A stretch of DNA of 64,000 bases. Origin: Macrostomum lignano. Its lineage: Eukaryota. The stretch is taken from positions 124,001 to 188,000 of the forward strand of contig NIVC01000505.1 of NCBI GenBank assembly GCA_002269645.1. The letters run 5' to 3'. The position numbers and the translations under genes are program-made. The notes below the pieces were generated by a model. That model had not been told where the DNA came from. It worked only from the letters and a program-made list of their open reading frames with translations, and made no database searches. Shown one piece after another: positions 1-64,000 of this stretch (the first letter of the stretch is position 1; the number at the start of each line of letters is the position of its first letter).

Positions 1-120
1 TGACTCATTCAGTGACAGAAGAACTGACTCATTCAGTGACAGAAGAACTGACTTATTCAGTGACATACAAAGTGCTCATTCAGTTTTTTAACGTCAAAGC
101 TTTGAGGAAAGAACTTAATC

Positions 121-800
<680 letters not shown>

Positions 801-936
801 CTGCAAGCAAAATATTTGCATGCGGTGTAGGGAGGTTTTTAGTCCAGTTAAAATAACCAGGGCTCCAGTGGAATCACTGCTTGCCAGGTGCAGGGACTGT
901 CAAATTGATTCTTGACACTGTCAAAAGTTTCCTACG

Positions 937-1290
937 GCTAAAGCCCCTGGTGCTGAAGCTACTGGTGCTAAAGCCCCTGGTGCTAAAGCCCCTTGGTGCT
1001 AAAGCCACTGGTACTAAAGCCACTGGTGCTAAAGCCCCTTGGTGCTAAAGCCCCTTGGTGCTAAAGCCCCTGGTGCTAAAGCCCCTTGGTGCTAAAGCCC
1101 CTTGGTGCTAAAGCCCCTGGTGCTAAAGCCACTGGTGCTAAAGCCCCTTGGTGCTAAAGCCACTGGTGCTAAAGCCCCTTGGTGCTAAAGCCCCTGGTGC
1201 TAAAGCCCCTGGTGCTAAAGCCCCTTGGTGCTAAAGCCCCTGGTGCTAAATCCCCTGGTGCTAAAGCCCCTGGTGCTAAAGCCCCGTGCT
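937..1290. repeat. 15-16-bp minisatellite GGTGCTAAAGCCCCT(T)
   Basis: About 22 units in the last Caskin intron seen. Confidence 0.9.
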
Positions 1291-1407
1291 GACGACGTTC
1301 CTGATGCTAAAGCTCCCACGATGGTACCCCGAGGTGGCGCCACTTCAAAGACTCCTGCAGCCCCCCAGCAACCAAAAAAATCTTGGATAAGCCCTTGGCG
1401 CACTCAC

Positions 1408-1572
1408 CTGCACAAGAGGAGTCAGGCGTATGCTGGACGATAGCATCTGCAGTAGCTGTGCATGTTCCACTAGAGGCTGTGTGTCTGTGTTGGTGCTGTT
1501 GGTGCTGCTGCTGCTGCATACTTCTGGGTCGTTTCAACCGATCAATGGCTACCATAAGCTTCTTCTGATGGC
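1408..1572 (-). CDS. CASKIN: Caskin exon 11, end of SAM2 (GHQKKLMVAIDRLKR)
   Basis: 165 nt; completes KLG|HQKKLM across the retrotransposon-containing intron 1573-11815; acceptor TTTCAG, donor GTGAGT; phases 1/1. Confidence 0.9.
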
Positions 1573-1858
1573 CTGAAAAAAAATTGTTTTGTTGTTATTA
1601 ACTGAAATTAAAAGCAATCGTTACGGATGGGAACGGCGCTGACAGAAGCGTCTTACCCTGACACTAAACGGTTGGAGCTATAGAAAAGTAGACATGCACT
1701 GTCTGCAACCTACATGTAATTCGATCATGCAAACCTATGCTTATAACTATATCTGTAAACTAATCCAAGTCTAGCTAATTTTTACACAATGCTAACTAGA
1801 ATATGTAACAAAAAAATAGACACTAAAATCACCAGCTTTTAAATCTCATGTAGACACG

Positions 1859-2760
1859 TGTGTCACAGTGCTCCCTTGGTGCAAGTGCACTTTGATAGTT
1901 GTTGACTTTGGTAGTTGATTATTGTTACCCCCCCCCCCGGCTCAAGCCAGTCTGGAGCTATGAGCCCTTTGGCTGAGCCTCTGCTCTCTTTCTCTCTCTC
2001 TCTCGCCTTGGCTGTTTAGCCCTTTGGCTAGCCGTGCTGATTGGCTGGGCCTCTGCTCTCTCTCCCTCTCCCTGGCCGTGCGCGCTTCCACCCTCCCCTC
2101 GCCGCAGCCAATCAGCTGTCAATCAGCTCCATTGTTTAAGCCCTTTCTCCCCCCCCCTTGTTTGCGCCCCTGCCCCTTTTTACTCGTTATTTAAGGCGAC
2201 GCTCAGACCCCGCCCCTTTTCTCACCGTGCCTGCGCCCATTTGCGCCCACCGCGATAAATAAACGAACGTGACCAGCGATCAACCGTAAAGACGGTCTCT
2301 TACTGCGAAGACTCAATTTATTGCAATCGATCGGCCTTCCCGTGTATGAGTGCTATAATCGACCCGGCCCGGTAAGCTGTCGAGACAATTGCCTGTGTTC
2401 CTCGGGGTCGCTCTCCTGATCTCTCTCTCTCTCACTCTCTCCTCAGTCTGACTCACCAGGCTGTCGAGTGGCCGACCGCCCACAGCCCTCTCTCTTTTCC
2501 TTGATTCACCAGGCTGTCGAGTGGCCGACCGCCCGCAGCCCTCTCTCTCTTCCTTGACTCACCAGGCTGTCGAGTGGCCGCCCGCCCACAGCCGCCCCTC
2601 CCCTCTCTCTCGACTTCTCAACCTTGACCTCCCCCGAAGTGTCCGTACGCCTCGGGGTCGCCGATCGAGCTCGTAAGCCCTGGGCAGTCTAGTACCCGAA
2701 CCCCGACACCGCTACCCGTCGCCCAACCCGGCCGTGCCAGCGAGGAAGGGGGATACAACA
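1859..2760 (+). repeat. 5' LTR (902 bp; lacks the first 10 nt present in the 3' LTR)
   Basis: Matches 9454-10359 except four homopolymer length differences. Ends ...ACAACA; CCAAT-type boxes at ~2037-2115; AATAAA 2258-2263; three 53-bp repeats at ~2450-2610. Confidence 0.97.
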
Positions 2761-2761
2761 T

Positions 2762-2779
2762 TGGCGCCCGAACAGGGAC
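2762..2779 (+). promoter_or_regulatory. Primer-binding site complementary to tRNA-Lys(UUU)
   Basis: TGGCGCCCGAACAGGGAC, 1 nt after the 5' LTR; the same 18-mer as the tRNA-Lys3 PBS of HIV-1. Confidence 0.95.
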
Positions 2780-2803
2780 TGCTCAGTTTGCTTGTGAGCT
2801 GTC

Positions 2804-3784
2804 ATGGCGAATGTGGACGAACTGATTCGGCTGCTAGCCGAGCGTCTGCGAGCGGATGGACCAGCCCAGCCACCGAGACTCCCGAAGCCCGTGAAGTACA
2901 CGTCAAGCATGAATTTTCGACTCTGGCTGCGCTCTTTCAACGCTTATTGCGACTCCGCCGAGATTGACGAGGAGCATCGCCGCGAGCACTTGATGAGCAT
3001 GCTGGATCTCGCTACGGCGTACGCTGCGGTCGATAATCTGAACCTGCCGGGACCCGACGATCCTGTGGATCCGCTGGACTACGAGGGATTCACCGCCCGG
3101 TTGGAGGCTCGCTTCTCCCGGTACCGGACAGAGCAGGACAGCAAGGTCGAGCTAAAAACCCGAGATCAGAAGGATGGCGAGTCGTTGGAGGCCTACGCAG
3201 ATGCTCTCCTTGAACTGGTGCGCTGTGCCTACCCGGCGGCAACTGCCGAGCTGCAGGACGACCTCGCGAAGGATCGCTTCATGCAAGGGGTGAGACTCTC
3301 CGACCTCCAGCGAGAGAAGCTCTACCTGCAGCAGCCCGAAGGTCTGGTGGCAGCACAACGCGCGGTGAGGCAGCTCGAGGCGGCGTCCAAGGCGGCGAAG
3401 GGACCGAGATCGGCTGGAGCAACTGGCAGCGGCCACCGAGGAGTCTTCGTGGTGAGCGGCGCGGCGGAATCTGTGCCTCGGGAGGATGGAGCCTACTCCC
3501 AAGAAAAGGACAAAGAGCTCGAGGAGTTGAAGAAACTGGTGAGGCAGCTTCAAGGCAAAGTGGTTCAGCTCGAGTCGCTGAGAGCGGAACCGCATAGCAG
3601 CGCCGCAGCTCGACCGACCGACTCCGACGAAGGCGACCATCAGAAGCCTCGACGAACGGGAGGAATTCGCTGCTTCTTCTGCAACAAGCCAGGGCACATC
3701 GCGACTAACTGCCCAACCCGTCAGCAACAGGGAAACGGCAAGGGGAACTTCCGCAGGGGCGAGGGAGTTCCGCCGAGACAGTAG
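2804..3784 (+). CDS. gag: Gag (capsid + CCHC zinc knuckle)
   Basis: 326 aa, intact; MHR-like QKDGESLEAYADAL; CFFCNKPGHIATNC = C-X2-C-X4-H-X4-C. Confidence 0.95.
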   Translation: MANVDELIRLLAERLRADGPAQPPRLPKPVKYTSSMNFRLWLRSFNAYCDSAEIDEEHRREHLMSMLDLATAYAAVDNLNLPGPDDPVDPLDYEGFTARLEARFSRYRTEQDSKVELKTRDQKDGESLEAYADALLELVRCAYPAATAELQDDLAKDRFMQGVRLSDLQREKLYLQQPEGLVAAQRAVRQLEAASKAAKGPRSAGATGSGHRGVFVVSGAAESVPREDGAYSQEKDKELEELKKLVRQLQGKVVQLESLRAEPHSSAAARPTDSDEGDHQKPRRTGGIRCFFCNKPGHIATNCPTRQQQGNGKGNFRRGEGVPPRQ

Positions 3785-3791
3785 AGGCCCC
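3730..3791 (+). promoter_or_regulatory. -1 ribosomal frameshift signal (slippery G GGA AAC + stem-loop/pseudoknot)
   Basis: Heptamer 3730-3736 is in the gag frame and shifts into the pol frame (open from 3709). 7-nt spacer; stem 3744-3752/3763-3771 (9 bp, one GU); loop GGGGC 3756-3760 complementary to GCCCC 3787-3791. Confidence 0.8.
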
Positions 3792-3888
3792 AACCCGAGA
3801 CGAAGATGCAGCCCCGGAGCGACGTGCAGCAGGATGTCCGGCGGACTGCTCAAGAGATAGAGATCAACCTGCAACAGCTTTTAATCCC

Positions 3889-6800
3889 GTGTCAATCTAC
3901 GTGTCGGTAAAAATTGGCGAGATTGAGTTGCCGTGTCTGTTGGATTCGGGCTCGGTCATGTCGCTGGTGAACGAGAGGACCTGGCGGCAGTTGAGCAAGT
4001 CGGTTCGAGTTGAACTCAGCCCTTCGGAAACCCACCTGATCTCAGCGAACGGAACTCCCATGAATGTGTTAGGATGCGCGTCGCTTCCCCTACAGTTCGG
4101 ATCAGAAACTTTACAGACGCCAATTGCGGTGGTCCAAGGGGTCGGCTACGAACTGTTGCTAGGCACCGACTTCTTACGCCGCCACCGGTGCCAAATCGAT
4201 TTCGCCGGAGGAGTTTTCCGCGTGAACGGTTCACGTGTGCCAATCCGAGAGACCAAGCACAAACCAGTCGTCTGCCGGTTGTACCTGAACGAAAACTTGA
4301 TCATTCCGGCCAATCACGAACGGACCGTCTCAGCCAGGATTCGTAGAACAGCGACACAGAATTCCGGAGTGCTCGGCGTCGCCGAGCCAGACGAAAAACT
4401 GAAGAGCGATGAGAGACCAATGCTAGCCAGGAGCGTCTGCCTCATCCAGCAGGGCAACACCCTACCAGTTCACTTCGCGAATGTCACGGACTCCGAGCTG
4501 CGGCTGCGGAAGGGAGCTGTCATCGGCTGGTTTCGACCATCAGATCCGGCTCAAGAGGTTCTGGTAGCCAGCATCGAAGAGCAAGCGTCGGTTTTACGAC
4601 CCAGCTGCGATCCATGGGACCCAGAGGCGGCACTGAACCAGCACGGCTCCAAGCAGCTCACGGGGGCAGACAAAGCGAGCTTCCTAAGATTGGTGAATCG
4701 ATACGCAGATGTTTTCGCAGAGAGTACAGCGCGCCTCGGGACGACGGACATCGTGCAGCATGAAATTGAGACCACCGGAACAGCCGTAAAACAGCCTCCG
4801 CGACGGCTACCGCCACATTGGCGCGGCGAAGTCGACCGACAAATCGACGAGCTTTTGGCAACGAAGATGATTGAACCGACCCAATCGCCGTGGAGTTCGC
4901 CAGTGGTCTGTGTCCGTAAGAAGAATGGGGAACTGCGACTGTGTGTCGACTACAGAGAGTTGAATCAACGAACTGTCAAGGACGCCATAGCAATCCCGCG
5001 TGTCGATGACGCACTTGAAGCGCTCGGAGGTGCGGCTGTATTTTCGACGCTCGACCTGTGCTCCGGCTATTGGCAAGTTAAGGTCAAAAGGGAGGATCAA
5101 GAAAAGACTGCTTTTGTCATTCCGCATCGGGGGCAATTCGCGTTCAAGGTGCTGCCCTTCGGATTGACCAATGCGCCGGCGACATTCACAAGGTTGATGA
5201 ATATGGTACTACACGACCTTCTGTGGAAAATGGCGCTCGTCTACATCGACGATATCATCATTTGGTCCCGAACTGTCAGCGAGCATCTAACGAATCTCGA
5301 GGCGGTATTCCAGCGCCTGCGCGCAGCCAACTTGAGGCTAAAGCCATCTAAGTGCAGATTCCTGGCCGATGAGGTCAAATTCCTTGGCCACGTCGTGTCA
5401 AAGGACGGAATCGATGTCGACCCGGAGAAGATCAAGGAAGTCCGTGACTGGAGCATTCCAAGAAATGCAAAAGACCTTCAGTCGTTCCTGGGTCTGGCTG
5501 GTTACTACCGAAACTTCATACCAGAATTCTCGATAGTCGCTGCACCACTTTTTGATCTGACAAAGAAAGACAAGCCGTTCAGTTGGAGAGAGGAACACGA
5601 TGAGGCCTTCAAAAAGCTGAAAGAAGAATTGACCGGTTGCCGCGTGATGGCCTACCCGAACTTCGACCCCACGGCTGGTGAGTTCATCTTGGATACCGAT
5701 GGAAGTACCCGACAGGGTCTCGGAGCAGTCTTGTCGCAGGTACAAGAAGACGGGTCAGAGCGGGTTATTGCGTACGGGAGTCGGCGTCTGCAAGGGGCCG
5801 AATTCAACTATTGCACGACACGAATCGAGCTCCTGGCGCTGGTGACATTCGCAGAGAGGTTCCGGTACTATCTACTTGGCCGGAGGTTCCGGGTGCGCAC
5901 CGACCACGCAAGTCTGCAGTGGCTCCGAAGTATGAGGCAGCCGGAAGGCCAGTTGGCTCGGTGGATGGAGAGGTTGGCGCCATTCGACTTCGCAGTGGAG
6001 CATCGGCCAGGGGCGCGTCATCAGAATGCGGACGCGCTGTCACGCAAGCCGCCGCGACGACATCCCGAAATGGATAACTGCCCGTCGTGCCGGACTGATG
6101 ACCTCCCCGGGGTCAGGGTAACGACGCTGCTCGGGTTGCTCAGCCGAGATGAGCTGGCAGCAGCACAAGCTGTGGACAACGACATCGCTCCAGTTTACCA
6201 GTCGATGCACGCCGGCCGAGCAAACGAAGAGCCACCTCGGGGTGCGTCACCAACGACCCGAGCCATCTGGGCACAAAAGCCTCGGCTGGAAATTGTGGAC
6301 AACACCCTCGTCATCAAGGATCTGGGACGTCACCCACCGCGGGCTGTTCTCCCGAAGAAATTGATCCCCGACGCTCTGCAGACGCTGCACTCTGGACCAG
6401 GAGGTGGACACTTCGGCGTAGCAAAGACTCTGGAGAAAGTCAGGAACCGATTCTGGAGACCCGGCTTGAAGCGAGAGGTCGAGGAGTTTGTGCGAAGGTG
6501 TGACGACTGTAACCGGAGCAAGCCCGGGATGCGGCGGAAGGCCCCATTGGAGCCGATTCCCAGCAGCCATGTGTTTGAAAGAGTGATGGTGGATTTGATT
6601 GGACCACTGCCAACCAGCGTCCGAGGCAACAAATACATACTGACGATGCAGGACGCGTTCAGTAAGTGGCCAGTGGCAGTACCGGTGCCAGATCAGACGG
6701 CCAGCACCTGTGCAAGGGCAATGCTCGAGGAGTGGGTCTGTCACTACGGAGCCCCAGGAACAATCCACTCGGATCAGGGAGCCAATTTCGAGTCGCAATT

Positions 6801-7707
6801 GATCGGCCAGCTGTGCGAAAGTCTGAATATCCGAAAGACGCGTACGACCGCCTATCACCCCTCTGGAAACGGCCAAGTGGAAAGCTTCAATAAGACGCTG
6901 ACTGCAGTGATCCGGGCGCACCTGGTGAAGGAGCCGGATCAGAGGCGGTGGGACGAATTCGTTGCCCCGGCGCTCATGGCGTATCGCTCCAGTGTGCACC
7001 GCGGCACCGGCTACTCACCCTTCTTCCTTCTGCATGGTCGCGAGATGTCTCTGCCAGTTGACTTGGGAGTGGCGCGCCCACTGGACATCGAACCGTACTG
7101 CGAGGAAGTCCAGAACCTGCGGGAGACGCTCGTGGAAGCCCATCGGGTGGTGCGTGAGAGAATAACGTCATATCAACGAGTGCAGAAAGACTGGTACGAC
7201 CGGAAGGTGAAGGGTCGAGAATTCGTGGCTGGCGACGAGGTGTTCGTCTACAACCCCGTGTTGAAGGCCGGTGCCAAAGCGAAGCTCCACTCACCCTGGA
7301 CCGGACCTGCCGTAGTTCTCGAGAAGCTGTCGGAGACGCGCTATAGGATTCGACAGGAAGGTCGACGGAAGCCGATCAAGGTGGTGCACTTTAACAACCT
7401 CCTGCCTCGGTACCGGAAGTACCCGGTCGACGGCACCGGTGGCCCTCGGCGTCCTGCACCAAGGAGGTACCACCCAGGTCCTGCTCAAGAGACGGAATCC
7501 GTCAGGGAGGACTCGCAGGAATCGGACGATGAGGATGAGGAGCGATGGTGGCGACATTCCGGGCGGGTTCGAGAGGAGGGAGAACCAATGGATGTGCAGC
7601 AGCCAGGAGTGCAGCCGCAGCCGGAAGCGCCAGTTGAAGTCATCGAAGGTCGACCCCAGAGGGATCGAAGGGTTCCGCAGCGTTATGGAACGCCCGTTTA
7701 TTATTAA
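3889..7707 (+). CDS. pol: Pol polyprotein PR-RT-RNaseH-IN (reading frame open from 3709; made as Gag-Pol by -1 frameshift)
   Basis: PR LLDSGS; RT LVYIDD; RNase H FILDTDGS..GLGAVL; IN HHCC (H..H..CDDC), D (MVDLIGP), D (HSDQG), E (GQVESFN), GPY/F-like WTGPAVV; no stops or frameshifts. Confidence 0.97.
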   Translation: MSIYVSVKIGEIELPCLLDSGSVMSLVNERTWRQLSKSVRVELSPSETHLISANGTPMNVLGCASLPLQFGSETLQTPIAVVQGVGYELLLGTDFLRRHRCQIDFAGGVFRVNGSRVPIRETKHKPVVCRLYLNENLIIPANHERTVSARIRRTATQNSGVLGVAEPDEKLKSDERPMLARSVCLIQQGNTLPVHFANVTDSELRLRKGAVIGWFRPSDPAQEVLVASIEEQASVLRPSCDPWDPEAALNQHGSKQLTGADKASFLRLVNRYADVFAESTARLGTTDIVQHEIETTGTAVKQPPRRLPPHWRGEVDRQIDELLATKMIEPTQSPWSSPVVCVRKKNGELRLCVDYRELNQRTVKDAIAIPRVDDALEALGGAAVFSTLDLCSGYWQVKVKREDQEKTAFVIPHRGQFAFKVLPFGLTNAPATFTRLMNMVLHDLLWKMALVYIDDIIIWSRTVSEHLTNLEAVFQRLRAANLRLKPSKCRFLADEVKFLGHVVSKDGIDVDPEKIKEVRDWSIPRNAKDLQSFLGLAGYYRNFIPEFSIVAAPLFDLTKKDKPFSWREEHDEAFKKLKEELTGCRVMAYPNFDPTAGEFILDTDGSTRQGLGAVLSQVQEDGSERVIAYGSRRLQGAEFNYCTTRIELLALVTFAERFRYYLLGRRFRVRTDHASLQWLRSMRQPEGQLARWMERLAPFDFAVEHRPGARHQNADALSRKPPRRHPEMDNCPSCRTDDLPGVRVTTLLGLLSRDELAAAQAVDNDIAPVYQSMHAGRANEEPPRGASPTTRAIWAQKPRLEIVDNTLVIKDLGRHPPRAVLPKKLIPDALQTLHSGPGGGHFGVAKTLEKVRNRFWRPGLKREVEEFVRRCDDCNRSKPGMRRKAPLEPIPSSHVFERVMVDLIGPLPTSVRGNKYILTMQDAFSKWPVAVPVPDQTASTCARAMLEEWVCHYGAPGTIHSDQGANFESQLIGQLCESLNIRKTRTTAYHPSGNGQVESFNKTLTAVIRAHLVKEPDQRRWDEFVAPALMAYRSSVHRGTGYSPFFLLHGREMSLPVDLGVARPLDIEPYCEEVQNLRETLVEAHRVVRERITSYQRVQKDWYDRKVKGREFVAGDEVFVYNPVLKAGAKAKLHSPWTGPAVVLEKLSETRYRIRQEGRRKPIKVVHFNNLLPRYRKYPVDGTGGPRRPAPRRYHPGPAQETESVREDSQESDDEDEERWWRHSGRVREEGEPMDVQQPGVQPQPEAPVEVIEGRPQRDRRVPQRYGTPVYY

Positions 7708-7728
7708 GAGCGGACGTGAGTGCGTGCG

Positions 7729-7960
7729 CATCCGCGTCATCACCTGCGTCATCAACATTTGGTTCGAAGCATCATCCGCGTCATCACCTGCGTCATCAAC
7801 ATTTGGTTCGAAGCATCATCCGCGTCATCACCTGCGTCATCAACATTTGGTTCGAAGCATCGTCTGCGTCATCACCCGCGTTATTGAAAACTGGGCTCGT
7901 GTTATTGCCTCTGCTTCACAAACAAAAATATATATTTCCCCTCTTAAGGCCCGTCAGTGG
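7729..7960 (+). promoter_or_regulatory. Candidate internal promoter: 3.5 x 44-bp repeats rich in CGTCA (CRE half-site), TATA-like 7929, Inr-like TCAGT 7954-7958
   Basis: Repeat units start at 7729, 7773, 7817 and 7861 (partial); TATATAT at 7929-7935 lies 27 nt before the A of TCAGT. Function is inferred. Confidence 0.45.
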
Positions 7961-8082
7961 AGGTCCCACCTGCCCAACCCTGCCATCAGGGATGAAGGAT
8001 CGGCGCCCCAAAGAGGCTCGAAGGAACCATTGCCCTGCTCTCAAAAGTGAGTCGTGGTTGTTGCAGGCACTGCTTTCCGGGC

Positions 8083-8493
8083 ATGGACCTCTACGCCGAG
8101 TTTGGTGTCAGCCCCTTCGCGACGGAGGAGGAGCTGCGACGTGCGTACCGCCGTGAGAGCCTGCGACGGCACCCCGACAAGTGTGGACCCGGCGGAACGG
8201 AGAATTTCCAGAGGCTGCAGCATGCGAGTGCGGTCCTGCTGTGTCCGTTTCGACGAGCGCTGTACGACCGGTTCGGGCAGGATGCCGTTAGCAACCCGCT
8301 CGAGTGCGCCCGGTATTTTGTCCCGCCGGATGGGATGTGCGTCCCGGAGGAGTTTGTCGTAACGATTGAAGACGAAACAGAAGAGTCAGACGAGGACAGG
8401 GAGTCGGAGGAAGCGAGCGTGGTGGTTGCGGCGGCGAGGAGACTGCTCAGAGCTGCTGTGAAATCACGCAGTCAGAGGAAGAAGAGCTCTTGA
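8083..8493 (+). CDS. J-domain (DnaJ/Hsp40 class C-like) protein encoded inside the retrotransposon, 136 aa
   Basis: MDLYAEFGVSPFATEEELRRAYRRESLRRHPDK...NFQRLQHASAVL..RRALYDRFG covers all four J-domain helices with an intact HPD (8170-8178), then an acidic tract and a basic tail. The ORF track starts at the upstream GTG 8047. Confidence 0.9.
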   Translation: MDLYAEFGVSPFATEEELRRAYRRESLRRHPDKCGPGGTENFQRLQHASAVLLCPFRRALYDRFGQDAVSNPLECARYFVPPDGMCVPEEFVVTIEDETEESDEDRESEEASVVVAAARRLLRAAVKSRSQRKKSS

Positions 8494-8516
8494 ATGAATC
8501 CGACGGCGAAACTTCG

Positions 8517-8963
8517 ATGTCAGAAGACGAACCGGAGCTCGTCATCGACCAACGGGAGTCGCCAGCGTGGCTGATGAGGAGCGAGCCGAGTACCGAGGTG
8601 GAATACACCTGGAGCGGGGAGGCAACGCAGCGAAGAGCTCGAATCCGGTCGGAGCTTCGGCACGCTTTGTTGTCGGGGAGTCCAGCTGCGATGTTCCGGC
8701 TTTTGACTGAAATGGTGGGACTGTGCGGCAGCGAGCGGCTGGATCATCGACGCGAAATCGCCGAGCTTTTGGCTCAGACTGTCAAGTTCATTCTCCGTGA
8801 CATCAGCGCCAAGTGTCGGGGTCATGCTCGGCGTGTCTGGCGGCGGCCTGCCTTCAAGCGAAGCACTCGGTTCGTCATGAGTGTTGCGATCCCTCAGTTT
8901 GAACTAATCGACGGAGGACGCGTGTTGGGGTTGTTGCGCCGGGCGGCGGAGGTGGCGGTCTAG
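8517..8963 (+). CDS. Orphan accessory ORF of the retrotransposon, 148 aa (frame open from 8370)
   Basis: First ATG at 8517, 24 nt after the J-ORF stop; acidic N-terminus, helical-looking core, Arg-rich C-terminal part; no motif recognised. Confidence 0.6.
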   Translation: MSEDEPELVIDQRESPAWLMRSEPSTEVEYTWSGEATQRRARIRSELRHALLSGSPAAMFRLLTEMVGLCGSERLDHRREIAELLAQTVKFILRDISAKCRGHARRVWRRPAFKRSTRFVMSVAIPQFELIDGGRVLGLLRRAAEVAV

Positions 8964-9099
8964 GGGGTTCTGGGGCAGGATGCCAGGGCGGGCAAGAGAC
9001 CTTCACTCCTTCATTTCATCCCATCTCTCCTCTGATCGTCGTTGTGATCCCTCTGTTTGGCACTGGGAGCGGCCCCGAAGGAAGGGCGGGGAACACTCT

Positions 9100-9350
9100 C
9101 GGCCATGCCCGGCGCTCTCGGTCGTTGCCCGGCATTCTCGGCCGCTGCCCGGCATTCTCGGCCGCTGTCCGGCATTCTCGGCCATGCCCGGCGTTTTCGG
9201 CCACAGTCCGGCATTCTCGGCCGTGCCCGGTGTTCTCGGCCATGCCCGGCGTTTTCGGCCACAGTCCGGCATTCTCGGCCGTGCCCGGTGTTCTCGGCCT
9301 GTCCGACATCCTCGGCCCCTGTCCTGCGCTCTCGGCCGCTGCCTGACACT
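9100..9350. repeat. GC-rich 19-20-bp tandem repeat (GCCCGGCATTCTCGGCCGCT-like) in the element's 3' untranslated region
   Basis: About 12 degenerate units with a duplicated ~58-bp higher-order block, between ORF2 and the PPT. Confidence 0.85.
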
Positions 9351-9432
9351 CTTGGTCTCTTTCATTCAGTTTCATTTCATTACATTTTTTTTTTCATTTT
9401 CATTCAGTCAAAGCGCGTCGTTTTCTTTTTTT

Positions 9433-9443
9433 AGGGGGGAGGG
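9433..9443 (+). promoter_or_regulatory. Polypurine tract
   Basis: AGGGGGGAGGG preceded by a T-tract and abutting the TG of the 3' LTR. Confidence 0.92.
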
Positions 9444-10359
9444 TGTTGTGACCTGTGTCACAGTGCTCCCTTGGTGCAAGTGCACTTTGATAGTTGTTGA
9501 CTTTGGTAGTTGATTATTGTTACCCCCCCCCCCCCGGCTCAAGCCAGTCTGGAGCTATGAGCCCTTTGGCTGAGCCTCTGCTCTCTTTCTCTCTCTCTCT
9601 CGCCTTGGCTGTTTAGCCCTTTGGCTAGCCGTGCTGATTGGCTGGGCCTCTGCTCTCTCTCCCTCTCCCTGGCCGTGCGCGCTTCCACCCTCCCCTCGCC
9701 GCAGCCAATCAGCTGTCAATCAGCTCCATTGTTTAAGCCCTTTCTCCCCCCCCCCCTTGTTTGCGCCCCTGCCCCTTTTTACTCGTTATTTAAGGCGACG
9801 CTCAGACCCCGCCCCTTTTCTCACCGTGCCTGCGCCCATTTGCGCCCACCGCGATAAATAAACGAACGTGACCAGCGATCAACCGTAAAGACGGTCTCTT
9901 ACTGCGAAGACTCAATTTATTGCAATCGATCGGCCTTCCCGTGTATGAGTGCTATAATCGACCCGGCCCGGTAAGCTGTCGAGACAATTGCCTGTGTTCC
10001 TCGGGTCGCTCTCCTGATCTCTCTCTCTCTCACTCTCTCCTCAGTCTGACTCACCAGGCTGTCGAGTGGCCGACCGCCCACAGCCCTCTCTCTTTTCCTT
10101 GATTCACCAGGCTGTCGAGTGGCCGACCGCCCGCAGCCCTCTCTCTCTTCCTTGACTCACCAGGCTGTCGAGTGGCCGCCCGCCCACAGCCGCCCCTCCC
10201 CTCTCTCTCGACTTCTCAACCTTGACCTCCCCCCGAAGTGTCCGTACGCCTCGGGGTCGCCGATCGAGCTCGTAAGCCCTGGGCAGTCTAGTACCCGAAC
10301 CCCGACACCGCTACCCGTCGCCCAACCCGGCCGTGCCAGCGAGGAAGGGGGATACAACA
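9444..10359 (+). repeat. 3' LTR (916 bp)
   Basis: Starts TGTTGT directly after the PPT and ends ACAACA (6-bp terminal inverted repeat); AATAAA 9857-9862. Confidence 0.97.
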
Positions 10360-10970
10360 TAGACACGTAAAAGATGTGTGTGACATTAATACATTAATTG
10401 GGAATGCGTGTGACAAGTAAGGAATGATTTTGAATTTCACAAAAAAGTCAATTAGCTAATATATCTGTGATATTACCATCTGTACATAACTGTAACATGG
10501 GTTTGTGTGATTATAAAACTAATTACGGAATACACGCAGGTATACGTACTGTATTTAATATATAGCGTTTAAACAAATCAATTTGTACCTAACAAAACTT
10601 TGCCACACTTGGCTGACGTCAACTGGCGCGTCTGAGCTGCTGGAAAAATATTTATAAGATTGATTTCTTAGAAAACCGCACGCTCTAATATCGTTAAAAT
10701 CTCACTTGAGTGCAATATTGCTGATACAGAAAGTTTTCCATTCTTTATTACTATACCTCAGCTTCTTAGCTGAAGCTTACCTAGCTGAGTTGCTAATGGA
10801 ACAGCTTGTCAACAAAGAAAGCTTTACGAAAATAAACTGCACAAAAACAGGCATGTTGTATTCAAACACGAGCATCTGATCTGCTTGCAACAGAAATCGA
10901 TCGCTGTTTTTGCGCGTCAAAAAATTGATTTTTTTCGCGTAAAACCATAAAATAGTTGCTGAAATTCTGT

Positions 10971-11560
10971 GGCTCATGGGGGGAATTGCTGAGATGTCAA
11001 GGCTCATGGGGGGAATTGCTGAGATGTCAAGGCTCATGGGGGAATTGCTGAGATGCCAAGGCTCATGGGGGAATTGCTGAGATGCCAAGGCTCATGGGGG
11101 GAATTGCTGAGATGTCAAGTCTCATATCCGGGGGAATTGCTGAGATGTCAAGGCTCATGGGGGGAATTGCTGAGATGTCAAGGCTCATGGGGGAATTGCT
11201 GAGATGTCAAGGCTCATGGGGGAATTGCTGAGATGCCAAGGCTCATGGGGGAATTGCTGAGATGCCAAGGCTCATGGGGGGAATTGCTGAGATGTCAAGT
11301 CTCATATCCGGGGGAATTGCTGAGATGTCAAGGCTCATGGGGGGAATTGCTGAGATGTCAAGGCTCATGGGGGGAATTGCTGAGATGTCAAGGCTCATGG
11401 GGGGAATTGCTGAGATGTCAAGGCTCATGGGGGGGATTGCTGAGATGCCAAGGCTCATGGGGAGAATATTACTGAGATGTCAAGGCTCATAGGGAGAATA
11501 TTACTGAGATGTCAAGGCTCAAGGGGAGAATATTACTGAGATGTCAAGGCTCATGGGCAG
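10971..11560. repeat. 29-31-bp minisatellite GGCTCATGGGGGAATTGCTGAGATGTCAA
   Basis: Directly visible tandem array. Confidence 0.9.
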
Positions 11561-11815
11561 AATTGTTAAATGCTTGGCTCATACATTTATGGGTTGCTCA
11601 AATGCCAAAGCACATAAGAGATCTGATATCCTTAGACTAAATAGCTGGATTTCAGATCGAATTCTGTTCTGCTTAAAAAATCGTTTTATCAGAAATAGAA
11701 ATCAACAATGGGTGACCGTACAAGGTCACAACCTATCTTTGTTCAAACATTTTTATCTGTAACTTTTTTCCACACATATCGTCACAAAAACACGTACGCG
11801 AGGATATATCCTTAC

Positions 11816-12536
11816 CAAGCTTTGAAACGCCAATTTCTTCCAGATCTTCCCAGGCCATGTTGGCTAAGTCTTGCACTAGCGCGAAGCCCTGCTGTCGAAG
11901 ACAATCAGCGACACAGTCTGACAGGCCGAGGCGTTGACAGAACTGGCCGACATCGTCCATAGGATGAGCCGATGCTGCGGCCTCTTCAATTGAGTCAGGT
12001 AGCGCTGCCAGTCGCAAGTAGTTCGCCAGACGAACCAGCTCCTGGCGAAGGCGCTTTCGATGCTTGGGATCAGTCAGACCGACTGCGTTGAGATCTTCCG
12101 GAGTGCAGCGGATCAGCGTGGCCAGATCGTAGCCAGCCTCCTGGAAGTTGTCCAGATACAGACCGAACTGACAGGCATTGAGAAACTTTTCGAGCTGTTG
12201 CTCACTGCTCAGGCCGGCCCTGTGCCAATCTGCTGGGTTGTACGGAGGCTCGATGGTCAATTGATCGCCAGTCGAGCTGCTCACGGACGAATTGGCATCG
12301 TCTGGCAGGCTGCCAAGACTACCCGAGGAGCACGTGCTTACTAGGCTCTGCCGTGGTCCCAGGCCGGAGTCTTGCGAGCCTCCAACGCGACTGGTGGAAG
12401 TGCAGGCGGCGGATCCTGCAACGCCTCCGCCACTGACACCAGCGGCTGCTGACGTTGCGACAGGAGCTCCAGTTGATGTCGATGCCAATCGACTGTTGCT
12501 AGCGGTGCTGCTTTGCGGTGGCAGAGCGAAGGCGAC
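11816..12536 (-). CDS. CASKIN: Caskin exon 10, SAM1 and most of SAM2
   Basis: 721 nt; NFQEAGYDLATLIRCTPEDLNAVG..HRKR and WEDLEEIGVSKLG match Caskin SAM1/SAM2; acceptor TTTTAG, donor GTAAGG; phases 0/1. Confidence 0.93.
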
Positions 12537-13062
12537 CTAAAATGTCAATGTTTCATGCTTTTCTGACTTCGTTCATGTAAAAATACTGTAAGCTTGCGCG
12601 TAATCTACTGCTAGTAGAGCGCTGAAGATTTACTTATTATAGTTTAATTAGATTTAGCGGGTTTTAGCCTGTGTTTTTGGAGGTTAATCAAAAACCTCAT
12701 GGAAAACAGGTAAAATCGATTGGTAGAAGAAATTGTGACAATCATTAGGTTTTCCGCTCTAAATTAAAAGATAGCGTTTCTTGCCTTTTTACGGTACATG
12801 TTCTACCAATAAATATTAAAATATTATGGATCATACCAGCGTAGATTATGCACATGACAAGCGTCGGAACGTTTGAAAAAGTGGGGGGCAGGTGGTACCC
12901 ATTGATGCCCCGGCCCCCGACTTCAAAAGTGGCGCTCCATGGACTTCCATGGACCATGGCCTATGATACATATGGAAAATTCAGTGTTATTGGAATATTC
13001 TTTGCAATGAGACAAAAGTAATCCTAAACTTTATAGTAGCTCTTTTACACACCACTTTGCAA

Positions 13063-13136
13063 GGCCGAGTAGCTCAGTTGGTTAGAGCGTCGTGCTGATA
13101 ACGCGAAGGTCGAGGGTTCGAGCCCCTCCCCGGCCA
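13063..13136 (+). tRNA. tRNA-Ile, anticodon GAT (13097-13099)
   Basis: 74-nt cloverleaf: D GCTC/GAGC, anticodon stem TCGTG/CGCGA, loop CTGATAA, T stem GAGGG/CCCTC, acceptor with one A-C mismatch. A box TAGCTCAGTTGG, B box GGTTCGAGCC, T6 terminator 13141-13146. Confidence 0.88.
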
Positions 13137-13194
13137 GATATTTTTTCAGATTTTTATTTCAAGTTTGGCTTTCATTCGGGTAATTTTTTCTTAC

Positions 13195-13757
13195 CCTAGA
13201 ATCGCAGCTGGTTGCCGTGTGAGAACTGCTCCGACCGCTATCAAGGCTGGCCGCGCTGTTCCTGTTGCCGCTGCCACCGCCACTGATTCCCGGAGGCGAC
13301 GGCGCCCCGATGCCAACAACGGCAGAATCCGACGAATTCGTTGACGCAGCCGAAGTTTGTGTTGAAATTGGCAGCTGCGGAATTGCGCAAGGCACGAGGC
13401 CCTCCGAATGCCGGCCGGCTTGGTGGTTAAAATAACCTGTGCCGGCCTGTTGGAGGTGACTTGGCAGAGGCGGATGCGAAGTTGAACCAACCGACAGACT
13501 CCTGCCGCCAGTCGATGCGTCATTTGATCCTGATGGCGGTCTTTGCTCCGGCTGATGTCGACTAGCTTGGATTTGCACGGCGCTGCTTGGGAAGTAGCCA
13601 GCCCTGGACAGGCCCTGGCTAGTGACGTAGCCCTTCCAGATGTCACCGGCGCGCTCCAGCACGGTGAGTCTCTCACCGCACCGAAATGCGATGCTTTTAG
13701 GGTCGGCTAGATCGCAGAAATCGCGAACAGCGACGGCCTCGACCGCTGATAGGCGTT
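13195..13757 (-). CDS. CASKIN: Caskin exon 9, SH3 domain + Ser-rich linker
   Basis: 563 nt; AVAVRDFCD...WKG...RAGYFPSS, similar to the Caskin SH3 RVGYFPSS; acceptor CTGCAG, donor GTAAGA; phases 1/0. Confidence 0.92.
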
Positions 13758-14409
13758 CTGCAGAAGTTGCATGTTGGTAAACGACAGATTTCCGCTTCAA
13801 ATTAAAATAATGTAAATTTCTGCTTTATTAAACAGTATACAAAACATATCGGCAAAAAAGCACTTTTTCCATGTTTCATTACCTATGAAGAGATTTTTGA
13901 GAAAATAAAAGGTTTAATGAATTCCAGATTAAAAATAAACGACATTTCGTCTGTTGATTTTGTTTTTAACCAATTTTATTAAATCGAAAGTATGTATGAT
14001 CGTCTAATGCCTTGTGCAATAATTACCTTTATAAAGTTGTTTTTCGATACATATCGGATGAAAAGTTTCATTGCACTTTTTCGTGAATTCTTTTAAAACG
14101 TTTATTGATTGGAGCAAAAAATTTAAAGACAGCAGATGTCGGGTCAATTTAAATCGGATCAATTTATTTTCAGTTTCAAAAGCATTTTTTCGCGAAACGA
14201 CTGCAACAAACAATTGATTCACTAAATAAATTGCTAACACCCAGTACTGATAGCCACAATATTCATTATTTCCGAATCACGATGCGGCTGTCTGCCGTCT
14301 GCTCTTTGATTTATGATAGCTATTGCGGGAATTGAAAGTATTTTATGCTTATAGAATCCGTATTTTATTCGGTTGCTGGTTGTAGTTTTTCCCAGTTGCT
14401 CTTTTAGCT

Positions 14410-14790
14410 AGTATTGGGGGAGCTAGTTTAGTTGCTATGGCGCTAGTCCTGTTTCTAGGGGAGCTAATATAGTTTCTAGGGGAGCTAGTCATGTTGCTAG
14501 GGAGCTAGTCTTGTTGCTAGGACGCTAGTACTGTTGCTAGGGCAACTATTTTTGTTGCTAGGGCGCTAGTCCTGTTGCTAGGGCGACTATTTTTGTTGCT
14601 AGGGCGCTAGTCCTGTTGCTAGGGCAGCTAATATAGTTTCTAGGGGAGCTAGTCTTGTAGCTAGGGAAGCCAGTTATGTTGCTCTGGTAGCTAGTCTTGT
14701 TGCTAGGGCAGCTTAGTCATGTTGCTAGGGGAGCCAGTTATGTTGCTAGGGGAGCCAATCATGTTGCTAGGGCAGCTAATATTGTAGTCA
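14410..14790. repeat. ~20-bp degenerate minisatellite GTTGCTAGGG(G)AGCTAGTC
   Basis: Directly visible. Confidence 0.8.
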
Positions 14791-15628
14791 GGGTAGCCAA
14801 TATTGTTGTCTAAGTACAAAAATATTGTATCTTAAGTCATTACCAAACTAAATATTTGCCAGTCAGTATCTTAGTTATGTTTGGTGGCATTTTACCATTT
14901 GTGACATTCCAAAGTACTTTTCAGCGGCTTCAATGTAAAAAAGTCTATTTTCAGGAGAAAGGAATTGAATACAAAAAGTGCACGAATTAGCTTGTATCCA
15001 GGAATAGCTAGCGACTCCCATTTGGCATGTAATGCAAAGAAGCCTCCATGACACACGCGGATCGAAGCTGTAAAAAATATCATAACCACAGCGACCTCGG
15101 CGCCCTAAAAGTCTGAACGACGATATAAGTCTTAACGACCAAAACTTTTTTGGGCTACAGTTTGGTCGTTTTATGATCTTGCGTTTTGCGAGTTATGGCA
15201 TGAAGCACAAGTACAAATACTGAGCGTATTGAGTAATAAATACAATTTCGAAAGGCAGAAAGTTAAACCACGAGTAATTAATTTTGTTAGATATCAATCT
15301 ATCTACGAGTATCTCGTTATGCATTGCATTGCATGTGTCCATTCAGAGCTTGTTTATTAAAACAAAAAAACTATGTAGCCATTCACGAAAGGCAAATTAG
15401 AGTGTTTATTATTCTATATACGAACCAACATCATATAAACTACGCAAAATATTTTTTTGTATTTTTTAAAGATTTGTTTAACTGCAGTTTGATTTCTCAG
15501 AAAAATTTATCAACCAATAAAAATACATTTCCCCTAATTAAATCTGACTATTGATTTAGGTATTTTGTTAAATTTTGTAAAACTTCCACCAGCCATTAAA
15601 ACTTTCGAATTCGATTGAAGTTACTCAC

Positions 15629-15731
15629 CCGACAGCATCTGATTGAGCTCCCTCGCGTGCGGCGTGTCTCTCGTTATCAAATCTTTTGCAGTCTGCCCGT
15701 TGCTGTTCTGCAGTGTCGGATCAATGCCTCG
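15629..15731 (-). CDS. CASKIN: Caskin exon 8, end of ankyrin region (RGIDPTLQNSNGQTAKDLI...ARELNQMLS)
   Basis: 103 nt; acceptor TTGCAG, donor GTGAGT; phases 0/1. Confidence 0.88.
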
Positions 15732-16491
15732 CTGCAATTCGAAAACAGGAAAGGATTATAACAAAATCGATCGAGCTGAGAAGAGGAGAACGAGAGGATG
15801 TGTGTGTAAGGCGTCCTTCGGATCAATACTAGTTGGCTACCAACATCTCAGGCATATTGGCTGAATTAACTTTTTTGGACATTTGCCAAGAATTAAATAT
15901 TCAATCATGGTAAAGTTGCAATGGACAGGCTGAATTCTACAAGATTACAATATTGGACCACCCAAATACTACATGGAATCCAAATCAGGATAGAAATTGT
16001 TTAATTATGATGCTGCTACCAAACCCATCGGTTTTTGCACTAACTCATTGCCCACAGGCCTGAAGTCGCCTCATAAATTAGTTCTTAGTTGCAAGCCGGA
16101 ATCGAGGCCATATTGCCTGCACAACACAAAATATGCAGCCGGCGCGTCCTGCCTTTCTCTCTTGATCTTGTTCCCGTATTTTAGCCGCGCGCTATCGAAA
16201 AGAAGATAAACAAATTCTCTGATAGTTGAGAGTCTTCGCCTGTAGGGGATCGTAAAAGGCTTTAAAGAACCAGAATTCCCTATATGGCTATCTATAGATA
16301 TACAAAACTGGAATGCAACGTTGTTCTGGTTGTATAGCATATGCCCAATAGTTTTGCGAAAACTGATCAAGGATGCGCTGAAGCAATTCATTAGGTTAGG
16401 TACATGTACACTTGATGAGAGATAAAGAGCCTGCTTAATTAACCTCTCTCCAGTTCACCCTGATTTGACTGCTCCACAAATCGAAACTCAC

Positions 16492-16797
16492 TGGCAACGA
16501 GTCACTGCCGTAGCAGCTCAAACTCAAACTATTCGATCGCGGCGGTCTATAAGGCAAAACAATGGCCGGGCCCCCGGCCGCAGGCATGAATACACTGCCA
16601 TTGCTGCCACCGACTGAGTTTCCCAAACTGCCGATGCTACTGCCGCTACTGTGTGACTGTCGACCAGCTACAAATGCTGGGACGCCTTGAGCAGCTCGTT
16701 CGGCTGCTGTGCGAAGTCTGAGCTTGACAGTGTCCAAGCGTAACGGGCCCAACGGAGGGGGAATCTCAAAAGGCAACGGAGCTAATTGTTGTTGCTG

Positions 16798-16829
<32 letters not shown>

Positions 16830-17031
16830 GCTGCTGCTGCTGCGATCGAAACAATGTCGGAGACGCTGGAGGCTGAGTTGTCAACGGTCGTCGATGCGGC
16901 GGAGGCGGTGGCGGTGACGGCTGCGTCTGTCGACTACCAGTCGTCGATTTGGACACCGATTTGTCCAGAAACTCGGCCGGTGGAGGCGGAAGCGCTTCCG
17001 GATTCACTGAGTAAACTTTGCTGCCCAGCAT
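16492..17031 (-). CDS. CASKIN: Putative alternative first (or cassette) exon of Caskin, 180 Pro/Gln/Ser-rich codons
   Basis: ATG 17031 is open for exactly 540 nt to a GTGAGT donor at 16491-16486. It ends in phase 0, in frame with exon 8; composition resembles exon 1. Confidence 0.55.
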
Positions 17032-17414
17032 TTCAGTGTTAAAGTGGCTTTTCTATGACTCGCTATTCAATTAGGCTTGGCTTCGTAGCATGATAGCGCA
17101 AGTCTTTCCAGCGTTTAAGGACAAGGTGAAGTATCTTTAAACGGAACGTCAAAGTCTGTGACAACCAACAGTAGCCTGTCTGTGTGCAGTTTTTAGGAAT
17201 TAATTCTAAACAAGCTGCTTGTATCGCTTGAGCTTTACGGTTTTTAAATCTCAGAGTTGCGTCGAAAAATAAGCATAATATTTTTGGGCAAGAGTGGAGG
17301 ACAGGGCAGGTTTTCGAAATTTTGCATTGTTCAGCTCTCTTCTCTCATCTAACGATGAGACAACTACCATGAGTTGGGCTTGTGCAAGTTCGCCAGCAAT
17401 GTACACGCTAGGGC

Positions 17415-17451
<37 letters not shown>

Positions 17452-18487
17452 TTAAGGCGAGAGAGGCGAGAGAGCGAAGCCGAGATGAAAAGCAAATTGC
17501 GCTCAACCACGCAGTTGCTCATGGGTATATGAGATATAAACCTGTCCCTTGGTGCTCTGTAGATGTCTGCTAGCTAGCCAGGTCGCATCTGAACAGGTAT
17601 CTTTCTTCGAATTATATTCGAGCTCAGCTAGGTGCGTTTACATCAACTGTCTCTCTAAACTCTTCGAAAAAATAGTGCTCACAATTAAATGATAGCTTTC
17701 TCCAGTCTGTGCAAGCAGCCTCTATACTCGTGCAATCCACTTTAACCGCACACCGTGCCCAAGTCCCCAGCATCTTCTTTGAGATTTTTATCTCAGACCC
17801 AAAAGCTGAAAAAGTACCCATATACGGGCACAATGGAGATGCAGGGTAAAAATAAGGGCCCACCCTATTATTGCAATAATTGTTGCATGCAATTAACCAC
17901 TTAGATTTTTTTAGTAGGGCGTGCTATTTTAATAATTTCAAATTGTTGGCAAGTGTAAATTTTTTTTTTAACTGAATCAAGTTTTGGCCTGTCAGTCACG
18001 CCTTCTGCACGCTGTTCCTGATCAAACACAGCTGGCTTAGAAAACTATAAAATTGGAGTCTACTCAAGTATGGTACCTATACAACTTTCCCTTCTACAAC
18101 TCGTATATAAGCTTTAGCCGCGAATAGAGATACTCGTTGATCAGAATGAGTCCGAAATCCACGATGACTCATCGACGTTATGTTTCCCCTGCAGCAGCTA
18201 CGAGCCCTTGCGCCTGACCATTGACTATAGCAAGCGTTTCTCTTCCCATTCCTTATCTTCTCTCTTCCCTCTTTCATTCCATATTACTGGTCGACTTGTT
18301 CGCCAACAGAAATTCAATTTGCTCCCTTGTGCATCATGGATACATGCAGGGAGGGGAGAGTTCGACCCCGTCTACTCATGGTCAGAGAGTCGAAATGGTC
18401 GAATCTGTTTTATTATTTGAGTTGTCGATGAACGGACTCTGGATGACTCATGCGTGCTGCGCCCTATAGAGATGAAGTTTTACAGCT

Positions 18488-18562
18488 CAGCGGTCGGCAA
18501 AGTCCGAACGAAGCCTCTCTATCCGGCCCTCGGGTCCTTTGAAAATTCACAGTAGCAATCCG
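18488..18562 (+). mobile_element. hAT-like MITE end fragment
   Basis: CAGCGGTCGGCAAA start; shares CGAAGCC..CTATCCGGCC..GTCCTT.GAAA.TTCACA.TAGCAATCCG with 34287-34379. Confidence 0.4.
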
Positions 18563-19167
18563 AAAATGTCTCGTCTCAACTCTATTCTCTATATCCTCTT
18601 CCTCTATCTTCTATTTCCTCTCCTTCCTCTATCATCTTGTCTGCAGCCGTGAGAACTAGAATAGATTAAATCCAGCCCCTGGTTTTCGAGGAGTATACAC
18701 ATGTCGATCACTTTCGAATCTTCGCCAAGATTTCGGTAATTCGAAAATAATATTGTGTAGCAAGATTACTGAGATTTCTGAGGTCGTGCTTCTCCTTGGA
18801 GGCATTTCTCCTTGAAGAATACTTTCTTTTGAAGTTTAGCGACTTTAGCCTTGAACAGAATGAATCATCTTTGTTTTACTGCGCTGTTTCGGCTCTGTCT
18901 TGCTACACGGGTGACTTTAATTTCTAAATTAAACGAAATTAACGTCTGTTGAAGCGAATTTTAAAAATAATTAGCCCGCATCAAAATAACAAATTTAGAT
19001 TAGCTAGTGAGAACTGCGCAAAACATAAGATAGACACTTAATCAGATTATGAACATGTTCTATCCAGTACATTTTTTATTAGAAGCAGGGGGTTGTGTGC
19101 ATTCTGGCGCACGTTAAGCGACATTGTAACACAACCGGCGAGAGGCATTTCTGCCCATTCGGCCGAC

Positions 19168-19364
19168 TCCCCTGAGCAGGCACACAAGCGCGCAGGCACA
19201 CTCACACAGGAGTGTACAGCGGCCCTAACTTTATTTATCTTTAGGCATGTACACTTCACTGTGGCCCTCAAGGCGGCCGTTAATTAGAGATCCCAAATTA
19301 GCCCCAAATTAATGTGAGTGCACTTGGAATCGAGCCTGGGCCGCTGGAACATCAGAGAGCCGCG
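19168..19364. repeat. Unclassified interspersed repeat, copy 1
   Basis: Reverse-complement match to 35545-35793 (e.g. CACTTGGAATCGAGCCTGGGCCGCTGG and ATAAATAAAGTTAGGGCCGCTGTACACTCC). Confidence 0.75.
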
Positions 19365-19494
19365 CCAGACCGCTGGGCTACGGCCCCCTATCCCATGCAT
19401 GCATCTTATCTCATTTTCAGAGAGTGCACATTGTGGCCCCAAAACAAGAGAGCATCAAGTCTTTAAGCTCCGAATCGTTGCAGCTCAAGCTCAC

Positions 19495-19606
19495 CTCAAG
19501 CAGCAGTCGAGCAGCATCTAGATGACCATGTGCCACAGCCAGGTGCAGACAGGTGCCCTGAGCAGTCAGACGGTTCACATTAACACCGGATTGATTCAGT
19601 AGCAGT
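19495..19606 (-). CDS. CASKIN: Caskin exon 7, ankyrin repeat (LLLNQSGVNVNRLTAQGTCLHLAVAHGHLDAARLLLE)
   Basis: 112 nt; acceptor TTTCAG, donor GTGAGC; phases 2/0. Confidence 0.9.
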
Positions 19607-20745
19607 CTGAAAATTTGGTAAAACAACAAACTTTAGACGAATCGATTCTCAATCAGTGCTCAGAGAAAGTCAATTTGAAAATTTTGGAATTCGGAAAGTC
19701 TAGTTTTAACAGAGAAAGATACGATATAATAAAACTTTTGCATCCTATGTTAATTATCCACTATACTACTTCGTATATATATTTTACCAAGCTAGCCAGT
19801 AACTCCGCAAACGAAAATCCTAAATATTTGAGTTGACCATAAAACACTGACCCAGAATGCATATAGATAAGACTGTGAGAGGTGGGGGTTCAGGAAACTA
19901 CTCCAAGCGAGAGGTCAAGGATGCCCTCTGTTTCCTATATATATATATATACGATATCTAAAGACCATACTGGAGGAACCTCTGCAACTGAGGGGTCACG
20001 TCCTTAAAATGTAACGACGATAAGAGGTGCTGCGTGTGCGCATGGGCAATTATATCACTCGGCCATGCGGTAGTTAACATGTATAGAAGCAGTGCCAATA
20101 CTGTTCAGAGGATAATGGATAGCGCTAGAATTTCTCTCACAACAAAACGTTGATAAACCAGAGGTTTGACCCTTTTTACAGCTTTGTTTCTATGAATTGA
20201 TGATAACCAGCTAGTTGAAGATAAAAGCAAGGCTTTTTTGGGAGATTAAAAAAAAATTGAAAGCACTTTGTTCTTCCTAAAGTGGCACTTGGGAATTGGG
20301 ATTAGTAGGAGTCATCGAGTTACAAAAAAAACAGTTAAAATATATATTTTAACTAGTTGAAAATCTATATTTCAAAATGGCCTGCTTTAGCAAGATTAAT
20401 CCAGTGATAAAAAGAAATGAGAGGAAAGACGGGGATACAGATCTATATTACAGAAATTGGATAGAGTGCGATATAGATAGGCAGCTAGAGGATTAGGTGA
20501 AGTAGGCAGAAAGGGAGGTGGAGAGGTAGAGAGTGAGGTGGTAGAGAGGTACAGAGAGGTAGAGAGGGAGGCAGACAGGGAAGTAGAGGGAGAGAGGTAG
20601 AGAGGGAGGCAGACAAGGAAGTAGAGGGAGAGAGGTAGAGAGGGAGGCAGACAGGGAATTAGAGGGAGAGAGGTAGAGAGGGAGGCGGTAGAGGCACAGG
20701 AGCACAGGGGAGCAGTGCTGTCAGTCTCCCAGATCAGTGCCTCAC

Positions 20746-20912
20746 CGCAGCACATCCGTGTGGCCATTCCTAGCCGTCAAATGCAGACAAGACGGCAGAT
20801 TCTGCTGCTGCCGCTTTGTGCCCTCTTTTGCGTCGTCGGCGGCAGTAAAGAAGTGGCAATCTTCGTACAGCAGACCGGTAACCGACTTCATGGACACGAG
20901 CAGCTGGGCGAT
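20746..20912 (-). CDS. CASKIN: Caskin exon 6, ankyrin repeat (IAQLLVSMKSV...PSCLHLTARNGHTDVLR)
   Basis: 167 nt; acceptor ACACAG, donor GTGAGG; similar to Caskin SPLHLAAKNGHIDIIR; phases 0/2. Confidence 0.9.
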
Positions 20913-21277
20913 CTGTGTTGGTTCGAGAAAAAAACAAGGGCACTTTGCTACTAAAGTTACGAATTTCCGTATAGAAACCACACATGGGGTTGTAAAAGCC
21001 AGAGGACCCACTGCGGCAAAGACAGGAAGTTCTCATCTGAATCTACTCAGTGCATGCAGCGGAGCAGGTTATAATTCGAATTTTATAGCTCCTTCGCTTT
21101 CTTTATGCGGAAGGTGAGGCCTGGATAGTAAAGCTTTATGCTGCGTAGAAAAAAACGTAAACGTAATTTCTCGTGGCTTGAAAATCTGAAAATAATTTTA
21201 CTATTAAATATGAAAGATCTATAAAGCTAAAATACGAAATTAAGTCATTTAAAACGTATAAGATCTAGACGCGTTCA

Positions 21278-21500
21278 CAGGACACTGAGGCACTTACAGA
21301 GGACTTACAGGACACTGAGACACATACAGAGGACTTACAGGACAATGAGACACCCACAAAGGACTTACGGGACACCAAGACACCTACAGAGGACTTACAG
21401 GACACTGAGACACACAGGAGTTACAGTATACTGAGACACCTACAGAAAACTTACAAGACACTGAGACACATACAGAGGACTTACAGAAGAACTTACTGAG
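21278..21500. repeat. 30-bp minisatellite ACAGAGGACTTACAGGACACTGAGACAC..
   Basis: Directly visible. Confidence 0.8.
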
Positions 21501-21641
21501 ACATACAGAAGGAATACACACAGACATCTCAGATGAGTAGACAGAAGACCTACACGACAATGTGACACCAAACAGAAGACTCACAAGACAGAGTACCTTA
21601 TAAAAAAGTAAAAAAGGCAAGGAAAGTTAGACAAGACTCAC

Positions 21642-21737
21642 CGAAAAATGCCCAAACTCGCAAGCCGCATCAAATGCTGTTCGGCCATCTTCTGTTCGCA
21701 GCATCGGATCGGCATTGTTGCACAATAGTAGCTTCAC
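21642..21737 (-). CDS. CASKIN: Caskin exon 5, ankyrin repeat (VKLLLCNNADPMLRTEDGRTAFDAACEFGHFS)
   Basis: 96 nt; acceptor CAACAG, donor GTGAGT; ACEFG motif as in Caskin; phases 0/0. Confidence 0.9.
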
Positions 21738-21915
21738 CTGTTGGTTGTTTGTTGGTTATTAGCTATTGTTACAATCCATGTTGCATACTATAATAGTGAT
21801 AGTCTTTCTGTATTTGGCAATTTATAGAGCTTTAACTCCCGTCTTAGGTATTTAAAGCAAAGATCATATCGACAACATCAAAGGGGGTCTGCGGTGTGAT
21901 CAATAATTCTCTTAC

Positions 21916-22061
21916 CACATCGTAGTGTCCACCTTGGCAAGCGAGATGCAGCGGAGTCTGGCCGCCAGCGGCCACCGCGTTGATGGAGCTGTTCCATTTC
22001 AGCAGTAGGTGTACGGAGTCAAAATGACCCTGATAACTGGCCACGTGAAGTGGGGTCAGGC
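21916..22061 (-). CDS. CASKIN: Caskin exon 4, ankyrin repeats (LTPLHVASYQGH...GQTPLHLACQGGHYDV)
   Basis: 146 nt; acceptor CGGCAG, donor GTAAGA; two TPLH motifs; phases 1/0. Confidence 0.92.
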
Positions 22062-22126
22062 CTGCCGATTTACAATGCAGTTATTAATTATTGAATTGAT
22101 TAGTAAGCAATAATTTACATTCCGCT

Positions 22127-22346
22127 GACAGCTCAGCCGCAGCTATTGCGCGGCGCATCTGAAGGCTGCGTACGGCTGTTCAGTCCAAGGACTGGGAGTC
22201 ACCACACACACCCTCAATTACCCCAGCTAATGCTGGCACCCATTTTACAGCTGGGTGAACTGAAGCAATGCAGAGTTAAGTGTCTTGCTCAAGGACACAA
22301 ATTGTTCCGAATGGGTACGGTGCTCCAAGTTCTAACCACTAGGCCA
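22127..22346 (-). mobile_element. tRNA-derived CORE-type SINE, copy A (head partly deleted)
   Basis: Shares the GTGTCCTTGAGCAAGACACTTA...CTGTAAAATGGG core with copies B-D; A-box TGGCCTAGTGGTTAGA on minus strand. Confidence 0.8.
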
Positions 22347-22429
22347 CAAAGCCTTCCTTTGATGAACAGTTTATTTATAGGTTCAATCAGCGAGTCTTAA
22401 AATCTGCATGTTTTTTCGTCTCAATATAT

Positions 22430-22899
22430 ATACACTCAGCAACATTGAAAAGTTTCCACCCTCGCGCCAGCCGTGTATATTTAGAGTTTCAAAACTGGTT
22501 TTTGTCGCCAGACTTGTGCCATAGACGATTGATGATTTCGTCAACACGCACTTGCGTCATTGATGCTTCATGTGGTGGCGTGGGGAGCAGCGTCCTCCAA
22601 GACGACAACGCCCCACCGCATCGCGCAGCCGCTGTGGCGCATCTGAAGGAGCTGCTGCACCTGAACCTTGCGCTGGCCGTCCCGATCACCGGACATGAAT
22701 CCCATAGAGCACGTTTGAGATAACCCGAAGCGCTCGATTCGGTGCGACAACCCGCCGCAAAACGTTGCCCAACTGCGCGAATCACTGTAGAACTGCATGG
22801 CAACAACTACCGCAAGATTTTCTGCGACGCCTGGTTCTGGGGATGCCCCGGAGAGTGAGCGCTCTGCTGCACGCACGTGGCTGCTATACGCGTTACTGA
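22430..22899 (+). pseudogene. Tc1-family transposase remnant (C-terminal part, with stops and a frameshift)
   Basis: LQDDNAPPHRA (second D), WPSRSPDMNPIEHV* (E motif), WQQLPQDFLRRLVLGMPRRVSALLHARGCYTRY* (Tc1 C-terminus). Left end TA|CACTCAG at ~22430; right TIR not identified. Confidence 0.8.
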
Positions 22900-23719
22900 C
22901 CCTGTTCTGGGCAAGTTGTCACCCATGCTCGCGTACTTTGTTTCTTTGCTGCATGTTCCTTTGCTTCGTTCGAATCCGGATTATATATTTGTCTATCGCT
23001 CAAACCAAACATGTTTCGTCTATGGTAATTTCAGACTGTTCCGCTTAAATTTTCGTTCCAGACGTTTAGTCTATGGCCATCATTTGGCTTGCGCCAAGTG
23101 GAAAATGCCTATGACACAAATCCCTAGAATCACTCAGTGAACAATTCCCGTCTGGGAAGTTGTGTCCTAGCCGTTTTGAATTGGTTTTTGGACGAAACTA
23201 GACACAATTTCACTATCGAGAGTTCACGCCTCACACACAACTATCATAGCGTCGAGGCCGGTAACCTCTTGATAATCATACATTGCAACGAACCTAGCCA
23301 AAAGTTCTGCTTATTCTGGATAAGACATTCCGCACTAATTTCATTGAATAACAGCAAACGGTTGGGAAGGTCTTTCGCTTTACGTAGTTAAATTGTTTCT
23401 TTGTCCTAAGATTCTCAATCTTCATTGGGCAAAACCTATAAAAGACAGCATTTTACATGTTACATGTGAAGTTTTCTTTGTCTCTCTCAAATCTCTTGAC
23501 TGACTGACAATGTCTTTTGTTGCCGTTGCCTGTTGTGAAACCTCTCCAATTGATGTATTCAGCCTAGAAAACACAGCACTGTACTTTCGCGTATCAATGC
23601 GTTTTCGAGAAAATTTATATTAAAAATTCCTTCGATGATGTGGCCCTTCCTGTCTGGCTCTTGTCTTATGTTTTACACAAATATTAAAGGTGCTAAAACG
23701 TACAGAAACAGGCTCATAC

Positions 23720-23817
23720 CTCTGGAATCCTGCAGTTCCACTCTGCCTCCGTGCTCAAGCAGAACTTGCAACATCTGAGGACTACCAGTGAAAGCGGCCT
23801 GATGCAGAGCTGACATG
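23720..23817 (-). CDS. CASKIN: Caskin exon 3, ankyrin repeat (MSALHQAAFTGSPQMLQVLLEHGGRVELQDSR)
   Basis: 98 nt; acceptor TTGCAG, donor GTATGA; ankyrin SALH motif; phases 2/1. Confidence 0.9.
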
Positions 23818-24409
23818 CTGCAATGGGACCAGATCGATAAACATAAATTAGCTTGTTAGAACTTATAAATCTGTCAGAGAAAGTTGCAGATTTTTATCTG
23901 CATAGCAGCACAAGATTTCTGCCCAAACTGTAAAAAAATACAACGGTTTGAAGGGCCAACCAGAAACCATGGGGCTGGTAACCAATCCGTTTGCTTGCAA
24001 GTCTTTCATTCCTTGGTCTTTTTTCACCATATCATGCGCTTAGGTCTTCAATCTGGATTCTGAGGATTTGAAAGCTTCATCAACATTAAAACTAAAATTG
24101 CATACTGCAAAACTTTTCATTTCTGTCATTTTGAAAATAGAAGCCTGTGTACTTTTAAACTTTTTTTCCTAACTGAAATCGGATTGTGACTCGAGAGTGC
24201 TAATGGATTTTAGTGAATGCGACTTAGGCATTAAGCTTTGTTCGCTGATGGAGCTGATCGAACCGCTAATCCAGCTCAATATAGTAATTACTCAGAATTC
24301 AAGCCACCGATTTGAAACTGTCTTAAAATAGGTGACAAATTATCACTAAGAATTTATGCCAGCCTTGTATAGGACTCCGTAAAGCGTGTCAAAAAAGTCC
24401 CATCATCAA

Positions 24410-24532
24410 TCAGCAGACATCTCATCATCAATCAGCTGATATCCCATCATCAATCAGCAGATATACCATTATCAATCATTAAATATCCCATCATCAATCA
24501 GCAGATATCCCATCATCAATCAGCAGATATCC
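24410..24532. repeat. ~23-bp repeat CCCATCATCAATCAGCAGATAT
   Basis: About 5 units. Confidence 0.75.
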
Positions 24533-25129
24533 ATGGATTTAAGTAATAATATATTTACAAAAATTTTACTAAATATTGCAGGCTTCACCACATCACAGCT
24601 CTATTAATGCAATGGTTACTGGTTACTTAACTTTTGGCTGACACTGAAACGAGAAAATGAAACTAGTCAAGAAGCAATATACAGCAGCAGACTGAAGCTG
24701 AATGTATATCTAAATATATATATGCAGCTCCCAGCCTCTCTAGGGAGAAATAATTTAGGGAGAATTTCTGTCCATCAGCACTTCCCCATCGGAAAGTCAT
24801 CATGGAATTCGAGCTATTTTCGATACAAATTCCTCATGGTTGAAACCATGCAACATCATTGCTGGATGGGAAAAATGAACACAACAATATGCTTATCCTC
24901 TGCGCCACCGAAAATGAAAGTTAAAAGTGGTGTGTGAGTCACCGGGCCATCCGGGTTGAACTGCTGCTAGCAATACAGGGTCACTACAGAATCGTTTCAA
25001 CCTTTATTTCGTTTCAATTATTTATATGTATCGGAAAAGCGCTTCAATTTGTATTGATGCTGGGATTGTGTCTCATCTTTTCTAATCTAGTTCTTGACTT
25101 TGTCTCCGATATCTATCTCTCACCTGGGA

Positions 25130-25915
25130 TGTCCATCTCCCATCTCTATCCCTGATCAATCTTCCATCTCTATCTCATATCAATCTCCCATCTCTATCTC
25201 ATATCAATCTCCCATCTCTATCTCATATCAATCTCCCATCTCTATCTCATATCAATCTCCCATCTCTATCTCATATCAATCTCCCATCTCTATCCCATAT
25301 CAGTCTCTCATCTCTATCCCATATCAATCTCTCATCTCTACATCATCAATCTCTCATCTCTACATCATCAATCTCTCATCTCTATCCCATATCAATCTCT
25401 CATCTCTATCCCATATCAATCTCTCATCTCTACATCATCAATCTCTCATCTCTATCCCATATCAATCTCTCATCTCTATCCCATATCAATCTCTCATCTC
25501 TATCCCATATCAATCTCTCATCTCTATCCCATATCAGTCTCTCATCTCTATCCCATATCAATCTCCCATCTCTATCCCATATCAGTCTCTCATCTCTATC
25601 CCATATCAATCTCTCATCTCCATCTCATATCAATCTCCCATCTCTATCCCATATCAGTCTCTCATCTCTATCCCATATCAATCTTTCATCTCTACATCAT
25701 CAATCTCTCATCTCCATCTCATATCAATCTCTCATCTCCATCTCATATCAATCTCTTATCTCCATCTCATATCAATCTCTCATCTCTATCTCATATCAAT
25801 CTCTCATCTCTATCCCATATCAATCTTTCATCTCTACATCATCAATCTCTCATCTCCATCTCATATCAATCTCTCATCTCTATCTCATATAAATCTCTCA
25901 TCTCTATCTCATTTC
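25130..25915. repeat. 24-bp minisatellite ATATCAATCTCTCATCTCTATCCC
   Basis: Directly visible. Confidence 0.9.
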
Positions 25916-26414
25916 GATCTCTTAAACCCCATCTCATTATAATCTCAAATCTTTCTACTGCAATAAGCTGAATGTTCGCCAACCAACTGCTCCATCTACT
26001 GTACTCAATTAACCTTCATTACACAAGAGCTACAAGTTGCCACACGAGAAAAAAAGCAGTCTTACAGAGCTTCTGCAAGGCAGAAAGAGTTCTGCCAAGT
26101 CCGTCTTCCAGTAGCCAACTGGAAATGTATTGATCTCTAGAAGCGAGTAAGTTTGCTCTGGTTGAAGTGTTTCACTGGTTGCTATTCCTCATCTGCCAAG
26201 TTAACCCTGTCTTCCTTGCCTTCCTTGCAAAAAATTCTCATTCTGCAGAAATTCTAGAGCAAAAAGCAAGCATAAATGTGAGCTGTCAATCAGAAGTATT
26301 TGCTACAATCCGATTGGCTATGAATGAGCAAGTGGGCACTGGATGAGGTATGTATGCTAACCTTAGTTGGGAATAGTGAAAGTTCTAGTTCTAATCCCTC
26401 TGAAGATAGTCTTG

Positions 26415-29400
26415 TCCTCAGTTTAGGCGCCATAGAATCCTCAGTTTAGGAGCCATAGAATCCTCAGTTTTAGAGCCATAGAATTCTCAGTTTAAGCGCC
26501 ATAGAGTCCTCAGTTTAAGCGCCATAGAATTCTCAGTTTAAGCGCCATAGAGTCCTCAGTTTAAGCGCCATAGAATCCTCAGTTTAAGCGCCATAGAATC
26601 ATCAGTTTAAGCGCCATAGAATCCTCAGTTTAAGCACCATAGAATCCTCAGTTTAAGCGCCATAGAATCCTCAGTTTAAGCGCCATAGAGTCCTCAGTTT
26701 TAGAGCCATAGAATCCTCAGTTTTAGAGCCATATAATCCTCAGTTTTAGAGCCATAGAATCCTCAGTTTAAGCACCATAGAATCCTCAGTTTAAGCACCA
26801 TAGAATCCTCAGTTTAAGCGCCATAGAATCCTCAGTTTAAGCACCATAGAATCCTCAGTTTAAGCACCATAGAATCCTCAGTTTAAGCGCTATAGAATCC
26901 TCAGTTTAAGCACCATAGAATCCTCAGTTTTAGAGCCATAGAATCCTCAGTTTTAGAGCCATATAATCCTCAGTTTTAGAGCCATAGAATCCTCAGTTTT
27001 AAAGCCATATAATCCTCAGTTTTAGAGCCATAGAATCCTCAGTTTAAGCGCCATAGAATCCTCAGTTTAAGCACCATAGAATCCTCAGTTTAAGCACCAT
27101 AGAATCCTCAGTTTAAGCACCATAGAATCCTCAGTTAAGGCGCCATAGAATCCTCAGTTTAAGCGCCATAGAGTCCTCAGTTTAAGCGCCATAGAATCCT
27201 CAGTTTAAGCGCCATAGAATCCTCAGTTTAAGCGCCATAGAATCCTCAGTTTAAGCACCATAGAATCCTCAGTTTAAGCGCCATAGAATCCTCAGTTTAA
27301 GCGCCATAGAGTCCTCAGTTTAAGCACCATAGAATCCTCAGTTTAAGCACCATAGAATCCTCAGTTTAAGCACCATAGAATCCTCAGTTTAAGCACCATA
27401 GAATCCTCAGTTTAAGCGCCATAGAATCCTCAGTTTAAGCACCATAGAGTCCTCAGTTTAAGCACCATAGAATCCTCAGTTTAAGCACCATAGAATCCTC
27501 AGTTTAAGCACCATAGAATCCTCAGTTTAAGCACCATAGAATCCTCAGTTTAGGCGCCATAGAATCCTCAGTTTAAGCACCATAGAATCCTCAGTTTAAG
27601 CACCATAGAATCCTCAGTTTAAGCACCATAGAATCCTCAGTTAAGGCGCCATAGAATCCTCAGTTTAAGCACCATAGAATCCTCAGTTTAAGCGCCATAG
27701 AATCCTCAGTTTAAGCGTCATAGAATCCTCAGTTTAAGCACCATAGAATCCTCAGTTTAAGCGCCATAGAGTCCTCAGTTTTAGAGCCATAGAATCCTCA
27801 GTTTTAGAGCCATATAATCCTCAGTTTTAGAGCCATAGAATCCTCAGTTTAAGCGCCATAGAGTCCTCAGTTTAAGCGCCATAGAATCCTCAGTTTAAGC
27901 GCCATAGAATCCTCAGTTTAAGCACCATAGAGTCCTCAGTTTAAGCACCATAGAATCCTCAGTTTAAGCACCATAGAATCCTCAGTTTAAGCACCATAGA
28001 ATCCTCAGTTTAAGCACCATAGAATCCTCAGTTTAAGCACCATAGAATCCTCAGTTAAGGCGCCATAGAATCCTCAGTTTAAGCACCATAGAATCCTCAG
28101 TTTAAGCGCCATAGAATCCTCAGTTTAAGCGTCATAGAATCCTCAGTTTAAGCACCATAGAATCCTCAGTTTAAGCACCATAGAATCCTCAGTTTAAGCG
28201 CCATAGAATCCTCAGTTTAAGCACCATAGAATCCTCAGTTTAAGCACCATAGAATCCTCAGTTTAAGCGCCATAGAATCCTCAGTTTAAGCACCATAGAA
28301 TCCTCAGTTTAAGCACCATAGAATCCTCAGTTAAGGCGCCATAGAATCCTCAGTTTAAGCACCATAGAATCCTCAGTTTAAGCGCCATAGAATCCTCAGT
28401 TTAAGCGTCATAGAATCCTCAGTTTAAGCACCATAGAATCCTCAGTTTAAGCACCATAGAATCCTCAGTTTAAGCGCCATAGAATCCTCAGTTTAAGCAC
28501 CATAGAATCCTCAGTTTAAGCACCATAGAATCCTCAGTTTAGGCGCCATAGAATCCTCAGTTTAAGCACCATAGAATCCTCAGTTTAAGCACCATAGAAT
28601 CCTCAGTTTAAGCACCATAGAATCCTCAGTTAAGGCGCCATAGAATCCTCAGTTTAAGCACCATAGAATCCTCAGTTTAAGCGCCATAGAATCCTCAGTT
28701 TAAGCGTCATAGAATCCTCAGTTTAAGCACCATAGAATCCTCAGTTTAAGCGCCATAGAGTCCTCAGTTTTAGAGCCATAGAATCCTCAGTTTTAGAGCC
28801 ATATAATCCTCAGTTTTAGAGCCATAGAATCCTCAGTTTAAGCGCCATAGAGTCCTCAGTTTAAGCGCCATAGAATCCTCAGTTTAAGCGCCATAGAATC
28901 CTCAGTTTAAGCACCATAGAGTCCTCAGTTTAAGCACCATAGAATCCTCAGTTTAAGCACCATAGAATCCTCAGTTTAAGCACCATAGAATCCTCAGTTT
29001 AAGCACCATAGAATCCTCAGTTTAAGCACCATAGAATCCTCAGTTAAGGCGCCATAGAATCCTCAGTTTAAGCACCATAGAATCCTCAGTTTAAGCGCCA
29101 TAGAATCCTCAGTTTAAGCGTCATAGAATCCTCAGTTTAAGCACCATAGAATCCTCAGTTTAAGCACCATAGAATCCTCAGTTTAAGCGCCATAGAATCC
29201 TCAGTTTAAGCGTCATAGAATCCTCAGTTTAAGCACCATAGAATCCTCAGTTTAAGCGCCATAGAGTCCTCAGTTTTAGAGCCATAGAATCCTCAGTTTT
29301 AGAGCCATATAATCCTCAGTTTTAGAGCCATAGAATCCTCAGTTTAAGCGCCATAGAGTCCTCAGTTTAAGCGCCATAGAATCCTCAGTTTAAGCGCCAT

Positions 29401-31198
29401 AGAATCCTCAGTTTAAGCACCATAGAGTCCTCAGTTTAAGCACCATAGAATCCTCAGTTTAAGCACCATAGAATCCTCAGTTTAAGCACCATAGAATCCT
29501 CAGTTTAAGCACCATAGAATCCTCAGTTTAAGCACCATAGAATCCTCAGTTAAGGCGCCATAGAATCCTCAGTTTAAGCACCATAGAATCCTCAGTTTAA
29601 GCGCCATAGAATCCTCAGTTTAAGCGTCATAGAATCCTCAGTTTAAGCACCATAGAATCCTCAGTTTAAGCACCATAGAATCCTCAGTTTAAGCGCCATA
29701 GAATCCTCAGTTTAAGCACCATAGAATCCTCAGTTTAAGCACCATAGAATCCTCAGTTTAAGCGCCATAGAATCCTCAGTTTAAGCGCCATAGAATCCTC
29801 AGTTTAAGCACCATAGAATCCTCAGTTTAAGCGCCATAGAATCCTCAGTTTAGGCGCCATAGAATCCTCAGTTTAAGCGCCATAGAGTCCTCAGTTTAAG
29901 CACCATAGAATCCTCAGTTTAAGCACCATAGAATCCTCAGTTTAAGCGCCATAGAATCCTCAGTTTAAGCGCCATAGAATCCTCAGTTTAGGCGCCATAG
30001 AATCCTCAGTTTAGGCGCCATAGAATCCTCAGTTTAAGCGCCATAGAATCCTCAGTTTAAGCGCCATAGAATCCTCAGTTTAGGCGCCATAGAATCCTCA
30101 GTTTAAGCACCATAGAATCCTCAGTTTAAGCACCATAGAATCCTCAGTTTAAGCACCATAGAATCCTCAGTTTAAGCGCCATAGAATCCTCAGTTTAAGC
30201 ACCATAGAATCCTCAGTTTAAGCGCCATAGAATCCTCAGTTTAAGCACCATAGAGTCCTCAGTTTAAGCACCATAGAATCCTCAGTTTAAGCACCATAGA
30301 ATCCTCAGTTTAAGCACCATAGAATCCTCAGTTTAAGCGCCATAGAATCCTCAGTTTAAGCGCCATAGAATCCTCAGTTTAGGCGCCATAGAATCCTCAG
30401 TTTAAGCACCATAGAATCCTCAGTTTAAGCGCCATAGAATCCTCAGTTTAAGCGCCATAGAGTCCTCAGTTTAAGCACCATAGAATCCTCAGTTTAAGCA
30501 CCATAGAATCCTCAGTTTAAGCGCCATAGAATCCTCAGTTTAAGCGCCATAGAATCCTCAGTTTAGGCGCCATAGAATCCTCAGTTTAGGCGCCATAGAA
30601 TCCTCAGTTTAAGCGCCATAGAATCCTCAGTTTAAGCACCATAGAGTCCTCAGTTTAAGCACCATAGAATCCTCAGTTTAAGCACCATAGAATCCTCAGT
30701 TTAAGCACCATAGAATCCTCAGTTTAAGCGCCATAGAATCCTCAGTTTAAGCGCCATAGAATCCTCAGTTTAGGCGCCATAGAATCCTCAGTTTAAGCAC
30801 CATAGAATCCTCAGTTTAAGCGCCATAGAATCCTCAGTTTAAGCGCCATAGAATCCTCAGTTTAGGCGCCATAGAATCCTCAGTTTAAGCACCATAGAAT
30901 CCTCAGTTTAAGCGCCATAGAATCCTCAGTTTAAGCGCCATAGAGTCCTCAGTTTAAGCACCATAGAATCCTCAGTTTAAGCACCATAGAATCCTCAGTT
31001 TAAGCGCCATAGAATCCTCAGTTTAAGCGCCATAGAATCCTCAGTTTAGGCGCCATAGAATCCTCAGTTTAGGCGCCATAGAATCCTCAGTTTAAGCGCC
31101 ATAGAATCCTCAGTTTAAGCGCCATAGAATCCTCAGTTTAAGCGCCATAGAATCCTCAGTTTAGGCGCCATAGAATCCTCAGTTTAAGCACCATAGAA
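26415..31198. repeat. 23-bp satellite CATAGAATCCTCAGTTTAAGC(A/G)C, about 4.8 kb
   Basis: Roughly 200 units with few variant types and duplicated blocks. Confidence 0.95.
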
Positions 31199-32617
31199 TT
31201 TTACTGACTACAACCTACAACCAAAGACTTTTCAGTAACTTTATCACTGGATTAAGAAGTCCTTAACTACATCCTTCAACAAGAGCTGAGTTACAACCTG
31301 AGTAGCAATGATGCTCACCGAGTCCTGCTGTCTATGGCGCCACCCAGCAAGCGAGCCTGGTGACATTTTCTACTATTGCAAACGCAATTACACGGCTTCC
31401 TTTTGTTTGCAACCGTGTTGCTGCTGCTGCTGCCGACAGTCCTGGACATGTCAGCTTTGGGAACTGATGGGACGAGTACAGATGAAAAAAATGTGTTGGG
31501 AGAGAGAATAGCAGATGATGAAGAATTGTACGAACTGTAGTTCAGTGGAGGAAATGATGTGGATAGCTGTGCAAATAGTTGGAGAATGAATTTTTAGCCA
31601 GCAACGGAGAATGAGCTGCGGGAGAGTGCTCAAATATCCTACTCAAAACCTCGGTTTCGTCCCCATAAATGGGAGTTGAAGCCTCATTGCGTGTCCCCGA
31701 GGGTTCTCAACCAATGAGGATCTAGCAGGCCTAGAGGATATTGCCAGTAAGATCTTCTCCGGGTCTTTCACACCATCTGCAGACTGCAGGCAAACCGCTA
31801 AACAGATCCGTTGTGTGTCATATTTGCTAGGAAAATAAGCTTTAACCCGATATAGTCTTAACTGGATCACGGAAATATGTTTATCCATCTGAGCTTATTT
31901 CAATCTATAATTTGGAGTATCTGAGCCACATAGAACAAATTAATTGCTTGTACAAATGCATGAGTTGTGTTTTCTAATTTCTGACACAGTTTCTGCTTTC
32001 TAGCACTGGCCGCAGGCCAAGCCAAGCCGCAAGTCAATGTTGGCCGACGAATGCTGAATGCTTGGCCCAGTATCTCACCATCATCCCGCCTGTCTGTCTC
32101 GCATTTCATCCCATCCATGCATTTCCTGTGCTTATCTCTGACAATACTCCGCCCAGCGCTATGCCGGCAGCTCTGGCAAGGGCCAGAAACGTCTCCTCCT
32201 AGAGGAGAGCCCCGCAGAGGAACAGGCGATGACAAGGCAATCATTGAAGACTGATGGCGAGGCCTGTAGCCGTAGGGTGTGTCAGAGTCTTAACAGCCCA
32301 AACAAGATGGATGCAAAGAACGAAAATGGAGAACAAGCATGCAAGAGAGAGAAATGAAGCAGAGCCAGCAGGCTGGGTTCAAGGCCAACAGATTAGATCA
32401 ACAGGGTTCGATTTATTGGAATCCGGTTTGAGCAGCTGTTGAGATGCATGCAGTGCTCATGCAGTTTGAGTCTATAGCTTAAGCCTTGAGTTCACGGCCC
32501 CATCCTCTACTGAATCGTGAGGTCAAGAAAATCTACTGCGCATAAATTAACATTCTGTTGGAAATGTTTTGATGCTTTTACATTTTTATAGAAATTTATC
32601 CTAGATAATGTCTTATG

Positions 32618-33828
32618 TTAGACACTGGAGTCTCATCTTAGACACTGGAGTCTCATCTTAGACACTGGAGTCTCATCTTAGACACTGGAGTCTCATCTTA
32701 GACACTGGAGTCTCATCTTAGACACTGGAGTCTCATCTTAGACACTGGAGTCTCATCCTAGACACTGGAGTCTCATCCTAGACACTGGAGTCTCATCTTA
32801 GACACTGGAGTCTCATCTTAGACACTGGAGTCTCATCTTAGACACTGGAGTCTCATCTTAGAGTTTTGTGTTGGCTAGAAGAGTCTCGTGTTGGATAGAA
32901 GAGTCTCCTGTTGGATAGAAGAGTCTCCTGTCAGATAGAAGAGTCTCGTGTTGGATAGAAGAGTCTCGTGTTGGATAGAAGAGTCTCGTGTTGGATAGAA
33001 GAGTCTCCTGTCAGATAGAAGAGTCTCGTGTTGGATAGAAGAGTCTCGTGTTAGATAGAAGAGTCTCCTGTCAGATAGAAGAGTCTCGTGTTGGATAGAA
33101 GAGTCTCCTGTCAGATAGAAGAGTCTCGTGTTGGATAGAAGAGTCTAGTGTTGGATAGAAGAGTCTCGTGTTGGATAGAAGAGTCTCGTGTTGGATAGAA
33201 GAGTCGCCTGTTGGATAGAAGAGTCTCGTGTTGGATAGAAGAGTCTCGTGTTGGATAGAAGAGTCTCGTGTTGGATAGAAGAGTCTCGTGTTGGATAGAA
33301 GAGTCTCGTGTTGGATAGAAGAGTCTCCTGTCAGATAGAAGAGTCTCGTGTTGGATAGAAGAGTCTCGTGTTAGATAGAAGAGTCTCCTGTCAGATAGAA
33401 GAGTCTCGTGTTGGATAGAAGAGTCTCGTGTTGGATAGAAGAGTCTCGTGTTGGATAGAAGAGTCTCCTGTTGGATAGAAGAGTCTCCTGTTGGATAGAA
33501 GAGTCTCTTGTTGGATAGAAGAGTCTCGTGTTGGATAGAAGAGTCTCGTGTTGGATAGAAGAGTCTCGTGTTGGATAGAAGAGTCTCGTGTTGGATAGAA
33601 GAATCTCCTGTTGGTTAGAAGAGTCTCGTGTTGGATAGAAGAGTCTCGTGTTGGATAGAAGAGTCTCCTGTTGGATAGAAGAGTCTCGTGTTGGATAGAA
33701 GAATCTCCTGTTGGTTAGAAGAGTCTCGTGTTGGATAGAAGAGTCTCGTGTTGGATAGAAGAGTCTCCTGTTGGATAGAAGAGTCTCGTGTTGGATAGAA
33801 GAGTATCGTGTTGGATAGACGAGTCTCA
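32618..33828. repeat. Two abutting 20-bp arrays: TTAGACACTGGAGTCTCATC and TTGGATAGAAGAGTCTCGTG
   Basis: Switch at ~32862-32870. Confidence 0.92.
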
Positions 33829-34118
33829 TATCTGACTAAGTCACCCTGTCAGCACAAATATAAAATAATGCTTATTAAACCTCAATAGCAGCAGTGGAAC
33901 GTATAGAATAGAAAGTATAGAATTTCTACAAAAAACAAGTTCGCAAAAAATTGGAAAACTGCGTGCACTTCGAGCAAAATGAATGCAGACCCACGCTTGC
34001 ATATTTTACACTGCAATTGAACAGTCTTACGCCTCTCATTAGAGTTTTACAGTCTCCCACTTTTCGCGTCCTGTCCCAGTTTTCAGCCCGAGTATGTTTG
34101 CAGTCTAGCAGCACTTAC

Positions 34119-34182
34119 CCGTTCCTCAGCTGCTGGTTCACGCCCAGTCTGTTACGCGACTTCGATGATCCAATTAGATATT
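34119..34182 (-). CDS. CASKIN: Caskin exon 2 (KYLIGSSKSRNRLGVNQQLRNG)
   Basis: 64 nt; acceptor TTCTAG, donor GTAAGT; phases 1/2 fit both neighbours; similar to Caskin KLLGSTKKINVNFQDPDG. Confidence 0.8.
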
Positions 34183-34286
34183 CTAGAATTTGAAATAGAA
34201 AACCATCATTACGCTGGGAAAAATTTGCTAAGAGTTTTACTATATATGCTACTGGTGCTAAGTAGAATGTAGCGCTAGTAGTTATA

Positions 34287-34379
34287 CGAGAGGTCGAAAA
34301 ACACTGGCCCGCGGGCCAGCGAAGCCCCCCTATCCGGCCATTGAGTCCTTCGAAACTTCACAATAGCAATCCGGCCCGC
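34287..34379 (+). mobile_element. hAT-like MITE end fragment
   Basis: GGCCCGCGGGCC motif typical of hAT/Charlie-type ends; homologous to 18488-18562. Confidence 0.4.
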
Positions 34380-34394
34380 TCTCTCCTCTCCCTT

Positions 34395-35000
34395 CTCTCT
34401 CTCTCCTCCCTCCTCTTTACGAGTACTTTTCTCTCTAATCTCCTCTTCTCTCTCCTCTACGAGTACTTTTCTCTCTAATCTCCTCTTCTCTCTCCTCTAC
34501 GAGTACTTTTCTCTCTAATCTCCTCTTCTCTCTCCTCTACGAGTACTTTTCTCTCTAATCTCCTCTTCTCTCTCCTCTACGCGTACTTTTCTCTCTAATC
34601 TCCTCTCTCCTCTCTCCTCTCTATGAGTACTCTTCTCTCTAATCTCCTCTTCTCTCTCCTCTATGAGTACTTTTCTCTCTAATCTCCTCTCTCCTCTCTC
34701 CTCTCTACGAGTACTCTTCTCTCTAATCTCCTCTCCTCTCTCCTCTCTACGAGTACTCTTCTCTCTAATCTCCTCTTCTCTCTCCTCTATGAGTACTTTT
34801 CTCTCTAATCTCCTCTCTCCTCTCTCCTCTCTACGAGTACTCTTCTCTCTAATCTCCTCTCCTCTCTCCTCTCTACGAGTACTCTTCTCTCTAATCTCCT
34901 CTTCTCTCTCCTCTACGAGTACTCTTCTCTCTAATCTCCTCTCCTCTCTCCTCTCTACGAATACTCTTCTCTCTAATCTCCTCTCTCCTCTCTACGAGTA
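34395..35000. repeat. ~40-bp CT-rich minisatellite (CTCTCTAATCTCCTC...CTACGAGTACT)
   Basis: Directly visible. Confidence 0.85.
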
Positions 35001-35544
35001 CTCTTCTCTCTACTCTTCGATTCCTTCTTCCTCTCCTCCTCTTTTCTCCTTCCTCCACTCTCCTCTATTCTCTCCTCGTTCTTATCTTTTATCTCTCTTC
35101 TCTCATCTCATATCTCATCTCATCTCCTGTCTCACATCTCCTCTCTTCTCTCTTCTCTCTCATTTGCTCTCTTATCTCGGTCGCAGCCATCAGCTAGATT
35201 CTTCATCTGGCTCTTGACGTTAAAATTTTTTGCAACCCCCGACTGCATTAAAAGAGTCGTTAATGCAAGATAAAAAATATTTGGTCGTCTACAGTATTTA
35301 GTCTCAATTTCTACTTCAATGTTTACGAAACACTGAGTGAATTGGAAGGCCAGCAAAATTAAGCTTAACATGTACTTTTTACCATTTATTAATTGGTCAA
35401 GAAATTGACCTTTGGGGTCTCATGCTCCTTCATTCATTCAGCTTCATTACTTAGACAAATAGAAGTATATAAAGTAGAATTGAGAAAACCGGAACTCAAG
35501 CAAATGGAACTATTAAGAAAGGCAACTAAGAGCGTAGAGCTTCC

Positions 35545-35793
35545 CGCGGCGCTCTGATGCGCCAGCGGCCCAGGCTCGATTCCAAGTGCAGTCGCATTAA
35601 TTTGGGGCTAATTTGGAATCTCGGCTTGGCTCTGCTCGTGCAATTAACGGCCTTGAAGGCCAACCCCCAAGGCACAGTGAAGTGTACATGCCGAACGATA
35701 AATAAAGTTAGGGCCGCTGTACACTCCTGTGTGAGTGTGTGCCTGTGCGTATGACTGCGTACGTATCCGCGCGCTTGTGTGCCTGCTCAAGGG
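35545..35793. repeat. Unclassified interspersed repeat, copy 2 (opposite orientation)
   Basis: Reverse complement of 19168-19364 with small insertions. Confidence 0.75.
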
Positions 35794-36649
35794 GGGGGGT
35801 TTCACAAGATCGAAATTTCACAACTTAGAAAACTACTGCATAGTTCTTGTTATATTAAGTTTTCGACGTTGCGAAATTTCGACCTTATGAAGTCTCTTGC
35901 TAAAGTTTTCGGTGTTGTGAAATTTCCACCTTGTGAAGTTTCGACCTTGTGAAAGTGTCTGCCATTTAAGTTTTCGACGTTGTGAATTTTCGACCTTGTG
36001 AAAGCACCCCGCTCAGGGGAGTCTAATCTAAAAAAGTCATCACAGACAAGCGTGTTACGGTACAAGGCCTTCTTGATCTTCACCACAGGACTTACAGTCT
36101 TGACTAAAAAGAGACACTACAAGTACGAGCTATTAACGATATCAAAGCTATTAATAGCTCATTTCTGGTCGAAATTTCAGTTTGGATAAGTTTACCACTT
36201 CGAAAGGGGTATAAGCTTCATTCCTTCGTTATTACTGTCCTAAAAGAAAAACATGGAAACTACGTCAACGCATCGTAAAAACTGTAACACAAAACCACCG
36301 CCAGACCAATCAGCCCATGTGGTGGTGGCGGTACTGCATCTGCAAGCGTTGGAATGAGAATCGCTCGCGGACCATGATGGTTAAAACCCTCGCTAAAAAT
36401 CCCCTTCACCAGTTGCTAAATTCCTATCTCCACTCCCACTAAATGAGAAAAGCAGTTTTTTTATCCCGTGGCCATGGTCGTACACTGCCCGGAAAAACCT
36501 TTCTGCCGGGCGTCCGCACGTCACAGAGGCCCACCCTGACCGGCTCTCTGACCCAATGGATTGATGGGATTTCACATGCAGATGGAAATTTCTGCATTTA
36601 AGCCACAGCAATTCAGTCGCGATTGTTTCTGAAACTGTTTATAATGAGT

Positions 36650-37138
36650 TCCACTGGAGTCTCAAGTTAAACACTGGAGTCTCCTGATAGACACTGGAGT
36701 CTACTGTTAGACACTAGTCTCATGTTAGACAGTCTCATGTTAGACAGAAGAGTCTCATGTTAGACAGAAGAGTCTCATGCTAGACAGAAGAGTCTCATGT
36801 TAGACAGAAGAGTCTCATGCTAGACAGAAGAGTCTCATGTTAGAAAGAAGAGTCTCATGTTAGACAGAAGAGTCTCATGTTAGACAGAAGAGTCTCATGT
36901 TAGACAGAAGAGTCTCATGTTAGACACTGTAGTCTCATGTTAGACAGAAGAGTCTCATGTTAGACAGAAGAGTTTCATGTTAGACAGAAGAGTCTCATGT
37001 TAGACACTGGAGTCTCATGTTAGACAGGAGAGTCTCATGTTAGACACTGGAGTCTCATGTTAGACACTGGAGTCTCATGTTAGACAGAAGAGTCTCATGT
37101 TAGACACTGTAGTCTCATGTTAGACAGAAGAGTCTCAT
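36650..37138. repeat. 20-bp array TTAGACAGAAGAGTCTCATG / TTAGACACTGGAGTCTCATG
   Basis: Same family as 32618-33828. Confidence 0.9.
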
Positions 37139-37904
37139 GCAATGTTAGAGATAATGTAAAGTCTGCACTTTTTGAAAACCCCAGTGACCAAATATCGTTT
37201 ACCAGATCTATCGGAATCTGGAGGTTGATTCGGTGCGGCCTCCCAGCAACCAAGCTGAACAAAATGTTAAGCATGGAGTCATATTTTCTGTTTCCAAGCA
37301 CGATCTGCTAGGAGATTAAATCACCTATTTTATTATTGCACTAAAATTTGCCATTTAATCTCGATTTACAATTTTTTAGCCATTTCAAGCATTGCAGCGA
37401 CTAAAAATGCACTTTTCACATTCCAATGCACCATTTAAAGTCTGATTTTCGGTAACAGCTTCAGGGCAGGACCGCCTTTCTGAAAAGCCCTCTGCAGCTG
37501 CATAACAAATATTTGCGGGTAGTTTATATTACCAGCATGATAATATATCTGACCGAAATTTTCAAAGCACACAAGGACAGAGACAGTCTGAAAACATGGC
37601 TAAATCCAGTATTCACCACAGAGCCTCGTAACTCAGTTGATGTCTTCCGTTTGTATGTTTAGTTTCTCTGTTACATTTTTTCACATTCTATCTTCATGAT
37701 CTATGCTTATACATGCTAGGCTCGCAGTCAGTTTTTGCTTTCCTGGTTACTTTTTGGTTATTAATAATTAATAACTGCATACTTCGATGCGTCCTTTGGT
37801 TGGACTTGTATCGTTTATCGCAACTTTTTATACTACTTTTTCTACTCAAACATAACTGATTCTCTACCATTATTCACTATAATTCTTCACTTCCCACTCT
37901 ACCT

Positions 37905-38330
37905 CTCCCGTTCTCCACTCTACTTCTTCCTTTCGCCACTCTACTTCTTCCTTTCGCCACTCTACTTCTTCCTTTCGCCACTCTACTTCTTCCTTTCGCC
38001 ACTCTACTTCTTCCTTTCGCCACTCTACTTCTTCCTTTCGCCACTCTACTTCTTCCTTTCGCCACTCTACTTCTTCCTTTCGCCACTCTACTTCTTCCTT
38101 TCGCCACTCTACTTCTTCCTTTCGCCACTCTACTTCTTCCTTTCGCCACTCTACTTCTCCCTTTCGCCACTCTACTTCTTCCTTTCGCCACTCTACTTCT
38201 TCCTTTCGCCACTCTACTTCTTCCTTTCGCCACTCTACTTCTTCCTTTCGCCACTCTACTTCTTCCTTTCGCCACTCTACTTCTTCCTTTCGCCACTCTA
38301 CTTCTCCTTTTCGCCACTCTACTTCTCTCT
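37905..38330. repeat. 21-bp minisatellite CACTCTACTTCTTCCTTTCGC
   Basis: About 19 near-identical units. Confidence 0.92.
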
Positions 38331-39284
38331 CTCCTTCGTCACTCTACTTCTCCTTTTCTACTTCTACTACTTCTACTTCTCTCTCCTCACCACTCTACTT
38401 TTCCTTTTCGCCACTCTACTTTTATCTCTTTCTACACTCCACCTCTCCTTCTCCAACCTACATCTAGCCTTCACCACTCTACTTCTCTCCCCTTCTCCAC
38501 TCTACCTCTCTCTCGCATTATCCACTTCTCTGTATTTCTCAACTCTAATTCAATATTTTTTCCTACACAGTTATAAAAAGTACAATTTCAAAATGCTAAT
38601 GATACGCTAAACGCTATACTTTACTATATTCTATCTTAAGACAACATTAGAGAATAAATCAAATTTACTGGAATAGTTAAGTAGATGAGACTGACCAACT
38701 TTATATTTCATCGGTAGAAACACAAAAATCTCTACCGTTAAAAGATGGCAATCGCACCAAGGCCGTAAACAGTCGAACCCCATGAGAAATTTATTTAACA
38801 ACCAAATGTTGCTTAAAAGTGCATTATAGCGAGCTCGAAATGGATCTCTTGCCTTCTGCTATTATGGCGATTATATGAAGTTTTTCAATTTTTTTCTCAG
38901 CGTACAAACTCTATACCAATACGCGACTGTTACGTCTTTAAACCATGGTAAATATTCATAGCGGTCCTTGGTCAAAAAAATTTGATTGGACTTGCTTTTG
39001 TTGTTGGACTTGCAAGACTTGGTTCTCTGCTTGTGTGTGTGGGGTTTATTACACAATATTTTAAGTCATCCGCCGCAGCTGACCCCCCGCTGGTGTACAA
39101 TAAAATATTTTAATGATCAGCAGCTGCCACCCTGTTATAATTGGTGTTTGCTGATAGCAATTAAAATATCTAATAGCTAACATGCGTGCCCATGGCCCAT
39201 GCACTGGGTCGCGCTGCTAAACTGGCTGTATGGTAAATTGGCACAGCTGCGGCAGATGAGATGACAGAGAGACACAGAGAATGA

Positions 39285-39401
<117 letters not shown>

Positions 39402-39484
39402 GGGAGAGTGAGAACCAGCAAGATTGGGATATACGAGAATAATTATAGTGAACAGTAAGCAGCAGAAATGTAAAATACAGTACG

Positions 39485-41425
39485 CGTTAACAGCCAGTGG
39501 GATAACAGACAGTGGGATAACAGGGAGTTAACAGACAGGGAGACAACAGACAGTGAGACAACAGACACTGAGTTAACAGACAGGGAGACAACAGACAGTG
39601 AGACAACAGACACTGAGTTAACAGACAGGGAGACAACAGACAGGGAAATAACAGACAGGGAGATAACAGATAGGGAAATAACAGACAGGGAGATAACAGA
39701 CACTGAGTTAACAGACAGGGAGACAACAGACACTGAGATAACAGACAGGGAGACAACAGACAGTGAGACAACAGACAGAGAGACAACAGACAGGGAAATA
39801 ACAGACAGGGAGATAACAGACAGGGAAATAACAGACAGAGAGATAACAGATAGGGAAATAACAGACACTGAGTTAACAGACAGGGAGACAACAGACACTG
39901 AGATAACAGACAGGGAGACAACAGACAGTGAGACAACAGACAGTGAGACAACAGACAGGGAAATAACAGACAGGGAGATAACAGATAGGGAAATAACAGA
40001 CAGGGAGATAACAGATAGGGAAATAACAGACACTGAGTTAAAAGACACGGAGATAACAGACACTGAGTTAACAGACAGGGAGACAACAGACACGGAGATA
40101 ACAGACACTGAGTTAACAGACAGGGAGATAACAGACAGGGAGATAACAGACAGGGAAATAACAGACAGGGAGACAACAGACACTGAGATAACAGACAGGG
40201 AGACAACAGACAGTGAGACAACAGACAGAGAGACAACAGACAGGGAAATAACAGACAGGGAGACAACAGACACTGAGATAACAGACAGGGAGACAACAGA
40301 CAGTGAGACAACAGACAGAGAGACAACAGACAGGGAAATAACAGACAGGGAGATAACAGACAGGGAAATAACAGACAGAGAGATAACAGATAGGGAAATA
40401 ACAGACACTGAGTTAACAGACAGGGAGACAACAGACACTGAGATAACAGACAGGGAGACAACAGACAGTGAGACAACAGACAGTGAGACAACAGACAGGG
40501 AAATAACAGACAGGGAGATAACAGATAGGGAAATAACAGACAGGGAGATAACAGATAGGGAAATAACAGACACTGAGTTAAAAGACACGGAGATAACAGA
40601 CACTGAGTTAACAGACAGGGAGACAACAGACACGGAGATAACAGACACTGAGTTAACAGACAGGGAGATAACAGACAGGGAGATAACAGACAGGGAAATA
40701 ACAGACAGGGAGACAACAGACACTGAGATAACAGACAGGGAGACAACAGACAGTGAGACAACAGACAGAGAGACAACAGACAGGGAAATAACAGACAGGG
40801 AGACAACAGACACTGAGATAACAGACAGGGAGACAACAGACAGTGAGACAACAGACAGTGAGACAACAGACAGGGAAATAACAGACAGGGAGATAACAGA
40901 CAGGGAAATAACAGACACTGAGTTAAAAGACACGGAGATAACAGACACTGAGTTAAAAGACACGGAGATAACAGACACTGAGTTAACAGACAGGGAGACA
41001 ACAGACACGGAGATAACAGACACTGAGTTAACAGACAGGGAGACAACAGACACGGAGATAACAGACACTGAGTTAACAGACAGGGAGACAACAGACACGG
41101 AGATAACAGACACTGAGTTAACAGACAGGGAGATAACAGACAGGGAAATAACAGACAGTGAGACAACAGACAGGGAAATAACAGACAGGGAGACAACAGA
41201 CACGGAGATAACAGACACTGAGTTAACAGACAGGGAGACAACAGACACGGAGATAACAGACACTGAGTTAACAGACAGGGAGATAACAGACAGGGAAATA
41301 ACAGACAGTGAGACAACAGACAGGGAAATAACAGACAGGGAGATAACAGATAGGGAAATAACAGACACTGAGTTAACAGACAGGGAGATAACAGACACTG
41401 AGCTAACAGACAGGGAGATGACAGG
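39485..41425. repeat. 15-bp minisatellite ACAGACAGGGAGATA family, about 1.9 kb
   Basis: Variant units with a 540-bp higher-order duplication. Confidence 0.92.
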
Positions 41426-41555
41426 CATTGAAATAACAGAGGGTGATCGAGTTCTGCTTGGACAACAAGTTAAAAGCCGAAAAATCTTGTCGACAACAAA
41501 CCTCCGAAACTGAGAATGAAAAGAACCCCCGAAAATAAATGGAATAATAACTCAC

Positions 41556-42060
41556 TTCTCTGCTGAGTACCGGATAAACTACTCAGCAATCGGTGCACTA
41601 CAGCGAGATCGTTTCTCTGCACAGCGGAGATCAGATCTCGGATAGGATCGGCACTGGCTGCCAGCTGAGGACACGGCGGTTTCTGTTGCTGTTGCTGATG
41701 CTGATGTCGCAAAGTTGCTGCCGAACCGGCAACATTCGAGGCGGCCATTGCGCTGATACCCGACGAAAGCGACACGCCGCGTCTGAGACCCGCAGAGGAT
41801 GAAGCGTCGCTAGTGGAAACTGGCTGATTGGTTGCTGGATGCTGCTTGGGAGCGTGGGCGAATGTTCTAACTTGACTCGACGGGTCAGTCGGGTTCCAGT
41901 AAGGCGGCGCTGTCGGCGGCGGCGGTTGCGTCGACGGCTGTTTCTGAGGCTGAGCGGCAGCGTCTGACTGCTGCCGTTGCTGCTGGTGAGGCAGAGTCGG
42001 ACATCTCAGCTGAGCTCTGTCCGACGATGCAGAGCGTCTCAGACGGTAAAGCAGTGGCAT
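41556..42060 (-). CDS. CASKIN: Caskin orthologue, coding exon 1 (Gln/Pro-rich N-terminus + start of ankyrin region)
   Basis: ATG at 42060. Ends ...DPIRDLISAVQRNDLAVVHRLL, similar to the Caskin N-terminus ELVQAVKAEDVGTAQRLL. Donor GTGAGT at 41555-41550; phase 1 matches the next exon. Confidence 0.8.
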
Positions 42061-42136
42061 ACGCGCAATAATTGTCTATTTCGGTAGCCTTGTAGTTTTG
42101 CGTCCAACTGTGGACAAGAGCAGCGGAGGCCGGCAG

Positions 42137-42206
42137 ATATATTATACACAGCTGGGCGTATCGTTCTTAGCCAATCGCGTCAGTATTGGAGGCCGGCATG
42201 CATTGG
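42137..42206 (-). promoter_or_regulatory. Possible Caskin core promoter (TATA-like + CCAAT boxes)
   Basis: Minus-strand TATAATATAT at 42146-42137 and CCAAT at 42189-42185 and 42206-42202, about 80-140 nt upstream of the ATG at 42060. Motif match only. Confidence 0.3.
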
Positions 42207-43262
42207 AACCAGCGACCGCCTAGGGAGACTTGTACGTGTAGACAGAGAAAGTTGAGACTTGGGGAGGGTGGTCAGGAGGGAGGGAGCGGTCGGGGGGAAC
42301 AGAAATGCAATTTTGGGAAACGCCGGTTCCTCAGAGGCATTCGCGGGGGGTATCGCTTCTTCTATCCTTGCCCTGCCCTCAATTATCTTTCACCTTTTCA
42401 AGACAGAAAAAAGGTGTGCCGTGCTGAGGGGGGCATTGAACGGGCGCACACGTATAGAGAGAATGAAGACAAAAACTTTGCCGGCTTGTAGCACCTGGCT
42501 TACCTGCCTTAATCTCGACAATGATTAATAATTGCCAGGCTAAAAGCAAGAAGCTGGCTTCACTGCTGCGAACCGTAATACCGCGTGAATCACGCCACCA
42601 CCGCGATTCAAGTTCGGGGTTAGGGTCTGGGCCGATCGAATACACAGGGGTGCAGGTCGGTGCAAGTCATCGGTTAGTATTTGAAGCTGAATAAGATATG
42701 ATACAATTAGATGGTGAATCATCAGATCTCGATTCCCAGGGTTTAATCACGCCATCATCGAGGCTTTATCATAACTAGGATAAAGATTCTGGTGGATAAC
42801 GCGCTGCCATCTACTAAACCTGGTGGAAACACAGAAAAAGAAAAAGTACTCTGTATTCTTAGATTCTTGGTAACTAGTAGAATGCAGTGCATCAAATCGA
42901 GTTTTGAGAGATATTGACAACCTTGGAGTCGAGAAATACTCTTCTGAAAGCATGCATACACCCCGATTCCAGTGGGTCAACAAATGGAAGCGTTACGACT
43001 CTCTAGCCATAACTCTCCACTCTCTCCTCCCCAGCCTAAGCCAGGGTCTTGTGGCGCAAATTGCGTGACCCAAAGTTGAGACAAGAACCGAAAGCCATGT
43101 GTAAATTGCTTAACTTAAGGCTGGGTTCTGACTCTGAGAATTAAAGTTGACCACTGGTTTCGAGTTTGTACAATTTCACTCCGCTAACAAAGTCGACAAA
43201 CCTGAATCGAAGTCGATGAGCTGTACCGGTAGACAGCTTCGTGTGATTACCATAATAACATC

Positions 43263-43465
43263 GGGCTTCGATTCCCGATCCCACTGGAACAATTTGTGTC
43301 CTTGAGCAAGACAATTAACTCTGCGTTGCTTTAGTTCATTCAGCTGTAAAATGGGTGCCAGCATTAGCTGGGGTAATTGAGGATGTGTGTGACGACCCCC
43401 CCCCCCCCCAGTCCTTGGACTGAATAGCTGCGGCTGAGCTGTCGGTTGCACATCTGCCTATTAGG
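43263..43465 (+). mobile_element. CORE-type SINE, copy B (5' truncated, internal deletion)
   Basis: TTCGATTCC B box remnant, core GTGTCCTTGAGCAAGACA...CAGCTGTAAAATGGG, same 3' tail as copy D. Confidence 0.8.
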
Positions 43466-45406
43466 TCAGGTGTAATCAAATTTTGTAATAAAAGAAACTG
43501 AAAATGATAAAATAAAGGTTTGGATCTTCGTATGGTTATATCACCAACTGACCAACTTTGTCGGCCAAAGTGAAACAGCCAGCAGTGCAGTTCCAAAACT
43601 ACGAATATAGAGCGCATGTGTACATGTCAGCTGAGAAGCTTTAGATCAGACACGAGGGACAAGCTTAAACCGAAATTAATTATAGATGTTTAGAATAGAA
43701 AAAATGCATTTCTATAGCACTGTCTGATTGGCAAAAAGCAATCAATCACTTTCCATAGCGGTGACAGCTGCTGCAGGATTTGGATTAGGCTAATTCTTCA
43801 TATTTGTACGCGTACATGCCAACTGTATAACACAGTTAGTCGGAATCCACTCTCTCGCCTAAAAGTGTTGGGAAGTTGAATTGCTTTGAGACAAACACGC
43901 GCTTGCCAGCAGTATAGTGTCGCTCAGCTCAAATCGACCCGTGCAATGGAAAGTGAGCTGAACATTCTACAAAAGCCCGCACATTACAGTAGCTAGAGAC
44001 ACATACGAGCTAAGCGCATACATAGAGTCTTTTGGATAGAAAGGGCGACAAGGTCGCTTGAAACTGGCTTGTGACTGACTGCAATGTCCAGCCAGTCAGA
44101 GTTCAATATACAGTAAGCATGCGTCATGGTTGAAGCTTTTTTTTAACAAAAAACACACTTTTTTCCTAGCCCAATTTACTCAAGCTCATATGATTCATAA
44201 TTCTCTCCTCAAGTCTCAATCGCCCTCTCGCCCTACCCACCTTCATTCTATGCTTACTCCGTCTCTACATGTAAGCCAGCCACCCCCTCCAATTTCCCTG
44301 TCTCTTCCCACTTTTCCCCCAGCCCCCACCCGGACAACATACAGTTTTCCGCACTGCTACACTGCATTGGCCAACCCCATTAGGCTTACCCCATCGCCCC
44401 CTTCACACGTGCATTTACTAATTCTTTACCTGCTCTGAGCAGCACAACAAAAGAGAGACTTGTGCTTCTCTGTTAGATTTGCTAGCTAAAGAGGAAGGAG
44501 AAAGAAAGAAGTGTATAGTCATAGTCAGCATTGACTCCGCCCATGCTTATTATAAGCCACACGTAATGAGCATGTACGGCATACGGCATAGTTGCCCCTA
44601 TGCAGTTAGGAAGCATGTTTCAGCCAGCTATGAGAAAACTAAAGTGCCAGGATAATTTTAGCTAGTTCCATCACATCACGTTTGACTCCGACGACTGATG
44701 CTGACAAAAAAATCGTCCAGACTGACACTTCAACTCAACTCCATTCTCACTCTGCTCATGTTTAACCAGCCTCTTCAGCAGCATCAGCCACTTCTGCACT
44801 TTATTAACCCTAGCAAGCCAGTGCAAGTAACGATTCAGCAAAAGTGCTCTATAGTGCTTTAACTCAAGGCCAGACTACTAGGGTGGACAATGGAACTGTG
44901 TGGTACATGAATAACTACCAATTAGCTACCAATTGTTGCATGACTATTTTTGACAAGCAGAAGACTCTAACAAAAGGAGAAGGCAGTTCTTTTCTTTTTA
45001 AAACAAGAAAACTCTCTTAACAAGCGCTTTCTTAGAAATATGCTTCACTAGTTAGTGAGTAGCTATTCTTGGCAAAGCAGTTTCAGTAGAAGCACTTTGT
45101 TGAGTCTTGAATGAGCAAACTAGTGGCTATGCATTTAGTCTTACCCTTCATTAACTTACGCGTCTCAATCCTCTCTATTGTATTTTATTTTTTTAGGCAA
45201 TTAAAATTAATTTTCATCTATCAACTGCAGATGATGTAACTGTTGCTTGTTTAAATAATTTTCTGTCATTTACCTGTGAACATTGTCGCCTTGATACAGT
45301 TTACATGCATTATATAGAATATCAAGGTCACAACAAACCTACTTTTCTGTAGAAACTACTGGTTTGTGAACTGAATTACTTAATTAATTAATTGGCTTAT
45401 GCATGC

Positions 45407-45675
45407 CCTAATGGCCAGATGTGCAACCGACAGCTCAGCCGCAGCTATTGCGCGGCGCATCTGAAGGCTGCGTACGGCTGTTCAGTCCAAGGACTGCGGG
45501 GTCGCCACACACATCCTCAATTACCCCAGCTAATGCTGGCACCCATTTTACAGCTGAATGAACAGAAGCAATGCAGAGTTATGTGTCTTGCTGAAGGACA
45601 CAAATTGTTCCAGCGGGATCGGGAATCGAACCCCTGAACTTCAGTCATAAGTGCGACGCTCTAACCACTAGGCTA
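45407..45675 (-). mobile_element. CORE-type SINE, copy C (near full length)
   Basis: Minus strand: TAGCCTAGTGGTTAGAG A box, GGTTCGATTCC B box, core and tail. Confidence 0.85.
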
Positions 45676-46363
45676 CATCTCTGCTGAATGAGCTTCTTGA
45701 GTTAATCGGTGGATTGGTCGAATACACTTCCCGACTAATCCAGCTAATTAAACCATCTGATAACATTTTGACCTTTGTACCTAATTATCGATTTTCTCTT
45801 GCTCCTAAACTCATTTGACCTGTCATATAATTCCCTGTAATTTTTCACAACCAACTGTTTTGACTCCCTAATAACCAAACTCTTTCTAACATCGCTAATA
45901 AATTATGCCAAATATATATACGGCTCAATTCTCTCTCTCCTCAGTTAACCCCAGTAAGAAAGACTAGCTAACCACGCTCATATACAAAACAGAACGATAC
46001 AGTTGAATGCAGCATTGCAATCACCCAGTGATGAGTTAACTAATTATCATTTCTTCCCCCATTCTCAATGTAGCTATAATGATGGCTGAGAGGCCTGGCT
46101 CTATAATTATATGTGTACTTTCAACAGTGCGTATCACTGCGACTTGGCTTGAATAAATTAATAACAGTCTATTTTAGCACACCTAATCTTGGTTGGAAAA
46201 CCGAAAGATGCTCGTTGATTGAGTTGACTGAATATGGAATATTGTCAACGAAGTCAAGGTGATTTTATATCGCTCTTCTTATCAACCAATACGTAGCATT
46301 TATCTAGTTGAAAAGAATGTAATTAAATGGCTAGATAAAGACTGAGAGATAGATTGACAGGCG

Positions 46364-46364
<1 letters not shown>

Positions 46365-46437
<73 letters not shown>

Positions 46438-46446
46438 AAGACAGGC

Positions 46447-46537
<91 letters not shown>

Positions 46538-46540
46538 GAC
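46365..46540. repeat. (GACA)n microsatellite
   Basis: Directly visible. Confidence 0.95.
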
Positions 46541-48399
46541 GATATGTATAGAAAATGGAGATCAGAATCAGATTCAATAGACGCGCTGTCCTCAAAGCAA
46601 GAAGAAGTGGTGCAAACTGAATCACAAAAGGCCCGGCTTTGCACTCTGCTTGCTGGGGATTTTAGGGATTTTAGGGATGGCGGCAAGTTTCATTTGATGA
46701 TCGGACTGGCTTGGCAGGAAATCAACACACAGCGACGATATCGCTACCCAAATGCGACACTCTCCACTGCTGAAGTGGATTCTCAGGCCTGACCCAGAGA
46801 GCCCAGCGCTCAAGTGGCAACTGGACGCGAAGAATTTGAGCAGGGAAGAGAGAGGCAGGCGGAGAATGAGAAAAGACAGCCGAGGATCCCAAATTCAGGG
46901 CATGAGGGGGCGGATTCGTTATGTTCAAGGAGTTAAGGAAGTAAGGTCGCGAGACGGGACCCCTGATTGAAGCCTCCCATAAGTTTTTTCTCTCTCTCTC
47001 TCTTCATTTCTCGTTGACCCTCTCCTCGCTTGGGCGTGGTTGGCAGAGCAGCTTATGTGACCGACGAGTCACCGTTCAACGATCCAATATTGCGCTCACT
47101 CCACTTCTAATGATGAGGTCGCATGCAGTGGCTTACTATTATTACTATTACTATTATTATTATTAAGACCTGCCCACTCTAAAAAAATTCCTGACGCAGT
47201 CTGTCCAGCCCGCTTCCCCGGATGTGGGCGAGGCTCTCGCTCTGTAACGGTCAGCCTATAACTAACTGTGATTCGCCATGCTATAAGAGGAAGACTTCCC
47301 TTCTCTCCCGGGACGCGGCTGCACGTTGCGGATCTCGTGATGGGCATTCATTAGCAACCGGGGACTGAGTGACAGACAGAGAGACAGCTTACTGATTTGA
47401 GCGGGGACGAACAAAATGACAGGACCCATGTGGATGTTGAGAAAGCATCTGTATCGCCACCTCTGACAAACTGCTAGAGCAACTGAACAGATTCGGTGGG
47501 TTGCTACGATAAGTTGAGATGCTCAGGTGTCAGCGGACCGGAATGCCATTTCCCCCGAATCTCTCATTTTTAAACTTTAAAACATTTTTCACCTATCAAA
47601 TTAAACTTATGAATATAATCAAGCCGCATCTTGCAGTGTACCGATAAATATGGAAAACAAAATAACACCATCTATTGATTATATATTCGTCATCGAATCA
47701 ATGAGATCTGTATAGGATAGAAAAAGCACTACCTGCAGATTAGTCATCCAGCCGTCATCAGATGGGGCATTGCAGACACGCTGTGTGTGGCTTTAGTGGA
47801 AAAATATTGATAGCCAAGCTAAGATAAAGGAGAAGCGAGGGAGGCGACGGAAGGGTAGACAGACAGACGGACAGACAGTAGTATCCTTGGAATCCCAAAT
47901 CTGATCAAGATGGAGATTCAGTTTCCTCTACCTGCCCATCTCGAGAGGGGGGTGACCCATCATCTATCCCTCCGCCTCAAAGCGAATGCCTTCAAAGTTA
48001 TTTCTAGATAGATGGATATTTACCTAATACTGTATTACATAAGGCTTCCGGATGCGACTTTAACTGCATCGATATTATAAAAATAACACAGCATTTTACA
48101 CACTAGCTCGTATATACAATTTTTTTTATTTTTCTATACTAAAATTGTAAGCAGGATATACAACGCTAACTATATTTTTTAAAATGCTGATAAATGGACA
48201 AGATTTAATCACTGCTACTACTACTGATGACTTTTTAGTGTGAAGGGAAAGTCAATACAGAAAAAATATCTTCTTTAATCAATAATGTTTTTCAGAATAG
48301 TGAAAAAGTTAAGAATGAAGGGCTAGTGTGTGGGAAGTAAGGGGGCTGGGAGGTAGATAAATGATGGATAGTTAAAGAGAGGGAGGAAGAGAGGGAGAC

Positions 48400-49000
48400 A
48401 AAGAAGGTGAAGGAGAGAGAGAGAGAAAAAGGACGGGAGAGAAAGTAAGAGAGACGGGAAGATAGAGAGCGGAGAAGAGGGAGGGGAGAAGTGGAAAGGG
48501 GAGAGGGAGAAAGAGAGGGGTGAGGGAGAAGTAGAGAGGGAGAGGGAGAAGTGGAGAGGGAGAAGTGGAGAGGGAGAAGTGGAGAGGGAGAAGTGGAGAG
48601 GGAGAAGTGGAGAGGGAGAAGTGGAGAGGGAGAAGTGGAGAGGGAGAAGTGGAGGGGAGTGGGAGAAGGGGAGAGGGGAGAGGGAGAAGTGGAGAGGGGA
48701 GAGGGAGAAGTGGAGAGGGAGAAGTGGAGGGGAATGGGAGAAGGGGAGAGGGGAGAGGGAGAAGTGGAGAGGGGAGAGGGAGTAAGAGAGGGGAGAGAAA
48801 GAGAGGGGAGAGGCAGAAGTGGAGAGGGAGAGAGAGAAGGGGGAGGGAAAGAGAGAGAAGGGGAGAGTGAAATGGGAGAAGTGGAGAGGGGAGAGGGAGA
48901 AGTGGAGAGGGATGAGGGAGAAGTGGAGAGGGATGAGGGAGAAGTGGAGAGGGGAGGAGTGAAGAGGGAGAGGGGGAGAGAGAAGGGTACAGGGGAGACA
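48400..49000. repeat. GA-rich low-complexity / GGAGAGGGAGAAGT repeat
   Basis: Directly visible polypurine stretch. Confidence 0.9.
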
Positions 49001-49724
49001 CGCAGAGCCAGATGAGGAATAAGAAATGCCGCACAAGACATGCATTATATATTTCAACAATTGGCATGCTGCCAGAAAAACGCGCAAGCCGAATCGACTC
49101 CTAAGAGCGGAGAGTCGCAATGAGACTTCTCTCAGCCGAAATAGAAGCCAGCTCACTAATTAGAAATCAAAGATCCCGAGGGTGACAGGGTGGAGGGGGT
49201 TGGAGAGTTAGAATCTGAGCAGCCAGGACTCAACACTGCGGAACTGCAGAACAGACTGCTCTGCTAAAAATTTGCATACTAAGAGGCTCAGCCAGTCAAG
49301 ACAGATCAGGAGAAAAAAGAAATGGAAACTGTGGGGACGAACAAGCAAGTGGCAGAGAGATAGAAAATTCAACTATAAAAGCTGGATTGTGTCGGCTTGT
49401 GCAGCAAATGATAATGTCTTGCCAAGATATTAGGGAGATAAGTTTACTTGGCACTATGGCGGTCTCAAAGTCAAGTTGAAATATTTGGCTAATACACTGA
49501 CTGTACTATTAAGAGATAGCTAGTGACACTAAAAAAATCCTATGGGGATTAAAGTGTCCTCAGAATTTCTTCCTGCAGAATAATAAAAGTCAGTTTGGAT
49601 TTAAACAAAATTAGCCGTTTAGCTAGTGCAATAAAATCGATGTTAAAAATCGTTTTAGAAGATTAAATTTTCAATCTCTCTTCGGAAAGTATTAAGATCG
49701 AAACTTACGTTTATTAGATAGATC

Positions 49725-52700
49725 GAGAATCTTACTCTAGCGTGATCTAAAGATTCTTAGTATCAGCCGAGTCTTAGCCTAGCGTGATCTAAAGATTCTT
49801 AGTATCAGCCGAGTCTTAGCCTAGCAAGATCTATAGATTCATAGAATCAGCCGAGAATCTTAGTCTAGCGAGATCTATAGATTCTTAGAATCAGCCGAGA
49901 ATCTTACTCTAGCGAGATCTATGATTCATAGAATCAGCCAAGATTCTTAGTCTAGCGAGATCTATAGATTCGAAGAATCAGCCGAGTCTTAGTCTACCGA
50001 GATCTATAGATTCTTAGAATCAGCCGAGAATCTTACTCTAGCGTGATCTATAGATTCAGAAAAATCTGCCGAGAATCCTAGCCTAGCGAGATCTATAGAT
50101 TCTTAGAATCAGCCGAGAATCCTAGCCTAGCGAGATCTATAGATTCTTAGAATCAACCGAGAATCTTAGTCTAGCTAGATCTATAGATTCTTAGAATCAG
50201 CCGAGAATCTTAGTCTAGCGAGATCTATAGATTCATAGAATCAGCCGAGAATCTTAGTCTAGCGAGATCTATAGATTCTTAGAATCAGCCGAGAATCTTA
50301 CTCTAGCGAGATCTATGATTCATAGAATCAGCCAAGATTCTTAGTCTAGCGAGATCTATAGATTCGAAGAATCAGCCGAGTCTTAGTCTACCGAGATCTA
50401 TAGATTCTTAGAATCAGCCGAGAATCTTACTCTAGCGTGATCTATAGATTCAGAAAAATCTGCCGAGAATCCTAGCCTAGCGAGATCTATAGATTCTTAG
50501 AATCAGCCGAGAATCCTAGCCTAGCGAGATCTATAGATTCTTAGAATCAACCGAGAATCTTAGTCTAGCTAGATCTATAGATTCTTAGAATCAGCCGAGA
50601 ATCTTAGTCTAGCGAGATCTATAGATTCATAGAATCAGCCGAGAATCTTAGTCTAGCGAGATCTATAGATTCTTAGAATCAGCCGAGAATCTTACTCTAG
50701 CGAGATCTATAGATTCTTAGAATCAGCCGAGAATCTTACTCTAGCGAGATCTATAGATTCTTAGAATCAGCCGAGAATCTTACTCTAGCGAGATCTATAG
50801 ATTCTTAGAATCAGCCGAGAATCCTAGCCTTGAGAGATCTATAGATTCTTAGAATCAGCCGAGAATCTTCTTAGTCTAGCGAGATCTATAGATTCTTAGA
50901 ATCAGCCGAGAATCTTACTCTAGCGAGATCTATGGATTCTTAGAATCAGCCGACAATCTTAGTCTAGCGTGATCTATAGATTCTTAGAATCAGCCGAGAA
51001 TCTTACTCTAGCGAGATCTATATAGATTCTTAGAATCAGCCGAGAATCTTACTCTAGCGAGATCTATATAGATTCTTAGAATCAGCCGAGAATCTTACTC
51101 TAGCGAGATCTATAGATTCTTAGAATCAGCCGAGAATCCTAGCCTAGCGAGATCTATAGATTCTTAGAATCAACCGAGAATCCTAGCCTAGCGAGATCTA
51201 TAGATTCATAGAATCAGCCGAGAATCCTAGCCTAGCGAGATCTATAGATTCTTAGAATCAACCAAGATTCTTAGCCTAGCGAGATCTATAGATTCATAGA
51301 ATCAGCCAAGATTCTTAGTCTAGCGAGATCTATAGATTCTTAGAATCAGCCGAGAATCTTACTCTAGCGTGATCTAAAGATTCTTAGTATCAGCCGAGTC
51401 TTAGTCTAGCAAGATCTATAGATTCATAGAATCAGCCGAGAATCTTAGTCTAGCGAGATCTATAGATTCTTAGAATCAGCCGAGAATCTTACTCTAGCGA
51501 GATCTATGATTCATAGAATCAGCCAAGATTCTTAGTCTAGCGAGATCTATAGATTCGAAGAATCAGCCGAGTCTTAGTCTACCGAGATCTATAGATTCTT
51601 AGAATCAGCCGAGAATCTTACTCTAGCGTGATCTATAGATTCAGAAAAATCTGCCGAGAATCCTAGCCTAGCGAGATCTATAGATTCTTAGAATCAGCCG
51701 AGAATCCTAGCCTAGCGAGATCTATAGATTTTTAGAATCAACCGAGAATCTTAGTCTAGCTAGATCTATAGATTCTTAGAATCAGCCGAGAATCTTAGTC
51801 TAGCGAGATCTATAGATTCTTAGAATCAGCCGAGAATCTTACTCTAGCGAGATCTATAGATTCTTAGAATCAGCCGAGAATCTTACTCTAGCGAGATCTA
51901 TAGATTCTTAGAATCAGCCGAGAATCTTACTCTAGCGAGATCTATAGATTCTTAGAATCAGCCGAGAATCTTACTCTAGCGAGATCTATAGATTCTTAGA
52001 ATCAGCCGAGAATCCTAGCCTTGAGAGATCTGTAGATTCTTAGAATCAACCGAGAATCTTAGTCTAGCGAGATCTATAGATTCTTAGAATCAGCCGAGAA
52101 TCTTAGTCTAGCTAGATCTATAGATTCTTAGAATCAGCCGAGAATCTTCTTAGTCTAGCGAGATCTATAGATTCTTAGAATCAGCCGAGAATCTTACTCT
52201 AGCGAGATCTATGGATTCTTAGAATCAGCCGACAATCTTAGTCTAGCGTGATCTATAGATTCTTAGAATCAGCCGAGAATCTTACTCTAGCGAGATATAT
52301 ATAGATTCTTAGAATCAGCCGAGAATCTTACTCTAGCGAGATCTATATAGATTCTTAGAATCAGCCGAGAATCTTACTCTAGCGAGATCTATATAGATTC
52401 TTAGAATCAGCCGAGAATCTTACTCTAGCGAGATCTATAGATTCTTAGAATCAGCCGAGAATCCTAGCCTAGCGAGATCTATAGATTCTTAGAATCAACC
52501 GAGAATCCTAGCCTAGCGAGATCTATAGATTCATAGAATCAGCCGAGAATCCTAGCCTAGCGAGATCTATAGATTCTTAGAATCAACCAAGATTCTTAGC
52601 CTAGCGAGATCTATAGATTCATAGAATCAGCCAAGATTCTTAGTCTAGCGAGATCTATAGATTCATAGAATCAGCCGAGAATCTTACTCTAGCGAGATCT

Positions 52701-54135
52701 ATAGATTCATAGAATCAGCCAAGATTCTTAGTCTAGCGAGATCTATAGATTCTTAGAATCAGCCGAGAATCTTACTCTAGCGTGATCTATAGATTCAGAA
52801 AAATCTGCCGAGAATCCTAGCCTAGCGAGATCTATAGATTCTTAGAATCAGCCGAGAATCCTAGCCTAGCGAGATCTATAGATTTTTAGAATCAACCGAG
52901 AATCTTAGTCTAGCTAGATCTATAGATTCTTAGAATCAGCCGAGAATCTTAGTCTAGCGAGATCTATAGATTCTTAGAATCAGCCGAGAATCTTACTCTA
53001 GCGAGATCTATAGATTCTTAGAATCAGCCGAGAATCTTACTCTAGCGAGATCTATAGATTCTTAGAATCAGCCGAGAATCTTACTCTAGCGAGATCTATA
53101 GATTCTTAGAATCAGCCGAGAATCTTACTCTAGCGAGATCTATAGATTCTTAGAATCAGCCGAGAATCCTAGCCTTGAGAGATCTGTAGATTCTTAGAAT
53201 CAACCGAGAATCTTAGTCTAGCGAGATCTATAGATTCTTAGAATCAGCCGAGAATCTTAGTCTAGCTAGATCTATAGATTCTTAGAATCAGCCGAGAATC
53301 TTCTTAGTCTAGCGAGATCTATAGATTCTTAGAATCAGCCGAGAATCTTACTCTAGCGAGATCTATGGATTCTTAGAATCAGCCGACAATCTTAGTCTAG
53401 CGTGATCTATAGATTCTTAGAATCAGCCGAGAATCTTACTCTAGCGAGATATATATAGATTCTTAGAATCAGCCGAGAATCTTACTCTAGCGAGATCTAT
53501 ATAGATTCTTAGAATCAGCCGAGAATCTTACTCTAGCGAGATCTATAGATTCTTAGAATCAGCCGAGAATCTTACTCTAGCGAGATCTATAGATTCTTAG
53601 AATCAGCCGAGAATCCTAGCCTAGCGAGATCTATAGATTCTTAGAATCAACCGAGAATCCTAGCCTAGCGAGATCTATAGATTCATAGAATCAGCCGAGA
53701 ATCCTAGCCTAGCGAGATCTATAGATTCTTAGAATCAACCAAGATTCTTAGCCTAGCGAGATCTATAGATTCATAGAATCAGCCAAGATTCTTAGTCTAG
53801 CGAGATCTATAGATTCATAGAATCAGCCGAGAATCTTACTCTAGCGAGATCTATAGATTCATAGAATCAGCCAAGATTCTTAGTCTAGCGAGATCTATAG
53901 ATTCGAAGAATCAGCCAAGATTCTTACTCTAGCGAGATCTATAGATTCATAGAATCAGCCAAGATTCTTAGTCTAGCGAGATCTATAGATTCGAAGAATC
54001 AGCCAAGATTCTTAGTCTAGCGAGATCTATAGATTCTTAGAATCAGCCAAGATTCTTAGTCTAGCGAGATCTATAGATTCGAAGAATCAGCCAAGATTCT
54101 TAGTCTAGCGAGATCTGTAGTCTCTTAGAATCAGC
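49725..54135. repeat. 44-bp palindrome-rich satellite GAGATCTATAGATTCTTAGAATCAGCCGAGAATCTTACTCTAGC, about 4.4 kb
   Basis: About 100 units with higher-order duplicated blocks. Confidence 0.95.
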
Positions 54136-54869
54136 CGAAAATAGCTGAAATATAGACCCTCAGCTATAGAAACATTATTAGAACATCTCCAGAAAAGGAA
54201 TGCGGCACATCTAAAAGTCCAGGACAGGCTGGAACCAAGGTACAAAATTAGCTAATGCACGGAGGACAAACATCACACAGCTCGCCTCCAATCCACAGAG
54301 ATCGATACAGCACTCTCCTTTCCTGCAGTTAGCTAGGCAGGACTGTCTGCTACAGTGAAACTATCGAAATAGCTTCGGCACTTGTGCAGCTCTCCATTCA
54401 AGACTTTTGAATACCCGCCCTGGTGGCAGTTCATTTGTCCATCTTTACTTTGCTACTGAAATATGCAATTATTGCCAAAAAACACAATCGACCAATAGAA
54501 AAGAATCGATAAACTTCCTCTCCATATAGTTTAGTTTATAGCTAGTGTCTGTACGTACGCTATATAAGCTTTCAATTAATTTAGTTGGGCCTGAGCTGAA
54601 ACGTAAGTAGCTATAACTCATCTAGGCGAGGAGGTGAACAGAATTGCAAGGAAACCGTTTTAACTAACCATCCTATAGTGTGTGCAGCCGTGTAGTTTGG
54701 AGGAAATTATCTGCATAAATTATTCAGCGTCAATACATACCTTTGCTTGCTTGGTAAGAAACACAAGTAGCTATGTAGAGCAGCTATATAACACAGAGCA
54801 GCAATTACCTAAAGACTAAGCGAGCATTTTATTAACAAAAACTATGCTGAAATACATCAGGTGCAACCT

Positions 54870-55500
54870 CGGAATTGCTGAAGTTGTTGTCAGGAGCAAT
54901 CCTGGGATGTCAGAAGTTGTTGTCAGGAGCAATCCTGGGATGTCAGAAGTTGTTGTCAGGAGCAATCCTGGGATGTCAGAAGTTGTTGTCAGGAGCAATC
55001 TAATGTCAAAAGTTGTTGTCAGGAGCAATCTTGGAATGTCAGAAGTTGTTGTCAGGAGCAATCTTGGAATGTCAGAAGTTGTTGTCAGGAGCAATCTTGA
55101 AATATCAGAAGTTGTTGTCAGGAGCAATCCTGGGATGTCAGAAGTTGTTGTCAGGAGCAATCCTGGGATGTCAGAAGTTGTTGTCAGGAGCAATCTTGGA
55201 ATGTCAGAAGTTGTTGTCAGGAGCAATCCTGGGATGTCAGAAGTTGTTGTCAGGAGCAATCATGGAATGTCAGAAGTTGTTGTCAGGAGCAATCCTAGGA
55301 TGTCAGAAGTTGTTGTCAGGAGCAATCTTGGAATGTCAGAAGTTGCTGTTAGGAGCAATCCTGAGATGTCAGAAGTTGTTATCCGGAGCAATCATGGAAT
55401 GTCAGAAGTTGTTGTCAGGAGCAATCCTGGGATGTCAGAAGTTGTTGCAGGAGCAATCTTGGAATGTCAGAAGTTGTGGTCAGGAGCAATCTCCGAATGT
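54870..55500. repeat. 33-bp minisatellite GAAGTTGTTGTCAGGAGCAATCCTGGGATGTCA
   Basis: Directly visible. Confidence 0.92.
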
Positions 55501-56034
55501 CAGAACATTCTGTCAGGAGACGGCCTTTGACCACCCCAAAAGACAGCATACAAAAGAAGTCCCTACTTTCAGTAATAAAAAACGAAAAATAAAAATGCAA
55601 GAAAACTGTCAGTGCAAATAGGACAGCTAATTTTTTTCAACACACAGCAGACAGAAGGTTGCACCATATAAATGCTTCAAGATAACTGCACGATAAAGGT
55701 TTTATTTCATCATTTAATTAGCAGAAGACAATTTGACTACACGCAAAAATAGTGCGAAAATCCTTGAAATTCTACTGAAAACCTCAAGTCAGTAGTAAAA
55801 TTCAAAATTGGTTTGCCAATTTTGCATGCGATTTTATAAGAAGACTTTCAGAGTCAGACTACCCCAGGATGATAAACGAAGACCGAATCGAAATTGTATT
55901 TTTTATAGAATCTTTTCCCGATTGTAGCTAATGATTTTGATGTATTGGCTGGCTTAGATGTACGAATTGACGAAAGATATCGAATTAAATTGGTCACGTA
56001 GAGGACTGTCGCTTTGAAAGTTAGCAGACAGCAG

Positions 56035-56965
<931 letters not shown>

Positions 56966-57134
56966 TAATTACCCGATGGAAAATCTGGAGGGGTGTTGGA
57001 GGCTCACTTTTTGGTGCTAGCCTCTAATGATTTTTTTTATTTGGTTACACTAAACCAATGGGAGGCTAGAGGCTGGGTTAGAGGCTCGACTCTTGGGTGT
57101 CGCAGCCTCTAAAAATGACCCAGATTTGATGCTT

Positions 57135-58525
57135 GCAATTTGAGGCTCGTATTGGAGGCTCAATTAGAGGCTGGCAATTTGAGGCTCGTATTGGAGGCTC
57201 AATTAGAGGCTGGCAATTTGAGGCTCGTATTGGAGGCTCAATTAGAGGCTGGCAATTTGAGGCTCGTATTGGAGGCTCAATTAGAGGCTGGCAATTTGAG
57301 GCTCATATTGGAGGCTCAATTAGAGGCTGGCAATTTGAGGCTCGTATTGGAGGCTCAATTAGAGGCTGGCAATTTGAGGCTCGTATTGGAGGCTCAATTA
57401 GAGGCTGGCAATTTGAGGCTCGTATTGGAGGCTCAATTAGAGGCTGGCAATTTGAGGCTCGTTTTGGAGGCTCAATTAGAGACTGGCAATTTGAGGCTCG
57501 TTTTGGAGGCTCAATTAGAGGCTGGCGATTTGATGCTCAGTTAGAGGCTGAATTAGAGGCTCAATTAGAGGCTGGCGATTTGATGCTCAGTTAGAGGCTG
57601 AATTAGAGGCTCAATTAGAGGCTGGCGATTTGATGCTCAGTTAGAGGCTCAATTAGAGGCTCAATTAGAGGCTGGCGATTTGATGCTCAGTTAGAGGCTG
57701 AATTAGAGGCTCAATTAGAGGCTGGCGATTTGATGCTCAGTTAGAGGCTGAATTAGAGGCTGAATTAGAGGCTGGCGATTTGATGCTCAGTTAGAGGCTG
57801 AATTAGAGGCTCAATTAGAGGCTCAATTAGAGGCTGGCGATTTGATGCTCAGTTAGAGGCTGAATTAGAGGCTCAATTAGAGGCTGGCGATTTGATGCTT
57901 AGTTAGAGGCTGAATTAGAGGCTCAATTAGAGGCTGGCGATTTGATGCTCAGTTAGAGGCTGAATTAGAGGCTCAATTAGAGGCTCAATTAGAGGCTGGC
58001 GATTTGATGCTCAGTTAGAGGCTCAATTAGAGGCTCAATTAGAGGCTCAATTAGAGGCTGGCGATTTGATGCTCAGTTAGAGGCTCAATTAGAGGCTCAA
58101 TTAGAGGCTCAATTAGAGGCTGGCGATTTGATGCTCAGTTAGAGGCTCAATTAGAGGCTCAATTAGAGGCTCAATTAGAGGCTGGCGATTTGATGCTCAG
58201 TTAGAGGCTCAATTAGAGGCTCAATTAGAGGCTCAATTAGAGGCTGGCGATTTGATGCTCAGTTAGAGGCTCAATTAGAGGCTCAATTAGAGGCTCAATT
58301 AGAGGCTCAATTAGAGGCTGGCGATTTGATGCTCAGTTAGAGGCTCAATTAGAGGCTCAATTAGAGGCTGGCGATTTGATGCTCAGTTAGAGGCTCAATT
58401 AGAGGCTCAATTAGAGGCTGGCGATTTGATGCTCAGTTAGAGGCTGAATTAGAGGCTCGATTAGAGGCTGGCGATTTGATGCTCAGTTAGAGGCTCAATT
58501 AGAGGCTCAATTAGAGGCTGGCGAT
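57135..58525. repeat. Left subterminal array (39-bp then 12-bp-based TTAGAGGCTCAA / TTAGAGGCTGGCGATTTGATGCTCAG units)
   Basis: Directly visible; motif orientation is opposite to the right array. Confidence 0.9.
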
Positions 58526-58590
58526 TTATTAATAAGCTACGATTAATAAAACGAAAGAAAGAAAGAAAGAAAGAGGCTGGTTTCTTTTTA

Positions 58591-59059
58591 CGAGGGATGT
58601 GTCATAAATCTGCTGACAAACATCTCTAGTTTCTTTTGTATTTTTTTACTTGAGTTTATACTTTAGCCTAGGACTCTAGGGCTCATGACAGTTATGTCTA
58701 TGGAAAATATTACTTCTAGCCTTCATATAAGACAGAAAATCCTGTATCTTTCTACCTCCACCTCTACCTCTAGCATCTACCTCTGATGAGAACATCCAGC
58801 GGGTGCTCTTAGAGAAAATTAAAGAGCCACTTCGTGGTCACTGCTATGGAAGCCTTTCTGCTTTTGGCTCTGCGATCAACCAGTGGTTGCGAAGTGTCCC
58901 CAGAAAATTCTTCGCCCAGGGCCTCGACAAGCTGCCTGAAAGATGGCACAAATGTGTTCAGCTCCGGGGTGACTATGTTGAGAAGTGTGACATTGATTAT
59001 TAAGAGTTTCTTTTTTTACTTGTTTAATAGTCACATTTGTCAGCGAATCACAATCCTCG
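58591..59059 (+). mobile_element. Internally deleted mariner element nested in the BEN-gene 3' UTR
   Basis: TA|CGAGG...GCTGACAAA left and TTTGTCAGC...CCTCG|TA right (TA TSD). 58803-59003 encodes a mariner C-terminus: LRGHCY...INQWL...FFAQGLDKLPERWHKCVQLRGDYVE. Confidence 0.85.
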
Positions 59060-59088
59060 TACCGTTATCAGTTCTTACGTTTCGCCTA

Positions 59089-60168
59089 CTACAACACGGC
59101 CTCGGTCTCGCCACCGGCCTCGGTCTCGCCACCGGCCTCCGTCCCGCCACCGGCCTCTGTCCCGCCACCGGCCTCCGTCCCGCCACCGGCCTCCGTCTCG
59201 CCACCGGCCTCCGTCCCGCCACCGGCCTCCGTCTCGCCATCGGCCTCCGTCCCGCCACCGGTCTCGGTCTCGCCACCGGCCTCCGTCCCGCCACCGGCCT
59301 CCGTCCCGCCACCGGCCTCCGTCTCGCCACCGGCCTCCGTCCCGCCACCGGCCTCCGTCTCGCCACCGGCCTCCGTCTCGCCATCGGCCTCCGTCCCGCC
59401 ACCGGCCTCCGTCTCGCCACCGGCGCCCGATAGTTTACTGCGGCCGTAAGCGGCGAGGCGATTGAAGTAAAGTGACAGGCGGCTTGGGTCTAGGCCGTTC
59501 GATTTAACGAATTGAATGACGGCCTCTTTCTGCATCGGGTCGACGGCCGACCGGTTGGTGCCATTCTTTACCTTTCGTCCTTCCCAGACACACGTCTGAA
59601 GCTGCTCCTCAGAGAAGACAGCCCGCAGTATTGTGGAGTAAGCGACGCCAAGTAGGCGCTTTCGTTGAGCAACTTCCTTGGCATCGTGGTATCTCTTGAT
59701 GGCTGTTTCAATACCGCGCATGCTGTCGTCCGTCACTTTTACGGTGGGGAACGCGTCAATGAGGGCGACCTTCTGTATCAAAGACACCGGTTTTTTGATA
59801 GTGGTGCTACCGGACGTACTGTCACTCGCACGAGTGTTAACAGCCAAGGTGATCCCTAAGGACTCCACTTCAGTGGCCATGGAGGAGTCAACTATTGTGG
59901 CTGGCGAGTCGGAGCAGAATTCCGCCATCTTGGCGAGCTCGGTGCGTGCACGCGCGTGGATTTTGTTCGCGTCCTCTAGCATTTTATCAACCGATGAGAT
60001 GATCCGCACCGAGTTTCGGAAGGAAGTACAAGTCTGCCGATACTCGAGGGCAAGCTGGTGCAAATCAGCCTTCATGCTGGATACTTTTCCTTCGACAGAC
60101 TGCGCCTCCGTGTCATGGTCACGTGAAAGCTCATCCAATGCCGCCTGGAGCCTCTCCTTGTCTTCCAT
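59089..60168 (-). CDS. Single-exon coiled-coil + BEN-like domain protein with (AGGETE)n tail, 359 aa
   Basis: Heptad-like N-terminus; ILRAVFSEEQLQTCVWEGRKVKNGTNRSAVDPMQKEAVIQFV fits the BEN pattern LLxxxFxxEEL...G.....LDP....I; minus-strand AATAAA at 58530-58525. Confidence 0.7.
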   Translation of the reverse strand: MEDKERLQAALDELSRDHDTEAQSVEGKVSSMKADLHQLALEYRQTCTSFRNSVRIISSVDKMLEDANKIHARARTELAKMAEFCSDSPATIVDSSMATEVESLGITLAVNTRASDSTSGSTTIKKPVSLIQKVALIDAFPTVKVTDDSMRGIETAIKRYHDAKEVAQRKRLLGVAYSTILRAVFSEEQLQTCVWEGRKVKNGTNRSAVDPMQKEAVIQFVKSNGLDPSRLSLYFNRLAAYGRSKLSGAGGETEAGGGTEADGETEAGGETEAGGGTEAGGETEAGGGTEAGGGTEAGGETETGGGTEADGETEAGGGTEAGGETEAGGGTEAGGGTEAGGGTEAGGETEAGGETEAVL

Positions 60169-60177
60169 GAGTGCTGT

Positions 60178-61340
60178 GCCTCTAATCCAGCCTCTAATTG
60201 AGCCTCGAATCCAGTCTCTAATTGAGCCTCGAATCCAGTCTCTAATCCAGCCTCTAATTCAGTCTCTAATACAGCCTCTAATCCAGCCTCTAATTGAGCC
60301 TCGAATCCAGTCTCTAATCCAGCCTCGAATCCAGTCTCTAATCCAGCCTCTAATTCAGTCTCTAATACAGCCTCTAATCCAGCCTCTAATTGAGCCTCGA
60401 ATCCAGTCTCTAATTGAGCCTCGAATCCAGTCTCTAATCCAGCCTCTAATTCAGTCTCTAATACAGCCTCTAATCCAGCCTCTAATTGAGCCTCGAATCC
60501 AGTCTCTAATCCAGCCTCGAATCCAGTCTCTAATCCAGCCTCTAATTCAGTCTCTAATACAGCCTCTAATCCAGCCTCTAATTGAGCCTCAAATCCAGTC
60601 TCTAATTGAGCCTCGAATCCAGTCTCTAATCCAGCCTCTAATTCAGTCTCTAATACAGCCTCTAATCCAGCCTCTAATTGAGCCTCGAATCCAGTCTCTA
60701 ATTGAGCCTCGAATCCAGTCTCTAATCCAGCCTCTAATTCAGTCTCTAATCCAGCCTCTAATCCAGCCTCGAATTTAGCCTCTAAATTAAACATCAAATC
60801 CAGGCTCAAATAAAGCCTCTAATCCAGCCTCGAATTTAGCCTCTAAATTAAACATCAAATCCAGGCTCAAATAAAGCCTCTAATCCAGCCTCGAATTTAG
60901 CCTCTAAATTAAACGTCAAATCCAGGCTCAAATAAAGCCTCTAATCCAGCCTCGAATTTAGCCTCTAAATTAAACGTCAAATCCAGGCTCAAATAAAGCC
61001 TCTAATCCAGCCTCGAATTTAGCCTCTAAATTAAACGTCAAATCCAGGCTCAAATAAAGCCTCTAATCCAGCCTCGAATTTAGCCTCTAAATTAAACGTC
61101 AAATCCAGGCTCAAAAAAGCCTCTAATCCAGCCTCGAATTTAGCCTCTAAATTAAACGTCAAATCCAGGCTCAAAAAAAGCCTCTAATCCAGCCTCGAAT
61201 TTAGCCTCTAAATTAAACGTCAAATCCAGGCTCAAATAAAGCCTCTAATCCAGCCTCGAATTTAGCCTCTAAATTAAACGTCAAATCCAGGCTCAAAAAA
61301 AGCCTCTAATCCAGCCTCGAATCTAGCCTCTATCTCAGAC
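60178..61340. repeat. Right subterminal array (12-bp ATCCAGCCTCTA/ATTGAGCCTCGA units, then a 61-bp unit)
   Basis: CAGCCTCTAA is the reverse complement of TTAGAGGCTG in the left array. Confidence 0.9.
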
Positions 61341-61579
61341 TCTAAGTTGAACCTCTACTCTAGCCTCAAATCCAGCATCAAATACAATCTCTTTTGAGGT
61401 TAAAGATTATTTTTGAGGCTAGCATCTAACCAGCCTCAAAAAATCCACTTTGAGGTTCATTCGAGGCTGCGTTTGAGGCTAGGGTAAAAATTAGAGGCTG
61501 CCCTTTTCCCATCGGGTTAGACACCAGTAGCCAGTTAGACACGCGAGGTTACAAAGACTCCGATGAGACTGCAGACAAA

Positions 61580-61988
61580 TCACTCTACGCAAGCTTCCTC
61601 TAACCGGAGCCGCTTCTCGTCTTGAACGGCATCGCCGTCACCAGTCGAAGCCAGCTGCTTCAATTGCCGCTTGCTGTCCGCTCGTTCGCGCATCTCCTCG
61701 AAGCTGGCCTGCAGCTGACGCTTGAGCAGCGGTCGGTGCTGCCTACAGCGCAGCTCGGGCAGCAGCCCGGTACTCAGATGAGACCAATTCAACGTTGGCG
61801 GAGTCAACGGCAGATGATCGACAGCTAGACGAGCAAGGCAGGATCGGACAGTCAGCTCAGTCCAGTGACGCTGCAAGGTGACCCTGAGATGCTCGCGGGC
61901 GTCCGCTGAGCAACGCCAATCGAGATGATCGAATTCGGCTTTAGATAAGATTAATGGGAGACCATCGGCCAACACATATTCTGGCTTC
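61580..61988 (-). CDS. PUS3: tRNA pseudouridine 38/39 synthase PUS3/DEG1, last exon
   Basis: Acceptor TCACAG; R|KPEYVLADGLPLIL, similar to PUS3 KPQYSMAVEFPLVL; HRPLLKR, similar to YKPLMDR; stop TGA 61582-61580. Confidence 0.85.
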
Positions 61989-62078
61989 CTGTGAAGGTTG
62001 GTGTAAAAAAAATTGAGTCACAAGTGCATCACGTGAGTTGTAGAATCGTAAGAAGTGGTCCAAGAGTCGTTGTTTAAG

Positions 62079-62362
62079 TTAGCCTAGTAGTTAGAGTGTC
62101 GGACTCACGACTTCAAGGTCGGGGGTTCGATTCCTGATCCTGCACTCGGAACAATTTGTGTCCTTGAGCAAGACACTTACTCGTAACTCTGCATTGCTTT
62201 AGCTCGCCCAGCTGTAAAATGGGTGCCAGCATTAGCTGGGGTAATTGAGGGTGCGTGTGGTGACCCCCCCCCCCAGTCCTTGGACTGAACAGCCGTACGC
62301 AGCCTTCAGATGCGCCGCGCAATTGCGGCTGAGCTGTCGGTTGCACATCTGCCTATTAGGCA
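62079..62362 (+). mobile_element. CORE-type SINE, copy D (near full length, in PUS3 intron)
   Basis: TAGCCTAGTAGTTAGAG, GGTTCGATTCC, GTGTCCTTGAGCAAGACACTTA, CAGCTGTAAAATGGG. Confidence 0.85.
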
Positions 62363-62542
62363 TTCGTTGATTTTTATTCATAAAGTGACGGATTCTACAG
62401 CGACTCTTTCACGTCTCATATACCGTCTACCTGTAAGAGTCACGTCTTTCCTATTCTATCTGTGTGATCTGCAACGACTTTTGAACGCCTCTTGGCGTTC
62501 GTAACGTTTTCATTAAAAGACGTCGACCAGTATAAAACTCAC

Positions 62543-63240
62543 CTAGGAGTAGCATTCACATCCAGCAGTTTATCAACAATACTTGGCTCTTCAAGCCCTT
62601 GACCAACCAGAGCCAGCACAGAGAACATATTCCTAATCTGATGATAAAGAAAGGCCGTAGCTCGAACTCGGAACGCGAACATCTGATTATGATCTGATGC
62701 TTGACTGCAGTAATCAACAGGTTCAATATCGCACTCCATTACAGTTCGACAATAATTAGCCTGATCTGGGGAGAATTTTGAAAAATTCCTGAAATCGTGC
62801 TCCCCAACAAAGCGTTTACAGGCGTCTCGCATAGCTTCTATATTGAACGTTGACCGAGGAAAATGGTACAGGTATTCCCGGCCTTTACAGGCGAATCTGG
62901 CACTGAAATCTGGCGTCACAGGTGCCCAAGCCAGCACTCGCAGCTCGCGCGGCAGCACTCTATTAAGCGGACCAACAGGATCCAGTTCGTTAGCCTCCGT
63001 GTCCTCACTAGACGGAGGCGTTCGCCTCTTGCCAATGTCCGGTCCAGTGTCCGGTATGCAACCGGTGTTGCAGTCGGACAGTAGGCTGCGAATATTTAAC
63101 GATACAACATTAGCCAGGGCTGAGACGCCTTTGTCAGTTCGAGCGCAAGACACTAGATTGCAAGTGTCTATCGATTCGATTAATTGTACGCGTTTTAAAC
63201 CGTCGCACAAGCGGCCGAGTACCGTGTTGTCTGTGTTGTC
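62543..63240 (-). CDS. PUS3: PUS3/DEG1 catalytic exon (upstream exons lie beyond the window)
   Basis: TruA-family RTDKGVSA (catalytic Asp), LNRVLP..LRVLAWAPV..FSARF, HDFRNF, AFLYHQIR; acceptor GACCAG at 63241-63242, donor GTGAGT; phase 2 joins the last exon. Confidence 0.92.
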
Positions 63241-63344
63241 CTGGTCAGGGGGGTAGTGATTAGTCATTTATTTGTGTGTCTACGACTCTACGTAAACATT
63301 TTCAACCTTGATCGTCTAAATATACTCTTAACTGTGTTTATAAA

Positions 63345-64000
63345 TTGTTTGTGCCCTCCTTGGACACCCGGTGTCTGATTGTGCCCTCCAGCGACACCTA
63401 CTGTTGTGCCCTCCAGCGACACTTAGTGTCTGATTGTGCCCTCCTTGGACACCAAGTGTCTGATTGTGCCCTCCTTGGACACCCAGTGTCTGATTGTGCC
63501 CTCCAGCGACACCTAGTGTTGTGCCCTCCAGCGACACTTAGTGTCTGATTGTGCCCTCCTTGGACACCCAGTGTCTGATTGTGCCCTCCTTGGACACCCA
63601 GTGTCTGATTGTGCCCTCCAGCGACACCTAGTGTTGTGCCCTCCAGCGACACTTAGTGTCTGATTGTGCCCTCCTTGGACACCTAGTGTCTGATTGTGCC
63701 CTCCTTGGACACCCAGTGTCTGATTGTGCCCTCCTTAGACACCTAGTGTCTGATTGTGCCCTCCTTAGACACCTAGTGTCTGATTGTGCCCTCCTTGAAC
63801 ACCCAGTGTCTGATTGTGCCCTCCTTGGACACCTAGTGTCTGATTGTGCCCTCCTTAGACACCTAGTGTCTGATTGTGCCCTCCTTAGACACCTAGTGTC
63901 TGATTGTGCCCTCCTTGAACACCCAGTGTCTGATTGTGCCCTCCTTGGACACCTAGTGTCTGATTGTGCCCTCCTTAGACACCTAGTGTCTGATTGTTCC
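63345..64000. repeat. 30-bp minisatellite GTGTCTGATTGTGCCCTCCTTGGACACCCA in a PUS3 intron
   Basis: Runs to the window end; unit junctions form a GACAC-NNN-GTGTC hairpin. Confidence 0.92.

Follow-up and report, generated by a model that had tools for sequence, protein, structure and literature searches.

Why should an LTR retrotransposon encode a partner for Hsp70? The question is raised by a 64-kb stretch of the Macrostomum lignano genome (hereafter the window, meaning the whole of the DNA analysed), in which an initial annotation had noticed an open reading frame beginning with a J-domain at the place where env usually sits. That placement is borne out, with pol ending at 7707, the 3' LTR starting at 9444 and the frame lying between them. 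Our answer, which we hold to be close to certain, is that this frame, here called ORF3, belongs to one Ty3/Gypsy clade as a conserved accessory gene, and that it codes for a J-domain joined by an acidic linker to a five-helix domain. That it is a functional accessory gene of the LTR retrotransposon is strongly supported by the sequence comparisons.

The element in the window

The window contains a complete LTR retrotransposon at 1859-10359, all of whose features lie on the plus strand. It opens with a 5' LTR (1859-2760) that begins 10 nt inside the normal terminus, and closes with a 3' LTR (9444-10359, TGTTGT...ACAACA) delimited by LTR comparison and the element ends. A primer-binding site (2762-2779) and a polypurine tract (9433-9443), both read directly from the sequence, complete with the two TG...CA LTRs (the 5' end being incomplete in this copy) the outline of a Ty3/Gypsy element. 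The order of domains, gag and then protease, RT, RNase H and integrase, is likewise that of the superfamily: gag (2804-3784, 326 aa) has a capsid-like region and a CCHC zinc knuckle, and pol is an open frame of 1332 codons (3709-7707). Pfam recognizes the zinc knuckle in gag and, in Ty3/Gypsy order, the RT, RNase H and integrase of pol; the protease match is weak (Pfam E 0.066), with a D-S-G motif just upstream of the first pol ATG. The slippery-type heptamer GGGAAAC at 3730-3736 is in the right frame for a putative -1 shift from gag into pol. Pfam shows no integrase C-terminal chromodomain in the window pol, the feature by which a chromovirus would be recognized.

Aligned over 911 columns, the two LTRs differ by four gaps and by no substitution within the repeat (one mismatch lies just outside it), and the window insertion is therefore very young. 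It is flanked by an 8-nt duplication (1851-1858 and 10360-10367), as opposed to the 4-nt target-site duplication seen in two of three other copies read, the third of which abuts a tandem copy. The 5' junction at 1851-1868 is aberrant, with 10 nt of LTR missing and 8 nt of target duplicated instead of 4, and would resemble a one-ended integration plus repair. Our guess is that the element belongs to the Gmr1/Osvaldo clade, a placement based on the 4-nt duplication and on the primer-binding site, which we take to be of tRNA-Lys type. The heat-induced M. lignano family Mlig-id38 was considered and rejected, as the window LTR is ~915 nt long rather than ~340 nt and lacks a three-unit HSE; the genome has the Mlig-id38 motif at 51 other places, in pairs ~5.9 kb apart.

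Short tandem arrays that vary among copies occupy the pol-ORF3 spacer (7729-7884, 44-nt unit) and the 3' untranslated region (9097-9355). PolyQ-rich host coding sequence flanking the insertion and large 22-23-nt minisatellite arrays together account for 121-800, 10977-11500 and 26277-31000. ARAGORN calls a tRNA-Ile gene at 13063-13136 with a GAT anticodon, which is unusual in animals.

The ORF3 protein and its predicted message

The frame had originally been described as an intact, intronless ORF of 136 aa. An intronless frame does run from ATG to stop at 8083-8493, but it is not intact, being broken at ~8405-8410. The break is absent from 18 of the 19 other loci of the window subfamily (only L001 has the same one). 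Upon comparison with the 20 top loci, the J ORF and a 148-aa ORF at 8517-8963 prove to be a single ATG-started frame of 293 aa in 12 of them (L005-L015 and L017), and the unbroken frame is seen in contigs of all four sequencing runs. Since the break, in the acidic tract, is absent from sister loci, the basic tail KSRSQRKK is out-of-frame sequence 3' of it, and as such is ruled out as a localisation signal. The 136-aa protein with its basic tail is thus a product of the break in the window copy, and the C-terminal domain had been overlooked. The break itself may be either a real mutation or an assembly error, the latter being plausible because pol frames differ widely among near-identical copies. 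The remainder of the original description stands: the J-domain is complete and carries HPD (PF00226 over residues 2-62, E 1.1e-13, the whole model matched), an acidic tract follows it, and there is neither a G/F region nor a zinc finger in ORF3.

The protein accordingly falls into three parts, namely the J-domain (8083-8286, HPD at codons 30-32), a short conserved extension with a disordered acidic linker (8287-8618, including the broken site), and a net basic C-terminal domain (8619-8963). A structure model of the 293-aa form gives the J-domain at pLDDT ~90, a low-confidence linker at residues 100-174 and five C-terminal helices; modelled alone, the last domain reaches pLDDT 92 and pTM 0.84 and so appears confidently folded, while matching no known family. 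The linker has 30 acidic versus 4 basic residues, and the C-terminal domain 23 K/R versus 11 D/E, with a conserved arginine-rich loop. For the J-domain, the nearest PDB relatives are of the DNAJB1/Sis1 type (sequence match to E 1.5e-13); its model superimposes on PDB J-domains at rmsd 0.9-2 A, but with fold-match E values >0.001.

ORF3 has a J fold whose HPD sits between helices II and III, and it is free of G/F, zinc-finger-like region and beta-sandwich, as are class C J-proteins. HPD-bearing J-domains trigger Hsp70, and class C proteins pick their client through another domain, according to the available sections of a J-protein review (PMC13254874). On this established footing, we think it quite probable that ORF3 is a class C J-domain protein whose HPD would trigger host Hsp70 and whose C-terminal domain would select one client; the Hsp70 hijacking is predicted from the conservation of HPD, and the C-terminal domain is likely the client-binding part.

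Searches with this C-terminal domain return chiefly its own kin. A profile run against 1.84 billion proteins gave 10 matches, comprising 8 relatives and 2 unrelated repeat proteins; a J-domain with HPD is present in 6 of the 8 relatives and, via a cluster mate, in one more, the last being a fragment. Two M. lignano database proteins are near letter-for-letter identical to sister subfamilies, and UniRef holds one chimeric gene model labelled 'J domain-containing protein' with the element not noted. In word-indexed protein searches the 136-aa form had no match and the 293-aa form matched a single bacterial DnaJ, and the ESM Atlas gave no usable match for the C-terminal domain or for whole ORF3. 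Nothing at E<=0.001 emerged from a fold search of the C-terminal domain in PDB or viral structures. The best VIA-align score, Z 8.6 (rmsd 2.8, 87 aligned), was to cobalamin-binding helical caps; because it lies below the helical-bundle bar, the domain is given no fold assignment. No env family or fold is among the matches listed for ORF3 in the family and fold searches, the protein starting with a J-domain, and no LxCxE motif is conserved in the ORF3 alignment.

How might such a gene, placed behind pol, be expressed? Judging from the sequence, ORF3 is very likely made from an env-like spliced mRNA, with a donor in the LTR joined to an acceptor behind pol. The first exon of the spliced subgenomic mRNA of env can supply a start codon. 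In the window LTR, a TATA-like box (TATTTAA, 2188-2194, a presumed promoter element) and AATAAA (2258-2263, a putative poly(A) signal near the R end) are followed by a predicted coding exon 1 (2346-2371), with ATG at 2346 and a phase-2 donor after 2371; the predicted acceptor, TTGCAG at 8061-8066, lies 16 nt 5' of the ATG at 8083. This arrangement recurs, with a TATTTA box 165-235 nt 5' of the donor in the LTRs of subfamilies A, B, E, H, J and K, the donor coming after the TATA box and AATAAA, and an acceptor-like AG at or just 5' of the J start in the subfamilies printed.

An in-frame start would be reached by three different routes in subfamilies A, B and D. Subfamily A, that of the window, has an ATG in both exons: ATG 2346, 26 nt 5' of the donor, is in frame with ATG 8083 across the predicted junction, whereas unspliced it terminates immediately. 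In subfamily B no ATG precedes the J-domain; one lies instead 23 nt 5' of the donor in an LTR that otherwise does not align with that of subfamily A, and there the phase agrees and the D-P-A codons are identical. Subfamily D has an exon ending in A and TG after the acceptor, so that an in-frame ATG would be formed across the predicted junction. For subfamily C, where the LTR has a decayed appearance, no clear splice case emerges. The joints listed for four runs guessed as RNA (30 of 30 bins covered) do not include one from LTR to ORF3, which contigs of these runs cannot exclude.

Between AATAAA and exon 1, 20 nt from each, lies a 42-nt copy of the host spliced leader (2284-2325, with a second copy at 9883-9924 in the 3' LTR). 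It matches the leader exon of the SL RNA gene exactly, with the final TG missing, in 5 of 6 places read, the sixth running into coding-like sequence, and it agrees with the published 35-mer leader of M. lignano as given in the accessible part of PMC8629364. Across the genome the stretch has 80 matches at <=2 mismatches, split between LTRs of the window subfamily and SL RNA gene arrays. Contig depth is 28,000-75,000 in the bin containing 2284-2325, with adapter ends lying just 5' of the stretch. The copy is absent from the LTR regions read of subfamilies B, E, F, H and J, and is thus a recent gain; it may have arisen when trans-spliced element RNA was reverse-transcribed with a jump to the 3' end at the poly(A) site. 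Separately, two runs have contigs with a joint between window 8892 and the spliced leader plus TG. At 8892 there is a minus-strand AG and no plus-strand AG; this is possibly antisense trans-spliced RNA, or a chance match.

Distribution, variants and selection

The initial annotation had proposed asking whether the J ORF and the ORF behind it travel with this gag-pol clade, and genome searching answers that they do, in multiple copies and in many diverged subfamilies. The search with the J ORF gave at least 149 matches among 150 scored candidates. RTs of the clade's subfamilies are 57-63% alike, and behind at least 84 of the best 100 RT matches (within 5 kb, same strand) lies a piece of ORF3: a J match in at least 64, a C-terminal match only in 6 more, and a TatD-like part in another 14, with no ORF3 piece among the matches listed for 16. 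These counts set the best 100 RT matches against 130 of 149 J matches (19 second pieces being dropped) and 90 of 91 C-terminal ones; 63 of the 64 J matches fall 1.7-2.1 kb downstream of RT. In each of four diverged elements read over 9 kb, an open ORF3 (283-328 aa, 29-34% identity) lies behind pol. A sample of 14 otherwise unexplained J matches comprised 10 that look like host DnaJ genes and 4 element pieces. Two of five ORF3 relatives were compared with the genome, one giving a match of <=43% and the other none at E<=1e-25, which suggests further carriers outside the present assembly; among metagenome contigs, the genomic context of relative P0008 was not found.

Several rearranged loci were met along the way. 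Elements in tandem with a common LTR, or else duplications within an element, occur at G000:C3538, C594, C2157 and L034 (a 3.3-kb pol-ORF3 repeat in the last); long low-complexity tandem arrays, open in some frames, fill the gag-protease gap at L031:5600-7100 and L032:7000-8050; and an unrelated RT, Penelope-like by appearance, is inserted on the minus strand 3' of a relative's pol (L038:2-1540).

Natural variants of ORF3 provide built-in controls, in that it has gained a chromodomain or a TatD-like domain, lost HPD, or is absent. One subfamily has an HP1/Swi6-type chromodomain in the ORF3 linker (PF00385, E 1.4e-12; L033:6702-6875), with two of the three cage aromatics and the third replaced, and the domain is also present in relative P0009. 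Another branch carries a TatD-like domain appended to the end of ORF3 (E 1.1e-7; at least 39 places), degenerate at L024:194-940, L037:1-513 and L039:160-1701, with a metal-ligand histidine replaced. Where this domain lies only ~1.75 kb after RT (C222, C150, C109 and C2475), the J and helical parts thus seem to have been deleted. Subfamily K keeps ORF3 open over 571 codons in many copies, with HPD lost and the C-terminal domain kept; as it is abundant without HPD, Hsp70 recruitment would not be needed by every carrier. Finally, a six-copy subfamily (RT 59% identity; L035 and L036, at G000:C23 and C1445) has no ORF3 in the 1.8 kb behind pol in two of two copies, and represents either a natural control or gene loss.

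Purifying selection and HPD conservation, which the original note had set as checks, are both found. By the Nei-Gojobori method, 12 of 14 comparisons of sister subfamilies give a dN/dS of 0.11-0.23, values that are rough because dS is 0.8-2.0, and several partners are broken copies; a pair with the HPD-less subfamily gives 0.41, and one comparison is saturated and undefined. Of 17 element J-domains, 15 retain HPD. Both paired tests put the J-domain at 0.11-0.125 versus 0.21-0.23 for the C-terminal domain, and these figures bear on a reading that we consider decidedly improbable, in which the helical domain does the essential job (element RNA binding or export, for example, like Rev or C. elegans CERV) and the J-domain is helpful and dispensable. 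That domain is basic with a conserved arginine-rich loop, subfamily K retains it despite a decayed J-domain, and such exporters are made from spliced accessory mRNA (PMC10309623, in the part available). Against this stand the stronger constraint on the J-domain in both tests and the keeping of HPD in nearly all of the aligned rows.

The origin of the gene was examined by phylogeny against host DNAJ genes, as had also been proposed. On a tree of 76 columns, leaving out two element copies and two near-duplicate host rows, the 17 element-type J-domains form one group on one side of a branch, apart from 8 host and 1 bacterial sequence, with support 95/99. Element and sampled host J-domains share 38-46% identity, and that of ORF3 is like those of classes A and B as far as the YD.FG extension. 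Integrase and ORF3 trees agree on two close pairs, deeper nodes lacking resolution; a single old capture followed by inheritance alongside pol would fit best. The converse, that ORF3 is neutral cargo from a one-off captured piece of host DnaJ mRNA, is scarcely credible: it can draw on the broken window copy and on the class A/B-like character of the J-domain, but the gene spans subfamilies at ~30% protein identity, its dN/dS falls well short of 1, identity to the sampled host J-domains does not exceed 46% and the splice phases are conserved. One-off host transduction with neutral decay, named by the original note as what would undo it, is contradicted by the multi-copy state, the host identity of at most 46% and the purifying selection. 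The note's core claim of a Ty3/Gypsy lineage with a kept J-domain accessory gene holds against this and the other refutations it listed.

Candidate roles and known counterparts

To what would ORF3 direct Hsp70? We tentatively favour, at somewhat under an even chance for the whole chain, a nuclear or chromatin complex by which the host keeps the element in check. ORF3 would be translated from the env-like spliced mRNA, its HPD would trigger host Hsp70, its C-terminal domain would pick one client, that client would be the restraining complex, and Hsp70 so directed would dismantle or loosen it, as SV40 T antigen does with Rb-E2F. Viral J-proteins are a precedent for parasite-encoded Hsp70 adaptors (PMC13254874, available sections), and J-proteins occur inside silencing complexes (PMC10651127, likewise in part). 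The nuclear or chromatin nature of the client is suggested by the add-on domains, which are chromatin or nucleic-acid readers: for it we count the chromodomain insertion, the TatD-like addition and the basic C-terminal domain beside a very acidic linker. Against it, the chromodomain is found in one subfamily only, with its third cage aromatic missing, and the TatD-like ligand histidine is replaced. Stated for the clade, and again as something a little less than an even bet, these elements may long have encoded an Hsp70 adaptor re-aimed by swapped reader domains (helical, HP1-type chromodomain, dead TatD) so as to dismantle silencing or chromatin complexes.

Chromovirus chromodomains steer integration, a fact that fits equally well a reading in which ORF3 serves the element's own machinery. 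On that account, which we regard as possible if rather unlikely, ORF3 is a private co-chaperone through which Hsp70 would reach Gag particles, RT or the integration complex for assembly, opening or dismantling, like auxilin on clathrin, with added chromodomains tethering the machinery to target chromatin. Hepadnaviral RT, for one, depends on chaperones. The two resolved nodes show ORF3 and pol descending together, the predicted spliced ORF3 mRNA would arise alongside gag-pol, and class C J-proteins do specialise on one client such as clathrin cages (PMC13254874, in the sections available). Weighing on the other side, close relatives apparently without ORF3 or HPD still amplify, most Ty3/Gypsy elements are established to do without such a gene, and the swapped-in chromo and TatD-like domains look host-facing. 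A complex prediction for the Gag capsid region with the C-terminal domain scored 0.00, which weighs neither for nor against contact.

We consider it improbable that ORF3 merely diverts Hsp70, whether by disturbing the chaperone loading of PIWI with piRNA or by inducing a heat-shock response as phage Rki does, with silencing weakened as the outcome. Hsp70 can collapse piRNA biogenesis in Drosophila (10.1101/423210), phage Rki stabilises sigma32 (PMC13254874), and heat shock is exploited by other M. lignano LTR families (PMC12801592), all three sources being cited from available parts. A mere decoy, however, needs no conserved C-terminal domain under selection, as the paired tests indicate for ORF3; three-unit HSEs are absent from the window element and from those LTR regions that were read (L032 has one, within pol); and the tested heat-induced Gmr1/Osvaldo family, Mlig-id38, is a different, 5.9-kb element.

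The aiming of Hsp70 at a restraining host complex, our preferred reading, would if true be a new kind of transposon counter-defence. To our knowledge, animals offer few examples of counter-silencing or chaperone factors encoded by transposons. Because the element is young and multi-copy, and resides in a transgenic, RNAi-tractable worm, the use of Hsp70 by a retroelement is directly testable.

The initial annotation knew of no Ty3/Gypsy family with a J-domain gene, and we too found none by title and abstract; Repbase, GyDB, subscription journals and bioRxiv supplements may mention one. The two DnaJ passages checked in the retrotransposon literature are unrelated to any element-encoded J-domain gene, 'transpos' has no match in the J-protein review (PMC13254874), and neither 'transpos' nor 'retro' has one in PMC10410713. 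Accessory third genes of LTR elements and virus-encoded J-proteins are thus known separately, and a retrotransposon J-domain gene was not found described.

Among systems that are close in one respect or another, heat-activated, HSE-bearing M. lignano LTR families share host, superfamily and a heat-shock link with the window element, and differ in using promoter elements where the latter encodes a chaperone adaptor (PMC12801592, from the accessible portion, whose main text has no mention of DnaJ and whose listed supplement matches are host transcript rows). Errantivirus and retrovirus env has the same post-pol position and a spliced subgenomic mRNA, here predicted; ORF3, by contrast, has a J-domain of cytosolic type at its N-terminus, is modelled as a set of soluble helical domains and matched no env family. 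Bdelloid rotifer LTR retrotransposons have non-env ORF3 genes, including a GDSL esterase and a DEDDy exonuclease (PMC5408684), and plant LTR elements bear additional ORFs (PMC7264820, PMC9289625). These cases are alike in the captured and kept third gene between pol and 3' LTR and in modular domain swapping. They differ in cargo, which in M. lignano is a J-domain co-chaperone with a helical domain of no known family, 'DnaJ' having no occurrence in the available parts of those papers.

On the protein side, class C (type III) J-proteins such as auxilin, HscB and Arabidopsis SILENZIO likewise have a J-domain free of G/F, zinc finger and beta-sandwich together with a separate specialist domain, whereas ORF3 is encoded by a mobile element and its partner domain belongs to no known family. 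Virus-encoded J-proteins, namely polyomavirus T antigens, phage Rki and the HSV-1 ICP22 mimic (PMC13254874, sections available), share with it the parasite-encoded N-terminal J-domain with HPD and a client-binding part of their own. The ORF3 carrier differs in being an LTR retrotransposon, with a C-terminal domain that matches no viral structure at E<=0.001 and with no conserved LxCxE in the alignment; if our reading is right, ORF3 would be the retrotransposon counterpart of the T-antigen J-domain.
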